Part shown: positions 1 to 64,000 of the stretch, piece after piece
Layout of the letters: each line of letters opens with the position of its first letter
Position numbering within the stretch: position 1 is the first letter of the stretch
Assembly (NCBI GenBank): GCA_002269645.1
Contig: NIVC01001186.1
Coordinates: forward strand, 1 to 64,000
Source: Macrostomum lignano
Taxonomy: Eukaryota
Direction of reading: 5' to 3'
Length of the DNA stretch: 64,000 nucleotides
Notes under the pieces: generated by a model
The model's input: the letters and a program-made list of their open reading frames with translations, nothing else
What the model was told of the DNA's origin: nothing
Databases searched by the model: none
Made by a program: the position numbers and the translations under genes

Positions 1-707
1 TATAAGATCAAAATCTATTACAATATTTGTCATCAATCTGTTATAAAATTCTGTAATTTAACACCCTTTCTTTTCTAAGGTTGCTCACGCTGACCTGAAG
101 AAGCAGCATTCTGGAGAATTGGCAGCAGGCATGTTTTCTGACTGTTCTAATTCTGGTTCATTATATTATTGTTAATTAATTAATGGCTATTGACAATGTC
201 AATTTCAAATTATATATTAAATCATATGCATAGCGCAACTCAAGATATCAATATCTACATCAGTGTGTTTATTCTTTGTGTGGCCAGTGACTCACTACTG
301 TACATAAATACACCTTACTTATTGAGACATCCTTTTTGAATATATTTTTGTGCAGAAATATTTTTGGCTATAGCTAGTGTTTTTATCTGTGTTTTCAGTT
401 TCTTTTATATGGTATTGAGATCTGGGGTTCGTATGAAATTTTGAGATCTGGTATTATTTTGAGATTTAGGATGGCAACAATTTATTATGGCAACAGCAGT
501 ATATGGCTGCTTGCTCAATGACAATGTGGATTCTATGTGAAATACATAATTACTTCCATGTGGATCTTCCATGTGGAATCCATATCTTGATTCCACATGG
601 ATGGACGGAGACAAATGCACATATGGATTTCATATGAAAAATCCACATGGAATCGCATATCATTTTTTTCACTGGGCATCAGCTTCTTGCAAAAAAGCTG
701 TGTCTCC

Positions 708-2905
708 TTATCGGTTGTGTAGGTCGCGGAAAAGGCCAAGGTCTTGAATTTTTCGAAAAAATGCTCTGTGCGAAGTGAAATGACATCCCTGCAGCTGAGC
801 GTCGGGGCAGGTTTGATGCAAAGCCTCGCACATCAGCTGCTTCAAAGTCGAGCACAGCTGCCGTGGTCGAGCTCTGTCAGCTCGATCAGCCACTCAAGTA
901 CATGAACGTAGTCGTGTTTTGATTTTCCAGACATAAGGATGAAGCACAGAGGTACCTGCTTTTCCTTTCGTCTTGATGGATAAGACCGTGAACTAAAAAT
1001 GTACAGGATTGGATTAGTATTTGGTATTAAACGTTTAGTATAGTTGGATTTAGTATTTACTAGTTTAGTATCAGTAGTAAGATTTAGTTATATAGATTAG
1101 TATTAAAGGATTTAAAGCAAATTAAAAAGTAACTCACCGGAATAAAGCTGCATAAACGGATTTTTAACAACGTAGAATGTTCCATCCATGAACCATTGAT
1201 TCATAGTAGTCAGAATCTCTAGTTGCTCATCAGTGGCAAACAACAAATGGCGCTTATGGGTTCTGGCCATGGTGATGTCCACTTTAAGAAGTTGGAGGGG
1301 AGGGCAGCTCTTGAAGTTCAAATCGAAGATCATGTGGATGATGAGGCTGGCTTCCTGCGCGATATCGGTTAGCGTTTCTAGCCAGCTGCTCAACTGCTGG
1401 AAGATTAGCGCCCTGCTCACCTCGCAGTGCCTGTGCTATTAGGGCGCTTTCAGCAATCTCTGCCGCTGATTCAAACGGCATCGCTTTGCTTCGTGTTTCA
1501 CTTCCCATTGAATTTCTCTTTTGAGGCCGCCGCCATGTTGGGCTCGCAGATGTGTTGTCGCTTACGTGAAAAGCGCCATCAATTGTCTCTTTAACGGAGC
1601 GTTACAGGTCAAAGCACCGTTTCGAACCACGCATTTCCAGTATTTACACCCAGCTTTACCTCCATTTCTTCCCAGAATATAACCACGGAAGATACAAGCA
1701 AATCGCCGCCACGTTCGCTTACGCCCCGCTTTAGTTGAAACTGCTCTGGCTCCACGTGCATTACTTGAGCAGGAAGAGCTGTCGGTAGCGCGGCGAAAGC
1801 TGCTGGTGGATCGGCAAAAGCTGGCAGATCGGCGAAAGCTGCTGGTGGATCGGCAAGGCTGCAGGCAGATCGGCGGAGCTGCTGGTGGCTCGGCGAAAGC
1901 TGCTGGTGGATCGGCAAAGGCTGCAGGCAGATCGGCGGGAGCTGCTGGTGGCTCGGCGAAAGCTGCTGGTGGATCGGCAAAGGCTGCAGGCAGATCGGCG
2001 GGAGCTGCTGGTGGCTCGGCGAAAGCTGCTGGTGGATCGGCAAAGGCTGCAGGCAGATCGGCGGGAGCTGCTGGTGGCTCGCGCGAAAGCTGCTGGTGGA
2101 TCGGCAAAGGCTGCAGGCAGATCGGCGGGAGCTGCTGGTGGCTCGGCGAAAGCTGCTGGCGGATCGGCAAAGGCTGCAGGCAGATCGGCGGAGCTGCTGG
2201 TGGCTCGGCGAAAGCTGCTGGTGGATCGGCAAAGGCTGCAGGCAGATCGGCGGGAGCTGCTGGTGGCTCGGCGAAAGCTGCTGGCGATCCGGCAAAGGCT
2301 GCAGGCAGATCGGCGGGAGCTGCTGGTGGCTCGGCGAAAGCTGCTGGTGGATCGGCAAAGGCTGCAGGCAGATCGGCGGGAGCTGCTGGTGGCTCGGCGA
2401 AAGCTGCTGGTGGATCGGCAAAGGCTGCAGGCAGATCGGCGGAGAGCTGCTGGTGGCTCGGCGAAAGCTGCTGGCGGATCGGCTGAACCGCCAGATCAGA
2501 AAACTGGCTTGTGCCAACCTTACCAGTACCATTGAGCGTCTGCGTCTGTGTGTGAAAAATTTGTTATCGCTTTGTTATCACTACGAGATTTACATCAAGC
2601 TTAAACTTTGCAGCATGACCGAAAATATCAACAATTACATGTACCATAGCATAGCATGTAAACAGTAATTCATATATAATAGAATCCTTTATACTACAGT
2701 AGCTGCTGCCAGTCTCTTACCTCATTTTTTCCAGTGCACTTTGAGCATTGCCAATTAAAGGAATGTTCGCATCAAAGCATGGTATTCCTTTTGGCTCAAA
2801 CCAGTGCCGCAAAGAAGGTGCTGCCATAGCTGACAAGAATCGCACTGTAAAGCATGCTGCGCGATAACTCACTTCTTTCTGGCATTTAATGCACATGTCA
2901 GTCAT
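708..2905 (-). mobile_element. Degenerate Mutator/MULE DNA transposon: spliced, frameshifted transposase with N-terminal PHD finger, FLYWCH-like zinc finger and DDE core (3' truncated)
   Basis: Minus-strand pieces joined across frameshifts. PHD: CIKC..QCDSCQLWQHLLCGT..WQCSKC (2905-2721, donor GTAAGA at 2720). FLYWCH-like: GVSERGGDLLVSS / RGYILGRNGGKAGCKYWKCVVRNGALTCNA (~1750-1600). Then LPAVEQLARNANRYR..P..PHDLRFEL and LLFATDEQLEIL..QWFMDGTFYVVKNPFMQLYS (first catalytic D), an intron from ~1137 to ~984, KQVPLCFILMSGKSKHDY, VLDFEAA (second D) and LQGCHF..RKIQDLGL. No TIRs identified. Confidence 0.85.
1788..2483. repeat. GC-rich 63-bp minisatellite (three ~21-bp subunits), ~11 copies, inside the MULE transposase linker
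   Basis: Unit GCTGCTGGTGGCTCGGCGAAAGCTGCTGGTGGATCGGCAAAGGCTGCAGGCAGATCGGCGGGA; one minus frame reads ADPPAAFAEPPAAPADLPAAF. Confidence 0.95.
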
Positions 2906-3390
2906 ATTTCAGTAGCGCACACACTATATTGAATGTGTTTTTGTTATAATTATTAAAATGAATCCTTTAACACGTTGAATATTTAACTATCATCTTATTG
3001 AAATGATGTTCAAAACGATGGCTTTATTAAAACTGTATACAAAAACTTTAGCTGGGGTGGATGCGATGTAATGAAGAATTGAGTGGTAGGAGGCAGGCCT
3101 AATTTCATTGGTTGCCGCAGCAGACGAGTAGGCAAAACGTTGCAAACCAATTCGTCTGCTGAGCAGACGAACTGGCGGCAGACGAATTGACTGGCACCCG
3201 GTTGGCTGCATACTAGGTGACAAACACAATAGGTTGGCTGACCAAGGGGTGAAGCGTGAAGCCAAAGGAATAGATAGGCCTAAGTCATAATGTGGAATCA
3301 TGCAATGCTATTTGCTTAGTTTGTTATACAAATTGGCAATATCCTACATGTACATTTTTTAAACATTAGTTTAATGTCAATAAAAACCCA

Positions 3391-3793
3391 TTGGCGATCT
3401 TCCAGTTTGTTTTGCAATATTATTTTTGAGTTTGAAATGGTGCATCAACGTAGTGAAACAATAGAAAATGGTAGGCCTAGTACTTAGCTAGCCAGTTGAT
3501 AGTCGAGCAGGTATCATATGTTGCTTTGTACATATCATACAGAGGAAAGGCCTAGATTGTTAGGTTCAGCAGTTCTGCTGCAGGCCATACCTCGTTTGGT
3601 GCAGAATAAAATTTGGTGCTGCTGTTTGACTAGCCATGTTAAAGAAATTCGTGTAAATACAAGAGCAAGAGTCTAAGTAAAGTCAGTGAAATCAAAATGT
3701 CTTTAACAGTGCTATTTCGCGCGTGTCATTATATTGATGTACCATTTCAAACTCAAAAATAATATCGCGAAACAAACTGGAAGATTGCTGCCA
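3391..3793. mobile_element. Foldback / MITE-like element, ~400 bp, with ~62-bp imperfect terminal inverted repeats
   Basis: 3397-3459 ATCTTCCAGTTTGTTTTGCAATATTATTTTTGAGTTTGAAATGGTGCATCAA... is the reverse complement, with a few mismatches, of 3723-3785 ...TTGATGTACCATTTCAAACTCAAAAATAATATCGCGAAACAAACTGGAAGAT. Confidence 0.65.
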
Positions 3794-4934
3794 ACCAGTT
3801 GGCCAAAGTTATTTGCATATAGCATTATGAAATCTTGGTTTAGTAAAATATAGGGTTTATAAAATTTCAATGTTGTGAAATTTTGATGTTAGGCCTATAA
3901 AGTTTTGACCATAAAAAACTGTCTTGAAATTATAAAATCAGTTTTATAGAATGACCCTAAAATTAGATTTTGGCATTGCCAGTTGTTATTGTTATGATAG
4001 CTATATAATATTATAAATAGAGTAGAGATGGTTATTTTTATGGTCAACACAGAAAGTATTATCTAAATAAAGTGAAAAAATTGCTGTGGCAAATAATAAA
4101 AGATAGTTAAATTAAAGAAATAAGTGTTATTAATATATCTAGCTGTCTATAGTGATTCTTGTCATTGTTCCAACTTTAGCTAGCTTTTTTAGGTTTTTGT
4201 TAACTAATTAGTGTATATAAAATATATTTTCCAAGACCATAAAAATAGCTATTTTTCTTCTTAAGCATAATAACTATAAAAAAAGTTTTGCTATTTATAC
4301 AGTTATGATTTTTATAGGTAGAGATATTAAGACTTAAGTTAAAACCTGAAGCCCAAATGCCAAATAGTGTCCTATGCATTGACCATCAAAGTAACAATTT
4401 TGCTATTTATATAGTCACTGTAATAATAACAACTGCCTTAAATTTTAGTATATGTAATACATAGCTATACCATACTATAAACAATAAGGGTAATGCATTA
4501 TCTATATAAGAAAAGAAGATAGTTATTAAAAACAATTTTTCAATTTTTATGCAAAAGGATAGCTATCTAATCTAGATATCAATCAGTATAGTATAGTATA
4601 TATATATATTTGATATAACAGTTTTTTTCATATATATACAAGCTGTTGAAACCCGTGGATTTTGAACCCGGGGAATTCCAATCCCGGAACTACTTTTGCA
4701 TGTATTCTGAAATCTAAGGCCATACACAAACAAAAACTTGTTAATAGTTCGTAGTATAGAGGTAGACATAAAATGGAGTACATTCGTGTAAAATTAGGAT
4801 TTGAGGCAAACATTTGATATTGTTGGCTGGGGTATTGTGCAGAATGTCAGGCAATGTCTGTCTGACTCTAAAACATGTATTGGCAAACTCTGGCCTTTCC
4901 CTGACTCTCCCTATGTCCCTTGGATCCTTTAAAA

Positions 4935-5520
4935 TTTCTATCGTCTCTTCTGTTTCCTCTCTTCTCTCTCGTCCCTCGTCTCTCCTCTCTCCCCTCTTCT
5001 TTCGTATCTTCCCTCATCTCTCTTCTCTTTCATTTCTCTTATCTGATCTCTTTTCTCTTCTTTTATCTCTACCCTCCTCTCTCCTCTCTCTCTCTACTTT
5101 TTCGTTTTCTCTCTCCTCTCTCTCCCCTCATCTCTCTTCTCTTCCTTCTCCTCTCTATTTTTTTCTCTCTTCTCTTAACTCTCTCCTCTACTCACTCATC
5201 TCTCCCCTCTTCTCTCGTATCTTCCCTCATCTCTCTTCTCTTTTATCTCTCTTATCTCATCTCTTGTCTCTTCGTTTCTCTCTCCTCTCCTTTCTCCTTT
5301 CTACTTTTTCATTTTCTCTCTCCTCTCCTCTCTCCTCTCTCCCCCTCTCCTCTCTCCTCTACTCTCTCATCTCTCCCCTCTTCTCTCGTCTCTTCCCTCA
5401 CCTCTTTTCTCTCTCGTCTTTGCTCTCTCATCATTCCTTTCACTTCTTTTATCTCTTATCTCTTATCTCTTCTCATTTCTCTCTGCTCCCTCTCTCTCTC
5501 TCTTCCTCTCTTCTCTCTCT

Positions 5521-5565
<45 letters not shown>

Positions 5566-6420
5566 GCTCTCTCTGTCCTGTCCCATCTGTCTTCTTTCTA
5601 ATATCTCCCCTCTTTCCTCTCCTCTCTCGTCCTTTCCGCCAATTTCCCCTGTCCTCTCGATTCTCTTCCCTCCCCTCCTCTCTCCTCACTCACTTCTCAT
5701 CTCTCCCTTGTCTCCACATCTCACCTCATTTCTTATCTATCTCTCCACTTTTCTCTCTACTCTCCCATCTCTCGTCTGTTCACTCTCGTTTCTGCTCTCT
5801 CATCTCCTTTCTCTCATCTGTCATCTTTACTCTTATATGTTCTCTCCGGTGTAGTCTTCTCTTTCCCCTCTTCTGACTCCTCTCTTTCCTTACTTCTCTT
5901 CCCTCTCCTTACTCTCTCCCTCTATTCTCTTCTCTCGTCTTTGCACTCTGCTCTCTCTTCCTTCATCTTTCATCTCTACTCTTTCAGCTTTCCTTTCATC
6001 TCTCTCATCTCTACAATCTCATCTTTTTCCTCTATCCTCCTCTTCCCTTTACTCTATCATCTCTCCTTTCTCCTCTCTTCTTTCGCAACTCGATCTCATC
6101 TCTCTCCTCTCTTCTCACTCCTCTCTCCCCCTTATCTCCTCTCTTCTCTATCCTTTCTAATCGCTCCTCTCAATCCTCTCTCATCTCCTCTCTGTTCTCT
6201 CTTGTCTACTCATCTCTACTCTCTTCTCACTCTTCTCTACCCTCCTCTCTAATTTCCTCTTTGTTCTCTCATGTCTACTCATGTCTACTCTCTTCTCACT
6301 CTTCTCTACCCTCCTCTCTCATCTCCTCTCTGTTTCTCATGTCTACTCATCTCTACTCTCTTCTCACTCTTTTCTACCCTCCTCTCTCATCGATTCTGTC
6401 TCATCTCTTAACTCTTCTTT
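4935..6420. repeat. CT-rich low-complexity / degenerate (CT)n tract
   Basis: Near-continuous polypyrimidine with pure (CT)n at ~5490-5560; the S/L-rich ORFs here are artefacts. Confidence 0.95.
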
Positions 6421-9313
6421 TTCTCCTTTTCATTCTCATATGGCCCGCAGCCATGAGCTTGATTCTTTATCTGGCCTTTGACGTAAAAATCTGCCGATCC
6501 CTGCTTCGAAAGCCAGTTTGTGGGACATAGTACTATCATGGTTTTTATCATTTCTCCTGCTTTAATCACGTCATTTTTCTGGTCAATTAGCAGCCCTGAG
6601 AGGAATTTGTATATTTTCAGCTCCACCACAACAGTCTGCAGCAGTCTAACAACCATGGAAATACGCATTTCTTAGGAGGCCATTTAAATTTTAAAGTACC
6701 TTATGCGAATCTTAATGTTAAAATTTTCATGGTGTAAGTGTAACTAATTTAGTAGGATTGCATTGTAATCAGTTATTCATTAATTTTTCGATATTTTTAC
6801 AAACCATGCCACCCACCCACATCGCCTTGATTTGCCATCCTTGTTTAACTGCTGCAGACTTGTCTATTCAGAGGACAGTGGTTTGAAATTGAATCTCTCG
6901 CTAAACTCTCTCCTCTCCACGCCTCTCCACTCGCGGGGGTACAGAGAAGGCTATTATTAAAAAGTTATTCCAAAACACTGTACATTCGCTATGTACATTC
7001 AGTCCTATCGCCTGACCCTTCGTCTGGCTCTGGGGAAATGAGTGAGTGAGTGGCACAAACAACAGAAAAAGCAGACAAACTTCACATGCTTACAGTTTCC
7101 GTCCTGATTGAGATACAAAGTTGAGACTTTACATTTAGACAGAGAATGAGTCAATGAAGAATTATGTCAAGTTTGAAGTTAATCGCTTCACATGGAGCAA
7201 ACTTATGGCAGCCGAAAGTTAGTCATTTTAAAACCTATTTACACCCTTTGCCCAAATCGGGAAAGAGAGACAGGCGGATGGAGGTTGAGGTGGCTGCCTC
7301 GCTGAAAAAAAGCCTAACTTTAAAAGTGCACAGCACCGCTCAGGATTAACTTTGAGACTCGAAATTTTACATGATTGTGCCAAAATAGTTTAAGATTATC
7401 TGTGTCAAATTTGAAGAGAATCGGTAGAAGTGGAGCGGCGCTATGGAGGATTTAGTAAAAAATCGCGCATTTTGAGCAGTTTTTTGTACTTTTAGGTGGG
7501 AAGACTCAAATTTAGGAAATTTAAAGGTAGCCTAAGACATTCTCCGTAGTAAGTTTAGGGTGGGTGTAAAGTTTGGTGTAATTTGGTTGAGCGGTTTGGG
7601 AGTCCATAGTGATCAAAATTGTCCACACACACACACACACACACACACAGAGTTTTGATTTTTATAGTTAGAGATATTATAGGCCTATCCTATTCTATAT
7701 TGTTTGCACTAGAAATTTAAGTTAGTTAGCTTATAAGCTTTAGTATAAGCTATGACCCAAAAATTTCTTTAGTATACAGTATCTTGACTCAAGACCTAAC
7801 TATAGATATATATAACTATAGATATATAAAACAATGGCATAGCATAGCTAAAAGGCCATTGTATATGAGAATAATCTATAAAAATGTACTTTTAACTTGT
7901 GAATATTACTGTATTAGGCTTATACTTTTTAAGCACTAAATCAAATTTTAATTATTTTCCTATAGACTAATTTCCTTTTATAGTCCGCTCCTAATAGTTC
8001 ATATGTATCCCACACTTTTCATGATTAATGTCATGATTTCATAATTAACTAATATTTTCTTATAGTTTGCATAGCATGGCAACATAGCATGGCTACAAGG
8101 CCATTCTATATGTAAATATAAAATATATACTTTTAACTAGTAAGTATTAAATTTATAAGTCAATTCAGAGTCAATTTTGAAATTAAAACAATTGAACATT
8201 TTAGGAACAGCAAATGCCATATCATTATCAGTGACAAAATAGATATTTTGGTCAAAAGACCATACATGTGCAATACCTAGTCAATCTGGCTGGCTAGCAA
8301 GGGCAAAGTCAAGGTAAATTGCAAAAATGCCTACCCCAAAAAGCTAATATAGTACTAATTAGATGATAAGGCATTTACACTTGATAATAAAGTTACAGAT
8401 ACTCCTGCCATTTATCCAAAATCATGTTAATTTTGTTTCAAGGTTTTTTTCATAGGTAAGTTATATTTTTAGGTCAAAAAGTAAGTTGCATAGCAAGTTT
8501 AAGTCAGGGGAGGTTGTGCATATATGCATAAGTCCATAATAAAAATGTATAAAAAATGAAAAAAAATTATTACATTATAAGTAAAATTGTAATTAAAAAT
8601 TACAAAAAATGTATTTTTATCTTATTATTAATAGATGATTTGGTAAATCAACTTGGCCTAGCACTTGGCTCTCCATTGCAGACAATGTCTAAACTGTGTA
8701 GTCAGACCATGTCTGCACTTCTAAAGGCTCATATGTGTTAGATGCTATTTGCAATAATGTCCATAGGCTGCAATAGGTACTAGGCTTATTGTAGCAATCA
8801 GTTGAAAAGGGAAAAAGGGGGGTATATGCTAGATGCTTAGTTTAATGACTTTTTGTGATAAGTGTAAATAGTTCATTCAACATTTTATTGTGAAAATATA
8901 TTAGGTATAACTTTGTAGCCTATACTACACAGATAGAGTAGGTCCCAGCATTACTGAGCATAAAAATGGCAAGTGCTACTAAGTGCAAAAGCCAAGCAAA
9001 TATTCCCCAAAAGAGCTAGCATAGTATGCCACAGCTGAAATGTTATATTTCAATAAGAGCCTATAAGAACATATAAGGTCTATATACAAGTAGATTTTTT
9101 TATCATTTGTATATTTAAAAAATTAACATATGTTATTAATTTGATAATATATTTTTATAATTGTATATTTACTTACCAATTATTAATTCAATCATGATTA
9201 TTTCTGTTTTTGTTCACTGAAACACTATATATACACCAAGTCTAGATGTATAATGTAAATAAATAAATGCATGCTACTTATCATCAACACAGTGTGCCAT
9301 CAGTTATAACAAA

Positions 9314-10490
9314 ATGAAAGTTGTTGGTTTGGTTAGTGGTGGCAAAGATAGCTGCTACAATATGATTGAATGTGTCAGATCTGGTCACCAGATTGTTGCA
9401 TTAGCTCATCTCTATCCACCTAGTGGAGCAGAAATGGATAGCTTTATGTATCAAACAGTTGGCAGCGAGGCTGTGGCACTCTATGCTAAAGCTACTGGTT
9501 TGCCACTGTATACTCGGCCTATTGTGGGCGAGTCTAGGGATACTGGTTCTGCCGATCACTATGCTGTAAGTGCTCTGTCTGGCTTTAGAATTGTTTAATA
9601 ACTGGAGTTTGCTTTAGTATTTTGTCTTTTACAGACTTAAATGCCTGCATTCTCTATACTGTGTCAATTTAAGTGTATTAATTTACCTCATCATATTCTT
9701 CATTAGTAAGCGCCATTTCCATATGGTCATTCAGTGACTGCCATCTCCCTAAGCTCATTCACTGAGTGCCATTTTCCTTAGGTCATTTAGTGAGTGCCAT
9801 TTCCCTTAGGTCATTTAGTGAGTGCCATTTCCCTTGGGTCATTTAGTGAGTGCCATTTCCCTTAGATCATTTAGTGAGTGCCATTTCCCTTAGATCATTT
9901 AGTGAGTGCCATTTCTCTAAGGTCATTTAGGGAGTGCCATTTCCCTTGGGTCATTTAGTGAGTGCCATTTCCCTTGGGTCATTTAGTGAGTGCCATTTCC
10001 CTTAGGTCATTCAGTGAGTTCCATTTCCGTAAGGTCACTAACTTTAAAACACTTTGACAGTCCTCCAGCAATTCGGGCGACAGCGAGGACGAAGTCGAAG
10101 ACCTCTATAAACTCCTGGCCGAGGTGAAAGCCGGCATCCCTGGCCTTCAAGCCGTTTCAGTTGGGGCCATTCTGTCTAATTACCAGCGGGTCCGGGTTGA
10201 GTCCGTGTGCGAGCGGCTCGACCTGCAGGTGCTCGCCTTTCTGTGGCGTCGGGATCAGGTCTGCTTTTTTTCTGTTTTTCTCTGTTTTTCCTCAATTTTC
10301 TGTCTGTTTTGTTGTCTGTTTTTGTCTCTCTCTGCCAGTTAATATATATATGTTTGTGTGTATGTCTGTCTGTTTTTGCTTGTTTGTTTGTCTGTCTCTA
10401 GCTGTCTGCCTGTCTTTGTTTGTCGGTTTTTGTGTCCGTCTGTCTGTCTATCTGTCTGTCTTTCTGTATGTCTGTCTGCCTGTCTTTCTG

Positions 10491-10547
<57 letters not shown>

Positions 10548-13500
10548 TTCTGAATGTCTGTCTGTCTGTCTGTCTTTCTGTATGTATGTCTGTCTGCCTA
10601 TCTGTCTGTCTATCTGTCCGTCTGTCTGTCTATCTGTCTTAGTCTCCGTCACAAAATATTTGTCTTGTCTGCTTTAGTCTGTTTAGTTTTTATCAGTCTG
10701 TCTGTGATGCATCTGCGCTGTAGATGTACATTAGTTTGCTTGTTATGCGCACTATCGGCTTCTATCTGTGCATTTCTCTGCATTGCATTTGTCCCAGTCT
10801 TGCGAGTCCATTCAGTGTCGCTGTGAACACATCTCCAGACCGAGCTGCTAGACGAGATGCTCTTCAGCGGCTTAGACGCCATCCTCATCAAAGTGGCCGC
10901 CTACGGCCTGTCGCCAAAGCGCCATCTGGGTCGCCGCCTTGTCGACATTCGCGACGAACTTGTGCGCCTGGCCGCTCCGGCCGCCGGCGGCCTGAGTCCG
11001 TGCGGCGAGGGCGGCGAATATGAGACCCTGGCGTTGGACTGTCCTCTGTTTAAGCACGGCCGAATTGTGCTTGACAACGGGCACTTGACTGCGGCGGGTA
11101 CGGATAGTCGGGTGGTTGTGCATAGCGACGATGCTTTTGCTCCGGTGTGCTATTTGAAGCTGACTGGCTGTTGTCGGCTTGGCGAGCCCAAGGTAAGTTT
11201 GATGGTTGTATTTCCTAATTTAGCTTGAATCCACGGTATCTCAGTGTAGCTTAGCTGTGATTGGTGCAGATTCAATCTAATTTGGGAGTATCTCAGTGTA
11301 GCTTAGCTGTGATTGGTGCAGATTCAATCTAATTTGGGAGTATCTCAGTGTAGCTTGACTGTAATAGGTGCAGACCCAATCTAATTTGGGAGTATCTCAG
11401 TGTAGCTTAGCTGTGATTGGTACAGATTCAATCTAATTTGGGAGTATCTCAGTGTAGCTTAGCTGTGATTGGTGCAGATTCAATCTAATTTGGGAGTATC
11501 TCAGTGTAGCTTAGCTGTGATTGGTGCAGATTCAATCTAATTTGGGAGTATCGCAGTGTAGCTTAGCTGTGATTGGTGCAGATTCAATCTAATTTGGGAG
11601 TATCGCAGTGTAGCTTAGCTGTGATTGGTGCAGATTCAATCTAATTTGGGAGTATCTCAGTGTAGCTTAGCTGTGATTGGTGCAGACTCAATCTAATTTG
11701 GGAGTATCTCAGTGTAGCTTAGCTGTGATTGGTGCAGATTCAATCTAATTTGGGAGTATCTCAGTGTAGCTTAGCTGTGATTGGTGCAGATTCAATCTAA
11801 TTTGGGAGTATCTCAGTGTAGCTTAGCTGTGATTGGTGCAGATTCAATCTAATTTGGGAGTATTTCAGTGTAGCTTAGCTGTGATTGGTGCAGACTCAAT
11901 CTGTACTATTACTATTATATACTTTGTTTCTGATAAAATTGATTACTATTCTCAGGCTGGTCTCGAAGAGTTCAGTGCAAAGCAACCGTCGTCTATCGAT
12001 CGCATATCGCCCGCTGTAATCGAACGAGAATTTCAAATTGACGCCAAAAACTATCCCAATTCACGCGGAGGTTCTTTGTATTGTGATGATGATTCAAACG
12101 ATTTGCCTTCATTGAGATTGTCAGTTATCAATGTTCAAGTTGCTGAACAAAGCGGCGAAATCTCTGTTGCTGAGATGGCCAAGTTATTGATGTCGAAAGC
12201 TAATGCTGCAATCCAGGCTGCTGGAGGTGAGCAGTCGGCTGAGATGCGACCTCTGCTGTGTGTTTTGACAGTAAGTTATAGTTTATGTCGTTGGTTTACA
12301 CATTGTTTATTGATTGAAGGGTGTTTGTAGCTTAGTAGCTAGAGCGCCTGACTCAGGACAGAAAGGTCGTGGGTTCGATTCTTGACCCAATAGAAACAAT
12401 TTGTGCCCTTATCGAGCAAGACGCTTAACTCTGCATTGCTTCAGTTGCCTCAAAATGGGGTAAGCTAGAATAAACTGGGGTAATTGAGGGTGTGTGTGGC
12501 GACCCTTCAGTCCTTGGACTGAATAGCCGTACGCAGCCTTCAGATGCGCCGCGTAATAGCTGCGACTGAGTTGTCGGTTGCACAATATCTTTCCATTAAA
12601 GCTGGTGTAATCAAGTATTATAGTTATTATTGAGTGCTCAACTGTCTCTTAATTTTCCAAATCCCCAAAGCCCATACAAAACTTCACTGCTAACATTTCC
12701 GCTAGTGAAAACTACTCATAGTAGTTTAATTAAAAGAAAGAACTGCTTATCCTTAGAAATTTTTATTTCTAAGAAATCGTTCTCCTTGGTTTTTCGTTTT
12801 CATCAAGCAGTGCAACAACGATCGTATACTCGCTCACACAGGGTGTACAGCACAATAAGCCTTGAATTAAAAACTATTCCAGGTGCCAGACATGTCATCA
12901 TTCGCGTTAGTCAACTATGTCTATGGTTCGCCAGAGCTCGGCTTTGCCAGCCGGCCGGGCTATCGATCGCCGCCAGCGCGAGCTTGCGTTGAACTGGCAA
13001 CAGCAGCGTCTGAAGTGATGTCGGCTTCAATCCTAGTCTTAAAAGAGGATAAGGGATCCGATGCCTCAACAGTGGCCGCTATGCACGTGCGCAGCCGGAG
13101 TCACTGGGCCCCGGCCAACATTGGTCCATATAGTCAGTGTATTGCATTAGCTAATCATCGATTGTTATTAATATCCGGTCAGATTGCTATGGATCCGGCT
13201 ACGCTGGAGATTCCACTAGGCTCCAGTGCTCAGTGGCAAGCCGATCTGTCCTTGCGTCATTCTCTACGAGTAGCCCGTGCCAATGGTTACCAAGGACGCT
13301 TTGGTAGTGGTAGTAACGACTGTAGTTTGTTTATCTGCTTTGGTTTAGATGCCGACTGTCTGTCTGCCGGTGTTGATAGCTTTCAACGATTGATCTGTCG
13401 GGAAAATTCCAGTCGTCTAGTGCTGCCTGCACTCTGCACCGGTCTGCCTAAAGGTGCCAAAGTCGAATGGCTCACCTTTTTAGTTAATGCCAACGATGAT

Positions 13501-13746
13501 ACATTAACTACTAGCATTGAATATGTTGACGAATTGGATGATGTCACGACGCTAATTTCCCGTTGGCAACGAGGTGCTAAAAATAGTCTGGCAGTGTGTC
13601 TGGTCAATGAGACTGCACTAGCTGGGCAGAGCTACGATCTATCATCTAGCATTGCCGGCTTTCCTGTACTGCAGATCCGTTGCCATGGGTTTCTAAGCCA
13701 ACGATATGGCAACTCTGCTGCCGTTGTTGCTAGGCTGAATTTCTAA
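9314..13746 (+). CDS. DPH6: Diphthine--ammonia ligase (Dph6/ATPBD4) with C-terminal RidA (YjgF/YER057c/UK114)-like domains, 660 aa
   Basis: Exons 9314-9565, 10061-10258, 10839-11192, 11956-12270, 12883-13746; all GT-AG, phase 0. Motifs: MKVVGLVSGGKDSC (PP-loop), DSFMYQTVG, EDEVEDLY, GAILSNYQRVRVESVC, PCGEGGEYETLALDCPLF, DMSSFALVNYVY..PPARACVE, HVRSRSHWAPANIGPYSQ. Confidence 0.95.
9711..10037. repeat. 28-bp minisatellite in DPH6 intron 1 (~11 copies)
   Basis: Unit GAGTGCCATTTCCCTTAGGTCATTTAGT. Confidence 0.95.
10365..10640. repeat. (TCTG)n microsatellite in DPH6 intron 2
   Basis: Imperfect TGTC/TCTG repeats. Confidence 0.95.
11236..11902. repeat. 52-bp minisatellite in DPH6 intron 3 (~13 copies)
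   Basis: Unit GTATCTCAGTGTAGCTTAGCTGTGATTGGTGCAGATTCAATCTAATTTGGGA; starts at 11236 and 11288. Confidence 0.95.
12319..12597 (+). mobile_element. tRNA-derived SINE with CORE-like central domain, in DPH6 intron 4
   Basis: A-box-like TAGCTTAGTAGCTAGAGCG (~12328) and B-box GGGTTCGATTCT (12371). 12402-12460 GTGCCCTTATCGAGCAAGACGCTTAACTCTGCATTGCTTCAGTTGCCTCAAAATGGGG resembles the MIR/CORE consensus as recalled from memory. 3' end approximate. Confidence 0.65.
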
Positions 13747-13962
13747 ATCAGCTAGCTTGAAGGTCGTTTGTTTGTTATTAGCATTTTTGAATTGAATGTT
13801 GAATGTAAATACTGTTATTACTATTTATTGATAGTTTAAATATGGTGCAATATAAATTATTAAATACAATTGATTTAGTCTTCCTCTAATAGTGATTTTG
13901 TTTTTTTGATTACAATATGATCTTTTCATTTATTTAGTTTGAAGCCAATTTTAGGGTGAGAA

Positions 13963-14320
13963 GGATTCGTAGATCAGTAGTCTAGCGTGGCGCTCGGACG
14001 TGCCAGCGGCCCAGGCTCGATTCCAAGTGCAGTCACATTAATTTAGGGCTGAATTGGAATCTCGGCTTGGCTCGGCTCATGCAATTAACGACCCTGAGGC
14101 CCAACCCCCAAGGCACAGTGAGGTGTACATGCATAGGGCCGCTGTACACTCCTGTGTGTGTGTGTGCCTGTGCGTATGACTGCGTACGTATCCGCGCGCT
14201 TGTGTGCCTGCTCAGGGGAGTCGGCAGAATGGGCAGTAATGCCTCTCACCTGTTGTGTGACAATGTCGCTTAAAGTGCGCCAGGTGCACTCAGACCCCCC
14301 TGACTCTAACTAAGAAAGTA
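13963..14320 (+). mobile_element. Second, unrelated tRNA-derived SINE-like repeat
   Basis: A-box-like TAGATCAGTAGTCTAGCG (~13970) and B-box-like GGCTCGATTCC (~14014), followed by a non-tRNA body with (TG)n; acceptor stem does not pair as a true tRNA. Confidence 0.5.
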
Positions 14321-14652
14321 TAGCGTGGGAAGTAAGTTTTCGTTCTCTGAGTTTTAAAAAAGATTTTTGAAAACAAAATAAGCTCGTTATTGTATCAGAA
14401 TAAGTAGAGAACTTGGTTCGTATGTAAATATGATTAGTTTTTTGCAGCGGGTCACTTCACTCTTATTTCCGATCCACGGTTAACGTCAGCCAGGCGAGAC
14501 CAGAACTAGTTAATTAATTGCTTATTGAATTTAATTATAGTAGACAGACTGAAGTTGACAAAATAACTGCTTGATCTGTACGGTTAGACAGCCTGTAATG
14601 TGGATAAAACATGCAGACGGATCAGCAAACTTTGAACTAAATAACATCCAAA

Positions 14653-15744
14653 CTTCAGCAAGAATTGCCCCCAAACCTCAGTAGGAATCGCCCCCAAACC
14701 TCAGTTAGAATCGCCGCCAAGTATCAGTAAGAATCGCCCCAAACCTCAGTAAAAATCGCCCCCAAACCTCAGCAAGAATCGCCCCCAAACCTCAGCAAGA
14801 ATCGCCCCAAACCTCAGCAAGAATCGCCCCAAACCTCAGCAAGAATCGCCCCAAACCTCAGTAGGAATCGCCCCCAAACCTCAGTAAGAATCGCCCCCAA
14901 ACCTCAGTAAGAATCGCCCCAAACCTCAGCAAGAATCGCCCCAAACCTCAGCAAGAATCGCCCCAAACCTCAGCAAGAATCGCCCCAAACCTCAGCAAGA
15001 ATCGCCCCAAACCTCAGTAAGAATTGCCCCAAAAATCTCAGCAAGAATCGCGCCAAAAATCTCAGCAAGAATCGCCCTAAAAATCTCAGCAAGAATTGCC
15101 CCAAAAATCTCAGCAAGAATCGCCCCAAAAATCTCAGCAAGAATCGCCCCTAAAATCTCAGCAAGAATCGCCCTAAAAATCTCAGCAAGAATCGCCCTAA
15201 AAATCTCAGCAAGAATCGCCCCTAAAATCTCAGCAAGAATCGCCCTAAAAATCTCAGCAAGAATCGCCCTAAAATCTCAGCAAGAATCGCCCTAAAATCT
15301 CAGCAAGAATCGCCCTAAAATCTCAGCAAGAATCGCCCTAAAATCTCAGCAAGAATCGCCCTAAAAATCTCAGCAAGAATCGCCCTAAAAACCTCAGTAA
15401 GAATCGCTTTAAAAATCTCAGCAAAAATCGCCCTAAAAATCTCAGCAAGAATCGCCCTAAAAATCTCAGCAAGAATCGCCCAAAAAAATCTCAGCAAGAA
15501 TCGCCCTAAAAATCTCAGCAAGAATCGCCCCAATAAATCTCAGCAAGAATCGCCCTAAAATCTCAGCAAGAATCGCCCTAAAATCTCAGCAAGAATCGCC
15601 CTAAAATCTCAGCAAGAATCGCCCTAAAAATCTCAGCAAGAATCGCCCTAAAAACCTCAGTAAGAATCGCCCTAAAAATCTCAGCAAAAATCGCCCTAAA
15701 AATCTCAGCAAGAATCGCCCTAAAAATCTCAGCAAGAATCGCTC
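14653..15744. repeat. 21-23-bp minisatellite with two sub-arrays (AAACCTCAG.. then AAATCTCAG..)
   Basis: Unit ~AAATCTCAGCAAGAATCGCCCTA. Confidence 0.95.
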
Positions 15745-15944
15745 CCTAATATTAAGTAATTTTTATAGCATTTCACAACCAATCGCTCATTTCGGCATAG
15801 ATCTTGAAGCAATTTGAATGATTTTATTACACATTTCTGCTCATCTTCAAGCGATTGTCAATCAGTGAGTTCAGTGAATCAAAAAAGCTCCTATAACTGT
15901 ACTGTATTCGAAGTGCGAAATTAAGCTCTGCTGTAAATTAAGCC

Positions 15945-17285
15945 ATGTCAGCAGACACCAGTCCAGACTCCCAGCATCGTAATGCCTCATCTCGCAGTCC
16001 GCTAGCCCAGTTCGAGGCCGCTGTACAAGTTGTTGACAGTCTGCCGCGCGGCTCATCTAGCCAAGCGGTTGCTATGCAAGGCTTCAAGCCGTCAACGGAT
16101 TTAATGCTTCGCTTCTATGCTCTATATAAGCAGGCTAGTAACGGTCCCTGCCAGCAGCCAAGGCCGGCGTTCTGGGATCTGATTGGCAAAATGAAATGGG
16201 ATGCCTGGCGCGCGCTAGGCGACATGCCTCGCGAACGCGCCATGCTGGAATATTCTCGCCAGCTTCGCACTGTGATTGAAAGCCTGCCAAACTCGTCTCC
16301 AGCTGTTAGCGGACTGATTGACAAAGTTGCCAACTTCTATAGGCTTGTTGACGATGATGATGATCAGGAGTCTGAGGTTAAACTCGGCCTTTTATTAGCC
16401 AATCGGATTCGATGTCGAAGCGGCGGGAATTTGGATGCAGAATCAGCCGCCGCCGCAGATTTAGATGTCAATTCCAATTTTCTAACGCAATCGTTGCCGC
16501 CTAAAATCACTAGTAGTAGTAGTAATGATAATAGGAATGGCTTTCTAAGAAATAGTCAGCCTAATCCGCGCCGGAGACAAGCGTCGGAAACGTCAGTTTG
16601 GCCTGCGGCGGCGGTAGTGGCGTCAGCTGCTGTCGATCCAGAACATCCCGACCGAGGCGGCGGCGGCAGCAGCAGCAGCAGCAGCGACAATGACGAATTC
16701 TGCGATTCCTACGACAATTTTGTACAGCCGTTTGGTGATGATCAGCCGGGTGACGTCACCGGCGGTCAGCAGCCTTCGACTTCACCTTCATCTGCATCAG
16801 CCGCAGCCGGCGGCGGTCACCAATCAGCTGGGCGTCGTCAAGGTCGTCAGCAGCAGCAGCAGCAGCAACTGCCTTCGGCTTCAAGCTTCGAGAATAGCAA
16901 CGGGTTGTCATGGCAACCGCCGCTGCCGCCGCCGCCTGATCCTACTGGCCGCTCGGCAGCTGCTGCATCGAGCTTCGAACTTGAGCGCGAACTAGTCGGC
17001 CAACTGAGGCACATCCGAGCCGCTCTGGATCGTCTGTCGGGCGATCTTGGACAGATTCACACCCGTCTAGACAGGCTAGAACGAACTAGTCATAAAAGTG
17101 CATTGTCGGACAGCTCCGGCAGTTTCTACTGCTGGTTTCAGCGGTGGCTGTTCAGCGGCAGAGGTGTCGGCGGCTTGTCGGTACCGGCGCTGCTGCTGCT
17201 GCTGGCCTGGCCTGTGCTCGTCCAGCTGCTATGGCGGCTGCCCTGGAGACGGCTGCGACAGAGGAGGGGTCGGTTGGCGCTCTGA
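15945..17285 (+). CDS. ACBD5: Acyl-CoA-binding domain protein of ACBD4/5 type (ACB domain, FFAT-like motif, coiled coil, tail anchor), single exon, 446 aa
   Basis: ACB domain FEAAVQVV..LRFYALYKQAS.GPC...RPAFWDLIGKMKWDAW..LGDM; SSSSSSDNDEFCDSYD; heptad region LRHIRAALDRLSGDLGQIHTRLDRLE; TM LLLLLAWPVLVQLLW with basic tail RRLRQRRGRLAL. Confidence 0.85.
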   Translation: MSADTSPDSQHRNASSRSPLAQFEAAVQVVDSLPRGSSSQAVAMQGFKPSTDLMLRFYALYKQASNGPCQQPRPAFWDLIGKMKWDAWRALGDMPRERAMLEYSRQLRTVIESLPNSSPAVSGLIDKVANFYRLVDDDDDQESEVKLGLLLANRIRCRSGGNLDAESAAAADLDVNSNFLTQSLPPKITSSSSNDNRNGFLRNSQPNPRRRQASETSVWPAAAVVASAAVDPEHPDRGGGGSSSSSSDNDEFCDSYDNFVQPFGDDQPGDVTGGQQPSTSPSSASAAAGGGHQSAGRRQGRQQQQQQQLPSASSFENSNGLSWQPPLPPPPDPTGRSAAAASSFELERELVGQLRHIRAALDRLSGDLGQIHTRLDRLERTSHKSALSDSSGSFYCWFQRWLFSGRGVGGLSVPALLLLLAWPVLVQLLWRLPWRRLRQRRGRLAL

Positions 17286-17360
17286 TCCCTCAGGTGGCTG
17301 GCTGAACGGTCGGTGCGATTATTGGTGAGAATGTGATGACCATGATTCAAAAAAATCATT

Positions 17361-19012
17361 TAAGATTCTGTAATGGTTAGAATTCTAAGAAATCATCCAA
17401 TCAAGATTCTGTAATGGTTAGAATTCTAAGAATTCACCCCAATCAAGATTCTGTGATGGATAGGATTCTAAGAAATCAGTCAAGATTCTGTAATGGTTAG
17501 GATTCTAAGAAATCACTCCAGATTCTGTGATGGATAGGATTCTAAGAAATCACTCAAGATTCTGTGATGGATAGGATTCTAAGAAATCAGTCAAGATTCT
17601 GAGATGGTTAGGATTCTAAGAAATCACTCAAGATTCTGAGATGGTTAGGATTCTAAGAAATCATCCAATCAAGATTATGGGATGGATAGGATTCTAAGAA
17701 ATCATCCAATCAAGATTCTGAGATGGTTAGGATTCTAAGAATTCACCCCAATCAAGATTCTGTGATAGATAGGATTCTAAGAAATCACTCAAGATTCTGT
17801 GATGGATCAGATTCTAAGAAATCATCCAATCAAGATTGTGTGATGGATAGGATTCTAAGAAATCACCCAATCAAGATTCTGTGATGGATCAGATTCTAAG
17901 AAATCACTCAAGATTCTGAGATGGTTAGGATTCTAAGAAATCACTCAAGATTCTGTGATGGATCAGATTCTAAGAAATCATCCAATCAAGATTCTGTGAT
18001 GGATAGGATCCTAAGAAATCACTCAATCAAGATTCTGTGATGGATAGGATTCTAAGAAATCACTCAATCAAGATTCTGTGATGGACAGGATCCTAAGAAA
18101 TCACCCAATCAAGATTCTGTGATGGATAGGATCCTAAGAAATCACCCAATCAAGATTCTGTGATGGATAGGATCCTAAGAAATCACCCAATCAAGATTCT
18201 GTGATGGATAGGATCCTAAGAAATCAGTCAAGATTCTGTGATGGATCAGATTCTAAGAAATCATCCAATCAAGATTCTGTGATGGATAGGATCCTAAGAA
18301 ATCACTCAATCAAGATTCTGTGATGGATCAGATTCTAAGAAATCACTCAATCAAGATTCTGTGATGGATAGGATTCTAAGAAATCACCCAATCAAGATTC
18401 TGTGATGGATAGGATCCTAAGAAATCACCCAATCAAGATTCTGTGATGGATAGGATCCTAAGAAATCACCCAATCAAGATTCTGTGATGGATAGGATCCT
18501 AAGAAATCACCCAATCAAGATTCTGTGATGGATAGGATCCTAAGAAATCACCCAATCAAGATTCTGTGATGGATAGGATTCTAAGAAATCACTCAATCAA
18601 GATTCTGTGATGGATAGGATCCTAAGAAATCACCCAATCAAGATTCTGTGATGGATAGGATTCTAAGAAATCACTCAATCAAGATTCTGTGATGGATAGG
18701 ATTCTAAGAAATCACTCAATCAAGATTCTGTGATGGATAGGATTCTAAGAAATCACTCAATCAAGATTCTGTGATGGATAGGATCCTAAGAAATCACCCA
18801 ATCAAGATTCTGTGATGGATAGGATTCTAAGAAATCACTCAATCAAGATTCTGTGATGGATAGGATCCTAAGAAATCAGTCAAGATTCTGTGATGGATAG
18901 GATTCTAAGAAATCACTCAATCAAGATTCTGTGATGGATAGGATCCTAAGAAATCACCCAATCAAGATTCTGTGATGGATCATGATCAGATTGTAAGAAA
19001 TCACTCAATCAA
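17361..19012. repeat. ~41-bp minisatellite (~40 copies)
   Basis: Unit CAAGATTCTGTGATGGATAGGATTCTAAGAAATCACTCAAT with 37-41-bp length variants. Confidence 0.95.
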
Positions 19013-19407
19013 TATTTTTCGAAGGCCAGAAGCTCACTCAAATATTACTAACATTTTTTAAAATATTCTAAATTAGCCAGTGTTTTCGCCTCGCTTTTTC
19101 AGACTTGGATTGGACAAAAATATTGAGGCTTACACAGACAAGCTTTTGTCGCTCCTACAGTCTCCCTCACAGTGTGGTGTTGCAATGATTCTTAATGTCT
19201 TATTTTAGCCTGACAAAAATACTCTTGTGCTGTCTTTCGTTAATTTGCCTGTAATTTTCCCCGTGTTTTGTACTGCAAATAGCTTTGAGACTGTCCTCAA
19301 AAATGATTTTGTGATTAGCCGATTAAGTCTCTATTCTTCTGTCTCTTGTTTTCTATTGATTTCCGAATCAATAGGTTGTAATTTTTACAACCTTTGAACT
19401 TTTATCT

Positions 19408-19764
19408 CTGCTACCCTCCCTCAGAGTCCTTCATTTGGTAACTGCTACCCTCCCTCAGAGTCCTTCTTTTGGTAACTGCTACCCTCCCTCAGAGTCCTTC
19501 ATTTGGTAACTGCTACCCTCCCTCAGAGTCCTTCATTTGGTAACTGCTACCCTCCCTCAGAGTCCTTCATTTGGTAACTGCTACCCTCCCTCAGAGTCCT
19601 TCATTTGGTAACTGCTACCCTCCCTCAGAGTCCTTCATTTGGTCACTGCTACCCTCCCTCAGAGTCCTTCTTTTGGTAACTGCTACCCTCCCTCAGAGTC
19701 ATTCATTTGGTCACTGCTACCCTCCCTCAGAGTCCTTCATTTGGTAACTGCTACCCTCTCTCAG
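19408..19764. repeat. 34-bp minisatellite (~10 copies)
   Basis: Unit CTGCTACCCTCCCTCAGAGTCCTTCATTTGGTAA. Confidence 0.95.
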
Positions 19765-20349
19765 AGAGTCATTTAGTGTTTCTGCACTAGAGTTGAACCA
19801 TCCAATTTTATGCACTGTCATAATTTAATTTACGATTTCATTTAATTAACTAATTTATGCATAGGTTTAGGTCCCTATAGTATGCGTAGTCAACTTACCC
19901 CGAGAGCTTGTATATTGTAGGTCCTGTAAGGCAAAATCATTTTTCTCAATCATTCAAATCGTATCCATTGGTCTTTTGCGCATAATTTTCAGTATTTCGT
20001 CATGCATATTTTTGTAATTCGTATTAATCCTAATTTAGTACGTGTAATAACAGTATAAAAACGTGGCTAATATGTGATTGATATAATGCGAGATCTATTG
20101 TCATCTAATAGGCTTACACCCCAACCCTGTAATTTCAATATCTATTACTCAACACTTGTGTATATTCGTAGTTTTATGCATCTAAGCGTTTATAAGCTAG
20201 TATAGTGCGTTAACTTTTGTCTGCTGTCATATTCAGAATTATATGTGATTTTATCTCTGTTGATTGTTGTTGGTTAACTATATATACTGTCTTCAAGCGT
20301 TTTTTATAAATTTATTAAAATTCCTGTCAGGTAGGTCAAGTAGTAACGC

Positions 20350-20926
20350 TCAGGATTCAGTGTCAGATGGGTCATTAATAAGTGTCAGGATTTAGTGTCA
20401 GATGGATCATTAATAAGTGTCAGGATTCAGTGTCAGATGGATCATTAATAAGTGTCAGGATTCAGTGTCAGATGGATCATTAATAAGTGTCAGGATTTAG
20501 TGTCAGATGGATCATTAATAAGTGTCAGGATTTAGTGTCAGATGGATCATTAATAAGTGTCAGGATTCAGTGTCAGATGGATCATTAATAAGTGTCAGGA
20601 TTCAGTGTCAGATGGATCATTAATAAGTGTCAGGATTCAGTGTCAGATGGATCATTAATAAGTGTCAAGATTCAGTGTCAGATGGATCATTAATAAGTGT
20701 CAGGATTCAGTGTCAGATGGATCATTAATAAGTGTCAGGATTCAGTGTCAGATGGATCATTAATAAGTGTCAGGATTTAGTGTCAGATAGATCTTTAATA
20801 AGTGTCAGGATTTACTGTCAGATGGATCATTAATAAGTTTCAGGATTTAGTATCAGATGGATCATTAATAAGTGTCAGGATTCAGTGTCAGATGGATCAT
20901 TAAAAAGTGTCAGGATTTAGTGTCAG
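20350..20926. repeat. 35-bp minisatellite (~16 copies) ending ~90 bp upstream of the beta-catenin-like ATG
   Basis: Unit TCAGGATTCAGTGTCAGATGGATCATTAATAAGTG. Confidence 0.95.
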
Positions 20927-21014
20927 CTGCCACTAGTGTCAGAACCCGTTAGATTTAGGTATATTTTTTTGCCACAATAAATTGCATGCCGTCTAATCCA
21001 AAGCTGTCAGCAAC

Positions 21015-24000
21015 ATGTCAACATTTCGGTCTTCTTATCGCGAAGCAACAACGCCTACAGGTGCATCTGCAGCAGCTGGTCCGGTAAACTTCAGCGCCAG
21101 CTTAGATCGTCAGTCGGTTTCCATGGATACGCTGAATAGACAGATGCACAGAGGCAGAGCTGTGAGGGTCAGGCAAGCTCTGTTTCCCGAGACTGTTGGT
21201 GCAGAGGCTGAGCAGATGGCTGGCTTGGAGACTCTCACAAGAGGTCGACGGAGACTGCCAACCAGTGTGCAACAGTTGGCTGAGCCGGCGCAGGTGAGAG
21301 AGTGATAATAAAAATTGATGAGGTTGCACCGGTTGTAATTATAAAACTACTTGACATTTTTTTCTTAAATCTATTTTCGGAATTGTTTTCAAAATCTATT
21401 TTTAGAATCGCCTTTTGTAATCGCCTCCAATCTATTTTTAGGATGGCTCTTCAGTCTATTTTCTTAGAATCGCCTTCTAATCTATTTTTAGAATCGCCTC
21501 CCACATTCTATTTTTAGATTGGTCCTCTAATATATTATAAAAAATCGCCTTCAAATCTATTTTTAGAATCGCCTTCACCAATATAGTTTTTAGAATCGCC
21601 TCCCCAATCTATTTTTAGAATCGCCTCCTCCAATCTATTTTTAGAATCGCCTCCTCCAATCTATTTTTAGAATCGCCTCCTCCAATCTATTTTTAGAATC
21701 GCCTCCTCCAATCTATTTTTAGAATCGCCTCCTTTAATCTATTTTTAGAATCGCCCTACAATATATTTTTAAAATCGCCCTCTTTTCTTTTTTTAAAATC
21801 GCCCTTTAGTCTATTTTTATAATCGTCTTCAATAATTGCTTTTTAATCTTAGATTACATGAGAACATTTCTTTTTTGGAGTTGCCCTGTTTAAAGCCTAA
21901 CCAAAATAACCCTTCTTTAACCCCTTGCTCACGAACCGCCCTCTGCACAATGTACCCTTCTCCCTAATCCCCGCAGATACTTCGCACAGCCGTAGTTAAT
22001 CTGATCAATTACCAAGAGGACGCAGACGTGGCACTGCACGCGGCAGCTGAACTGGCTCGCCTGCTAGGCAGCTCAGATCCGGTCACCTGTCAGCGGGCCG
22101 CCTCCCTGACTCTGCAATTGTCTAAGAAGCAGGCCTGCCGATTGGCATTCGCTGTTCAAGTCGATCTCATTGAGGCCCTACTAATAGTAGTGCAAACTGC
22201 ACAGTCGGTTGAGGCGCTGCGATTCGCTGTTGGCGCCCTGTGCCACATCTGTCAGGCTGAGCAGGGCTGCGCCACTGTTTATCAATGCGGCAGAGTTCGC
22301 GCCGTGCCTGAGCTGCTGCGCTTGTTGGGTGAGGTCACAAACGGCGGATGGGGAGAGGCTGGGAGCTCAGAATAACTACTTAACAGCAGGTGATGAAGGA
22401 GAGAGGCTGAGAGTAGCTACTCAACAGCAGGTGATGAAGGAGAGAGGCTGAGAGTAGCTACTCAGCAGCCAGATGATGAAGGAGAGAGGCTGAGAGTAGC
22501 TACTCAACAGCCAGATGATGGTGAGAGGCTGATCGAGAGTAACTACTTAACAGCAGATGATTGAGGAGAGAGGCTAAGAGTAGCTACTCAACAGCAGATG
22601 ATGGAGGAGAGAGGCTGATCGAGAGTAGCTACTCAACATCAAGTGATGAAGGAGAAAGGCTGATCGAGAGTAGCTACTCAACAGCAGGTGATGGAGGAGA
22701 GAGGCTGAGAGTAGCTACATAACATCAGGTGATGGAGGAGAGAGGCTGAGAGTAGCTACATAACATCAGGTGATGGAGGAGAGAGGCTGAGAGTAGCTAC
22801 ATAACATCAAGTGATGGTGGAGAAAGGCTGATCGAGAGTAGCTACTCAACAGCAGGTGATGGTGGAGAAAGGCTGATCGAGAGTAGCTACTCAACAGCAG
22901 GTGATGGAGGAGAGAGGCTGATCGAGAGTAGCTACTCAACAACAGCAGGTGGTGGAGAAGAGAGGCTGAGAGTAGCTACATAACATCAGGTGATAAAGGA
23001 GAGAGGCTGATCGAGAGTAGCTACTCAACAGCATATGATGAAGGATAGAGGCTGGGAAGGGTCAATATTGGTGCGATAGGTGTAATGTAATCAGTGTTTT
23101 GTATTCATATAACTATATCGCATGTACGATGCCAATGCTGCACAGGTAGCACGGATGTCCGCACCCGGAACTACGCTCTCACCTGTCTGCACCACCTGCT
23201 GGTCCACCTGGAGGAGGCGCGTAACGAAGCCAGGATGGCTTCCGGTGCTCAGGTGCTCTCTGAGCTGCTTCTGAGCATTGTGTCCACCAGCTGGCAGCAA
23301 GCCTCTGTGTCCTCGCCTCCGCCACCGATGTCGCCGCCACTGTCTGCAGCTTCCACAGGTTCCGGTTCGGAAGCTCAGCAGCAGCAGAAACTGATGGCCG
23401 TGTGCATTGACTCTCTGCAGTTGCTGGCTTTTGGTATGCATTTGTGTTGTGATGAGGTATATTAATACATCAAGTACATGCAGGAGGTCTGTGGGCACCG
23501 TTGCGGAACCCTTGTGTTAAGTAATACAAGAATGTTATTATAAAATATTACGTAAGAATAGTTGGATGACGTCACGTCCTTTTCCCGACAGCCAATCAGG
23601 AGAGCAAACTGGTTCTGCTAAGCTGCGGCGCTGTGGACCAGCTGGTTAATTTATTGCTAACAAGTCGTTACGAAAAGCTGCTATTCTCAACTAGTCGCTT
23701 ATTAAAAGTGCTATCGGTTGAGCCAAGCTGCAAGTCAGCCATATTAGCCGCAGGCGGTATTACTGCTCTGGGACGGCACTTGAAATCGACTGGCTCGGAG
23801 AGACTGGTTATGAATGCGCTCTGGACTATTAGAAATCTTAGCGATCAGGTAAAAGTGTTTGACCTGGAACCCTACCCCTTTCCTCTGGAATCTTACCTTT
23901 TTCACCTATAATCCCACCTGTTTCCCTGGAATCCTACCTGTTTCCCCTGGAATCCTACCTGTTTCTCCTGGAATTCTACCTGTTTCCCCTAGAATCCTAC

Positions 24001-26549
24001 GTTTCCTCTTGAATCCTACCTGTTTCCCCTGGAATCTTACCTGTTTCACATGGAATTCTACCTGTTTCTCCTGGAATCCTACCTGTTTCCCTGGAATCCT
24101 ACCTGTTTCCCCTGGAATCCTACCTGTTTCCCCTGGAATCCCACCTGTTTCCCCTAGAATCCTACGTTTCCTCTTGAATCCTACCTGTTTCCCCTGGAAT
24201 CTTACCTGTTTCACATGGAATTCTACCTGTTTCTCCTGGAATCCTACCTGTTTCCCTGGAATCCTACCTGTTTCAATTGGAATCTTAGCTGTTTTACTTG
24301 AAATCCTTCCGGTTTCCCCTGGAATATTTCCTGTTTTCGCTTGAATCCTTCCTGTTTCCCTGGAATATTTCTTGTTTTCGCTTGAATCTTTCCTGTTTCA
24401 CATTGAATCCTACCTGTTTTGCATAGAATCCTACCTGTTTTACATGGAGTCCTACCTGTTTTACATGGAATCCTACCTGTTTCCCTGGAGTCCTACCTTT
24501 TCCCCTGGAATTCTACCTTAAGGATCCCACTTGTCTTAATTTTACCCACCCTAAAACTACAGGCCTTCACACTGAATCAGCCGCTCGATCAGCTTCTAGT
24601 AGACCTAATCGGCCTGTTAGCTTCGCCGGACATCGACTGCGTCACCTGCGCGGCGGGCATACTGTGCAACTTGACCTGCCGAAATCGACGAAATAAATTT
24701 GTTGTCACCTCGTCTGGCGGCGCCGGCGCTCTATCGCTAACTCTCCTAGCCACTCAGGATCGCGAAGAGATTGCCGAACCGTTAATGTGCGCCCTGCGTC
24801 ATATTACTCACGATCATGAACAGGTTAGTAGTGTGTAAAGCATCTTATTGTCGATTTTTATCGAAAACTCAAAAAACATCAGTAAACAGTCTACAACCCC
24901 TTTGAGGAATATAAATAGAGTCGCGTTCTCGGTCCTCTCAATCTGATTGGACGACACGCTGCCGAAGCTTCTGAATCCAGCCAATCTCGTAAATACCATA
25001 TTATTTAGGCTTGCGCAGCTGCCGATGCTGTTCTATCGCACGGGCTGGCCTGCACTCTTGGCGAGCTGCTACATCGGGCAGCTGTCGTTGCCGATGCCAC
25101 CACCGTTGGAGTCGGCGTCAGCGTCGCCAACGACGAGCCAGGAGGTCCCGCTGCCAGTCGGCCGTTGGTGAAGGTCAGTGCTGGCTAGTTGACATGGCAC
25201 CTTTTCTTCTGGATCCTTTCTTCAGCTTTTGTGCTGCTTCATCCTTGAATCTGCTTCTCCGCTCCATCAGTGCTTGAGAATCTGCCTCTCCGCTCCATCA
25301 GTGCTTGAGAATCTGCCTCTCCGCTCCATCAGTGCTTGAGAATCTGCCTCTCCCCGATCTCCGCAGGCCGCTCTGGGCCTCTGCCGGAACCTGTCGCTCC
25401 ACGCTGCCGGCCGCGCCGCCCTCCACGCCGAGTCCGCCCCGGCCGCAGCCTCCGCCATCGCGGCCGCCACTTTGGCTCGCGGCATAGACGCCCTCCTCGA
25501 CGATGCCGGCTCGATAGCGTCTGCTGGCGGCGCCGACGACGGCGTCAGAGCCGAGGAGGTCCTTGAGGCCGCCTTGGCCTGCCTGCACTCTCTTGCCGGC
25601 GGCGCCGACGGCGAGGGCGACGGCGAAACCGACCCGATCGAAGCTCGCCGCCAACGTGACGCCGTAGCAGCCGCGGTGCGCAGCCGGCCGGGCCTGCCCG
25701 ACTCTGTCGCCGAATTGGCCGCCGGCGGCGTTGTCGGCAGCAGCTGCGTCGGTCCGGCTGGCGACCTGCTGGAACGTCTGGCTACGGCGAATGCCGCCAC
25801 TGGTTCAACTTCGGCTACGCTGCAGCGCAGGCCAGCTGTGGAGCTGACGGATGAGCAGCAGCAGCAACGCCATCTCAGCGACAGATCTTCCGTTCTTGAC
25901 GTTCCAGACGTTTCCGTCCGGCCCTACCGATACGGTGAGGAGAACTCCATGCCCCCACTCCAGCCACACACACTGAGAATCGCCCCCACTTCAGCCACAC
26001 ACACTGAGAATCGCCCCCACTCCAGCCACACACACTGAGAATCGCCCCCACTCCAGCCACACACACTGAGAATCCCCCCACACACACTGAGAATCCCCCA
26101 CACACACACTGAGAATCCCCCCACACACACTGAGAATCCCCCACACACACTGAGAATCCCCCACACACACTGAGAATCGCCCCCACACACACTGAGAATC
26201 GCCCCCACTCCAGCCACACACACTAAGAATCGCCCCCTCTCCAGCCACACACACTAAGAATCGCACATAATGATTGGTTAGTTAATGCTTGCACAAAGGA
26301 TGCACACAAAAGTAATAAAAACAACTAATTGGGCCACACGATGCAATTCCGTACTAATATAGAGACATATTTACTCTCGCCGTTTACCCAAAAATTTTAT
26401 AACGCAATTCCGTAGATCCCGAAAGAAGCGGGGCCACTCTACCTGTTAACTATGCTGCTCAGTTGCCGCCTAGCTACCACACCTATCAGCAGGAGCAGCA
26501 ACTGCAGCCAGAGCCGCCGCAGCACTGGTATAACACTGCCAAGATATGA
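21015..26549 (+). CDS. CTNNB1-like: Divergent beta-catenin/armadillo paralogue, 8 exons, 767 aa
   Basis: Exons 21015-21293, 21977-22328, 23146-23433, 23592-23848, 24563-24823, 25009-25173, 25367-25934, 26416-26549 (2304 nt; all GT-AG; phases 0,1,1,0,0,0,1 consistent). Beta-catenin signatures: [139 protein letters not shown]. Confidence 0.9.
21366..21830. repeat. ~26-bp degenerate minisatellite, beta-catenin intron 1
   Basis: Unit AATCTATTTTTAGAATCGCCTCCTCC. Confidence 0.9.
22370..23045. repeat. ~41-45-bp minisatellite, beta-catenin intron 2
   Basis: Unit GAGAGTAGCTACTCAACAGCAGGTGATGGAGGAGAGAGGCT(GATC). Confidence 0.9.
23866..24510. repeat. ~21-bp minisatellite, beta-catenin intron 4
   Basis: Unit GGAATCCTACCTGTTTCCCCT, with an internal longer duplication. 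Confidence 0.9.
25245..25352. repeat. 31-bp repeat (~3.5 copies), beta-catenin intron 6
   Basis: Unit GAATCTGCCTCTCCGCTCCATCAGTGCTTGA; ends ~14 nt before the acceptor at 25366. Confidence 0.9.
25952..26262. repeat. ~22-31-bp minisatellite, beta-catenin intron 7
   Basis: Unit CACACACTGAGAATCGCCCCCACTCCAGCCA and shorter variants. Confidence 0.9.
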
Positions 26550-26997
26550 TATGAATGATTGCTGGCTTACACGTTGACCGTGTGTTTTTTTTTATTGTTG
26601 ACTGTGTACAAGCTCCACATAAATGATTATTCTAAGCCTCTCGTTCATGCATAAATTTTCCAGTTTATGTATATGTTGATACTTAAGATTATGTTTTTTT
26701 AAACTGTGATATTATATAGCCTGTTATCTGTTCTTAAATACTTTTACTAAATGCTATATTAAATCTTGTGATTTAAGAATGAAAGTTTGAAAATTATCAT
26801 TAGCTAAATCCGATTTTAGCGGAATTCTTATTTCATTGTATTTTCTTTTATTGCTAATAATAATGTTTCCAAGCCTGTATCTTCTAATTCTTGCCTTCAA
26901 AATCGTGTTTTTCTAAACTATTATTGTAATTGCCGCATTGATTTCTATCCCAAATTTACACGGACCAAAAAAACTGCCAGGCCATTTATAACGCCCT

Positions 26998-27800
26998 CTC
27001 AACCCCCAAATGTACACTCGCCACTGCCTGGCCAGTTATAACCTCCTCTCTACCCCCAATGTACACTCGCCACTGCCTGGCCAGTTATAACCTCCTCTCT
27101 ACCCCCAATGTACACTCGCCACTGCCTGGCCAGTTATTACCCCATCTCTGCCCCCAAATGTACACTCGCCACTGCCTGGCCAGTTATTACCCCATCTCTG
27201 CCCCCAATGTACACTCGCCACTGCCTGGCCAGTTATAACCTCCTCTCTACCCCCAATGTACACTCGCCACTGCCTGGCCAGTTATTACCCCATCTCTGCC
27301 CCCAAATGTACACTCGCCACTGCCTGGCCAGTTATTACCCCATCTCTGCCCCCAATGTACACTCGCCACTGCCGGGCCAGTTATTACCCTATCTCTGCCC
27401 CCCAATGTACACTCGCCACTGCCAGGCCAGTTATAACCTCCTCTCTACCCCCAATGTACACTCGCCATTGCCGGGCCAGTTATTACCCCATCTCTGCCCC
27501 CAATGTACACTCGTCACTGCCGGGCCAGTTATTACCCTATCTCTGCCCCCCAATGTACACTCGCCACTGCCAGGCCAGTTATTACCCCATCTCTGCCCCC
27601 AATGTACACTCGTCACTGCCGGGCCAGTTATTACCCTATCTCTGCCCCCCAATGTACACTCGCCACTGCCAGGCCAGTTATAACCTCCTCTCTACCCCCA
27701 ATGTACACTCGCCATTGCCGGGCCAGTTATTACCCTATCTCTGCCCCCCAATGTACACTCGTCACTGCCAGGCCAGTTATTACCCCATCTCAACCCCCAA
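26998..27800. repeat. ~49-50-bp minisatellite (~16 copies)
   Basis: Unit AATGTACACTCGCCACTGCCTGGCCAGTTATTACCCCATCTCTGCCCCC. Confidence 0.95.
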
Positions 27801-28606
27801 CACACAATAAACCGCATTATGAGCGCTGGCGCATTGTACTTTTAATGATATTTGCTATGCTGAGTGTTTATTTTTTGTTATATAATCTATTGACTCTGGC
27901 TTGTTTAATAAATCGTGCACATTCCATTCTGCGGTGTTGTGAACTTTTTTGAGAATTAAACATTCCCGTCCAGTTATGGAAACAAGGTTTTGATATTACG
28001 ACGTATTATTGAAATATTTGTTTAAAGTTCGTCTAAAATATTTTATATGTTGGCCGTTATATTTTGGCTGGTACCAAGTGTAACTAATGCGTGTGTTATC
28101 AATTTATTATTTTTATCATTCTCTAATTTTCAAATCAGTTTTTTACCGCCTAGCTATCAATTGCCACACGGAAAAAAACATTCGCCTACTCATGCTACTG
28201 TTTTTCAGTAGGTCGGTAGTGCGTTTTGCTATCTATTTTTGTCTCTGTTAAATTTTATTAATTCTCTTGCACAGCTTGAGTAGTTTAGTTCTATAAATAC
28301 GCGTGTAACTAAATTTAATAATAACACTATTTATCATTAATCATAAACTAATATAGTTGTTTTACTGGTATACTAAAGCTACTATTAGTAGTACAGCTGC
28401 TAAATTAATTAATTAAATTAACAGGTGCAAAAGTTGTTGGTTCCAATCTAAAAGAATTACGTCTTAAAATTTTGTTACTTCTTTGATTGCCTGTGCAAGC
28501 ACGGGTGCTTATATCACGTGGATATGAAAACTATTAAAAGTGGATAAAATATTTACGAACGGGCATCTGCTAAACAGTGCTTATGTATCTGATGTCTTGT
28601 CTTATA

Positions 28607-29012
28607 CCCCAGTGAGCCTTGGCATCTCAGCAATTCCCCCCAGTGAGCCTTGGCATCTCAGCAATTCCCCCAGTGAGCCTTGGAATCTCAGCAATTCCCC
28701 CCAGTGAGCCTTGGCATCTCAGCAATTCCCCTGTGAGCCTTGGCATCTCAGCAATACCCCCAGTGAGCCTTGGCATCTCAGCAATTCCCCCAGTGAGCCT
28801 TGGCATCTCAGCAATTCCCCCCAGTGAGCCTTGGCATCTCAGCAATTCCCCCCAGTGAGCCTTGGAATCTCAGCAATTCCCCCCAGTGAGCCTTGGCATC
28901 TCAGCAATTCCCCTGTGAGCCTTGGCATCTCAGCAATTCCCCTGTGAGCCTTGGCATCTCAGCAATTCCCCCAGTGAACCTTGGCATCTCAGCAATTCCC
29001 CCAGTGAGCCTT
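28607..29012. repeat. ~30-bp minisatellite (~13 copies)
   Basis: Unit CAGTGAGCCTTGGCATCTCAGCAATTCCCC. Confidence 0.95.
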
Positions 29013-29758
29013 GACATTTTTATTTTAATCTTTGGAACTTTCATCGTTCTTAATAGTCGGTTAACTTATTATTGTTAGTAGTATAATTAAAACAATTTTT
29101 TATTAAGTTTCTATCGATTACATCTACATGCAAAACTATAGCGAAACGATAATCGTGAATTCTATTTTTTCTGCCTATCAACTACTATGAGTAGATATTG
29201 CAAAAGCTCAATACTTATTTTTTATAATACCATACATGTACGAGCTATATTGGTATCCATGCAGTGTGCTATGCCAACTTTTCATCCAATGCACTCTCTT
29301 GATACCATTGGAGCATCACGTGCGTAGCCAACGGAGCCAAGCCATCCGGTTTGGTAGAAGATCACTAAAATTGCAGCAATCAAGCACACGTTTGAACCCC
29401 AGTCCAGAGCTTTCAGTGCACTAGATGAGATATTTTCACTGATAAGGAACGCCACGAATTTCTATATTCGTAGCCTCTACATGTACGTGTACGTATTGTT
29501 TGTTGAATTGCGCATTACACCCTCTTTGAACATTGATTATAATATAATGTATTAATGTTCATGCATATGCGAAGTTCAGTTTATTCAAATATATTTCGCC
29601 CAAAAGCAAAGTCACATGAACAGGAGTCTTGGCTACACCGTTTACTGCGTAGCCTCTGCATTCCGTGTCATCGGAGTTGCCGGAACCCTGCAGCTGCATC
29701 AGTTTTGGTTGTAACGCAAAAAATCATCTGTCTCTGATCTGTCTTACAGCTTTGGTGC

Positions 29759-30188
<430 letters not shown>

Positions 30189-30512
30189 TAATTTTTCCTT
30201 TAGTCGTCTGTCTGACATCAAACTTGGGTTATACTCGTAGCTACAGACTTTATAAATAGATTAGATTTTACTAATACAGTTTTTTTCGTTTTATTTTAGC
30301 CTTTCTAGTTTTACAAAATAAGTGTTGTAGAAGAATTCCTTATTTCTAAAGCTGTTTAATAAACCCTAGTAAAATATCTTTCAGTTTAACATAAAGTATT
30401 TAATTTTACTGCAAGATAATCTAGTTATATGCTTGTCCTATGTATTGATATTTAGTCCAAAAAAATTCAATTATATACCAGGTAACTTTAGAATTTCAGC
30501 GCAACTTCTGCA

Positions 30513-33500
30513 ATGAAGCTGAGAACAATCGGGCCGATTGCTACATGCATATTACTTCTAACTGGTACACACGGCAGTAGCGGAAATTCTAACACTACTA
30601 ACAGTAGTAGTGTTGGCTCTGCAGTCGCAAACTGCTATTGCAGCAGAGGGTCGAGAGTCGTTGAAATTTCTCCACGCGACGCTATAGTAGAAATTTCAAC
30701 TCGCTACAATGACTCCAACCAGCCCTTGCCTAGTGGCACGAACTGCAAGTTCGTCATCCCGGGCCGGGCCCATCTGCGGTATTTGATCACCGTTCTCGAG
30801 GCCCACGTGGCAGACGACGCCGCCTACCTTAAAGTGACTGACGGCAACAGGACTCTGCTGCACGACGTCAATCTGCACTTCAGCCGGCGGATGGCTATCA
30901 GCAGCGGCGGCTCCATCTCGGTGAACTTCTGGATGGGCTGGAATAGGCGACCCGAGTCAGGAGGCGGAGGCTACCGGATTCGAATGGAGCGGTTCCGGAG
31001 CCACCACTGCCCGCCGAACTGGACTAAGGCTGCGTGGAGTGCAGAGCAGAAGTTCTGCATCAGCCCTTCATCAGCCGATTTCCTTGGCCTGGTCGCCAAC
31101 GCTACCGCTGTCGCTGATTACGTCACGGCGCAGTACATCTGCAACCGGATGAGAGCCAACCTGCTGATGCCGCCTAAGGTGACAGCTTCTTGGTTTCATT
31201 GCATTGCTTGTAAAAATTTTTTTTTCTAAAATATGAACATTTGATCTGCTTTTAAAGGAACTCTTGCTGTACCCTGAAAAATATTTTAGCTGGCGCCCCT
31301 GGTGCTGGCGCCCATGGTGCTGGCGCCCCTGGTGCTGGCGCCCCTGGTGCTGGCGCCCCTGGTGCTGGCGCCCCTGGTGCTGGCGCCCCTGGTGCTAAAG
31401 CCCCTGGTGCTAAAGCCCCTGGTGCTGGCGCCCCTGGTGCTGGCGCCCCTGGTGCTGGCGCCCCTGGTGCTGGCGCCCCTGGTGCTGGCGCCCCTGGTGC
31501 TGGCGCCCCTGGTGCTGGCGCCCCTGGTGCTGGCGCCCCTGGTGCTGGCGCCCCTGGTGCTGGCGCCCCTGGTGCTGGCGCCCCTGGTGCTGGCGCCCCT
31601 GGTGCTGGCGCCCCTGGTGCTGGCGCCCCTGGTGCTGGCGCCCCTGGTGCTGGCGCCCCTGGTGCTGGCGCCCCTGGTGCTGGCGCCCCTGGTGCTGGCG
31701 CCCCTGGTGCTGGCGCCCCTGGTGCTGGCGCCCCTGGTGCTGGCGCCCCTGGTGCTGGCGCCCCTGGTGCTGGCGCCCCTGGTGCTGGCGCCCCTGGTGC
31801 TGGCGCCCCTGGTGCTGGCGCCCCTGGTGCTGGCGCCCCTGGTGCTGGCGCCCCTGGTGCTGGCGCCCCTGGTGCTGGCGCCCCTGGTGCTGGCGCCCCT
31901 GGTGCTGGCGCCCCTGGTGCTGGCGCCCCTGGTGCTGGCGCCCCTGGTGCTGGCGCCCCTGGTGCTGGCGCCCCTGGTGCTGGCGCCCCTGGTGCTGGCG
32001 CCCCTGTTGCTGGCGCCCCTGGTGCTGGCGCCCCTGTTGCTAAAGCCCCTGGTGCTGGCGCCCCTGGTGCTAAAACCCCTGGTGCTAAAGCCCCTGGTGC
32101 TAAAGATCCTGTTGCTAAAGCCCCTGGTGCTAAAACCCCTGGTGCTAAAGCCCCTGGTGCTAAAGATCCTGTTGCTAAAGCCCCTGGTGCTAAAGTCCCT
32201 TGTGCTAAAGCCCCTGGTGCTAAAGCCCCTGGTGCTAAAGTCCCTAGTGCTAAAGCCCTCTCAGCGGTTTATGAACCGACCAGCCATTAATTCTATTATC
32301 CACATTTGCAATTTTCAGTCCCAGCTCAAGTCAAGGCTCGGGGATCTGCAGAAACTGCTCAACTACAAAGACCTGGTGTGGATCGGCCTGAAGAGCAACA
32401 GCTCAGCTGCTCCCGGCAAAAATCTGTACTGGCTTGACAACTCACAAGAGCAACCGCAACAGTAAGAAGCCACTTATGAATACAAATTAGCTTACAATGA
32501 TTTTCACCTTCACAAAGTCCAATATTTACAACCTTACAATTTACTGTATTAAGTTTTCTTTTGCTGACTTTTCACAATCCCCAACCTTCACAATCCCCAA
32601 CCTTCACAATCTCCAACCTTCACAATCCCCAACCTTCACAATCCCCAAGTTTCACAATCCCTAACCTTCACAATCCCCAAGCTTCACAATCTTCAACCTT
32701 CACAATCCCCAAGTTTCACAATCCCTAACCTTCACAATCCCCAAGCTTCACAATCTTCAACCTTCACAATCCCCAACCTTCACAATCTTCAACCTTCACA
32801 ATCCCCAACCTTCATAATCTTCAACCTTCACAATCCCCAACCTTCATAATCCCCAACCTTCACAATCCCCAACCTTCATAATCCCCAACCTTCACAATTC
32901 CCAACCTTCATAATCCCCAACCTTCACAATACCAAAGATTCACAATTCCCAACATTCATAAACCCTATCCTTCACAACCCCGAAGCTTCACAGTCTTCAA
33001 CCTTCACAATCCACAAGCTTCACAATCCCGAAGCTTCACAATTCCCAACATTCACAATCCCCAACCTTCCTAATCCCAAATCACCCAGAGACCCAGACTT
33101 CCTGACCTGCCGTTCGGGCTACACCTGGTCAGCTGGGTCGGCCTGTCAGTCGGGTGAGCTGTTCGGCCTGCTCCGGCCAACCCCATCAGCCTACCTCCTT
33201 CTGGATCGGCTAAAAGAGCAGCACTACTTTGCCTGCTCAGCGCCCATAGGCGGCACTGATGACTTCTACCCAGTGTGGCTGGAGCAGTCGCTCTTTAAAG
33301 TGCAAGGTGACCCAGCTTCCAAGTCATCAGGAAGTGAATTTAAACAATTTTTCAGTGATAATTTCAGCATCATTGTGTCCGCACTGATGCTCGCTTTGGT
33401 TGTCATGGTATCATTTGGCCTTGCCATGATTTATCGTCCTAGGATTCACAGCGGCATTCCGACTGGTGAACCAGTTCGACCTGTACAGCATCCGCCAGAA

Positions 33501-33650
33501 GAGGTATCCTTAATTGATAATGAAGAAGTTGAAAATCTGGCAGATGAAGAACTCTCAATTAATAACGAAAGTGCAGGAAATGTTATTGACGCCAATCAAA
33601 TTGTTGATATTCATAATACTGTTAGTGATCATACATGTGCTATACAATAA
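30513..33650 (+). CDS. Type I membrane protein: signal peptide, CUB domain, C-type-lectin-like domain, TM helix, acidic tail; 456 aa
   Basis: Exons 30513-31178, 32319-32461, 33089-33650 (phases 0 and 2; 1371 nt). CUB-like: NCKFVIP..YLKVTDG..SSGGSISVNF..GYRIRM. CTLD-like: HCPPNW..FC..AQYICNRMRANLL..VWIGL..YWLD..YFAC. TM: IIVSALMLALVVMVSFGLAMIY. Confidence 0.8.
31289..32258. repeat. 15-bp GC-rich minisatellite filling intron 1 of the CUB-CTLD gene (~64 copies)
   Basis: Unit GCCCCTGGTGCTGGC grading into GCCCCTGGTGCTAAA at the 3' end. Confidence 0.95.
32575..33080. repeat. 16-bp minisatellite, intron 2 of the CUB-CTLD gene
   Basis: Unit CCTTCACAATCCCCAA; runs up to the acceptor at 33088. Confidence 0.9.
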
Positions 33651-33675
33651 TAATCACATTATAAACTTTAGGGGT

Positions 33676-35226
33676 TTCTCTTGGCCATAGACAATAATCG
33701 ATCTTGCATGCTTCGGAGGCTTTGCTTTGACTGTTTGACTATATAATCAATACTGCGCACTTTGTGGTTTTGTTTGGCCATAGACTATATTCGATCCCGC
33801 ACAATTTTGTGGTTTTCTTTGGCCATAGACTATATTCGATCCCGCACAATTTTGTGATTTTGTTTGGCCATAGACATTAGTCGATCCTGCACACTTTTGG
33901 GGGTTTTGTTTGGCCATAGACAATAGTCGATCCTGCACACTTTTGGGGGTTTTGTTTGGCCATAGACAATAATCGATCCTGCATTCTTTTGTGGTTTTGT
34001 TTGGCCATAGACTATAGTCAATCCCGCACAATTTTGTGGTTTTGTTTGGCCATAGACAATAGTCAATCCCGCACAATTTTGTGGTTTTGTTTGGCCATAG
34101 ACTATAGTCAATCCCGCACAATTTTGTGGTTTTGTTTGGCCATAGACAATAGTCGATCCTGCACACTTTTGTGGTTTTGTTTGGACATAGACAATAGTCA
34201 ATCCCGCACACTTTTGTGATTTTGTTTGGCCATAGACTATATTCGATCCCGCACAATTTTGTGGTTTTGTTTGGCAATAGACAATAGTCAATCCCGCACA
34301 ATTTTGTGGTTTTGTTTGGCCATAGACAATAGTCAATCCCGCACAATTTTGTGGTTTTGTTTGGCCATAGACTATAGTCAATCCCGCACAATTTTGTGAT
34401 TTTGTTTGGCCATAGACATTAGTCGATCCTGCACACTTTTGGGGGTTTTGTTTGGCCATAGACAATAGTCGATCCTGCACACTTTTGGGGGTTTTGTTTG
34501 GCCATAGACAATAATCGATCCTGCATTCTTTTGGCGGTTTGTTTGGTCATAGACAAAATCGATCCTGCACACTTTTGTGGTTTTGTTTGGCCATAGACTA
34601 TAGTCAATCCCGCACAATTTTGTGGTTTTGTTTGGCCATAGACAATAGTCAATCCCGCACTTTGTGGTTTTGTTTGGCCATTGACAATAGTCAATCCTGC
34701 ACACTTTTGTGGTTTTGTTTGGCCATAGACAATAGTCAATCCTGCACACTTTTGTGGTTTTGTTTGGCCATTGACAATAGTCAATCCTGCACACTTTTGT
34801 GGTTTTGTTTGGCCATAGACAATAGTCAATCCTGCACACTTTTGGGGGTTTTGTTTGGCCATTGACAATAGTCAATCCTGCACACTTTTGGGGGTTTTGT
34901 TTGGCCATTGACAATAGTCAATCCTGCACACTTTTGGGGGTTTTGTTTGGCCATTGACAATAGTCAATCCTGCACACTTTTGTGGTTTTGTTTGGCCATA
35001 GACAATATTCGATCCTGCACACTTTTGTGGTTTTGTTTGGCCATAGACAATATTCGATCCTGCACACTTTTGTGGTTTTGTTTGGCCATAGACAATAGTC
35101 AATCCCGCACAATTCTGTGGTTTTGTTTGGCCATAGACAATATTTGATCCCGCACAATTCTGTGGTTTTTTTGGCCATAGACAATAGTCGATCCTGCACA
35201 CTTTTGTGGTTTTGTTTCGCCATAGA
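33676..35226. repeat. 45-bp minisatellite (~34 copies) between the two CUB-CTLD copies
   Basis: Unit TTTTGTGGTTTTGTTTGGCCATAGACAATAGTCAATCCCGCACAA. Confidence 0.95.
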
Positions 35227-35604
35227 TGATAATATATTTTGCTTTTTGGGTTAAACTGTATAAATGAATTGAACTTTTAAACGGCACGTAAAGACGATTA
35301 GTACTACATTCGGTATTACGAGTAGATGTAAACTTGCGGATGAACTAAAACAGATATGCTTGTTTTGTAAGATATAAAGTGCGTCGCAAATGTACACATT
35401 ACCAATAAAATATGCTACCGGATACCTAAGATTCCGTATGTACAGTAAAACAGTTTGCATAAATTGATTTTGATCTTCCATCAATCAATTTTGCTAATTC
35501 TCACGATGACCCAGATGACTTTGAATTTTAATTTCGTGCTCAACTTGCATGCAGTCTGCGTTGCTTTAGTAACTCAAAGTGAATTGTTAGGAAAACTTTG
35601 CTTA

Positions 35605-37511
35605 GGAACCGCCACTGCCCGCCGCACTGGACTAAGGCTCCCTGGAGTGCCAGCAACCAGAAGCTCTGCATCAGCCCCTCATCGGCTGATTTCCTTGGCC
35701 TGGTCGCTAACACTACCGCTGTCGCTGATTACGTCACGGCGCAATACATCTGCAACCTGCTGATGCCGCCTAGGGTGACAGCCTCTTGGTTTCATTGCAT
35801 TGTTTGTGAAAATAAGAGTCTCGTGTAGATTTTCTACTAAAAAAATGAACATTTGGTCTGCTTTTAGAAGAACTGTTGCCGTCCCAAAAAAATTATTTTG
35901 TCTGGCGCCAGTGGTGCTAAAGCCCCTGGTGCTAAAGACCCTGGTGCTAAAGACCCTGGTGCTAAAGACCCTGGTGCTAAAGCCTTTGTTGCTAAAGCCC
36001 CTGGTGCTAAAGCCCCTGTTGCTAAAGCCTTTATTGCTAAAGCCCCTGGTGCTGAAGCCCCTTGGTTCTAAAGCCCCTTGGTTCTAAAGCCCCTTGGTTC
36101 TAAAGCCCCTGGTGCTAAAGCCCCTTGGTTCTAAAGCCCCTGGTGCTAAAGCCCCTGGTGCTAAAGCCCCTGGTGCTAAAGCCGCTGGTGCTAAAGATCC
36201 TGGTGCTAAAGCCCCTGGTGCTAAAGATCCTGGTGCTAAAGTCCCTGGTGCTAAAGCCCCTGTTGCTAAAGCCCCTTGGTGCTAAAGTCCCTGGTGCTAA
36301 AGCCCCTGGTGCTAAAGACCCTGGTGCTAAATTCCCTGGTGCTAAATTCCCTGGTGCTAAATTCCCTGGTGCTAAAGCCCCTGGTGCTAAAGCCCCTGGT
36401 GCTAAATTCCCTGGTGCTAAAGCCGCTGGTGCTAAAGATCCTGGTGCTAAAGCCCCTGGTGCTAAAGCCGCTGGTGCTAAAGATCCTGGTGCTAAAGCCC
36501 CTGGTGCTAAAGATCCTGGTGCTAAAGCCCCTGGTGCTAAATTCCCTGGTGCTAAATTCCCTGGTGCTAAAGCCCCTGGTGCTAAAGCCCCTGGTGCTAA
36601 ATTCCCTGGTGCTAAAGCCGCTGGTGCTAAAGATCCTGGTGCTAAAGCCCCTGGTGCTAAAGATCCTGGTGCTAAAGTCCCTGGTGCTAAAGCCCCTGTT
36701 GCTAAAGCCCCTTGGTGCTAAATTCCCTGGTGCTAAATTCCCTGGTGCTAAATTCCCTGGTGCTAAAGCCCCTGGTGCTAAATTCCCTGGTGCTAAATTC
36801 CCTGGTGCTAAATTCCCTGGTGCTAAGTTCCCTGGTGCTAAATTCCCTGGTGCTAAAGCCCCTGGTGCTAAAGCCCTGGTGCTAAATTCCCTGGTGCTAA
36901 ATTCCCTGGTGCTAAATTCCCTGGTGCTAAATTCCCTGGTGCTAAATTCCCTGGTGCTAAATTCCCTGGTGCTAAATTCCCTGGTGCTAAATTCCCTGGT
37001 GCTAAAGCCCCTGGTGCTAAAGCCGGGCTACACCTGGTCAGCTGGGTCTGCCTGTCAGTCGGGTGAGCTGTTCGGCCTGCTCCGGCCAACCCCATCAGCC
37101 TACTTACTTCTGGATCGGCCAAACGAGCAGCACTACTTTGCCTGCTCAGCGCCCATAGGCGGCACTGATGACTTCTACCCAGTGTGGCTTGAGCAGTCGC
37201 TCTTTAAAGTGCAAGGTGACCCAGCTTCCAAGTCATCAGGAAGTGAATTTAAACAATTTTTCAGTGATAATTTCAACATCATTGTGTCCGGAATGATGCT
37301 CGCTTTGGTTGTCATGGTATCATTTGGCCTTGCCATGATTTATCGTCTTAGGATTCACAGCGGCATTCCGACTGGTGACAGGGTTGGAGCTGAACCACAT
37401 TCGCAAAGGCGACCCTCAAATGTTGACGATATCGAAGAATCAACAAATCATGACGCCAATCACAGTGTTGTTGATGCTCTAATTCCTAATCATCGTATAA
37501 TACAATATTAA
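35605..37511 (+). pseudogene. Truncated tandem duplicate of the CUB-CTLD-TM gene (no signal peptide/CUB; exon 2 deleted)
   Basis: 35605-~35870 matches 30997-~31270 with a 15-nt deletion (RMRAN lost). The homologous 15-bp intronic array (35905-37024) then joins directly to GGGCTACACCTGG of exon 3 (copy-1 position ~33116). TM is retained and the tail diverges after GIPTG. Confidence 0.8.
35905..37024. repeat. 15-bp minisatellite homologous to the 31289-32258 array
   Basis: Units GCTAAAGCCCCTGGT, GCTAAATTCCCTGGT, GCTAAAGATCCTGGT. Confidence 0.95.
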
Positions 37512-37749
37512 TCACATCTCTTTCATAAGTCACATCATATATCATAAATTTGTATATTTATGGTAATAATCATAACTCACCTTCCCTCAACTCCAGAAGC
37601 GCAGCAGCTCAGCCGCCCAATAAGAGTCCTCCATCATCTGCGTTTCATCGGCTCACCTGGACTCGCTGGCCCGGAACTCTTCTTTCAGGCAATTGTAGTG
37701 CGAATGTTCGCGATGCACTACTTACAAAAAGTAAAGTAATGCTGGGAAG

Positions 37750-38420
37750 TGACGAGACCTGAGAGAAATGAGACAGGGTAGAGATGAGACAGAAGAGAGA
37801 TGAGACAGGGAAGAGATAAGACAGGAGAGAGATGACACAGGGTAGAGATGAGACAGGGGAGAGATGAGACAGGGGAGAGATGACAAGGGTAGAGATGAGA
37901 CAGGGGAGAGATAAGACAGGAGAGAGATGAGACAGGGAAGAGATGAGACAGGAGAGAAATGAGACATGGGAGAGAGATGAGAAAAGGTAGAGGTGAAACA
38001 CTGGAGAGATGAGACACGGGAGAGACGGGAGAGATGAGACACGGGAGAGACGGGAGAGATTATAGACACTGGAGAGATGAGACACTGGAGAGATAAGACA
38101 ATGGAGAGATGAGACATGGGAGAGATGAGACACTAGAGAGGTGATACCCTGGAGAAATAAGACACTGAAGAGATGAGATATGGGAGAGATGAGACACTGG
38201 AGAGATGAGACACTGGAGCGATGAGACACTGGAGAGATGAGACACTGGAGAGATGAGACACTGGAGCGATGAGACACTGGAGAGATGAGACACTGGAGAG
38301 ATGAGACACTGGAGCGATGAGACACTGGAGAGATGAGACACTGGAGAGATGAGACACTGGAGAGATGAGACACTGGAGCGATGAGACACTGGAGAGATGA
38401 GACACTGGAGAGATGAGACA
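37750..38420. repeat. Purine-rich ~16-bp minisatellite
   Basis: Unit GAGATGAGACACTGGA. Confidence 0.9.
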
Positions 38421-38445
38421 CGTGATGATACATGTAGATGAGACC

Positions 38446-38900
38446 AATCGAGGTACTGCTGACAACCGAGGAACTGCTAACAATCGAGGTACTGCTAACA
38501 ATCGAAGTACTGCTAACAATCGATGTACTGCTAACAATCGAAGTACTGCTAACAATCGATGTACTGCTAACAATCGATGTACTGCTAACAATCGATGTAC
38601 TGCTAACAATCGAAGTACTGCTAACAATCGATGTACTGCTAACAATCGATGTACTGCTAACAATCGATGTACTGCTAACAATCGAAGTACTGCTAACAAT
38701 CGATGTACTGCTAACAATCGATGTACTGCTAACAATCGAAGTACTGCTAACAATCGATGTACTGCTAACAATCGATGTACTGCTAACAATCGATGTACTG
38801 CTAACAATCGATGTACTGCTAACAATCGATGTACTGCTAACAATCGATGTACTGCTAACAATCGAAGTACTGCTGACAATCAAGACGCTGCTGACAATCA
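38446..38900. repeat. 18-bp minisatellite (~24 copies)
   Basis: Unit AATCGATGTACTGCTAAC. Confidence 0.95.
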
Positions 38901-39971
38901 ATGCGCTGCTGCTCCGTCATCTGACTAAATCTAAAATTCTAGTGCACACTTGAACACCAATCGAAAGGCTTTAATTTAAGTAAAACATTTAAAATATACC
39001 TGAAATGTAATTTCCTACTTTTAGCTTAATGGCTGCACACAAGGACGACTGAAGCATATTTGCTATCTACTTAAAATAGTAATCCTTGCTACCGCAACCT
39101 CAACAATCACGAAGTGAGAATGTTGTTCAATAGTAATGTTTTCAAAATTTACATTATTTATTGTTTGGTATTGATGTTCGTTGAACTACAAGCGTATAGC
39201 GTAAATAACAGCGCAAATTAGTACATGCAATCGCTGACGCATGGGAATAAAAGTAATTTGGGATGAACATTTCGGGTTCTTCATCGAACTCTAAATAAAT
39301 AATTGTGTGTTTGAGGAGAGAAATAATCAACGACGTGCATAAATCGTTAACCAAAATGAGTAACAAGTGCTAAACACGCGGATCTATTAATGTGTGTAAG
39401 AGTGCGATCATGAGACAAGCGCATCTTCTAATGAGTAAGAGGAAAGGATTAACGTCGAGTTTTTCAAGCGCTCGAGAGTAAAAATTTTGTGCACCATCTT
39501 GTAAAGCTGCGCTCTGGTGAATAATGCATGAGAGGAAAGCGATAGAGCAATCAAAGTTTACCTAAAGCGGAACAAGGGAAAAACAAAAAGCTACAAGCAA
39601 AACGATTAAAAAACCGAATAAACCAACGCAATCTTCATTTGACGAGAGGTACAGATACAGATACAGACCCGTGCAGTTCTTATCTAGAGTGCGAATCAAG
39701 TATTAATTACGTATAAAAGTATCAGTTTGAGAACTACTTAAGTAAAATATGAAATATGCTCTGAAATAAGTTAATAGTCTTTTTTATTCGATTCGGTTCG
39801 AAAAACGGTTCGAAATTAAAACTAAATTAAAGTACACACAGTTCTGCGAATTGTCTGTGAAAATTTACCATTAGCAGCTTTTGCAGACTGCCAGTCGCGG
39901 ACAGGTCTCTATGGAGGACAGCTCTGACGCACACTCGTTCGTGTACCAGCCGCATGATAGCTCCGCTGCTG

Positions 39972-41078
39972 CTAAGTGTTTATATTCAAATCTCTCATCA
40001 GATTTCCAATGTCAGGCCGCAGTGCCGGAAGTTGAACCTCGGCCCAGATAGGAGCATGCTGCTTTGTGTAATTGCCTAGCAGCTCTCTCATTATTTTCTT
40101 TGTATCAAAGCTTGGCGTAGTCTGTAGTCTCGAGCGTGGTGGCAAGATCAGTGCGAAGTTGTCGATTGGATGTTTTACACTCGGAGCGCTTGTACTGCCA
40201 TCTTCATTGCTAAAGGCTAGAAAAATGTTTGGATGAATCTCATGTCGAAGGTCTTCAGGCCCAATTTTCCAATCGCCACCGATCATGATCAAGTCTGGAG
40301 GTTGGGTTTCGCGGCAAAGCTGATCAAGCTTTTCTTTTAAATTTCTATAAGATGCTTGCTTTTTCTCTTCATTTTTGCTTGGCAGATGTACAGAGAAGTA
40401 GGCCAAGATCATGCCATTGGCTCTCATCTTGAGCTTCGTTAACAGATAGCGGCCCTTGTCGGATGCCGTGAAACACTCATGCTGCAGCTGCCAGACTTCA
40501 GTATTAAAGGCTGTAACGATGGTATCCGGTGGATAACGATTTAGAATGTGGGAGACACATTCCCAATCGGGGCCTAGCAAGTCACAAAATGGTTTCAGGT
40601 TACCCTGTCCGCTCCATTCAGAAACTGTGATTATGCTGAGCTGAGACTTCTGCTTGGCTGACAGAAGTTTTTGGTAACACATTCGAACTTCTTTTTTTAG
40701 CTCTGCCGCAGCTTCCTTCGCAGTTGTCACCTGACCTGCCGGCTGACCTGCCGCCTCTGCCGCCTGACCTGCCGCCTGACCTGCCGCCTGACCTGCCGCC
40801 TGACTTGTCTCATTCCCTGCCTGTTCTGGCTCGAACCACCAATAATTTTTTGTCCGTGTCAACGCATTTACCACATTTCTTAACGCAATTCCCACCTTCT
40901 TCCAATACCCACTCGCCTCATGTAACAACACGTGCTGCGTTGCCGCTGAAAACGCTATTTCAATCAGTCCACTAGGAAGCAAGTCTCCTTTAAGATTTCC
41001 TATTCGACTTGAACCATCCGCGTTGATGGACAGCGCCAAGAAACCAGTGCAGTCAGAGTTGGCTGGCTCGGTCGCCAT
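39972..41078 (-). CDS. Intronless stand-alone endonuclease/exonuclease/phosphatase (EEP, DNase I-like fold) protein, 368 aa
   Basis: EEP motifs in canonical order: LSINADG (N), VLLHE (E), YFSVHLPS (H), IMIGGDWK (D), PIDNF (D), KQHAPIWAEV (H). Open, non-repetitive frame apart from a short QAAG repeat; in-frame TGA 6 nt upstream of the ATG. Confidence 0.7.
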   Translation of the reverse strand: MATEPANSDCTGFLALSINADGSSRIGNLKGDLLPSGLIEIAFSAATQHVLLHEASGYWKKVGIALRNVVNALTRTKNYWWFEPEQAGNETSQAAGQAAGQAAGQAAEAAGQPAGQVTTAKEAAAELKKEVRMCYQKLLSAKQKSQLSIITVSEWSGQGNLKPFCDLLGPDWECVSHILNRYPPDTIVTAFNTEVWQLQHECFTASDKGRYLLTKLKMRANGMILAYFSVHLPSKNEEKKQASYRNLKEKLDQLCRETQPPDLIMIGGDWKIGPEDLRHEIHPNIFLAFSNEDGSTSAPSVKHPIDNFALILPPRSRLQTTPSFDTKKIMRELLGNYTKQHAPIWAEVQLPALRPDIGNLMRDLNINT

Positions 41079-41257
41079 GCTTCACGGCCTTGCGGGTGAT
41101 GAAAATACCGGTCACCGTCAGACAGTCCCTGGTCCCAAAGTCACGGATCTCAGTTCCTCCAGCACTAAGGCCACCTTTTCTGGAAAAATCGTAAAAACGT
41201 ATCATGAGAAAGAATTCAAACTCGTATCTAACAGTTTTTACTTGCGGTAAAAAAAAC

Positions 41258-43785
41258 ACAGAACACTGTCCAATGTGAGGCATGTGCTGTGTACTGGCAC
41301 ACAGAACACTGTCCAATGTGAGGCATGTGCTGTGTACTGGCACACAGAACACTGTCCAATATGAGGCATGTGCTGTGTACTGGCACACAGAACACTGTCC
41401 AATATGAGGCATGTGCTGTGTACTGGCACACAGAACACTGTCCAATATGAGGCATGTGCTGTGTACTGGCACACAGAACACTGTCCAATATGAGGCATGT
41501 GCTGTGTACTGGCACACAGAACACTGTCCAATATGAGGCATGTGCTGTGTACTGGCACACAGAACACTGTCCAATATGAGGCATGTGCTGTGTACTGGCA
41601 CACAGAACACTGTCCAATATGAGGCATGTGCTGTGTACTGGCACACAGAACACTGTCCAGTATGAGGCATGTGCTGTGTACTGGCACACAGAAAACTGTC
41701 CAGTGCGAGGCATGTGCTGTGTACTGGCACACAGAACACTGTCCAGTATGAGGCATGTGCTGTGTACTGGCACACAGAAAACTGTCCAGTGCGAGGCATG
41801 TGCTGTGTACTGGCACACAGAACACTGTCCAGTATGAGGCATGTGCTGTGTACTGGCACACAGAACACTGTCCAATATGAGGCATGTGCTGTGTACTGGC
41901 ACACAGAACACTGTCCAATATGAGGCATGTGCTGTGTACTGGCACACAGAACACTGTCCAGTATGAGGCATGTGCTGTGTACTGGCACACAGAACACTGT
42001 CCAATATGAGGCATGTGCTGTGTACTGGCACACAGAACACTGTCCAGTATGAGGCATGTGCTGTGTACTGGCACACAGAACACTGTCCAGTATGAGGCAT
42101 GTGCTGTGTACTGGCACACAGAACACTGTCCAATATGAGGCATGTGCTGTGTACTGGCACACAGAACACTGTCCAGTATGAGGCATGTGCTGTGTACTGG
42201 CACACAGAACACTGTCCAATATGAGGCATGTGCTGTGTACTGGCACACAGAACACTGTCCAATATGAGGCATGTGCTGTGTACTGGCACACAGAACACTG
42301 TCCAGTATGAGGCATGTGCTGTGTACTGGCACACAGAACACTGTCCAGTATGAGGCATGTGCTGTGTACTGGCACACAGAACACTGTCCAATATGAGGCA
42401 TGTGCTGTGTACTGGCACACAGAACACTGTCCAGTATGAGGCATGTGCTGTGTACTGGCACACAGAACACTGTCCAGTATGAGGCATGTGCTGTGTACTG
42501 GCACACAGAACACTGTCCAGTATGAGGCATGTGCTGTGTACTGGCACACATAACACTGTCCAATATGAGGCATGTGCTGTGTACTGGCACACAGAACACT
42601 GTCCAGTATGAGGCATGTGCTGTGTACTGGCACACAGAACACTGTCCAGTATGAGGCATGTGCTGTGTACTGGCACACATAACACTGTCCAGTATGAGGC
42701 ATGTGCTGTGTACTGGCACACATAACACTGTCCAGTATGAGGCATGTGCTGTGTACTGGCACACATAACACTGTCCAATATGAGGCATGTGCTGTGTACT
42801 GGCACACAGAACACTGTCCAGTATGAGGCATGTGCTGTGTACTGGCACACATAACACTGTCCAATATGAGGCATGAGCTGTGTACTGGCACACAGAACAC
42901 TGTCCAATATGAGGCATGTGCTGTGTACTGGCACACAGAACACTGTCCAGTATGAGGCATGTGCTGTGTACTGGCACACAGAACACTGTCCAATATGAGG
43001 CATGTGCTGTGTACTGGCACACATAACACTGTCCAGTATGAGGCATGTGCTGTGTACTGGCACACAGAACACTGTCCAATATGAGACATGTGCTGTGTAC
43101 TGGCACACAGAACACTGTCCAATATGAGGCATGTGCTGTGTACTGGCACACAGAACACTGTCCAGTATGAGGCATGTGCTGTGTACTGGCACACAGAACA
43201 CTGTCCAATATGAGGCATGTGCTGTGTACTGGCACACAGAACACTGTCCAATATGAGGCATGTGCTGTGTACTGGCACACAGAACACTGTCCAGTGCGAG
43301 GCATGTGCTGTGTACTGGCACACAGAACACTGTCCAATATGAGGCATGTGCTGTGTACTGGCACACAGAACACTGTCCAGTGCGAGGCATGTGCTGTGTA
43401 CTGGCACACAGAACACTGTCCAGTGCGAGGGATGTGCTGTGTACTGGCACACAGAACACTGTCCAATATGAGGCATGTGCTGTGTACTGGCACACAGAAC
43501 ACTGTCCAGTATGAGGCATGTGCTGTGTACTGGCACACAGAACACTGTCCAGTATGAGGCATGTGCTGTGTACTGGCACACATAACACTGTCCAATATGA
43601 GGCATGTGCTGTGTACTGGCACACAGAACACTGTCCAGTGCGAGGCATGTGCTGTGTACTGGCACACAGAACACTGTCCAGTATGAGGCATGTGCTGTGT
43701 ACTGGCACACAGAACACTGTCCAATATGAGGCATGTGCTGTGTACTGGCACACAGAACACTGTCAAATATGAGACATGTGCTGTT
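41258..43785. repeat. 43-bp satellite, ~58 highly homogeneous copies
   Basis: Unit GAACACTGTCCAATATGAGGCATGTGCTGTGTACTGGCACACA. Confidence 0.97.
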
Positions 43786-44439
43786 TACTATCTGTGTACT
43801 AGACCCCTGTCCCTGATCTTCTGGCACTGATCCCAGTCTCTGATCCCTGACCCCAGTCCCTGACCCCAGTCTCTGATCCCAGTCTCTGATCTCCGATCCC
43901 AGTCCCTGCTCCTAGCACACAGAGCACTGTCCCCAGACACTTCCATCAGCAAAGACAGTCAGGAGGCCAATCACTCACCTGAGCTGTCAGCAATTGTCGT
44001 GGCGAATCGGCACAGCAACTTGGGGAGTCCAGGCAGTCTCTGCAACACCCAAGCCGAAAAATGCAATATACTAATATGAAATACTGTATATGAAAATCTT
44101 GCTTGCTTGCTTTGCTTGCTTGCAATCGATTGAGGTTCCGATTGAGGATCGACGTGAGATTCCTGTCCAATGGGAACAGCTGAATCTGGACTCACGGCTG
44201 CAGCGGCGGAGAGAGGACGGTGGGAGACGGTCAGCCGCACCCCTCCTGATACAAGGCAGCAGCCCTGCACAACAGATGGGGTGGGGCAGGTCTCCCTAAC
44301 AGCTAACTCTCGTAGTGTTTTTGCTGTACAAGGAACCGGGGCTGCGTCGCCACTTATCTAAACTCTTTGCAGACAATGAAAAATTGTCAATACATGTTTT
44401 TAAAGTACAATATTTAATAAGTTATTAGCTATTGAAAAT

Positions 44440-45605
44440 GCTCTGTAGTAGTCTGTATTCTATGTGCTTTGTAGCAGTCTGTATTCTGTGGTCTGTAGTA
44501 GTCTGTATTCTGTGGTCTGTAGCAGTCTGTATTCTGTGGTCTGTACCAGTCTGTATTCTGAATGGTCTGTACCAGTCTGTATTCTGTGGTCTGTAGCAGT
44601 CTGTATTCTGTAGTCTGTAGCAGTCTGCATTCTGTGGTCTGTAGCAGTCTGCATTCTGTGGTCTGTACCAGTCTGTATTCTGAATGGTCTGTACCAGTCT
44701 GTATTCTGTGGTCTGTAGCAGTCTGTATTCTGTGGTCTGTAGCAGTCTGTATTCTGTGGTCTGTAGCAGTCTGTATTCTGTGGTCTGTAGCAGTCTGCAT
44801 TCTGTGGTCTGTAGCAGTCTGCATTCTGTGGTCTGTAGCAGTCTGTATTCTGAATGGTCTGTAGCAGTCTGTATTCTGTGGTCTGTAGCAGTCTGCATTC
44901 TGTGGTCTGTAGTAGTCTGTATTCTGTGGTCTGTAGCAGTCTGCATTCTGTGGTCTGTAGCAGTCTGTATTCTGTGGTCTGTAGCAGTCTGCATTCTGTG
45001 GTCTGTAGCAGTCTGTATTCTGTGGTCTGTAGCAGTATGCATTCTGTGGTCTGTAGCAGTCTGTATTCTGAATGGTCTGTACCAGTCTGTATTCTGTGGT
45101 CTGTAGTAGTCTGTAGTCTGTGGTCTGTATTAGTCTGTATTCTGCATGGTCTGCACCAGTCTGTATTCTGAATGGTCTGTACCAGTCTGTATTCTGTGGT
45201 CTGTAGTAGTCTGTAGTCTGTGGTCTGTATTAGTCTGTATTCTGTACGGTCTGCACCAGTCTGTATTCTGTACGGTCTGCACCAGTCTGTATTCTGCATG
45301 GTCTGCACCAGTCTGTATTCTGTACGGTCTGCACCAGTCTGTATTCTGTAAAGTCTGCACCAGTCTGTATTCTGTACGGTCTGCACCAGTCTGTATTCTG
45401 TATGGTCTGCACCAGTCTGTATTCTGTACGGTCTGCACCAGTCTGTATTCTGTAAAGTCTGCACCAGTCTGTATTCTGTATGGTCTGCACCAGTCTGTAT
45501 TCTGTACGGTGTGCACCAGTCTGTATTCTGTATGGTCTGCACCAGTCTGTATTCTGTATGGTCTGCACCAGTCTGTATTCTGTATGGTCTGCACCAGTCT
45601 GTATT
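44440..45605. repeat. 24-bp minisatellite with two sub-arrays
   Basis: Unit GTCTGTATTCTGTGGTCTGTAGCA, changing to GTCTGTATTCTGTACGGTCTGCACCA after ~45230. Confidence 0.95.
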
Positions 45606-45946
45606 AGTAGTAATAGAAAATTTCGGTCATACCCTATTGTCAATTGCAAAATACGTAATAAGGTACCCGTCAGAAATTTTATTACGCACATACCTTATTT
45701 TTCTATTAAAAATTAAATAGTAAGGTACCGAACCAAATGGTAGGGTATTCTACATGCAGGAATTCCATCTACACTGACACCGTACCCACAAAGAATTCAA
45801 AAGAAGAAAAGATCTCAAGTTGGATCAACCAACCAACTTGTCCGAAAACGCAATATAGGTATATTTCTGCATTACAAGAACAAAGGCAACACATGTGCTG
45901 CAAAGCGTCGTAGGCAAAAATACGCGCGCCGAAACTCATTTCCTCG

Positions 45947-46696
45947 TCAAGGCCCACTACCAAGGAGACGCGTTAAAAAGAATCGAAGACTACCACCACG
46001 AGTCAGTTTGAAATACAAATAAAACAACACCCAAATACCACAATGACCAGTCCGAGGATCCTGAATAGCAAATCGAATGTAGGACCAATTTCGAAAATCC
46101 CCACATTCTCGCCCCAACCACCGTCTACCATTTTCCGGTGGACTTAAACCAAGCGAATCAAAACATTCCCCGACTCTTCGACCACGGCGCCCCCGAACCC
46201 GCCTGCTACTCACCCAAACCGCAACCCAATGCCTACCAGGAAGATTCGAAGTGTCTGTATTCGCCACAAAGAAATAGTCTTTACCATCTAAAGGTAATTG
46301 TCCAAGAATTTGAAGATCTCGGCGGCGCACCCGCGGCATGCATTCGCACTGAAAGCAAATAGCGCTCTCATCCACCCGGAATTTGGCCACACTCACAATG
46401 GACTCCAAGCGGCGGCAGTCCACGGACACGGCCCTGGCCACGGTTTCAAGTAGCTGCGGCATTTGAACCCCGGCCCGCTGTCCCATCCAGGCGCATGCGC
46501 TGGATCTGCGCGCGAAGCGCAGCAACTGAGGGGTTTTGACACCACTCATCCCGTATGTAGCGCGCCAACGTGCTGAAAATTGCCCGGCGGGACGAGCAGG
46601 GCGCTTCTTCACTCTGGGCCGCCCCACGAGGCTCGTTCGATTCTGCCATGGTAAAAATGTAGGTCTAATCTCACTATCTTCGGGCAACTCTGACAC
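45947..46696 (-). CDS. Adenain-like (adenovirus/Polinton-Maverick PRO-type) cysteine protease; true start uncertain
   Basis: FVANTDTSNLPGRHWVAVWV (His, codon ~46231-46229), ECFDSLG (acidic residue), IQDPRTGHCG (oxyanion Gln and Cys 7 residues apart; Cys codon ~46042-46040), WVLFYL. Intronless. Confidence 0.8.
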   Translation of the reverse strand: MSELPEDSEIRPTFLPWQNRTSLVGRPRVKKRPARPAGQFSARWRATYGMSGVKTPQLLRFARRSSACAWMGQRAGVQMPQLLETVARAVSVDCRRLESIVSVAKFRVDESAICFQCECMPRVRRRDLQILGQLPLDGKDYFFVANTDTSNLPGRHWVAVWVSSRRVRGRRGRRVGECFDSLGLSPPENGRRWLGRECGDFRNWSYIRFAIQDPRTGHCGIWVLFYLYFKLTRGGSLRFFLTRLLGSGP

Positions 46697-46874
46697 TAAG
46701 CCTACAATCTGCTCGATTATACGTCAGTGTGGACTCAATGTGGACCCGCGGGCGTTTTGGGTGGCGGCCCCTCGCCGCCCTCCTGCGCCCCAAGAAACCG
46801 AAGCCTGCAGCAACGACCGGCTGGCCCCGGCTGAGGGCCCGCCCCCCGGTCAGCGCACTGGTGAGCTCTACCGG

Positions 46875-47113
46875 GTCATCTATCTCAAAGTCAACTGGCG
46901 TTGCTTGGGCGGCTTCTGGACTCGACGGAGGGAGGGCGACGGTCAGCGCTACGTGTGTGTGTATGGGCGAGGCAAGACCAATTGTGTGTCCAGCAGGTCA
47001 TCTATCTTTACGTCAATTGGCGCCGCTTGGGCGGCTTCTGGACTCGAGGGAGGGAGGGCGACGGTCAGCGCTGTGTGTGGGCGAGGCAAGACCAATTGTG
47101 TGTCCAGCACAGC
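46875..47113. repeat. 122-bp tandem duplication upstream of the protease
   Basis: Copies start at 46875 and 46997 (GTCATCTATCT...GGGCGAGGCAAGACCAATTGTGTGTCCAGCA). Confidence 0.9.
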
Positions 47114-49742
47114 AGGTGTTGGCAGCTGCTGAAACTTCGCCACACAGCACAACTATTGTTTTAAGGAGCGGGCGTCTCGTTTGGAGGATTGGGGGTTGCC
47201 CAGAATTTCAACTTACTCTGCCACGCGCTCAATTGCGCCATTAACTACCACCTGCCACGCAGATCCCTAAGGAGCAGGCAATTGCAGGTTTCGGACAAAA
47301 TTGCATGGAAATAGGGAGCAGCTTCGGGAGCACCGGAATGCATGATGCGGACAAAACTACGTGCAAAAAGAATTCAGAATTTCTCGATTGATATTTGATA
47401 TGCTGAAAAACTACTAGTAGTATTATACACAGTGTTTAAAATTTTCTGATTCGTCAAAACACACAACAGGTGAGAATTATATACAAATTGCTCACAATAC
47501 TGCTTACACTTTCCCTATGACTTGGAAACAGCTCAAGAAATAAAAACCCAGGAGCCCAGGAGCCTTGCCCTGATCGTACACGTTATTTTTACTAAGCATA
47601 AATTAATTTCCAAAGGGATTAGCTCATAAATATTCGGAGAACTGGTTTTCCTATCTTATCCTTACTAGTCTATCCTGGTAGTCTATACTCAACAAAATTA
47701 CAAAAAATGGAGAGGACTGTGTCTGTTGGAGTGCTCGCGTTTGCTCGATAACTTCTGAGCAACTGGCTGGTTCAAACTTGACCGGGTAAGCTCTGAGCGG
47801 TGTAACAAACTCGGGCATGTTATTATAATTTCATCTGGGATCTTCGAATATGTTTTAACAGAGTGAGACATCTGAGACTTACACCCACCGATCGGAGGTG
47901 AAATTCAGTTTTGAAAAGGCAGAGAAGAGACCGTTGGCACATTCTAACTCCCTCAGTGTGTATTGGATGGAGGGTGCTGCGTGTCAGTCAGCTACAATTG
48001 TTATTACTGAGTTTGTAAAAACCACTGCACACATTGGGTAGGGGTAAAAGCAAGTTAGGCAGTTGTCTAATTTATTTAATGGTCACTAGACAGAGGGGTG
48101 GCAGGGTGCTCAAATTTTGATCATTGAAATTCAAACTTGCTTACCAAGAACTTGCTAACTAACAGAGCTGATATTATCGTTTACCTCACTGATCTTACAT
48201 GTAAATTGACTGTTTATGAGTGCTTCTGATTTAAAGTTCAGGGTGCTTTCTCTTAATTGTTCTAGTTTCACTGATGTCTCTTTCACTTTTTAAATACATT
48301 TCACTGTTGCTACACCTTTCAAGTACAAATTTTATGTAGGGCTTGACATGAACGTCATCAAGGGATGCTAAACTTGAGTGTATCCCGGAAAAAGATACCA
48401 TTTAATCTGGACACTATTACTAAAGCTGGCCCCTCTATTCGGACACTATTACATGTACTTTACTTAATATATGTTAAATGATAAGTACAATGAACAGGTC
48501 GTATTTAAACCATTCATTCTGGGCTTTCTATTTTGCATGTGTTGTAAGAGATTTTATCTTTATTTTACACAAGAGATTTTTTCATTCTTTTAATGTGTTT
48601 ATTTTTAACAAAGCTGTAGACTACAAAAACTATAAATATATTTACAAATGGTTACACAGCGAAGGGCGATAGAGAAAAGCAGAAATATAAATGAAAAACA
48701 AAAAATCGGAAAGAGCAAAAGCAAGCAAAAATCCAAGAACTAAGTAATAAAGAGAGCAAAAGTACATATTGTTTGTAGGTAAGAATTTTTTACAATGTTT
48801 TGCAAACACTGAAGCAAAATTTTAGTATTCAGGGTAAATAAAATTTGGTATTTAAATTTAGTGAGCAAAAAATTTAGCGGACAATTAAAAAGTTTATGGT
48901 GAATTTGAAAAGATTCATTTGAAAGGCACTAAAATGATATGAAATTCTAGACTAGTAACTTCTGAAGCCGGAATCTCTGGTCTCCATTTTTGCGCCTTAT
49001 TTAGCGTTTCGGCAGCGACTTTGTAGTCTCGCTTGCCGCCAGCAACTTTGAGTGCCTTCTCCACGATGCGGTATTTGTTGACCCAACCTCTACTGGGTTT
49101 TTCCCCAAGAAATTGCACGTGGATGCTAGTTGCTGCTTGCTGCGGTCATCGGCGCTGGCCATTGGCATCTTTTTTGGTGCCGCCGTCTTTGCTGTGGCAC
49201 CGGTTCTGGCAGCTGCGGCTCGTGGCTTTTTGCCGGCTTTAGACGTGGCCTGAGAAATAAGGAAGATTGTTTTGCAGAAGTTATAGAATAAAGCCTGGTT
49301 GTAACGGTACAAACGACGGCTAGATATTTAAATTCCGATTTATTGCTAATAGTTAGATTATTAAATATACAAATTTTAAAAGCAATTATACGTACATTAT
49401 GTAACTATTCTACGTAAAACTATTATTCGTACTACGCATATTATTATATCATTATATCCCGAAGAGTCTTAAAAACATTCTAAAACTGAAAAACTTACTC
49501 TTTTATAGCGGCCGAAATGATTTTATCAACGATACGGGCCCCGGCACGCCGATACGCCTCCGTGTGCACCTGGTATAGTGTGCCATGACGACCTCGGTGC
49601 TGTGGTTCAGGCGGTCACCAAGGACTTTCAGGTCGTGTCCTTCCAGTAGACCCTATAATTTTTTAATTGCTTCATTAATTAATCTTAAAAACTGTCTCCT
49701 TTTTTCTTCAAGATAAATAAGTAACCTGATAACGCTAAAACT

Positions 49743-50329
49743 GATTGAATTGCTGAATGAGTGAACAGGTGATCGGGAAGGTGAATGCATTGTGGAATGA
49801 GTGAACAGGTGACTGGGAAAGTGAATGCATTGCTGAATGAGTGAACAGGTGACTGGGAAAGTGAATGCATTGCTGAATGAGTGAACAGGTGATCGGGAAA
49901 GTGAATGCATTGCTGAATGAGTGAACAGGTGATCGGGAAAGTGAATGCATTGCTGAATGAGTGAACAGGTGACTGGGAAAGTGAATGCATTGCTGAATGA
50001 GTGAACAGGTGATCGGGAAAGTGAATGCATTGCTGAATGAGTGAACAGGTGATCGGGAAAGTGAATGCATTGCTGAATGAGTGAACAGGTGACTGGGAAA
50101 GTGAATGCATTGCTGAATGAGTGAACAGGTGATCGGGAAAGTGAATGCATTGCTGAATGAGTGAACAGGTGACTGGGAAAGTGAATGCATTGCTGAATGA
50201 GTGAACAGGTGATCGGGAAAGTGAATGCATTGCTGAATGAGTGAACAGGTGATCGGGAAAGTGAATGCGTTGCTGAATGAGTGAACAGGTGATCGGGAAA
50301 GTGAATGCGTTGCTGAATGAGTGAACAGG
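49743..50329. repeat. 40-bp minisatellite (~15 copies) abutting the truncated 5' end of the Gypsy element
   Basis: Unit GAATGCATTGCTGAATGAGTGAACAGGTGATCGGGAAAGT. Confidence 0.95.
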
Positions 50330-50361
50330 CGACGAAGATAGCTAAATAAATAGGAGGAAAT

Positions 50362-53300
50362 TTGCATATTGAATCGGTATATTGCGTATCAGTAGCGACA
50401 GAAACTGTGCTGATCAGCGGTGTCGCCATTCCGATGCAGGTCGACACCGGAGCTTCAGTTTCAGTGCTCTCTAGCTACCTCTGGGAATCGCTGCAAGGCC
50501 CCAAATTGGACAAGTATCACCGGCGACTCGAAGCATATGATGGACACACCCTAAAGACATTGGGAAAGCTGTTTACCACCGTGGAGATGCGCGGTCGAAT
50601 TCACCCAGTTGAGCTGATGGTGGTTTCATCCTCAAAGAACTTCGGCCTGCTAGGACGCGATCTTCTAGATTGCGACGCCGTATTCCACGCAGCCACCACT
50701 GCCACAGCTGTGCCTGCCAATGAACCACTGCCGACCATCAAGGGCATCAAAGCGAGCATGGAGTTGATTGAAGGCGCCAGCCAGGCCGCAGTTCTGCCGC
50801 GCTCGCCCAGTTCCGCTTGCACTGGAACTGCAAGTCAATGCCGAGCTCGAGAGACTGCAGCAGCTGGGTGTCATCGAGCCCATTCAGGGCCCGGTAAGCA
50901 ACGCCTCGCCTGTTGTTTGGGTTAAAAAGAAAGATGGCTCACTTCGAATGTGTGCCGATTACAAAGTGCTCGTCAGTGGGAAAATAAATTCAGACGCTCT
51001 GCTTATTCGCAAATAGCTCTCGATGAGTCTGCGGAGGAACTATCAGTGATCAACACCTCAAGCGGCCTCTACAAATGGGCATGAAAAACGCCTCCTTCAT
51101 TTTTCAAAGAGCCATGGAAAGCATTCTATCTGACCTCAAAGGCATCCTTATCTACCAAGATGATGTCCTAGTCTTTGCAGGGAATTCTGAAGCACTCGGG
51201 AAGCGGCTGAATGCGGTCAAAACCAGGCTCGCAGAGAAGAAATTGACCATCAACGAAAGCAATTCCATAAACATTTGCGATGAAATTTCCTTTCTTGGAT
51301 TCAAAATCTCCGCATCTGGGATTCAGCCTGATGACCGCTTAGTTGACAAGATCCTTTATATAGCCGCTCCCAGCTCCAAGAAGGAAGTTGAGCAGTTCCT
51401 TGGCCTAGTAATTTTTTTGGCCGTCTGATACCTAATTTCTCCGCTAAAGCCGCTCCGCCGAACAGCCTTCGGAAGGGAAACTCATCCTTCGACTGGTCCG
51501 ATGAGTGCACTCACGCATTTGAGGCGCTCAAGCGAGAAATCTCATCCCGGCCTGTGGTGCAGCCTTACAGCCTCGAGAAAGAGGCCACTCTCACCACTGA
51601 CGCCTCCAAAGGTGCGCTTGCTGCTGTTTTGACCCAGGACGGGCACCCCGTGATTTACATCTCCAGGACTCTCATCCGCAGAAGCTAACTACTCAAACAT
51701 CGAGCGAGAAGCCCTGGCGATTTTCTGGGCAATCCATAGGCTTAAACACTATCTGCAAGGCCGGAAATTCACCATTCGGACTGATCACCAATCTTTGCTT
51801 CGTCTCTTTGGTGGCAGCATCCCATTGAACAGCCGATGGGCGCTGTTTCTAATGCAATTTGACTTCACTCTGGAATACTTACAAGGGACGAAAATTCCTC
51901 ATGCCGACGCGCTTTCCCGACTCCGGTTCGAAAACGCGGATCTTGAGCCTAGCAGTACCTTTTGGGCGGTAAACTGCGTTGTCTTTCAATCCCCAACCAT
52001 CGATCCACAAAGAATAGTATCCGAAATGGAGTCCGACAGACTTCTCGAACGAATAGTTCGCCGCATTCGGTCTGGAGACTGGCAAGACTGCACACAAGCA
52101 GAGGCAGCCTTTAAGAAAGTCGCGGAATGCCTGACCCTAGAGAATGGCCTGATCTACATGCGCCGCCGAGCATTCATTCCACCAAGGCTCAGACGAGAGG
52201 CCTTCGACACAGTGCATGACACTCATACGGGTTCCAACGCAGCGCACAAGCTGCTTGCACAGACCTGTTGGTGGCCCGGTATGCAGAGGCACGTGGAGCA
52301 ATTCGTTTATCAATGCCAGGCATGCACTCATTTGAGACCTCGTTTGCAAAAAACTCGGGACACTTGGCCACCTGCCACCGCTCCGTTTCAAAGAGTTGCA
52401 CATGGACTGGGCTTTTGTACCGGCCGTTGGCAACATCCTCATCGTGGTTGACGCTTACTCGGGCTGGATCGAAGCTTTCCCGACAAAAGACAGATCGGCA
52501 GACAGCGTCATCACCTCATTGCGAACAGTTTTTACTCGTTTTGGTGTTCCGGAGCTGGTTGTCTCAGACAACGCAGCGGAGTTCACCTCGGCTCCACTAT
52601 TGGCCTGGTTGGAAAAGAACGATGCTCGTAAGACGGAGAGCCCTCCATATTCCCCTCAATCTAATGGTGCAGCCGAGCGAGCCGTCCAGACTATCAAGAA
52701 GGCCTTGTGAGCATGGACCCAGCGTCTAACACATGGCAGCTTTATCGCTTTTTTGCAGAAGGCTCTTATACACCATCGTAATTCTTCGAAGTCACGCAAA
52801 CGAACACCTGCCGAGCTCGTTCTAGGTCGACGACTTCGAGTTCCGGTGGTCTCCACCTTCCAGCAGGGTGACCCGGTGCAGTACAAGACCCACGGCGACA
52901 CCACAAGCTCTCGAGCAGAGTTTCCTGATGTCGCAGGGGCGCAACACTTCCTGGCTACTGACGGGCGCTAAACTACAACTGGCCTCAAACAATCAATTCG
53001 GCCCGCTAGTTACTGCCTCTGAAGCTGATGAGGAAGAAGAGGAGGTTCACCAACAGCCACAAGCTGACGCGTCTGAGGCTCCCCCTGAGACCGCCCCGAC
53101 AAGAAGAAGCACAAGGGTAAAGAATCTCCTGAATCGCTTTGTGCCGTAGGCTCGGACTGATCAAGCCATAATCGAGCTATGTCACTGAATTTTTCAAGTC
53201 TACTGGCTAGTTCTCAAAGTTTGATTGTTTGACTGATTGGCGTTTTGTGGGCGCTATCTATCGTCTCCTTTTGCAGATGGGGACATGTGGTAGTAGCTGC

Positions 53301-53487
53301 TGGCTAGTATATCGTTGCACTTTCCCCAATCGTATCCTTGTTAATGTCTATATGGTAGCAATCAGCTAAACATTCTTAAGCCTACGTTCCCAGCCTCTCA
53401 CTTATGTTATGAGTTTCTAAGCTTGAATAAACACTGCTCGAACGCTTACGCCAAAGTGCATCTGTCGGCCTTGTTCGAACTACGACA
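50362..53487 (+). mobile_element. 5'-truncated, frameshifted Ty3/Gypsy LTR retrotransposon (PR-RT-RH-IN plus 3' LTR)
   Basis: PR: QVDTGASVS. RT: SPVVWVKKKDGSLRMCADYK and IYQDDVLVF. RNase H: TDASKGALAAVL..YSNIEREALA. IN: H..HTG..WWPGM..CQAC, HMDWA, VSDNAAEF, SNGAAER. Order is Gypsy-type; many indels. Confidence 0.92.
53286..53487 (+). repeat. 3' LTR (202 bp) of the Gypsy element
   Basis: Purine-rich AGATGGGGACA immediately before TG; termini TGTGGTAG...CTACGACA (7/8 inverted match); AATAAA at ~53426. Confidence 0.75.
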
Positions 53488-54169
53488 TTTTCTGCCCGAA
53501 AATTTCAGAAGAGCGAACCGCAATCCAGGACCACCAGGAAAGCATCGTTACAGTCTAGTCTAGTTCTAGTCTATTAATCCTTGACTGCAATGGCCACTTT
53601 TTAAGTATGAATATGAGTAAGATACTAGTGGGGTATAGGAAAATCATTTTCTTAATATTTAATACCCAAATGATTGAGACAGAGTTGAGATCAATTAAAA
53701 TATTTTAAAGAAAACAAGGATCAAAATTGGTCAGGGAATTCAATCTCTAGAGCGTGTTTCCCAAGCAGACGGACGGGTAGATATAGATTAGAGATTTAGT
53801 ATATGTGGAGGAAGGAAGGATATGAATGTATTCCTCCTGTCCCAGTCGACTACACCCTAACTCTTCATAAATTTTCACTGCACGTTTTTTTCGAATGTCC
53901 TTATTTACTTATTTAAGTAAGAACTTATTTACCCAGGTTTTATACGTAGGTTTTCAAATATGTCATTCTGAAAATTTTCTTCTCTATCGCATGTTGGAGT
54001 GCTTTCATCTACTTAAATCAAGTATAACATGCACTTCAGGCTTTTATTGCTGAATAGAAGCAAAAGTTTTCGCAAATGGATTTTTAGTTCTTTTCAAATA
54101 GTTGCATGGCTTATATTTTTTGGCCTCTTTGATAAGGAAATATTATTTGCCAAAAAATAAAAAAACGCT

Positions 54170-55530
54170 GCATCGTCGGTTGACAGTGATGGAAGGAGCG
54201 CCGCCGGGCTTTGAGCTGCTGGCCAGCATTCTGGCCGTCGACTTTGACGATCCGACTGCAGTGGCAATGCCCGAATCGGTTATGCCATCGTTGAAGGCAA
54301 CGAAGACGGACACAACGAAGATAGACAACAGAGCTGGTGAGGGTCATTCTGCACCACTCCTGCACTAACCTCACTCCTGCACCCACCTCACTCCTGCACC
54401 CACCTAACTCCTGCACCCACCTCACTCCTGCACCCACCTAACTCCTGCACCCACCTCACTCCTGCACCCACCTCACTCCTGCACCCACCTCACTCCTGCA
54501 CCCACCTCACTCCTGCACCCACCTCACTCCTGCACCCACCTCACTCCTGCACCCACCTCACTCCTGCACCCACCTCACTCCTGCACCCACCTCACTCCTG
54601 CACCCACCTCACTCCTGCACCCACCTCACTCCTGCACCCACCTCACTCCTGCACCCACCTCACTCCTGCACCCACCTCACTCCTGCACCCACCTCACTCC
54701 TGCACCCACCTCACTCCTGCACCCACCTCACTCCTGCACCCACCTCACTCCTGCACCCACCTCACTCCTGCACCCACCTCACTCCTGCACCCACCTCACT
54801 CCTCACCGTGACAACTTACGCTCTGTCGCCAGGCCAAATCCTGACAAAGACGCTGCCGATCGATCGCGAAATTCGTCCGGTGCTCACCTTCACCATGCTG
54901 ATCGAGGTGGCCGTCCTGGACGTCAACGATTCACCGCCGAGATTTCTGCAGCCGATTTTCGACATCTACGCCTATGCTGCGCCTTCGGCAAACCTCAGCT
55001 CCGTCACCAGCGAGATGGAAGGTGCGGCCTCTGAAATTTTGCTTTTACCTTCATCGGATGCTATTTATTTTAATAACTCAACTCTTTGATCTCCGCAGAC
55101 CCCTGCGCCCTCAGCTCGCCACAGCTGCCAGACTGGCTGCCGTAGATCCGGACGAGCCACAGAACGCCATCGTCGACTACCGCATCCAGGACCGGCGTTG
55201 AGTTCCTGGGCGCGAATCTGCCCCCGACAATGGCCTCCTGCTGCTCCGGCTGCCAATGACAGCAGCTTCCATGACGATCTGGACGCTTGTCGCCGAGGCT
55301 GTGGACAAGGGAACCGGTGCAAAGGCGACGGCGCAGGTGCGGGTGAATCAGCTGCCCGCACCCGCCCTGCCTGGCTCAGCTCAGTCGGCTGATCGACTCT
55401 TCACCATCATCGGAGCATCGACTTGGACGACGTTGTCAGAGATGGCGGCTCTGGGCTCCACGGTGCCATCGACCATCGTCATCGGCGAAAAATACCGCCA
55501 GCGTCTGTGCGGGGTCGGTCCTCATGGGTG
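54170..55530 (+). pseudogene. Frameshifted cadherin-repeat gene fragment (protocadherin/FAT/dachsous-like EC domains)
   Basis: Across frames: EGAPPGFELLASILAVDFD, GNARIGYAIVEGNEDG, KIDNRAG (donor 54337, acceptor 54832), QILTKTLPIDRE..VAVLDVNDSPPRF, AVDPDEPQNAIVDYRI, LVAEAVDKG..ATAQVRV. Several frame breaks and an apparent internal deletion. Confidence 0.7.
54346..54803. repeat. 17-bp minisatellite filling the cadherin-fragment intron (~27 copies)
   Basis: Unit CTCACTCCTGCACCCAC. Confidence 0.95.
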
Positions 55531-55802
55531 TAAATTGCACGACAGGCACCTAAGTCCTTTCAAGAGACTGGGTACAGTTGTTCAGTCCATGGACTATAAT
55601 TTTTTTTACCTTATCTAATGCCGGTACCTATTTTTACAGCTTGGGGAATTAATAGTCCTGATAAAGAATGAAAAAGTTTCCCTTGGGTTCGTTGCAAAAA
55701 TGTACATTACAATTACGAGTACAATTAAAAGACTCGCTACAAGAAAAATAGGATTCCTTATGTAAAAACCTTTATCCAAAGTCCAAAGCTCTGACAAAAG
55801 AT

Positions 55803-56660
55803 ATCATGATGACTCAGACCCTTGCTCCAACTCTCATCTTGACCCAGATGCTTGACCCAATTCTCATCATGACCCAGGCTTGACCCAATTCTTATGATGA
55901 CTCAGATGCTTGACCCAATTCTCATCATGACCCAGATGCTTGCCAGTTATCATCATGACTCAGATGCTTGACTAAATTCTGATCAAGACCCAGATGCTTG
56001 ATCCAACTCTCATCTTGACCCAGATGCTTTACCCAATTCCCATCATGATCCAGACGCTTGACCCAACTCTCATCATGACCCAGATGCTTGACCCAACTCT
56101 CATCATGACCCAGATGCTTGATCCAACTCTCATCTTGACCCAGATGCTTGACCCAATTCCCATCATGATCCAGATGCTTGACCCAACTCTCATTATGACT
56201 CAGATGCTTGACCCAATTCTCATCATGACCCAGATGCTTGCCAGTTATCATCATGACTCAGATGCTTGACTAAATTCTGATCAAGACCCAGATGCTTGAC
56301 CCAACTTTCATCATCACCCAGATGCTTGACCCAATCTCATCATGACCCAGATGCTTGATCCAACTCTCATCTTGACCCAGATGCTTGACCCAATTCCCAT
56401 CATGATCCAGATGCTTGACCCAACTCTCATTATGACTCAGATGCTTGACCCAATTCTCATCATGACCCAGATGCTTGCCAGTTATCATCATGACTCAGAT
56501 GCTTGACTAAATTCTGATCAAGACCCAGATGCTTGACCCAACTCTCATCATGACCCAGATGCTTGATCCAACTCTCATCATGACCCAGATGCTTGATCCA
56601 ACTCTCATCATGACCCAAATGCTTGAGCCAATTCTTATGATTACTCAGATACATGACCCA
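55803..56660. repeat. ~30-bp minisatellite with higher-order structure
   Basis: Unit CATCATGACCCAGATGCTTGACCCAATTCT; marker GCCAGTTAT at 55942, 56240 and 56477. Confidence 0.9.
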
Positions 56661-56847
56661 CGAGACGAGACTCAGAATTAACAACTGGCAAAAAACAAAT
56701 CACTTTACTCGTACTTCAAGTGTATTGAATTTTTTATATTATTCTTCAACAGGTAATTTATATAACCATGCACCAAACCAATTACCAGCAAACCTAAATT
56801 CTTTAGTTGTATGTTTGTCTGACATAGGACGTTACTCATTCATTCAT

Positions 56848-58112
56848 TCAGTAGCACTTGAACTTCATTACGGTGCGTTTCATTGGAACATATCCGCGTC
56901 CGGGTATATGGACGGTGTTATAAGTAGGATTGTTGGTGATTTTCTTGTCGGTTGTGTAAGCTCCGTTGATGTTGCATCCGTGGCACGCTTTGTACCACCA
57001 TCCGCCGTAGCCAAACTTCTGCGAGCAGGAGCCGCCTCTGTGTGCGTCATGATCTTTGTCGTAGGTGCTGAAGCGACCCCCATTGTGCCAGACGAACGCG
57101 GTGCCAAGAGCTGTCTTACCAACCTGCTGACCGACACGCAATAGGTATCGCTGCTCTGGGCCCAGCACTTCGAACATTCTAAACTCTGCCTTGTACTTTT
57201 TACCGTCGAAGCTCTGGGTTTCGAGCCGCAGTCGGCAGCGAGCGGTGGCTTTGTAGCCGTTCTTTATGCTGGTCTTGGTCATCTCTGACAGCCGATCTAA
57301 GCCTGCAATGGTTTTTGGTTCGTGTATTATGCGTCATACTTTATGACATCCTTGTTGCGGTTTGGCGCATGCATGCGGATTCTAGAGAGAGACTCACCCA
57401 TCCAGTAGTTCGATCTGGGATTTCCAAATCCCTTCACGTAGGCGTCCCAATTCTGGGCGAACGAGAGGCTGCCGTCCACTCGCCTCTGGAAGACGATCCA
57501 GCGGCGCCGGTTGCACCTCAGCCTCGGCAGGCTCGCGCCCCTCACTGCGCCGAACCTCACCGGACTGCTTCCGACTCGGCCGAACGCTTCGAACTGCAGC
57601 GCCTCGGCCACGTCCGACGGGTTGCTGAGGAGCTCCTCTCTGAGGTACTGACACCTGCGGAAAGAGCTGCACAGGAAGACAAGATCAGCTGACCTGCCCG
57701 AGTTTTTCAAAATTGTCATCAACGAGAGACCAGACTGACGGCTCGACAGGCCTTTGTTCGCCTTCACTTTCAGTCCGGTGATGGTCACCTGTCCGACTTT
57801 CTTCGAGCCATCCTTGGCCGATCGCAAGGTGTTGGCATCGATGCTAACGGACAGAGTCAAGCGGTACTTCATGTACACTCGGCTGTACTTCAGCGCGTTG
57901 CAAGAAGCCCGGAAGGCAACCCTGGGCTCGGCTACTTGGACTCCGTCGATTTCAAAGACGTTCAAAGACGATCCTCGGAATTTTGTTGTGCCAACACGAG
58001 CGAAGCTGTTCACGTCCGTGTACAGCTGCTGCTGCTGATAGCCGCTTCCTAGCGCCGGAGAGGCCCAGCAGGCAACGCCCAACAGAACAGCGATGAGAGT
58101 CCAGCACTGCAT
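56848..58112 (-). CDS. Secreted fibrinogen-related domain (FReD/FBG) protein, 2 exons, 389 aa
   Basis: Exons 58112-57398 and 57302-56848 (phase 1, GTGAGT..CAG; 1170 nt). Signal peptide MQCWTLIAVLLGVACWASPALG. FBG motifs WIVFQRRVDGSLSF..NWDAYVKGFG..NYWMGLD, FSTYDKDHD, C..GGWWYKAC..CNING. Confidence 0.9.
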
Positions 58113-60406
58113 TTTCGCGCTGAAAGAAACTGAAAAGAAATTATTTAGTTTCTTCCGACTGAGGCGCTTCGAAAGCCGCTCAATAGACGGTCTATTTATC
58201 AAATCTTGCCCGGAGCTGAAAGGAACGCCCACATAAGTCAAACAGTTTTGCGAAAAATTATGAGACAGGTGCAAACCGAAGCGGCGCTGTCAGTTTTTTG
58301 GAGTCCAGCTCAGCAGCTGTTGGACAGTAAATGCAGTCTGTATTGGCATGATTGCAGCTACAGATATACAGCATGCATTTTGCAGTATCTAAAACGCATG
58401 CATACCATTTATCCATGTAATTCTCCAGAAATTTTAGCTTCAGAAGATTATTGATTTATTATTATTATTATTATTGATTTATTGCGATAGAAGACTGCTC
58501 AAAATAATTTTGCATGCTGAGAAGCTTTTTTTTATTTGGAGAGAAGTCTATTGGGAGATTCTCCTTGTATTATGGATACTTCCTTTTTTTCTATTGCAAA
58601 CAGCCAAAGCAGTCTTTAGATTCTTGATTTCACGGTCTGTAATCTTGCCCACTCGTTTTGAAACCATAGATATTATATTCCTGTGTATATGATCGTTGAT
58701 TGAAACGAGGTTGAAACTGCACGGAAAGTCCATCTAAGTTTGTCTGTGTCCTAAAGACCATTGATGTCAGTGCAAAGTCTGCCGTCAATGGCGTTCTACA
58801 TGTATTTTTGTCAAAACATCAGGGGATTTCAAAATAGCTGTTTGTCAAGGCCTATGCTATTTGCCATGCACAGACACTCAAAAATGGTGCGGTAGAGTAC
58901 GTTGTAAGCATAAAAGTAAGTTGATGCATTACGAGCTGTCTATGGCCGAGAGTTTATTAATCAGTTTAGACTTGAATACTCGGAAATTTCTTAAGTTGAT
59001 TTTTTGAAATCAAAATAATAGTTTGTGTGGTAACTGAGAGATTCAATTTAGGCTACTGAGAAAAAATTAGATCAGTCGGAATTTGATTCGTAAAATCTTC
59101 CACAAAGACCGAAAATTTTAGATCGCCATTGTAATTATACTTTTACCCAGACGCAATGAAAAAATATTTTGGCAATTGTTCCACAGTTTTGATGTGTACC
59201 ATAGACATTTGGATTGAAAAAATCCATCGCTCAGTATTTTTGTTAATAAATACAGAACGACAAGAAGTAAATGAACAAAAAGGAAAAAAATCATTAAAAC
59301 TAAAGTACCAGATACACGAAAAGAGTTAATAATAAATGTCACAGCTAGTGCAGTTTATCAGTTTGTAGTCGAAATTTGACAATGTAAAAATCAATTTGTC
59401 AACCAAAGTGAAACATGCAGTTCTCAAAGCCGCAGTTTCCAAAGATGCTCGACACTTAGCCTGATGATTTGGCACTGCAAAAGGAGTTGGTCTATGTTGA
59501 ATGTTTTCTATGAAAGAGAAATACAGGTGCTCAAGTATAGTTGCCGAACTTACCATTTGAAAGATGCACGACTTGGTTAAGTTGGCATGCGACTGATGAG
59601 CTTCGTCTGATGAGCTTCTTTGGTACCGCAGTATCCAAGCTGGGATTCTTTGGGACTGTCGGCTGCTCGACTGAATCGATTGGCCGCTTTCAGGCAACGT
59701 TTATAGCCGTCGAGGCGTTGAGGACTGCATGGTCGCGTTTTCTTCCTAGGTAGCGCCGCACGGTTCGTTCAGTCGTCGACAGGAAGATTTTTCCAATTAA
59801 TAAGCGCGACTGTTTGACGAGATGCACTATAGCCATAGTTGTTTGACAAGACAAATAGCTTTTTCTCCCACTACTCGCTTTCCTGATTTCTTGCAAGACG
59901 CAAGCGAAACCAGCACTCATCACAGTGTTGTCTATGGTCAAACTAAGCCACACAACTCAGTTGTCTATGGGTAAAACAACTCCTAACACAGCCAATTGAA
60001 GCATGATAAAAAGTGTGGAATAATGACGGCGACAAAAGTGTGGAATAATGGCCGCAAAAGTGTGGAATAATGACTGCGCTCTGAGTGAAAGTATAAATAC
60101 AATGCACTTGTATTTACGCGCACTCGAGTTTTGGCCATTATTCAACTCAGTTGCATACTATACAATCTACCATTCTTTCACTGCAAACTCGACTGCTCTC
60201 GATTAATTGGTCTGCACAATTGCAAACTTTAAGTGTCACAATACCTAGGGAGGGCGAATCATTCTCCTTTATCCATGTGTGCTCAGCTGTCTGCAGCCAT
60301 GGTTACTGTATTTAAGCTATTCCCACCCAACTTGCAAGGCGGGCAGAAACGATGAATTGTAAAAGTGAATCAGACACGAGATTCGTTTCTCGATCCGATG
60401 TGTATG

Positions 60407-60610
60407 CCCACTGGGAAAAACGATGTCGAAACGACGTCGTTTTGCGATGTCGTTTCGATGTCGTGGTTTTTCCCCGCCCTACTACGTCGTTTCGACATCG
60501 TGTTTATATCGTTTCGACGTCGTATGTATGTCGTTTCGACATTGTATGTACGTCGTTTTTACATCGTATGTATGTCGCAATGTCGTATTGATGTCGTATT
60601 CAATTTCATG
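60407..60610. mobile_element. One end of a putative non-autonomous DNA transposon (CCCACTGGG terminus with CpG-rich subterminal repeats; CMC/EnSpm-like)
   Basis: CCCACTGGG at 60407 followed by repeated ACGACGTCGT / GTCGTTTCGAC units; partner end not found in the window. Confidence 0.35.
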
Positions 60611-61069
60611 TAGTTTTCGCGGCCCTCGCGTGTCGTAAAATGCAATTTAATCTATCTGCTGCTGATCGATAATGTCCTGCTAAAAATTTCTAAGCCATAA
60701 AAAAACTATCATATACAAGTAGAATAGCTTAAAATGATTCTTTGCTAGATGGTAAATGTACTATTGGTTCAACTTCACTCGAGCTCCGGTATAAAATGAT
60801 AGACAAGCGCACAGAATCACACAGATCATACAGACATACCATTTTGTGCCAGTACGCTATAGCTATAGTTGTAGAAAAACCGGTAAATTCAATTATTGTG
60901 CAAGTATTGAAATGAGTAAAGAGTTGTATGTAAGACAAACCATTTTTAGTATTTAAATATAATGGCACACAAGGTAACAGCAGAAGATACATTTAATTAC
61001 GAAAAAGTATAATTTGTATTATTTTTTCTGCTGGCAAAATAAACATGACCATGGCAAAAAGAGAAAAAA

Positions 61070-61117
61070 GGAGAGAGAAATAGACGAAAAAGAGAGAGAG
61101 AGAGAGAAGAATAGATT

Positions 61118-61148
<31 letters not shown>
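61070..61148. repeat. (GA)n microsatellite
   Basis: Imperfect AG dinucleotide run. Confidence 0.9.
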
Positions 61149-61449
61149 GAAAAAATCGTAACCCGTAAACTAAAAGTAAAAAAAACCATAAAGTATTTTG
61201 GTAACAGTAACATAAGAGTGATATTAGTAAACAAAGTGCATAAAAATTGAAATTTTGATTAGAGGGCTCAATGAGCTATAGCGAGCATTATAGAGAAACT
61301 GTGAAAACATTGAACCACAAAAAGGGGAAAACTTCGAAAAAGAAGAAAAAGCAAATTTGATAACAGCAAAAAGCGAAAACTCAACGAGAAAACATCTAAA
61401 TAATCTTAAAGTAGTATTATAGAGCTAGCCCATAGTTCTAATTGGTAAT

Positions 61450-62790
61450 TAACCAAGGTGGTGCAATGACGTGTGTCATGACTTATGGGGTGGGGCCGCG
61501 TGGTAGGGGTGGAGTTTGTTTAGTAAGCCTAGGATGCGGCCAAGAAAATTGCCCTCGCGGCGGAGATTGCAGTCGGAAACTGCGCAGTGGAAATCGAGCT
61601 CAGAGGTCAGCTCAGTCCAGCAGGTAGCGCCGGACTCGAAAGTGCCACAACTGCGGTAAAGTTGGACACCTGCAGAAAGTTTGCCGCTCAGCCAAGAAAG
61701 CCTCCAGTCCAACGAAAGCCGGAAGGCCAGAGAACGGACCAGAAAACGAAGAGAGCGCACGCAATGCAAACGGAAGAGGATGAGGAAGCAGCAACAGACT
61801 GGATTTCGCAAGTCACTGCATCGGCCAAGAAGATCAGCGTAAGCCTGCTGGTCAATGACCAGCCCCTCACCATGTAGCTGGACACCGGTGCCTGCGTCAG
61901 CCTCGTACCGGAGTCGGTGTGGAAGCAGCTCGGCCGACCTCTGCTGACACCAACACGCCTGCGACTCCGGACCTGGACGGGCGAGCCAATACAAGTCAAA
62001 GGAACAGCCGAGGTCAGGGTCAACTACGACGGTAGACGGTATGATAAGCTGCCGCTGGTGGTCACCAGTCAGACCGGAGCCTGCCCATTGCAAGGACGCA
62101 ATTGGCTGGAAAAGTGCGACTCAACTGGACTCAGTTGTTTGCCAACCAGATCAGCCAGGCGCCGGCGCAGAACAGCGAGCCTCTTGAACAGATGCTAGAG
62201 GAGTTCGTTGATGTTTTCAACGAAGGCCTCAGGCAGCTGAAGGATCAGAAAGTCGCGAGCTTCACGATTATTACGGATCATCAGCCATTGACGACGATTT
62301 TCGGGCCGAAGGATGGCATCTCCCCATCTGCAGAACGGCGACTTCAGAGATGTGCACGGCTGCTGTCAGGGTACAGCTACAGCATCCAGTTCCGCAAGAC
62401 TGCCCAGCACAGCAACGCAGACGGCCTGTCTCGCTTGCCCCTGCAGATGAAGGACGACAGCCCACACGACGATCGGGTCTGTCAGCTGACGGGTGAGTTT
62501 TCATTGACGGCGTCGACTAGAGCTAAGCGTGGAAGACGGCTGCGTGATATGGGGAACTCGCGTACTGGTTCCGGAAGCATTGCGACCTGGAGTTCTGCGC
62601 GAGTTACACGTGGAACATTTCGGCATGACTCGGATGAAAAGTGTCGCCAGAACCTTCGTCTGGTGGCCAGGAATGGATGCTGACATCGAGTCGGTTGCCA
62701 GCAGCTGCCAAGACTGCCAATCCGTTAAGCTGCATCCGGTGCTGGCACCCCTGGGTGTGGCCAGACCAGCCCTGGGACCGCATCGACAGG
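61450..62790 (+). mobile_element. Second decayed Ty3/Gypsy fragment: Gag zinc knuckle, protease, RT deleted, RNase H tail, integrase N-terminus
   Basis: KCHNCGKVGHLQKVCR (CCHC, ~61640-61690); M*LDTGACVSLV (premature TAG ~61875); EEFVDVFNEGL joined directly to FTIITDHQPL..RLQRC..NADGLSRLP; LHVEHFGMTRMKSVAR..WWPGMDADIE..CQDC. Confidence 0.85.
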
Positions 62791-63083
62791 ATATTAATAT
62801 TGAGAACAGGAGTAACAGGCGGATCTTTTAAGTGGAAAGAATCACATTGGAAAGTAATGCGGGCATGACGACTGCAATAGCTGGGACTTGGGAGCATGGG
62901 GATTCGTGGTTGAAGAGGATCCATCACCTGGAGGAGTGTGGTACCTGGGTATGGCGAGCAATGGTCAGAGGGTGTATAGGTTCCCTGTCGGCTATCATGT
63001 AAAGTAGGTCTGACTCTATAAAGGATTTTGGACCAGATCCAATGAGGGGAAATAAGCAGTGCACAGGTGTTGTTTTGTCATTG

Positions 63084-64000
63084 TCACAGTTCAACTTCAA
63101 TCCTCCTCCCCAGTCGCTGATTCGCGTCTCGCAGGTATCGACCAATGCGGGCCCCGACGGCTGCGTCTGTCATTTGGGTACTTGACATGGCGTCTGAAAA
63201 GTAGAGTGATATTTAAAAAGACTGTCTATATACGACATTTTTCCTACCAAATGTCTCTTTTCAAATTTGCGTGTAAAAGTGTATACTTTACCAAAACGAC
63301 ATCGTAATACGTGAAAAATTATCATTCATAAAGTAGATTAGTGGGACTATAAAAGGCTAACCACTCACCAATGATCAACGGCTCGATGCATTCAATAATG
63401 CTGACCTTTGTGCCCCCGGTAGGTCGGCCCTTCACTTGGTAATCTCGACCAGTTCTATTGCACATGGTCTGGAATTCCGCCGTTAATAGAGCGTCAAGCA
63501 TTCTTGTGACCTTGCGGTCACAAGACGAGCCTCCAAGGCGTCGCAAGTGACGTACCTAAAATGCAAAATATCTTTTAGGATATAATAAAATCTAAAAATT
63601 GTCTGATAGTACTGTGGTTGGGTATGTATGAGAAGTGAAATAATAAGCGACATTGACAAACATGATGGGGTAAAAAACCTGACTTTAGATACGAATGGCA
63701 TATGCTGGCATTGGAAAGTATAGTTGGTATCACTCACCACGTCAGATTTAAATTCCGGGTCAACGAGACGAGCCTTGAAGTCAGCGTAGGCAGCCAAGCT
63801 ATCTATCGGAATGCCGGGTATTGGCGGCCTCGACACATTGCCGCCCTGTTCGGTCCGCCTGTCGCCCTGGACATCCGCCAATTGGGAACGGAGCTTAGCC
63901 ACCTCGCTCATGAGAAGGAGCAGCAGATGGGTCTGACCCTCGGTCGAGAATGCATCGATGCCGCGACTCTGTAGGGCATCAATGTACGGCTGCACATCAT
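63084..64000 (-). CDS. 5'-partial spliced gene with a coiled-coil segment and a C-terminal DUF4806-like domain
   Basis: Exons >64000-63738, 63555-63369, 63193-63084 (GT-AG; phases 0 and 1; TGA at 63086-63084). Reads LLLLMSEVAKLRSQL..PIDSLAAYADFKARLVDPEFKSDVVRHLRRLGGSSCDRKVTRMLDALLTAEFQTMCNRTGR..IGRYLRDANQRLGRR. Confidence 0.65.

Follow-up and report, generated by a model that had tools for sequence, protein, structure and literature searches.

Positions 21015-26549 (+ strand) of the window, the 64,000-nt stretch of Macrostomum lignano contig NIVC01001186.1 analyzed here, hold a beta-catenin gene whose product has no DSGxxS motif and which, with a probability of roughly one half on the sequence evidence, encodes an adhesion-specialized catenin outside destruction-complex and Wnt control. 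The degron containing this motif drives CK1/GSK3/beta-TrCP turnover of beta-catenin. The hand-built model of eight exons and 767 aa, with GT-AG at all introns, matches GenBank PAA71079.1 (BOX15_Mlig009386g1) with 100% identity over 100% of its length; the Mlig_3_7 annotation was derived from RNA-seq transcripts via StringTie, TACO, TBONE and TransDecoder (PMC5730564). For exon 6 the longest-ORF frame (24947-25168) was rejected, the other frame being the one that matches AQNAVRLHYGL homology. BOX15_Mlig009386g1 is a genuine flatworm beta-catenin gene copy, conserved and annotated from transcripts.

Homology to beta-catenin is well above chance: the best PDB match by phmmer is zebrafish beta-catenin (2Z6G, E = 5e-95), and there is a Pfam Arm match at E = 2.6e-15. 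With an AlphaFold2 model, run on a shallow alignment of 20 sequences, all of the top Foldseek matches were beta-catenin or plakoglobin, and target-normalized TM was 0.75-0.85 against beta-catenin crystal structures. Model pLDDT is above 90 for most of aa 110-575, dipping briefly at both loop insertions. The central superhelix of 12 Arm repeats expected of the beta-catenin/Armadillo family is present, with repeats 11 and 12 at low identity and lower confidence.

Exon 1 (21015-21293, aa 1-93), which ends in ...CAG followed by GTGAGA, encodes a degron-less N-tail, the R48 motif and the first part of the alpha-catenin-binding helix. The ATG at 21015 has an in-frame TAA (20994-20996) and an AG (21009-21010) ahead of it, and just 47 aa precede the R48 motif, compared with 89 in human beta-catenin. 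D[ST]G..[ST] does not occur in the 767-aa protein, or in the three + strand frames of window positions 1-49531, and the N-terminal DSGxxS beta-TrCP degron of the family, with its S37/T41/S45 cascade, is missing from both the protein and the upstream DNA. The flanks of the degron are kept in exon 1 (SSYR-EATTP here, SYL-DSGIHSGA-TTTAP in the canonical form), and in two MAFFT alignments SSY and TTP border a gap exactly where other animals have DSGIxSG. From these alignments, it looks as if the beta-TrCP/GSK3/CK1 cassette was lost by an internal deletion inside exon 1 and is not sitting in an overlooked exon.

Residues were compared with a human beta-catenin reference sequence in which Y142, F253, K312, K435, R469, and H470 fall at their literature positions. 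Exon 2 (21977-22328, aa 94-211) encodes the remainder of the alpha-catenin helix and Arm repeats 1-2. NYQED is at aa 104-108 (22007-22021), making Y105 the Y142 equivalent, and the region shares 57% identity with human residues 90-148; at the level of sequence, the alpha-catenin-binding helix of the family appears intact. Exon 3 (23146-23433, aa 211-307) carries repeats 3-4, and exon 4 (23592-23848, aa 307-392) repeats 4-6, with K312 (23606-23608), which closes QESK as in human, K335, K345, W384, R387, and N388. Repeats 7-8 are in exon 5 (24563-24823, aa 393-479), with N428 (= N426), K437 (24695-24697, = K435, closing RNK), and R471/H472 (= R469/H470). Exon 6 (25009-25173, aa 480-534) encodes repeat 9 and a 24-aa Ala/Val/Gly-rich loop insertion, its last residue being K534 (= K508). 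The cadherin/TCF groove is kept: equivalents of the basic groove residues for cadherin, TCF, and APC (K312, K435, N426, R469, H470, W383, and R386) are all conserved, and T83, K292, and N542 are likewise unchanged. Identity to human is 42% in repeat 1 and 40-57% in repeats 3-9.

Three residues are changed relative to human: F253N, D162S, and Y654T. The first places N219 (23169-23171, exon 3) at an Axin/TCF hot spot. The same exon has a 34-aa Ser/Pro-rich insertion in repeat 4 (aa 253-286, 23271-23372), just ahead of K292, across which pLDDT falls to about 53. A relaxed degron-like STGSGSE within it was not credited, as such a match is expected in Ser-rich low-complexity sequence.

The C-terminal half is much less conserved. 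Exon 7 (25367-25934, aa 535-724) encodes repeat 10, recognizable to about aa 612, after which degenerate Ala/Gly-rich sequence replaces repeats 11-12 and helix C; exon 8 (26416-26549, aa 724-767 and TGA) encodes a Gln/Pro-rich tail. Identity to human falls to 23% in repeat 10, 13% in repeat 11, 17% in repeat 12, and 10% over helix C, so that helix C and the C-terminal transactivation region of the family are not recognizable, and pLDDT is below 50 beyond aa 656. No hidden conserved exon for these elements was found by tblastn in window positions 17000-31000, where canonical N-termini and the repeat 11-helix C segments of human beta-catenin and the M. lignano paralogue BOX15_Mlig026881 (P0002) returned only exon 1 and inter-repeat echoes; the same queries found nothing more in the 10 kb upstream in five loci. 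HWYNTAKI at the C-terminus is what is left of the canonical ...WYDTDL end, without the class-I PDZ ligand, there being no S/T at position -2.

The original prediction was of a beta-catenin paralogue without DSGxxS, having a short N-tail (~48 aa, against about 89 in human) behind an in-frame TAA at 20994, and keeping the NYQED hinge (Y142) and the groove lysines of QESK and RNK (K312 and K435). The phmmer match, the absence of the motif from the 767 aa, the count of 47 aa, and the residue mapping bear this out on each point. F253N, the 34-aa repeat-4 insert, the decayed repeats 11-12 and helix C, and the lost PDZ tail are features beyond it. F253N and the loss of repeats 11-12, helix C, and the C-terminal tail point in the same direction as its functional reading, a Wnt-insensitive, constitutively stable catenin acting in adhesion or as a competitor for TCF.

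As an adhesion-specialized catenin, analogous to planarian beta-catenin-2 and C. elegans HMP-2, the protein would have originated by duplication within the Macrostomum lineage, would evade the Axin/GSK3/beta-TrCP destruction complex, and would join cadherin tails to alpha-catenin at junctions; with its degenerate tail, transactivation via the C-terminus would not be possible. We infer stability and Wnt-insensitivity from these features taken together. DSGxxS is absent from all M. lignano paralogues, and the missing motif alone therefore says little about the turnover of this copy. Cadherin binding may be weakened, because Y654 is Thr and the surface of repeats 11-12 in contact with the N-terminal regions of cadherin is degenerate, and the groove residues do not discriminate between partners because they serve TCF and APC besides cadherin. 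Two other observations run against the adhesion reading: the PDZ ligand kept in planarian beta-catenin-2 is absent here, and P0002 also has an alpha-catenin helix and could cover adhesion alone. Sequence alone cannot separate "adhesion" from "TCF competitor".

A constitutive TCF (or APC/Axin-independent) decoy is possible, if on the improbable side. Such a stable, transactivation-dead catenin would hold nuclear TCF and dampen signaling by the helix-C-bearing paralogue, by analogy with planarian beta-catenin-4 but without Wnt-regulated turnover. All TCF-contact residues are kept (K312, N428, K437, R471/H472, and K534), helix C has been lost together with the C-terminal region, and planarian beta-catenin-3/4, which are C-terminally truncated, inhibit beta-catenin-1 via TCF (PMC5643146). 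Those proteins, however, keep the GSK3 sites that are absent here, and a purely nuclear decoy would have no need of the alpha-catenin helix, the best-conserved segment outside the repeats.

That the gene is instead a neofunctionalized or decaying duplicate, with its catenin partners partly lost and its Ala/Gly-rich C-terminal half and Ser/Pro insert serving a new role or none, is unlikely. Identity in repeats 10-12 is no better than chance, the protein has two large insertions of low complexity, and the sister paralogue P0013 is more eroded still (no N-tail, K335N, and 40% in the alpha-catenin region), but the groove and alpha-catenin residues are kept, and the three syntenic homeologous copies (L001, L002, and L003) are near-identical, with intact ORFs and indels that are all in frame. 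Relative to L002 there are 24 synonymous and seven non-synonymous differences (omega, or dN/dS, 0.10); exon 1 has seven and none of these, respectively, and the C-terminal part six and two (omega 0.12). The overall value therefore indicates a gene under constraint, the power of the test being limited by the small homeologue divergence (dS 0.04).

The neighboring ACBP gene ends at 17285, and the interval from there to the beta-catenin gene is mostly minisatellite (Tandem Repeats Finder), with tandem arrays at 17362-18980 and 19408-19766 and 16.5 copies of a 35-bp unit at 20350-20926; the latter takes up most of the space available for any upstream exon and lies directly upstream of a putative core promoter. 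This is a TATA-like element, GGTATATTTTTTTGCC (20958-20973, + strand), present in 3/3 homeologous copies with one T-run substitution in L002 (TATATTTATTT) in their alignment, and about 25-30 nt upstream of the 5' end of L002's annotated 5'-partial CDS. It would be followed by a short 5' UTR (20990-21014, + strand) holding the in-frame TAA and the AG. The L002 CDS (P0016, "VYSEAVSKM...") begins 24 nt ahead of the ATG, runs co-linearly with the genome across the AG, and has TAC where TAA stands at 20994-20996; the bases immediately before its annotated 5' end are not AG, and this is therefore not a trans-splice acceptor.

An upstream coding exon carrying DSGxxS, the finding named in advance as fatal to the prediction, was looked for in the DNA (+ frames upstream of the gene in the window, and 10 kb upstream in three loci), and none was found: tblastn with eight canonical N-termini gave no degron-like match within 10 kb upstream of L001, L002, and L003, and DSGxxS does not occur within 10 kb upstream in either of the two other homeologous copies. 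Together with the TATA-like box and the L002 annotation through the AG, this makes an upstream degron exon unlikely, and the 5' end of the gene looks complete as judged from the DNA. Although the AG precedes the ATG by 4 nt and no stop interrupts the frame from 21011 onward, it is very improbable that the degron is supplied by an upstream or alternative first exon missing from the annotation and joined to this AG, with the degron-less form an annotation artifact or one isoform, given the null searches, the minisatellite extending back toward the ACBP gene, the L002 transcript running through the AG with a TATA-like box ~30 nt ahead of it, and the presence in exon 1 of the sequences that border the degron deletion (SSY...ATTP).

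None of the three paralogue families seen in M. lignano has DSGxxS in its annotated, transcript-based forms, and the roughly 7-10 kb preceding their start codons contain no degron exon. Trees were made by neighbor joining (NJ). The Macrostomum-specific trio is its own clade, firm at 99-100% bootstrap; its position as sister to the flatworm beta-catenin-2 class is weak (76 and 58% with two taxon sets, none of the taxa being a labelled beta-catenin-3/4, and long-branch or composition artifacts being possible). It does not group with planarian beta-catenin-1, of which the sole labelled sequence in the tree is from Bdelloura (P0290). The parallel originally drawn with planarian paralogues consequently holds as a functional analogy and not as orthology. 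A DSG-bearing clade (P0065 and relatives) was considered as planarian beta-catenin-1, but the label was not obtained, a homology search returning only unnamed metagenome proteins. P0041 (70% identical) was rejected as a fourth relative because it is the same gene, in a frameshifted prediction from an older assembly.

P0002 is the closest relative of BOX15_Mlig009386g1 among 1.84 billion representatives (445 bits). The two have lineage-specific motifs in common, neither has DSGxxS, and there is a TATA-like box ahead of the P0002 ATG. Unlike BOX15_Mlig009386g1, P0002 keeps F253, is without the repeat-4 insertion, and is 39, 60, and 56% identical to human in repeat 11, repeat 12, and helix C; it scores 552 bits against canonical beta-catenins and 448 bits against BOX15_Mlig009386g1. 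Its N-terminus has only the four-residue spacing of T11/S15/T19. DSGKDSG matches upstream of P0013 (L005) were rejected: they come from translating a 20-bp minisatellite, are broken up by stop codons, and do not share the reading frame of the CDS. It is conceivable, but doubtful, that M. lignano has no beta-catenin at all bearing the canonical DSGxxS degron.

The lack of GSK3 sites and conserved alpha-catenin motif that define the flatworm beta-catenin-2 class (PMC5643146) both apply here, and the C-terminal PDZ-binding motif of the class does not (...HWYNTAKI). Schmidtea mediterranea beta-catenin-2 (ABW79874), an adhesion paralogue, likewise has no GSK3/beta-TrCP sites and keeps the alpha-catenin region and the K312/K435 groove (PMC5643146); F253 is replaced in both proteins (by E in S. 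mediterranea and N here), and the S425C change (LCNLTC) is common to the class, occurring in three of its members. However, the S. mediterranea protein keeps helix C (PEEYR...L), Y654, and a literature-reported C-terminal PDZ motif, all lost here, and the paralogue split is independent, within the Macrostomum lineage. With planarian beta-catenin-3/4 (Su et al., 2017, PMC5643146) there is a shared loss of the C-terminal transactivation region and retention of TCF/cadherin groove residues, and planarian beta-catenin-4 also retains alpha-catenin binding (PMC5643146). These proteins keep GSK3 sites and bind beta-TrCP and Axin, whereas BOX15_Mlig009386g1 has lost the sites by deletion and has Asn in place of F253, which puts it outside their class; their C-terminus is truncated, that of M. 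lignano degenerate. C. elegans HMP-2 (PDB 4R10/4R0Z, matched at E = 1e-37) is similarly a degron-less beta-catenin paralogue dedicated to adhesion, and DSGxxS is absent from the nematode catenins in the tree, but the duplication is an independent one in another phylum, and the nematode proteins listed keep the ...W[YFC]DTD[LV] end.

Planarians and nematodes are already known to have beta-catenin duplicates that lack the degron and are dedicated to adhesion, and this gene adds a case, not a principle. Its comparative value lies in a signaling/adhesion split arising again, through independent duplication, in a flatworm that branches early and is genetically tractable, with a distinct combination of losses, the degron and helix C being gone and the alpha-catenin site kept. 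Work by Kibet et al. in 2025 is said to be a survey of M. lignano beta-catenins. With no DSGxxS in three paralogue families, beta-catenin regulation in M. lignano merits direct study, and it bears on the interpretation of published beta-catenin RNAi phenotypes there. If M. lignano does lack a degron-bearing form, Wnt control of beta-catenin would have shifted from beta-TrCP recognition to some other mechanism, such as transcriptional induction, and BOX15_Mlig009386g1 would take the adhesion or decoy role in a three-way division of labor that evolved independently.

The focal gene was modelled on the forward strand of contig NIVC01001186.1 (assembly Mlig_3_7; positions 1-64000 form the window) by joining exons through homology and GT-AG junctions, starting at the ATG at 21015. 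Its eight exons (21015-21293, 21977-22328, 23146-23433, 23592-23848, 24563-24823, 25009-25173, 25367-25934, and 26416-26549) encode a 767-aa product that matches GenBank PAA71079.1 (BOX15_Mlig009386g1) at 100% identity from end to end. That annotation comes from RNA-seq-guided transcripts processed with StringTie/TACO, TBONE, and TransDecoder (PMC5730564), so the exon structure has transcript support independent of the hand-built model. Assignment to the beta-catenin family is secure: the protein matches zebrafish beta-catenin 2Z6G (phmmer, E = 5e-95) and Pfam Arm, and an AlphaFold2 model with pLDDT > 90 across most of residues 110-575 has top Foldseek matches exclusively to beta-catenin/plakoglobin structures (target-normalised TM 0.75-0.85).

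The features behind the original prediction of a degron-less paralogue are all present. There is an in-frame TAA at 20994 and an AG at 21009-10 upstream of the ATG; the N-terminal tail is short, with 47 residues ahead of the exon-1 landmark motif vs 89 in human beta-catenin; and no D[ST]G..[ST], and thus no DSGxxS, occurs in the 767 aa. The alpha-catenin hinge NYQED is kept (Y105 being the Y142 equivalent), as are the groove lysines (K312, and K437 as the K435 equivalent). In human numbering, K292, K312, K335, K345, W383, R386, N387, N426, K435, R469, H470, K508, and N516 are all retained, while F253 is replaced by Asn, D162 by Ser, and Y654 by Thr.

Identity to human beta-catenin was measured by region, side by side with the M. 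lignano paralogue P0002 (BOX15_Mlig026881). The focal protein and P0002 have, respectively, 57% and 50% in the alpha-catenin-binding region, 42% and 40% in R1, and 40-57% and 42-66% in R3-R9, then 23% and 35% in R10, 13% and 39% in R11, 17% and 60% in R12, and 10% and 56% in helix C. A tblastn search of window positions 17000-31000 revealed neither a hidden exon nor another reading frame coding for the missing R11-12/helix C parts. The AlphaFold2 model is of low confidence beyond residue 656, and the C-terminus, HWYNTAKI, is a remnant of WYDTDL without a PDZ ligand. Two insertions were found, one of 24 aa following repeat 9 and a Ser/Pro-rich one of 34 aa in the repeat-4 loop (aa 253-286), adjoining K292. 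Within the latter, STGSGSE (23352-23372, aa 280-286) fits a relaxed [DEST][ST]Gx(2,3)[STDE] pattern; it could be a phospho-motif in a disordered loop, or equally well a chance low-complexity match.

Judged from sequence, the focal protein may be an adhesion catenin, with a probability of about one half. It would be neither recruited to nor marked by the Axin/GSK3/beta-TrCP machinery, would be incapable of driving transcription via its C-terminus, and would bridge cadherin tails to alpha-catenin. This reading is favored because of the missing degron, F253N, the degeneration seen in repeats 11-12, in helix C, and in the tail, the conserved alpha-catenin helix and groove, and purifying selection. 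Both adhesion catenins lacking a degron (planarian beta-catenin-2, nematode HMP-2) and catenins unable to transactivate (planarian beta-catenin-3/4) are already well known; the focal gene adds to these types, and its combination of losses is unusual. A constitutive TCF decoy, which would resemble planarian beta-catenin-4 except in being unregulated, is an unlikely alternative role. A neofunctionalised or eroding duplicate is slightly less probable again.

In M. lignano, a recent polyploid, the gene is found in three syntenic copies, all with intact ORFs and all with the same neighbors in the same order. In the window, a Dph6-like (diphthamide synthase) gene lies upstream of a single-exon ACBP-domain gene (15945-17285, + strand; 446 aa with a long low-complexity tail), itself 3.7 kb upstream of the focal gene. 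Downstream (~30500-33650) lies an unknown gene of 460 aa that has no Pfam match. The window copy and the third copy (L002) differ by 24 synonymous and seven non-synonymous changes (omega 0.10), with seven and none in exon 1 and six and two in the C-terminal part (aa 481-767), plus two indels of 1 and 4 codons. This is the pattern of a constrained coding gene, the odd-looking C-terminal half included, although the small divergence between homeologues limits the power of the test. Introns are ~5-15% diverged where aligned, except intron 6 (~2%), and several vary strongly in length between copies (193 vs 794 nt for intron 6, 481 vs 1333 nt for intron 7).

Minisatellites with periods of 21-49 bp occupy the intergenic space ahead of the gene, five of its seven introns (21419-21830, 22369-23054, 23856-24518, 25247-25367, and 25951-26264), and the 3' flank (26973-27950); the 31-bp repeat of intron 6 extends as far as the exon 7 acceptor. 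Farther downstream, a long (CTGT)n-type microsatellite (29740-30230) yields ORFs on either strand (165-191 aa), which were dismissed as spurious repeat translations (…SVCLSVCL…, …DRQTDRQT…).

A degron exon missed upstream is very improbable: in two independent MAFFT alignments, SSY(R) and (E)ATTP flank a gap located exactly at the DSGIxSG of other animals, and this retention of the motif's flanks in exon 1, with four other 5' observations, argues against it. With eight canonical degron-bearing N-termini as tblastn queries, no such exon was found in the 10 kb preceding each of the three copies or in window positions 17000-31000, nor does D[ST]G..[ST] occur in any + frame of positions 1-49531. 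From the ACBP gene end (17285) to the focal gene, the sequence is mostly three minisatellite arrays (17362-18980, 19408-19766, and 20350-20926). The L002 protein, P0016, is annotated from a 5'-partial CDS ('VYSEAVSKM...') that begins 24 nt ahead of the ATG, follows the genome co-linearly, and passes directly through the AG suspected as an acceptor. Since the L002 frame is also open for 18 further codons upstream, the annotated transcript must begin near the CDS start, and this end cannot be a trans-splice site because the preceding bases are not AG. All three copies have a TATA-like GGTATATTTTTTTGCC ~25-30 nt upstream of it, differing in L002 by a single substitution within the T-run. The degron thus looks to have been lost by internal deletion within exon 1.

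When 1.84 billion representative proteins were scanned exhaustively with HMMER, P0002 was the closest relative (445 bits), followed by canonical beta-catenins (~330 bits); a third M. lignano paralogue, P0013 (BOX15_Mlig034493), is more eroded. In NJ trees (200 bootstraps; long-branch and composition effects are possible), the three paralogues form one clade (99-100%) with the focal gene and P0013 as sisters (100%), and lineage-specific motifs common to all three argue that it is real. The flatworm beta-catenin-2 class (Smed-bcat2 ABW79874, Hymenolepis, Cichlidogyrus, and one unnamed sequence) is likewise a clade (99-100%), joined to the M. lignano trio at 58-76%, and a labelled planarian beta-catenin-1 (Bdelloura, bearing DSGINS) falls apart from both. 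The analogy with the planarian paralogues is one of function and not of orthology, and the Macrostomum division of labor therefore has an origin separate from that of the planarian beta-catenin-1 to -4 series. Two annotated beta-catenin-like proteins, P0007 from the leech Helobdella robusta and P0034 from the bdelloid rotifer Adineta vaga, have an N-terminal pattern like that of the focal gene (SY, a gap at the DSGIxSG place, then TT/TAP), and P0034 likewise has F253N. A similar small deletion may have removed the degron repeatedly in several lineages; alternatively, these may be model artefacts.

DSGxxS is also absent from P0002 and P0013. The N-terminus of P0002, MASYEVRQYTTTTTSRTST (locus L004, 10002-10060), has Asp-Ser-Gly replaced, with T11/S15/T19 in a four-residue spacing resembling S37/T41/S45, and neither repeats 11-12 nor helix C have been lost from the protein. 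An in-frame TAA stands at -12 and TATAAA ~50 nt upstream of the ATG, and tblastn found no degron exon in the ~7 kb of intergenic space upstream of P0002 (the 10-kb search extends into the neighboring gene). P0013 is nearly without an N-tail (~6 residues before the RAARLQQAFFPD motif; locus L005, 10001-10060); RDSGKDSGAQG repeats directly upstream (L005 9100-9935) are the translation, in one frame, of a 20-bp minisatellite, out of the CDS frame and stop-interrupted, and not a degron. Absence of the motif alone hence does not mark the focal copy as the Wnt-insensitive one: the proposal that it may be a stable, Wnt-insensitive catenin is reasonable and partly supported, and is strengthened by F253N and the degenerate C-terminal half, but lack of DSGxxS has no diagnostic value in this species. 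A fourth, canonical M. lignano beta-catenin might sit collapsed in a cluster with those of other animals in the protein libraries searched. A published RNAi study of M. lignano beta-catenin was aimed at 'three homologs' via common sequence (PMC12435804; also a bioRxiv version), which we read as a single gene's three homeologues. That DSGxxS is missing across the M. lignano family is a more interesting lead than the focal gene itself.

Follow-up and report, generated by a model that had tools for sequence, protein, structure and literature searches.

Does a viral protease with all of its catalytic motifs, encoded in a long open frame apart from other viral genes, mark an enzyme taken over by its host, or is it what is left of an endogenous virus-like element? 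The question is raised by a locus in Macrostomum lignano (contig NIVC01001186.1, positions 1 to 64,000; this whole 64,000-nucleotide stretch is called the window below), for which a preliminary description had offered both readings. We regard it as highly probable that the locus holds a truncated Polinton/Maverick protease gene in a 1.65-kb remnant, that this gene is very likely a pseudogene, and that it probably arose when the gene's 3′ part was duplicated in inverted orientation at the opposite end of the element.

Results

Open frame and catalytic motifs

The chimeric open frame (45947-46723, minus strand) runs from 46723 to a stop codon at 45947-45949 and comprises 258 codons from stop to stop. 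Its four ATGs (codons 59, 80, 88 and 129) all lie upstream of the protease-derived part, homology to proteases being confined to codons 140-258, and the start first proposed, 46696, is a GTG within non-protease DNA. The motifs that drew attention to the frame are real: NTDTSNLPGRHWVAV, FDSLG and Q-x6-C are all present. The catalytic His (minus strand, 46229-46231), in the PGRHW of the frame motif NTD..PGRHWVA, is invariant in 113/113 aligned sequences; the catalytic Asp of FDSLG (minus strand, 46157-46159) is kept in at least 90% of the 113 rows; and the oxyanion Gln (46061-46063) and catalytic Cys (46040-46042) of the Q-x6-C motif (minus strand, 46040-46063) are both invariant, with a spacing of six residues in 110 of 112 sequences. 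These matches are not due to chance: a profile of 105 database homologues, built without the copies from this genome and without the two nearest database hits, matched the frame at E = 2.3e-26 with residues 146-243 aligned, and the runner-up among the 1,087 frames of the window in the same search reached E = 0.28.

The Arg-rich insert between His and Asp that had been pointed out is also present, as SSRRVRGRRGRRV (minus strand, 46172-46210), and falls between strands E70-75 and E89-92 of the full-length model. The His-Asp spacer is 21-23 residues long in five subfamily representatives of this genome and three database hits, and the commonest length is 15 (70/112); compared with Polinton/Maverick proteases at large, this lineage's loop thus exceeds the usual 15 by 6-8 residues and is Arg-rich in some subfamilies, the long spacer containing 1-7 Arg/Lys. 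Judged from these alignments, the insert is an inherited trait of the lineage and not peculiar to the window copy. Adenain depends on DNA, and by analogy one might guess that the Arg-rich loop binds DNA.

Identity of the protein

A comparison with PF00770 had been proposed as a check, and in this Pfam falls short. Its sole match to the window frame is Ulp1 C48 (E = 0.28); the best values for family members are E = 0.0022 for C5 and 0.033 for C48; and a full-length copy, from the element in C2529, has no Pfam match at E ≤ 0.05. Pfam alone is insufficient; the identity of the protein as a Polinton/Maverick-type protease rests on the genomic context of its relatives and on the fold of the full-length copy. 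A word-indexed protein search gave three matches among 307 candidates, and the profile search gave 8,532 at E ≤ 0.001. Matches to Toxin A repeats in the PDB were short, of low score and confined to one 19-43-residue stretch, and this likeness was disregarded on those grounds.

The model of the full-length C2529 protease, made from 112 sequences, has a pLDDT of 92. Adenovirus proteases take the first five places among its PDB matches (E from 2e-7 to 1e-6), ASFV pS273R comes next, and Ulp1 stands at rank 26. Adenain (PF00770; 1avp, 1nln, 4wx4) thus resembles the full-length relative in fold (ranks 1-5, TM 0.53-0.62) and in the order His-acid-Gln-Cys, but sequence identity is 16-20% and the Pfam score stays under the cut-off, at the C5 value given above. 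Adenain has Glu where the Polinton protease has Asp. By sequence, the best match is ASFV pS273R (6lj9), at E = 3.9e-4 for the window frame (phmmer against the PDB) and 7.6e-14 for the family profile, with NTD...G.HWVA and ECG/HCG aligned, although there is no common gene context; pS273R is a larger enzyme, which processes polyproteins in a large DNA virus.

The AlphaFold2 model of the window protein is mostly above pLDDT 90 in residues 151-250 and mostly below 50 in 13-85 and 103-121; a short strand (123-125) and a helix (88-105) have pLDDT 52-73 and count for little, because the residues made to align in those columns are unrelated. By fold, this model is most like CidB DUB, NopD and ASFV pS273R, with adenain 1avp at rank 12. 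Together with C48 as the frame's one Pfam match, these ranks could be read as the mark of a clan CE protease, cellular (Ulp1/SENP-type) or bacterial, without relation to Polintons, and the clan CE fold and catalytic order are indeed shared with Ulp1/SENP (PF02902). We give this reading practically no credence. The matches to Ulp1/SENP reach E values of 0.033-0.28 only, rank lower by fold and come without a cellular gene context, whereas near-identical copies of the protease lie inside Polintons, adjoining capsid and integrase genes. A best match to a cellular Ulp1/SENP protease had been named in advance as the outcome that would tell against a viral origin; the full-length fold instead favours adenovirus proteases, and genomic context has already refuted the unrelated cellular or bacterial reading.

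Full-length relatives in the genome

Described at first as an orphan, the protease is nothing of the kind in its own genome. A search of its 764 Mb in 5,269 contigs for the protease scored 117 candidates and yielded 107 matches; for pPolB, 91 of 974 candidates were scored, with 119 matches (in neither case do matches equal copy numbers). Close relatives of the window copy stand at the end of full two-ended elements. Full-length relatives carrying pPolB, capsid and integrase genes, for which a search had been recommended, do exist; the example in C2529 (17164-35936, 18,773 bp) starts with AGTAGT, ends with ACTACT and has the target duplication CAGGTC. Its ORFs, all on one strand, encode a TBP-like domain, a deoxynucleoside kinase, pPolB with an endonuclease VII domain, a dUTPase and an A32-like ATPase, followed by a presumed penton, an unknown ORF, an rve integrase with chromodomain, the capsid and, last, the protease; the gene order in C889 is the same. 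The protease gene of full-length relatives comes last in the gene order, behind the major capsid gene, and ends about 270 bp short of the right terminus.

Assignments of the other genes vary in strength. pPolB was matched by PF03175 at E = 1.2e-16 (C2529) and 2.8e-12 (C1668), with no match in the window remnant. The rve integrase, accompanied by a chromodomain, was matched by PF00665 in three elements (E = 7.6e-6, 5.3e-7 and 2.8e-6), each just under the curated cut-off, and the packaging ATPase by PF04665 Pox_A32 in three (E = 0.002-0.024), weakly and below the cut-off, with a P-loop visible in the ORFs. The double jelly-roll major capsid protein, without a direct Pfam match, was assigned through Atlas features (0.98 to clusters with 14-24% PF21738 members); the capsid proteins of C2529 and C1668 are 75% identical. 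The ORF after the ATPase, conserved at 328-342 codons in five elements and without a Pfam match in the three scanned, is presumed from its position to encode the penton or minor capsid protein. Two-ended relatives have terminal inverted repeats with (AGT)2/(ACT)2 ends and a 6-bp duplication, which is exact in 9 of the 15 two-ended elements examined, at five distinct sites.

In these respects the relatives agree with Polinton/Maverick elements and their protease PRO ("Adenain" of adintoviruses) as presented in PMC8097293, PMC4028283 and PMC8502044: the motif set, the position of the protease after the major capsid gene, AGTAGT ends, 6-bp duplications, and lengths of 14-19 kb with pPolB, integrase, ATPase and capsid genes. 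The core genes of C2529 lie on one strand, like those of the Xenopus tropicalis elements and unlike the usual convergent vertebrate layout set out in PMC8097293.

Several further features of the family were observed. In the long elements (C2529:20515-21594, C1668 and C889) the TBP-like domain stands beside the deoxynucleoside kinase, in one 439-codon frame in C1668 and in overlapping frames in C2529 and C889; it was matched by PF00352 at E = 8.8e-7, above the cut-off, and by TBP structures in the PDB down to E = 2.4e-5. TBP-like genes of related viruses from non-animal datasets are named in a figure legend of PMC8502044. At C4072:8000-28000, capsid and protease are about 8.5 kb apart, bounded by a 1.3-kb inverted repeat (89.5%); this interval, in a subfamily with 18 near-identical protease matches, holds a reversed piece of pPolB and is an inversion or a nested element. 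Two-ended deletion derivatives of 1.9-2.9 kb contain little but protease sequence (C1729/C2893, C273/C1391 and C679/C1153/C2550). A transposing family of protease-only mini-Polintons was considered and rejected, the 1.9-, 2.1- and 2.8-kb derivatives each representing one insertion site with its own deletion. A search for group I introns gave no Rfam match in 13 loci (118 kb).

Anatomy of the one-ended remnant

The element in the window is a one-ended Polinton/Maverick remnant of left-end type and about 1.65 kb (45606-47260, plus strand), its right border being approximate (47226-47263). Homology to relatives begins at the first base of an AGTAGT terminal motif (45606-45611, plus strand), a motif given for Mavericks in PMC8097293. 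The motif opens the terminal inverted repeat core of the family (45606-45870, plus strand), for which 75 candidates in the genome, 40 of them scored, gave 46 matches of 83-97% identity, a single one of them in this contig. A host 24-bp satellite (44442-45605, plus strand) abuts the terminus, with the same 12 flanking bases in three homologous loci, and DNA from 47264 on matches four loci that have no remnant. A second terminus was found neither in the window or the next 10 kb nor, among the 40 of 75 candidates scored, elsewhere in the contig. As far as the sequence allows a judgement, this element with one terminus, in place of two termini and a target duplication, is a remnant and not a whole element. 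A palindrome, ACTACTAGTAGT (47410-47421), was considered as a right terminus and discarded; it lies in the DNA shared with the four remnant-free loci (C2583, C2584, C675 and C2184) and forms no inverted repeat with 45606.

When the 13 ORFs of a full-length relative were compared by tblastn with the window and the next 10 kb, no pPolB, integrase, ATPase or capsid gene was found, in agreement with what had been noted from the letters; the one ORF to give a match came from the left arm. The suggestion of a deleted endogenous element of Polinton/Maverick or adintovirus type is borne out and can be made exact, as a 1.65-kb one-ended remnant with two-ended relatives. Elsewhere in the window, frameshifted pieces of an LTR-retrotransposon pol (50350-53150, plus strand; aspartic protease, RNase H and integrase) are 98.8-99.2% identical in two homologous loci, and their integrase is unrelated to the Polinton remnant. 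An uninterrupted 369-codon frame without Pfam match (39972-41081, minus strand), also present in C3476 at 97%, has Atlas features at 0.93 to mostly bacterial endonuclease/exonuclease/phosphatase clusters, with 141 of 256 features shared; that it is a divergent EEP gene or a retroelement endonuclease is a lead only. Probable host exons at 12871-13746 and 15942-17285 (plus strand) and 57327-58289 (minus strand) match RidA/L-PSP (E = 2.2e-6), acyl-CoA-binding protein (E = 4e-23) and a fibrinogen C-terminal domain (E = 3.9e-11).

The remnant matches both ends of a full-length element. Over 45606-46310 it shares 92% identity with the right end of C2529, and from there on it follows the left end of that element; with the left end itself it is collinear over 45606-45805, 45745-45867, 46150-46337, 46420-46750 and 47116-47226. 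The breakpoint between protease-derived and left-arm DNA (46307-46320) is common to the window, its homologue in C3235, C393, C1376 and the C2529 left end, and in an alignment of eight ends three right-end copies run on at this point into the 5′ part of the protease gene. C393 and C1376 were called left ends from sequence, their partner ends not having been located. Contigs of two public runs from two studies, one of which may be the source of the assembly, bridge the breakpoint. The left-arm DNA beyond it (46310-47226, plus strand) has 73-87% matches to left arms in C2529, C1378, C1839, C1130, C3475 and C1157, includes a local tandem duplication of about 122 bp (46867-47109, plus strand), and supplies, on its minus strand, codons 1-139 of the open frame. 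In runs X2, X15 and X17, contigs have left-arm DNA joined at 47142 to the beginning of a further terminal repeat (45641 in window numbering), which suggests a different rearranged or nested copy elsewhere.

Given the shared breakpoint, the collinearity with a left end and the lack of a partner terminus, we read the remnant as probably a left end of about 1.65 kb in which the protease gene's 3′ part is present as an inverted duplicate. It might instead be a right end of the same family, in the same non-functional state, in which a local deletion or inversion joined a cut protease gene to left-arm DNA. The window does keep 45868-46145, which is deleted in the other left-type ends examined, and in its protease part identity is 94-96% with the closer right-end copies and 87-88% with three more distant ones, compared with 81-94% with left-type ends. 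A right end is nevertheless unlikely: the breakpoint and the left arm that follows it match the verified C2529 left end and two other loci, and collinearity with that left end extends from the terminus to 47226.

Truncation and functional state

Full-length copies of the protease are 187 residues long from Met. The protease-derived part of the window frame (45947-46306, minus strand; codons 140-258) corresponds to their residues 44-162, in accord with the 146-243 aligned by the independent profile, and joins them at residue 44, that is at window codon 140 and base 46306. The first 43 residues, including the start Met, have been exchanged for unrelated left-arm DNA. Lost with them are a helix (13-23) and a strand (30-37) of the full-length model (pLDDT 92); the strand is occupied in 112/112 homologues and its Gly kept in 111/112. 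The window stop comes 25 codons early, in an alignment with the C2529 copy that is ungapped across it, and takes away most of helix 167-185. The catalytic set described as intact is therefore intact in its residues, the His-Asp-Gln-Cys set of a Polinton PRO or adenain-type protease all being kept, but not as a gene: the 5′ part is gone, and the copy lacks a complete domain with the N-terminal strand, its conserved Gly and a native start. Unlike other Polinton/Maverick proteases, it lacks 43 N-terminal and 25 C-terminal residues and lies in a left-end inverted duplicate.

Three further contigs contain this locus between matching flanks, at 95-97% identity, and by this likeness the four copies are one insertion, duplicated later or present as haplotypes. 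The protease part has an internal stop in 3/3 of the other locus copies, and their upstream frames are different, with frame shifts among copies of the left arm. Between the window and these three copies dN/dS is 0.86, 0.80 and 0.22 (5-10 changes each), and the changes private to the window, three nonsynonymous to one synonymous, are at the neutral ratio, with small counts. Against seven closer copies, from right ends, dN/dS is 0.25-0.76, and between subfamilies it is 0.12-0.27 where dS is computable. The values below 1 against right-end copies reflect a path much of which runs through formerly functional copies. By these comparisons the protease is kept across the family, and at the window locus there is no sign of conservation (small counts); changes among the locus copies look neutral, again on small counts.

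Even the open frame of the window may be exceptional. The breakpoint-bridging contigs of two public runs carry the indels of the sister copies and not those of the window, and contigs of X15 and X17 depart from it both in the stop codon and in two indels further upstream, although contigs drop rare variants; the long frame may therefore be a rare allele or an assembly error. Contigs from four public runs, two of them guessed to be RNA, cover mostly the protease part, with many differences and sparse cover of the left arm, and have no bearing on expression; one continues into the protease 5′ part as full-length copies do.

These observations bear on domestication, the other reading offered at the outset. 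In that case the left-arm frame would have given the protease a new start and N-terminus, and the product would serve the host, for example on ubiquitin-like substrates. The intact catalytic set, the four upstream ATGs, the open 258-codon frame and a core that folds in silico and resembles clan CE enzymes would all suit such a protein. A domesticated gene should have its open frame fixed in all locus copies under purifying selection; what we find are internal stops in all three sister copies, differing upstream frames, neutral-looking changes among the locus copies (small counts), loss of a near-universal strand and of the gene's 5′ part, an early stop, and breakpoint-bridging contigs with the sister indels (with the reservation that contigs drop rare variants). 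We judge a domesticated or nascent host protease very improbable and the window copy very likely a non-functional fossil. The titles and abstract openings of the literature searched contain no account of a domesticated Polinton protease, which is not proof that none has been published.

Discussion

How, then, did the 3′ part of a right-end gene come to stand inverted at a left end? The product of the full-length gene would, like adenain, cleave virion precursor proteins, using a His-Asp-Cys triad. Polinton proteases are treated as virion maturation proteases in PMC4028283 and PMC8502044. In an ancestor of the remnant, we infer, the terminal inverted repeat extended inward until it measured about 700 bp, which would have copied the 3′ part of the protease gene to the left end, beside left-arm DNA; strand-displacement replication with template switching in a panhandle would be the likely route. 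One such element would then have inserted at the window locus and lost everything beyond about 1.65 kb, and the long open frame would be an accidental read-through from left-arm DNA.

Inward growth of the repeat is supported by the sister element C1668. There, each terminus carries a 1,588-bp repeat (C1668:27365-28952 and 41380-42967; 99.6% identical) that includes an entire protease gene together with the 3′ portion of the capsid gene; a 6-bp target duplication was not seen in this element. Terminal repeats of vertebrate Mavericks span 46-1,447 bp according to PMC8097293, so long repeats are not unusual. When the 157 bases retained by left and right ends alike were used for a tree (19 rows), the left-end copies did not form one group, so that the sole argument for a single origin of the duplicate is the shared breakpoint.

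On at least two occasions, it appears, the terminal repeats of this group of two-ended, gene-rich Polintons extended into terminal genes. We give an even chance to the proposition that the remnant captures one instance of a process that recurs, the duplication of terminal genes by inward growth of Polinton terminal repeats (about 70% of the protease gene in the left ends of this subfamily, the whole protease and part of the capsid gene in the sister subfamily of C1668). Capture of genes by Polinton terminal repeats is not mentioned in the titles and abstract openings of the literature searched, which is not proof of absence.

For the locus itself the import is small, degraded Polinton fragments being the common state of such elements; among vertebrate Mavericks, 96% of copies are degraded, by the figure in PMC8097293. 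The window copy also stands as a caution that intact catalytic motifs in a long open frame do not amount to an intact or a domesticated gene. For the family, growth of repeats into terminal genes bears on how Polintons replicate and repair their ends. If the recurring process is real, remnants of this kind would provide genomic evidence for end-to-end template switching in protein-primed Polinton replication, and would supply inverted copies of a virion gene from which double-stranded RNA directed against that gene could form.
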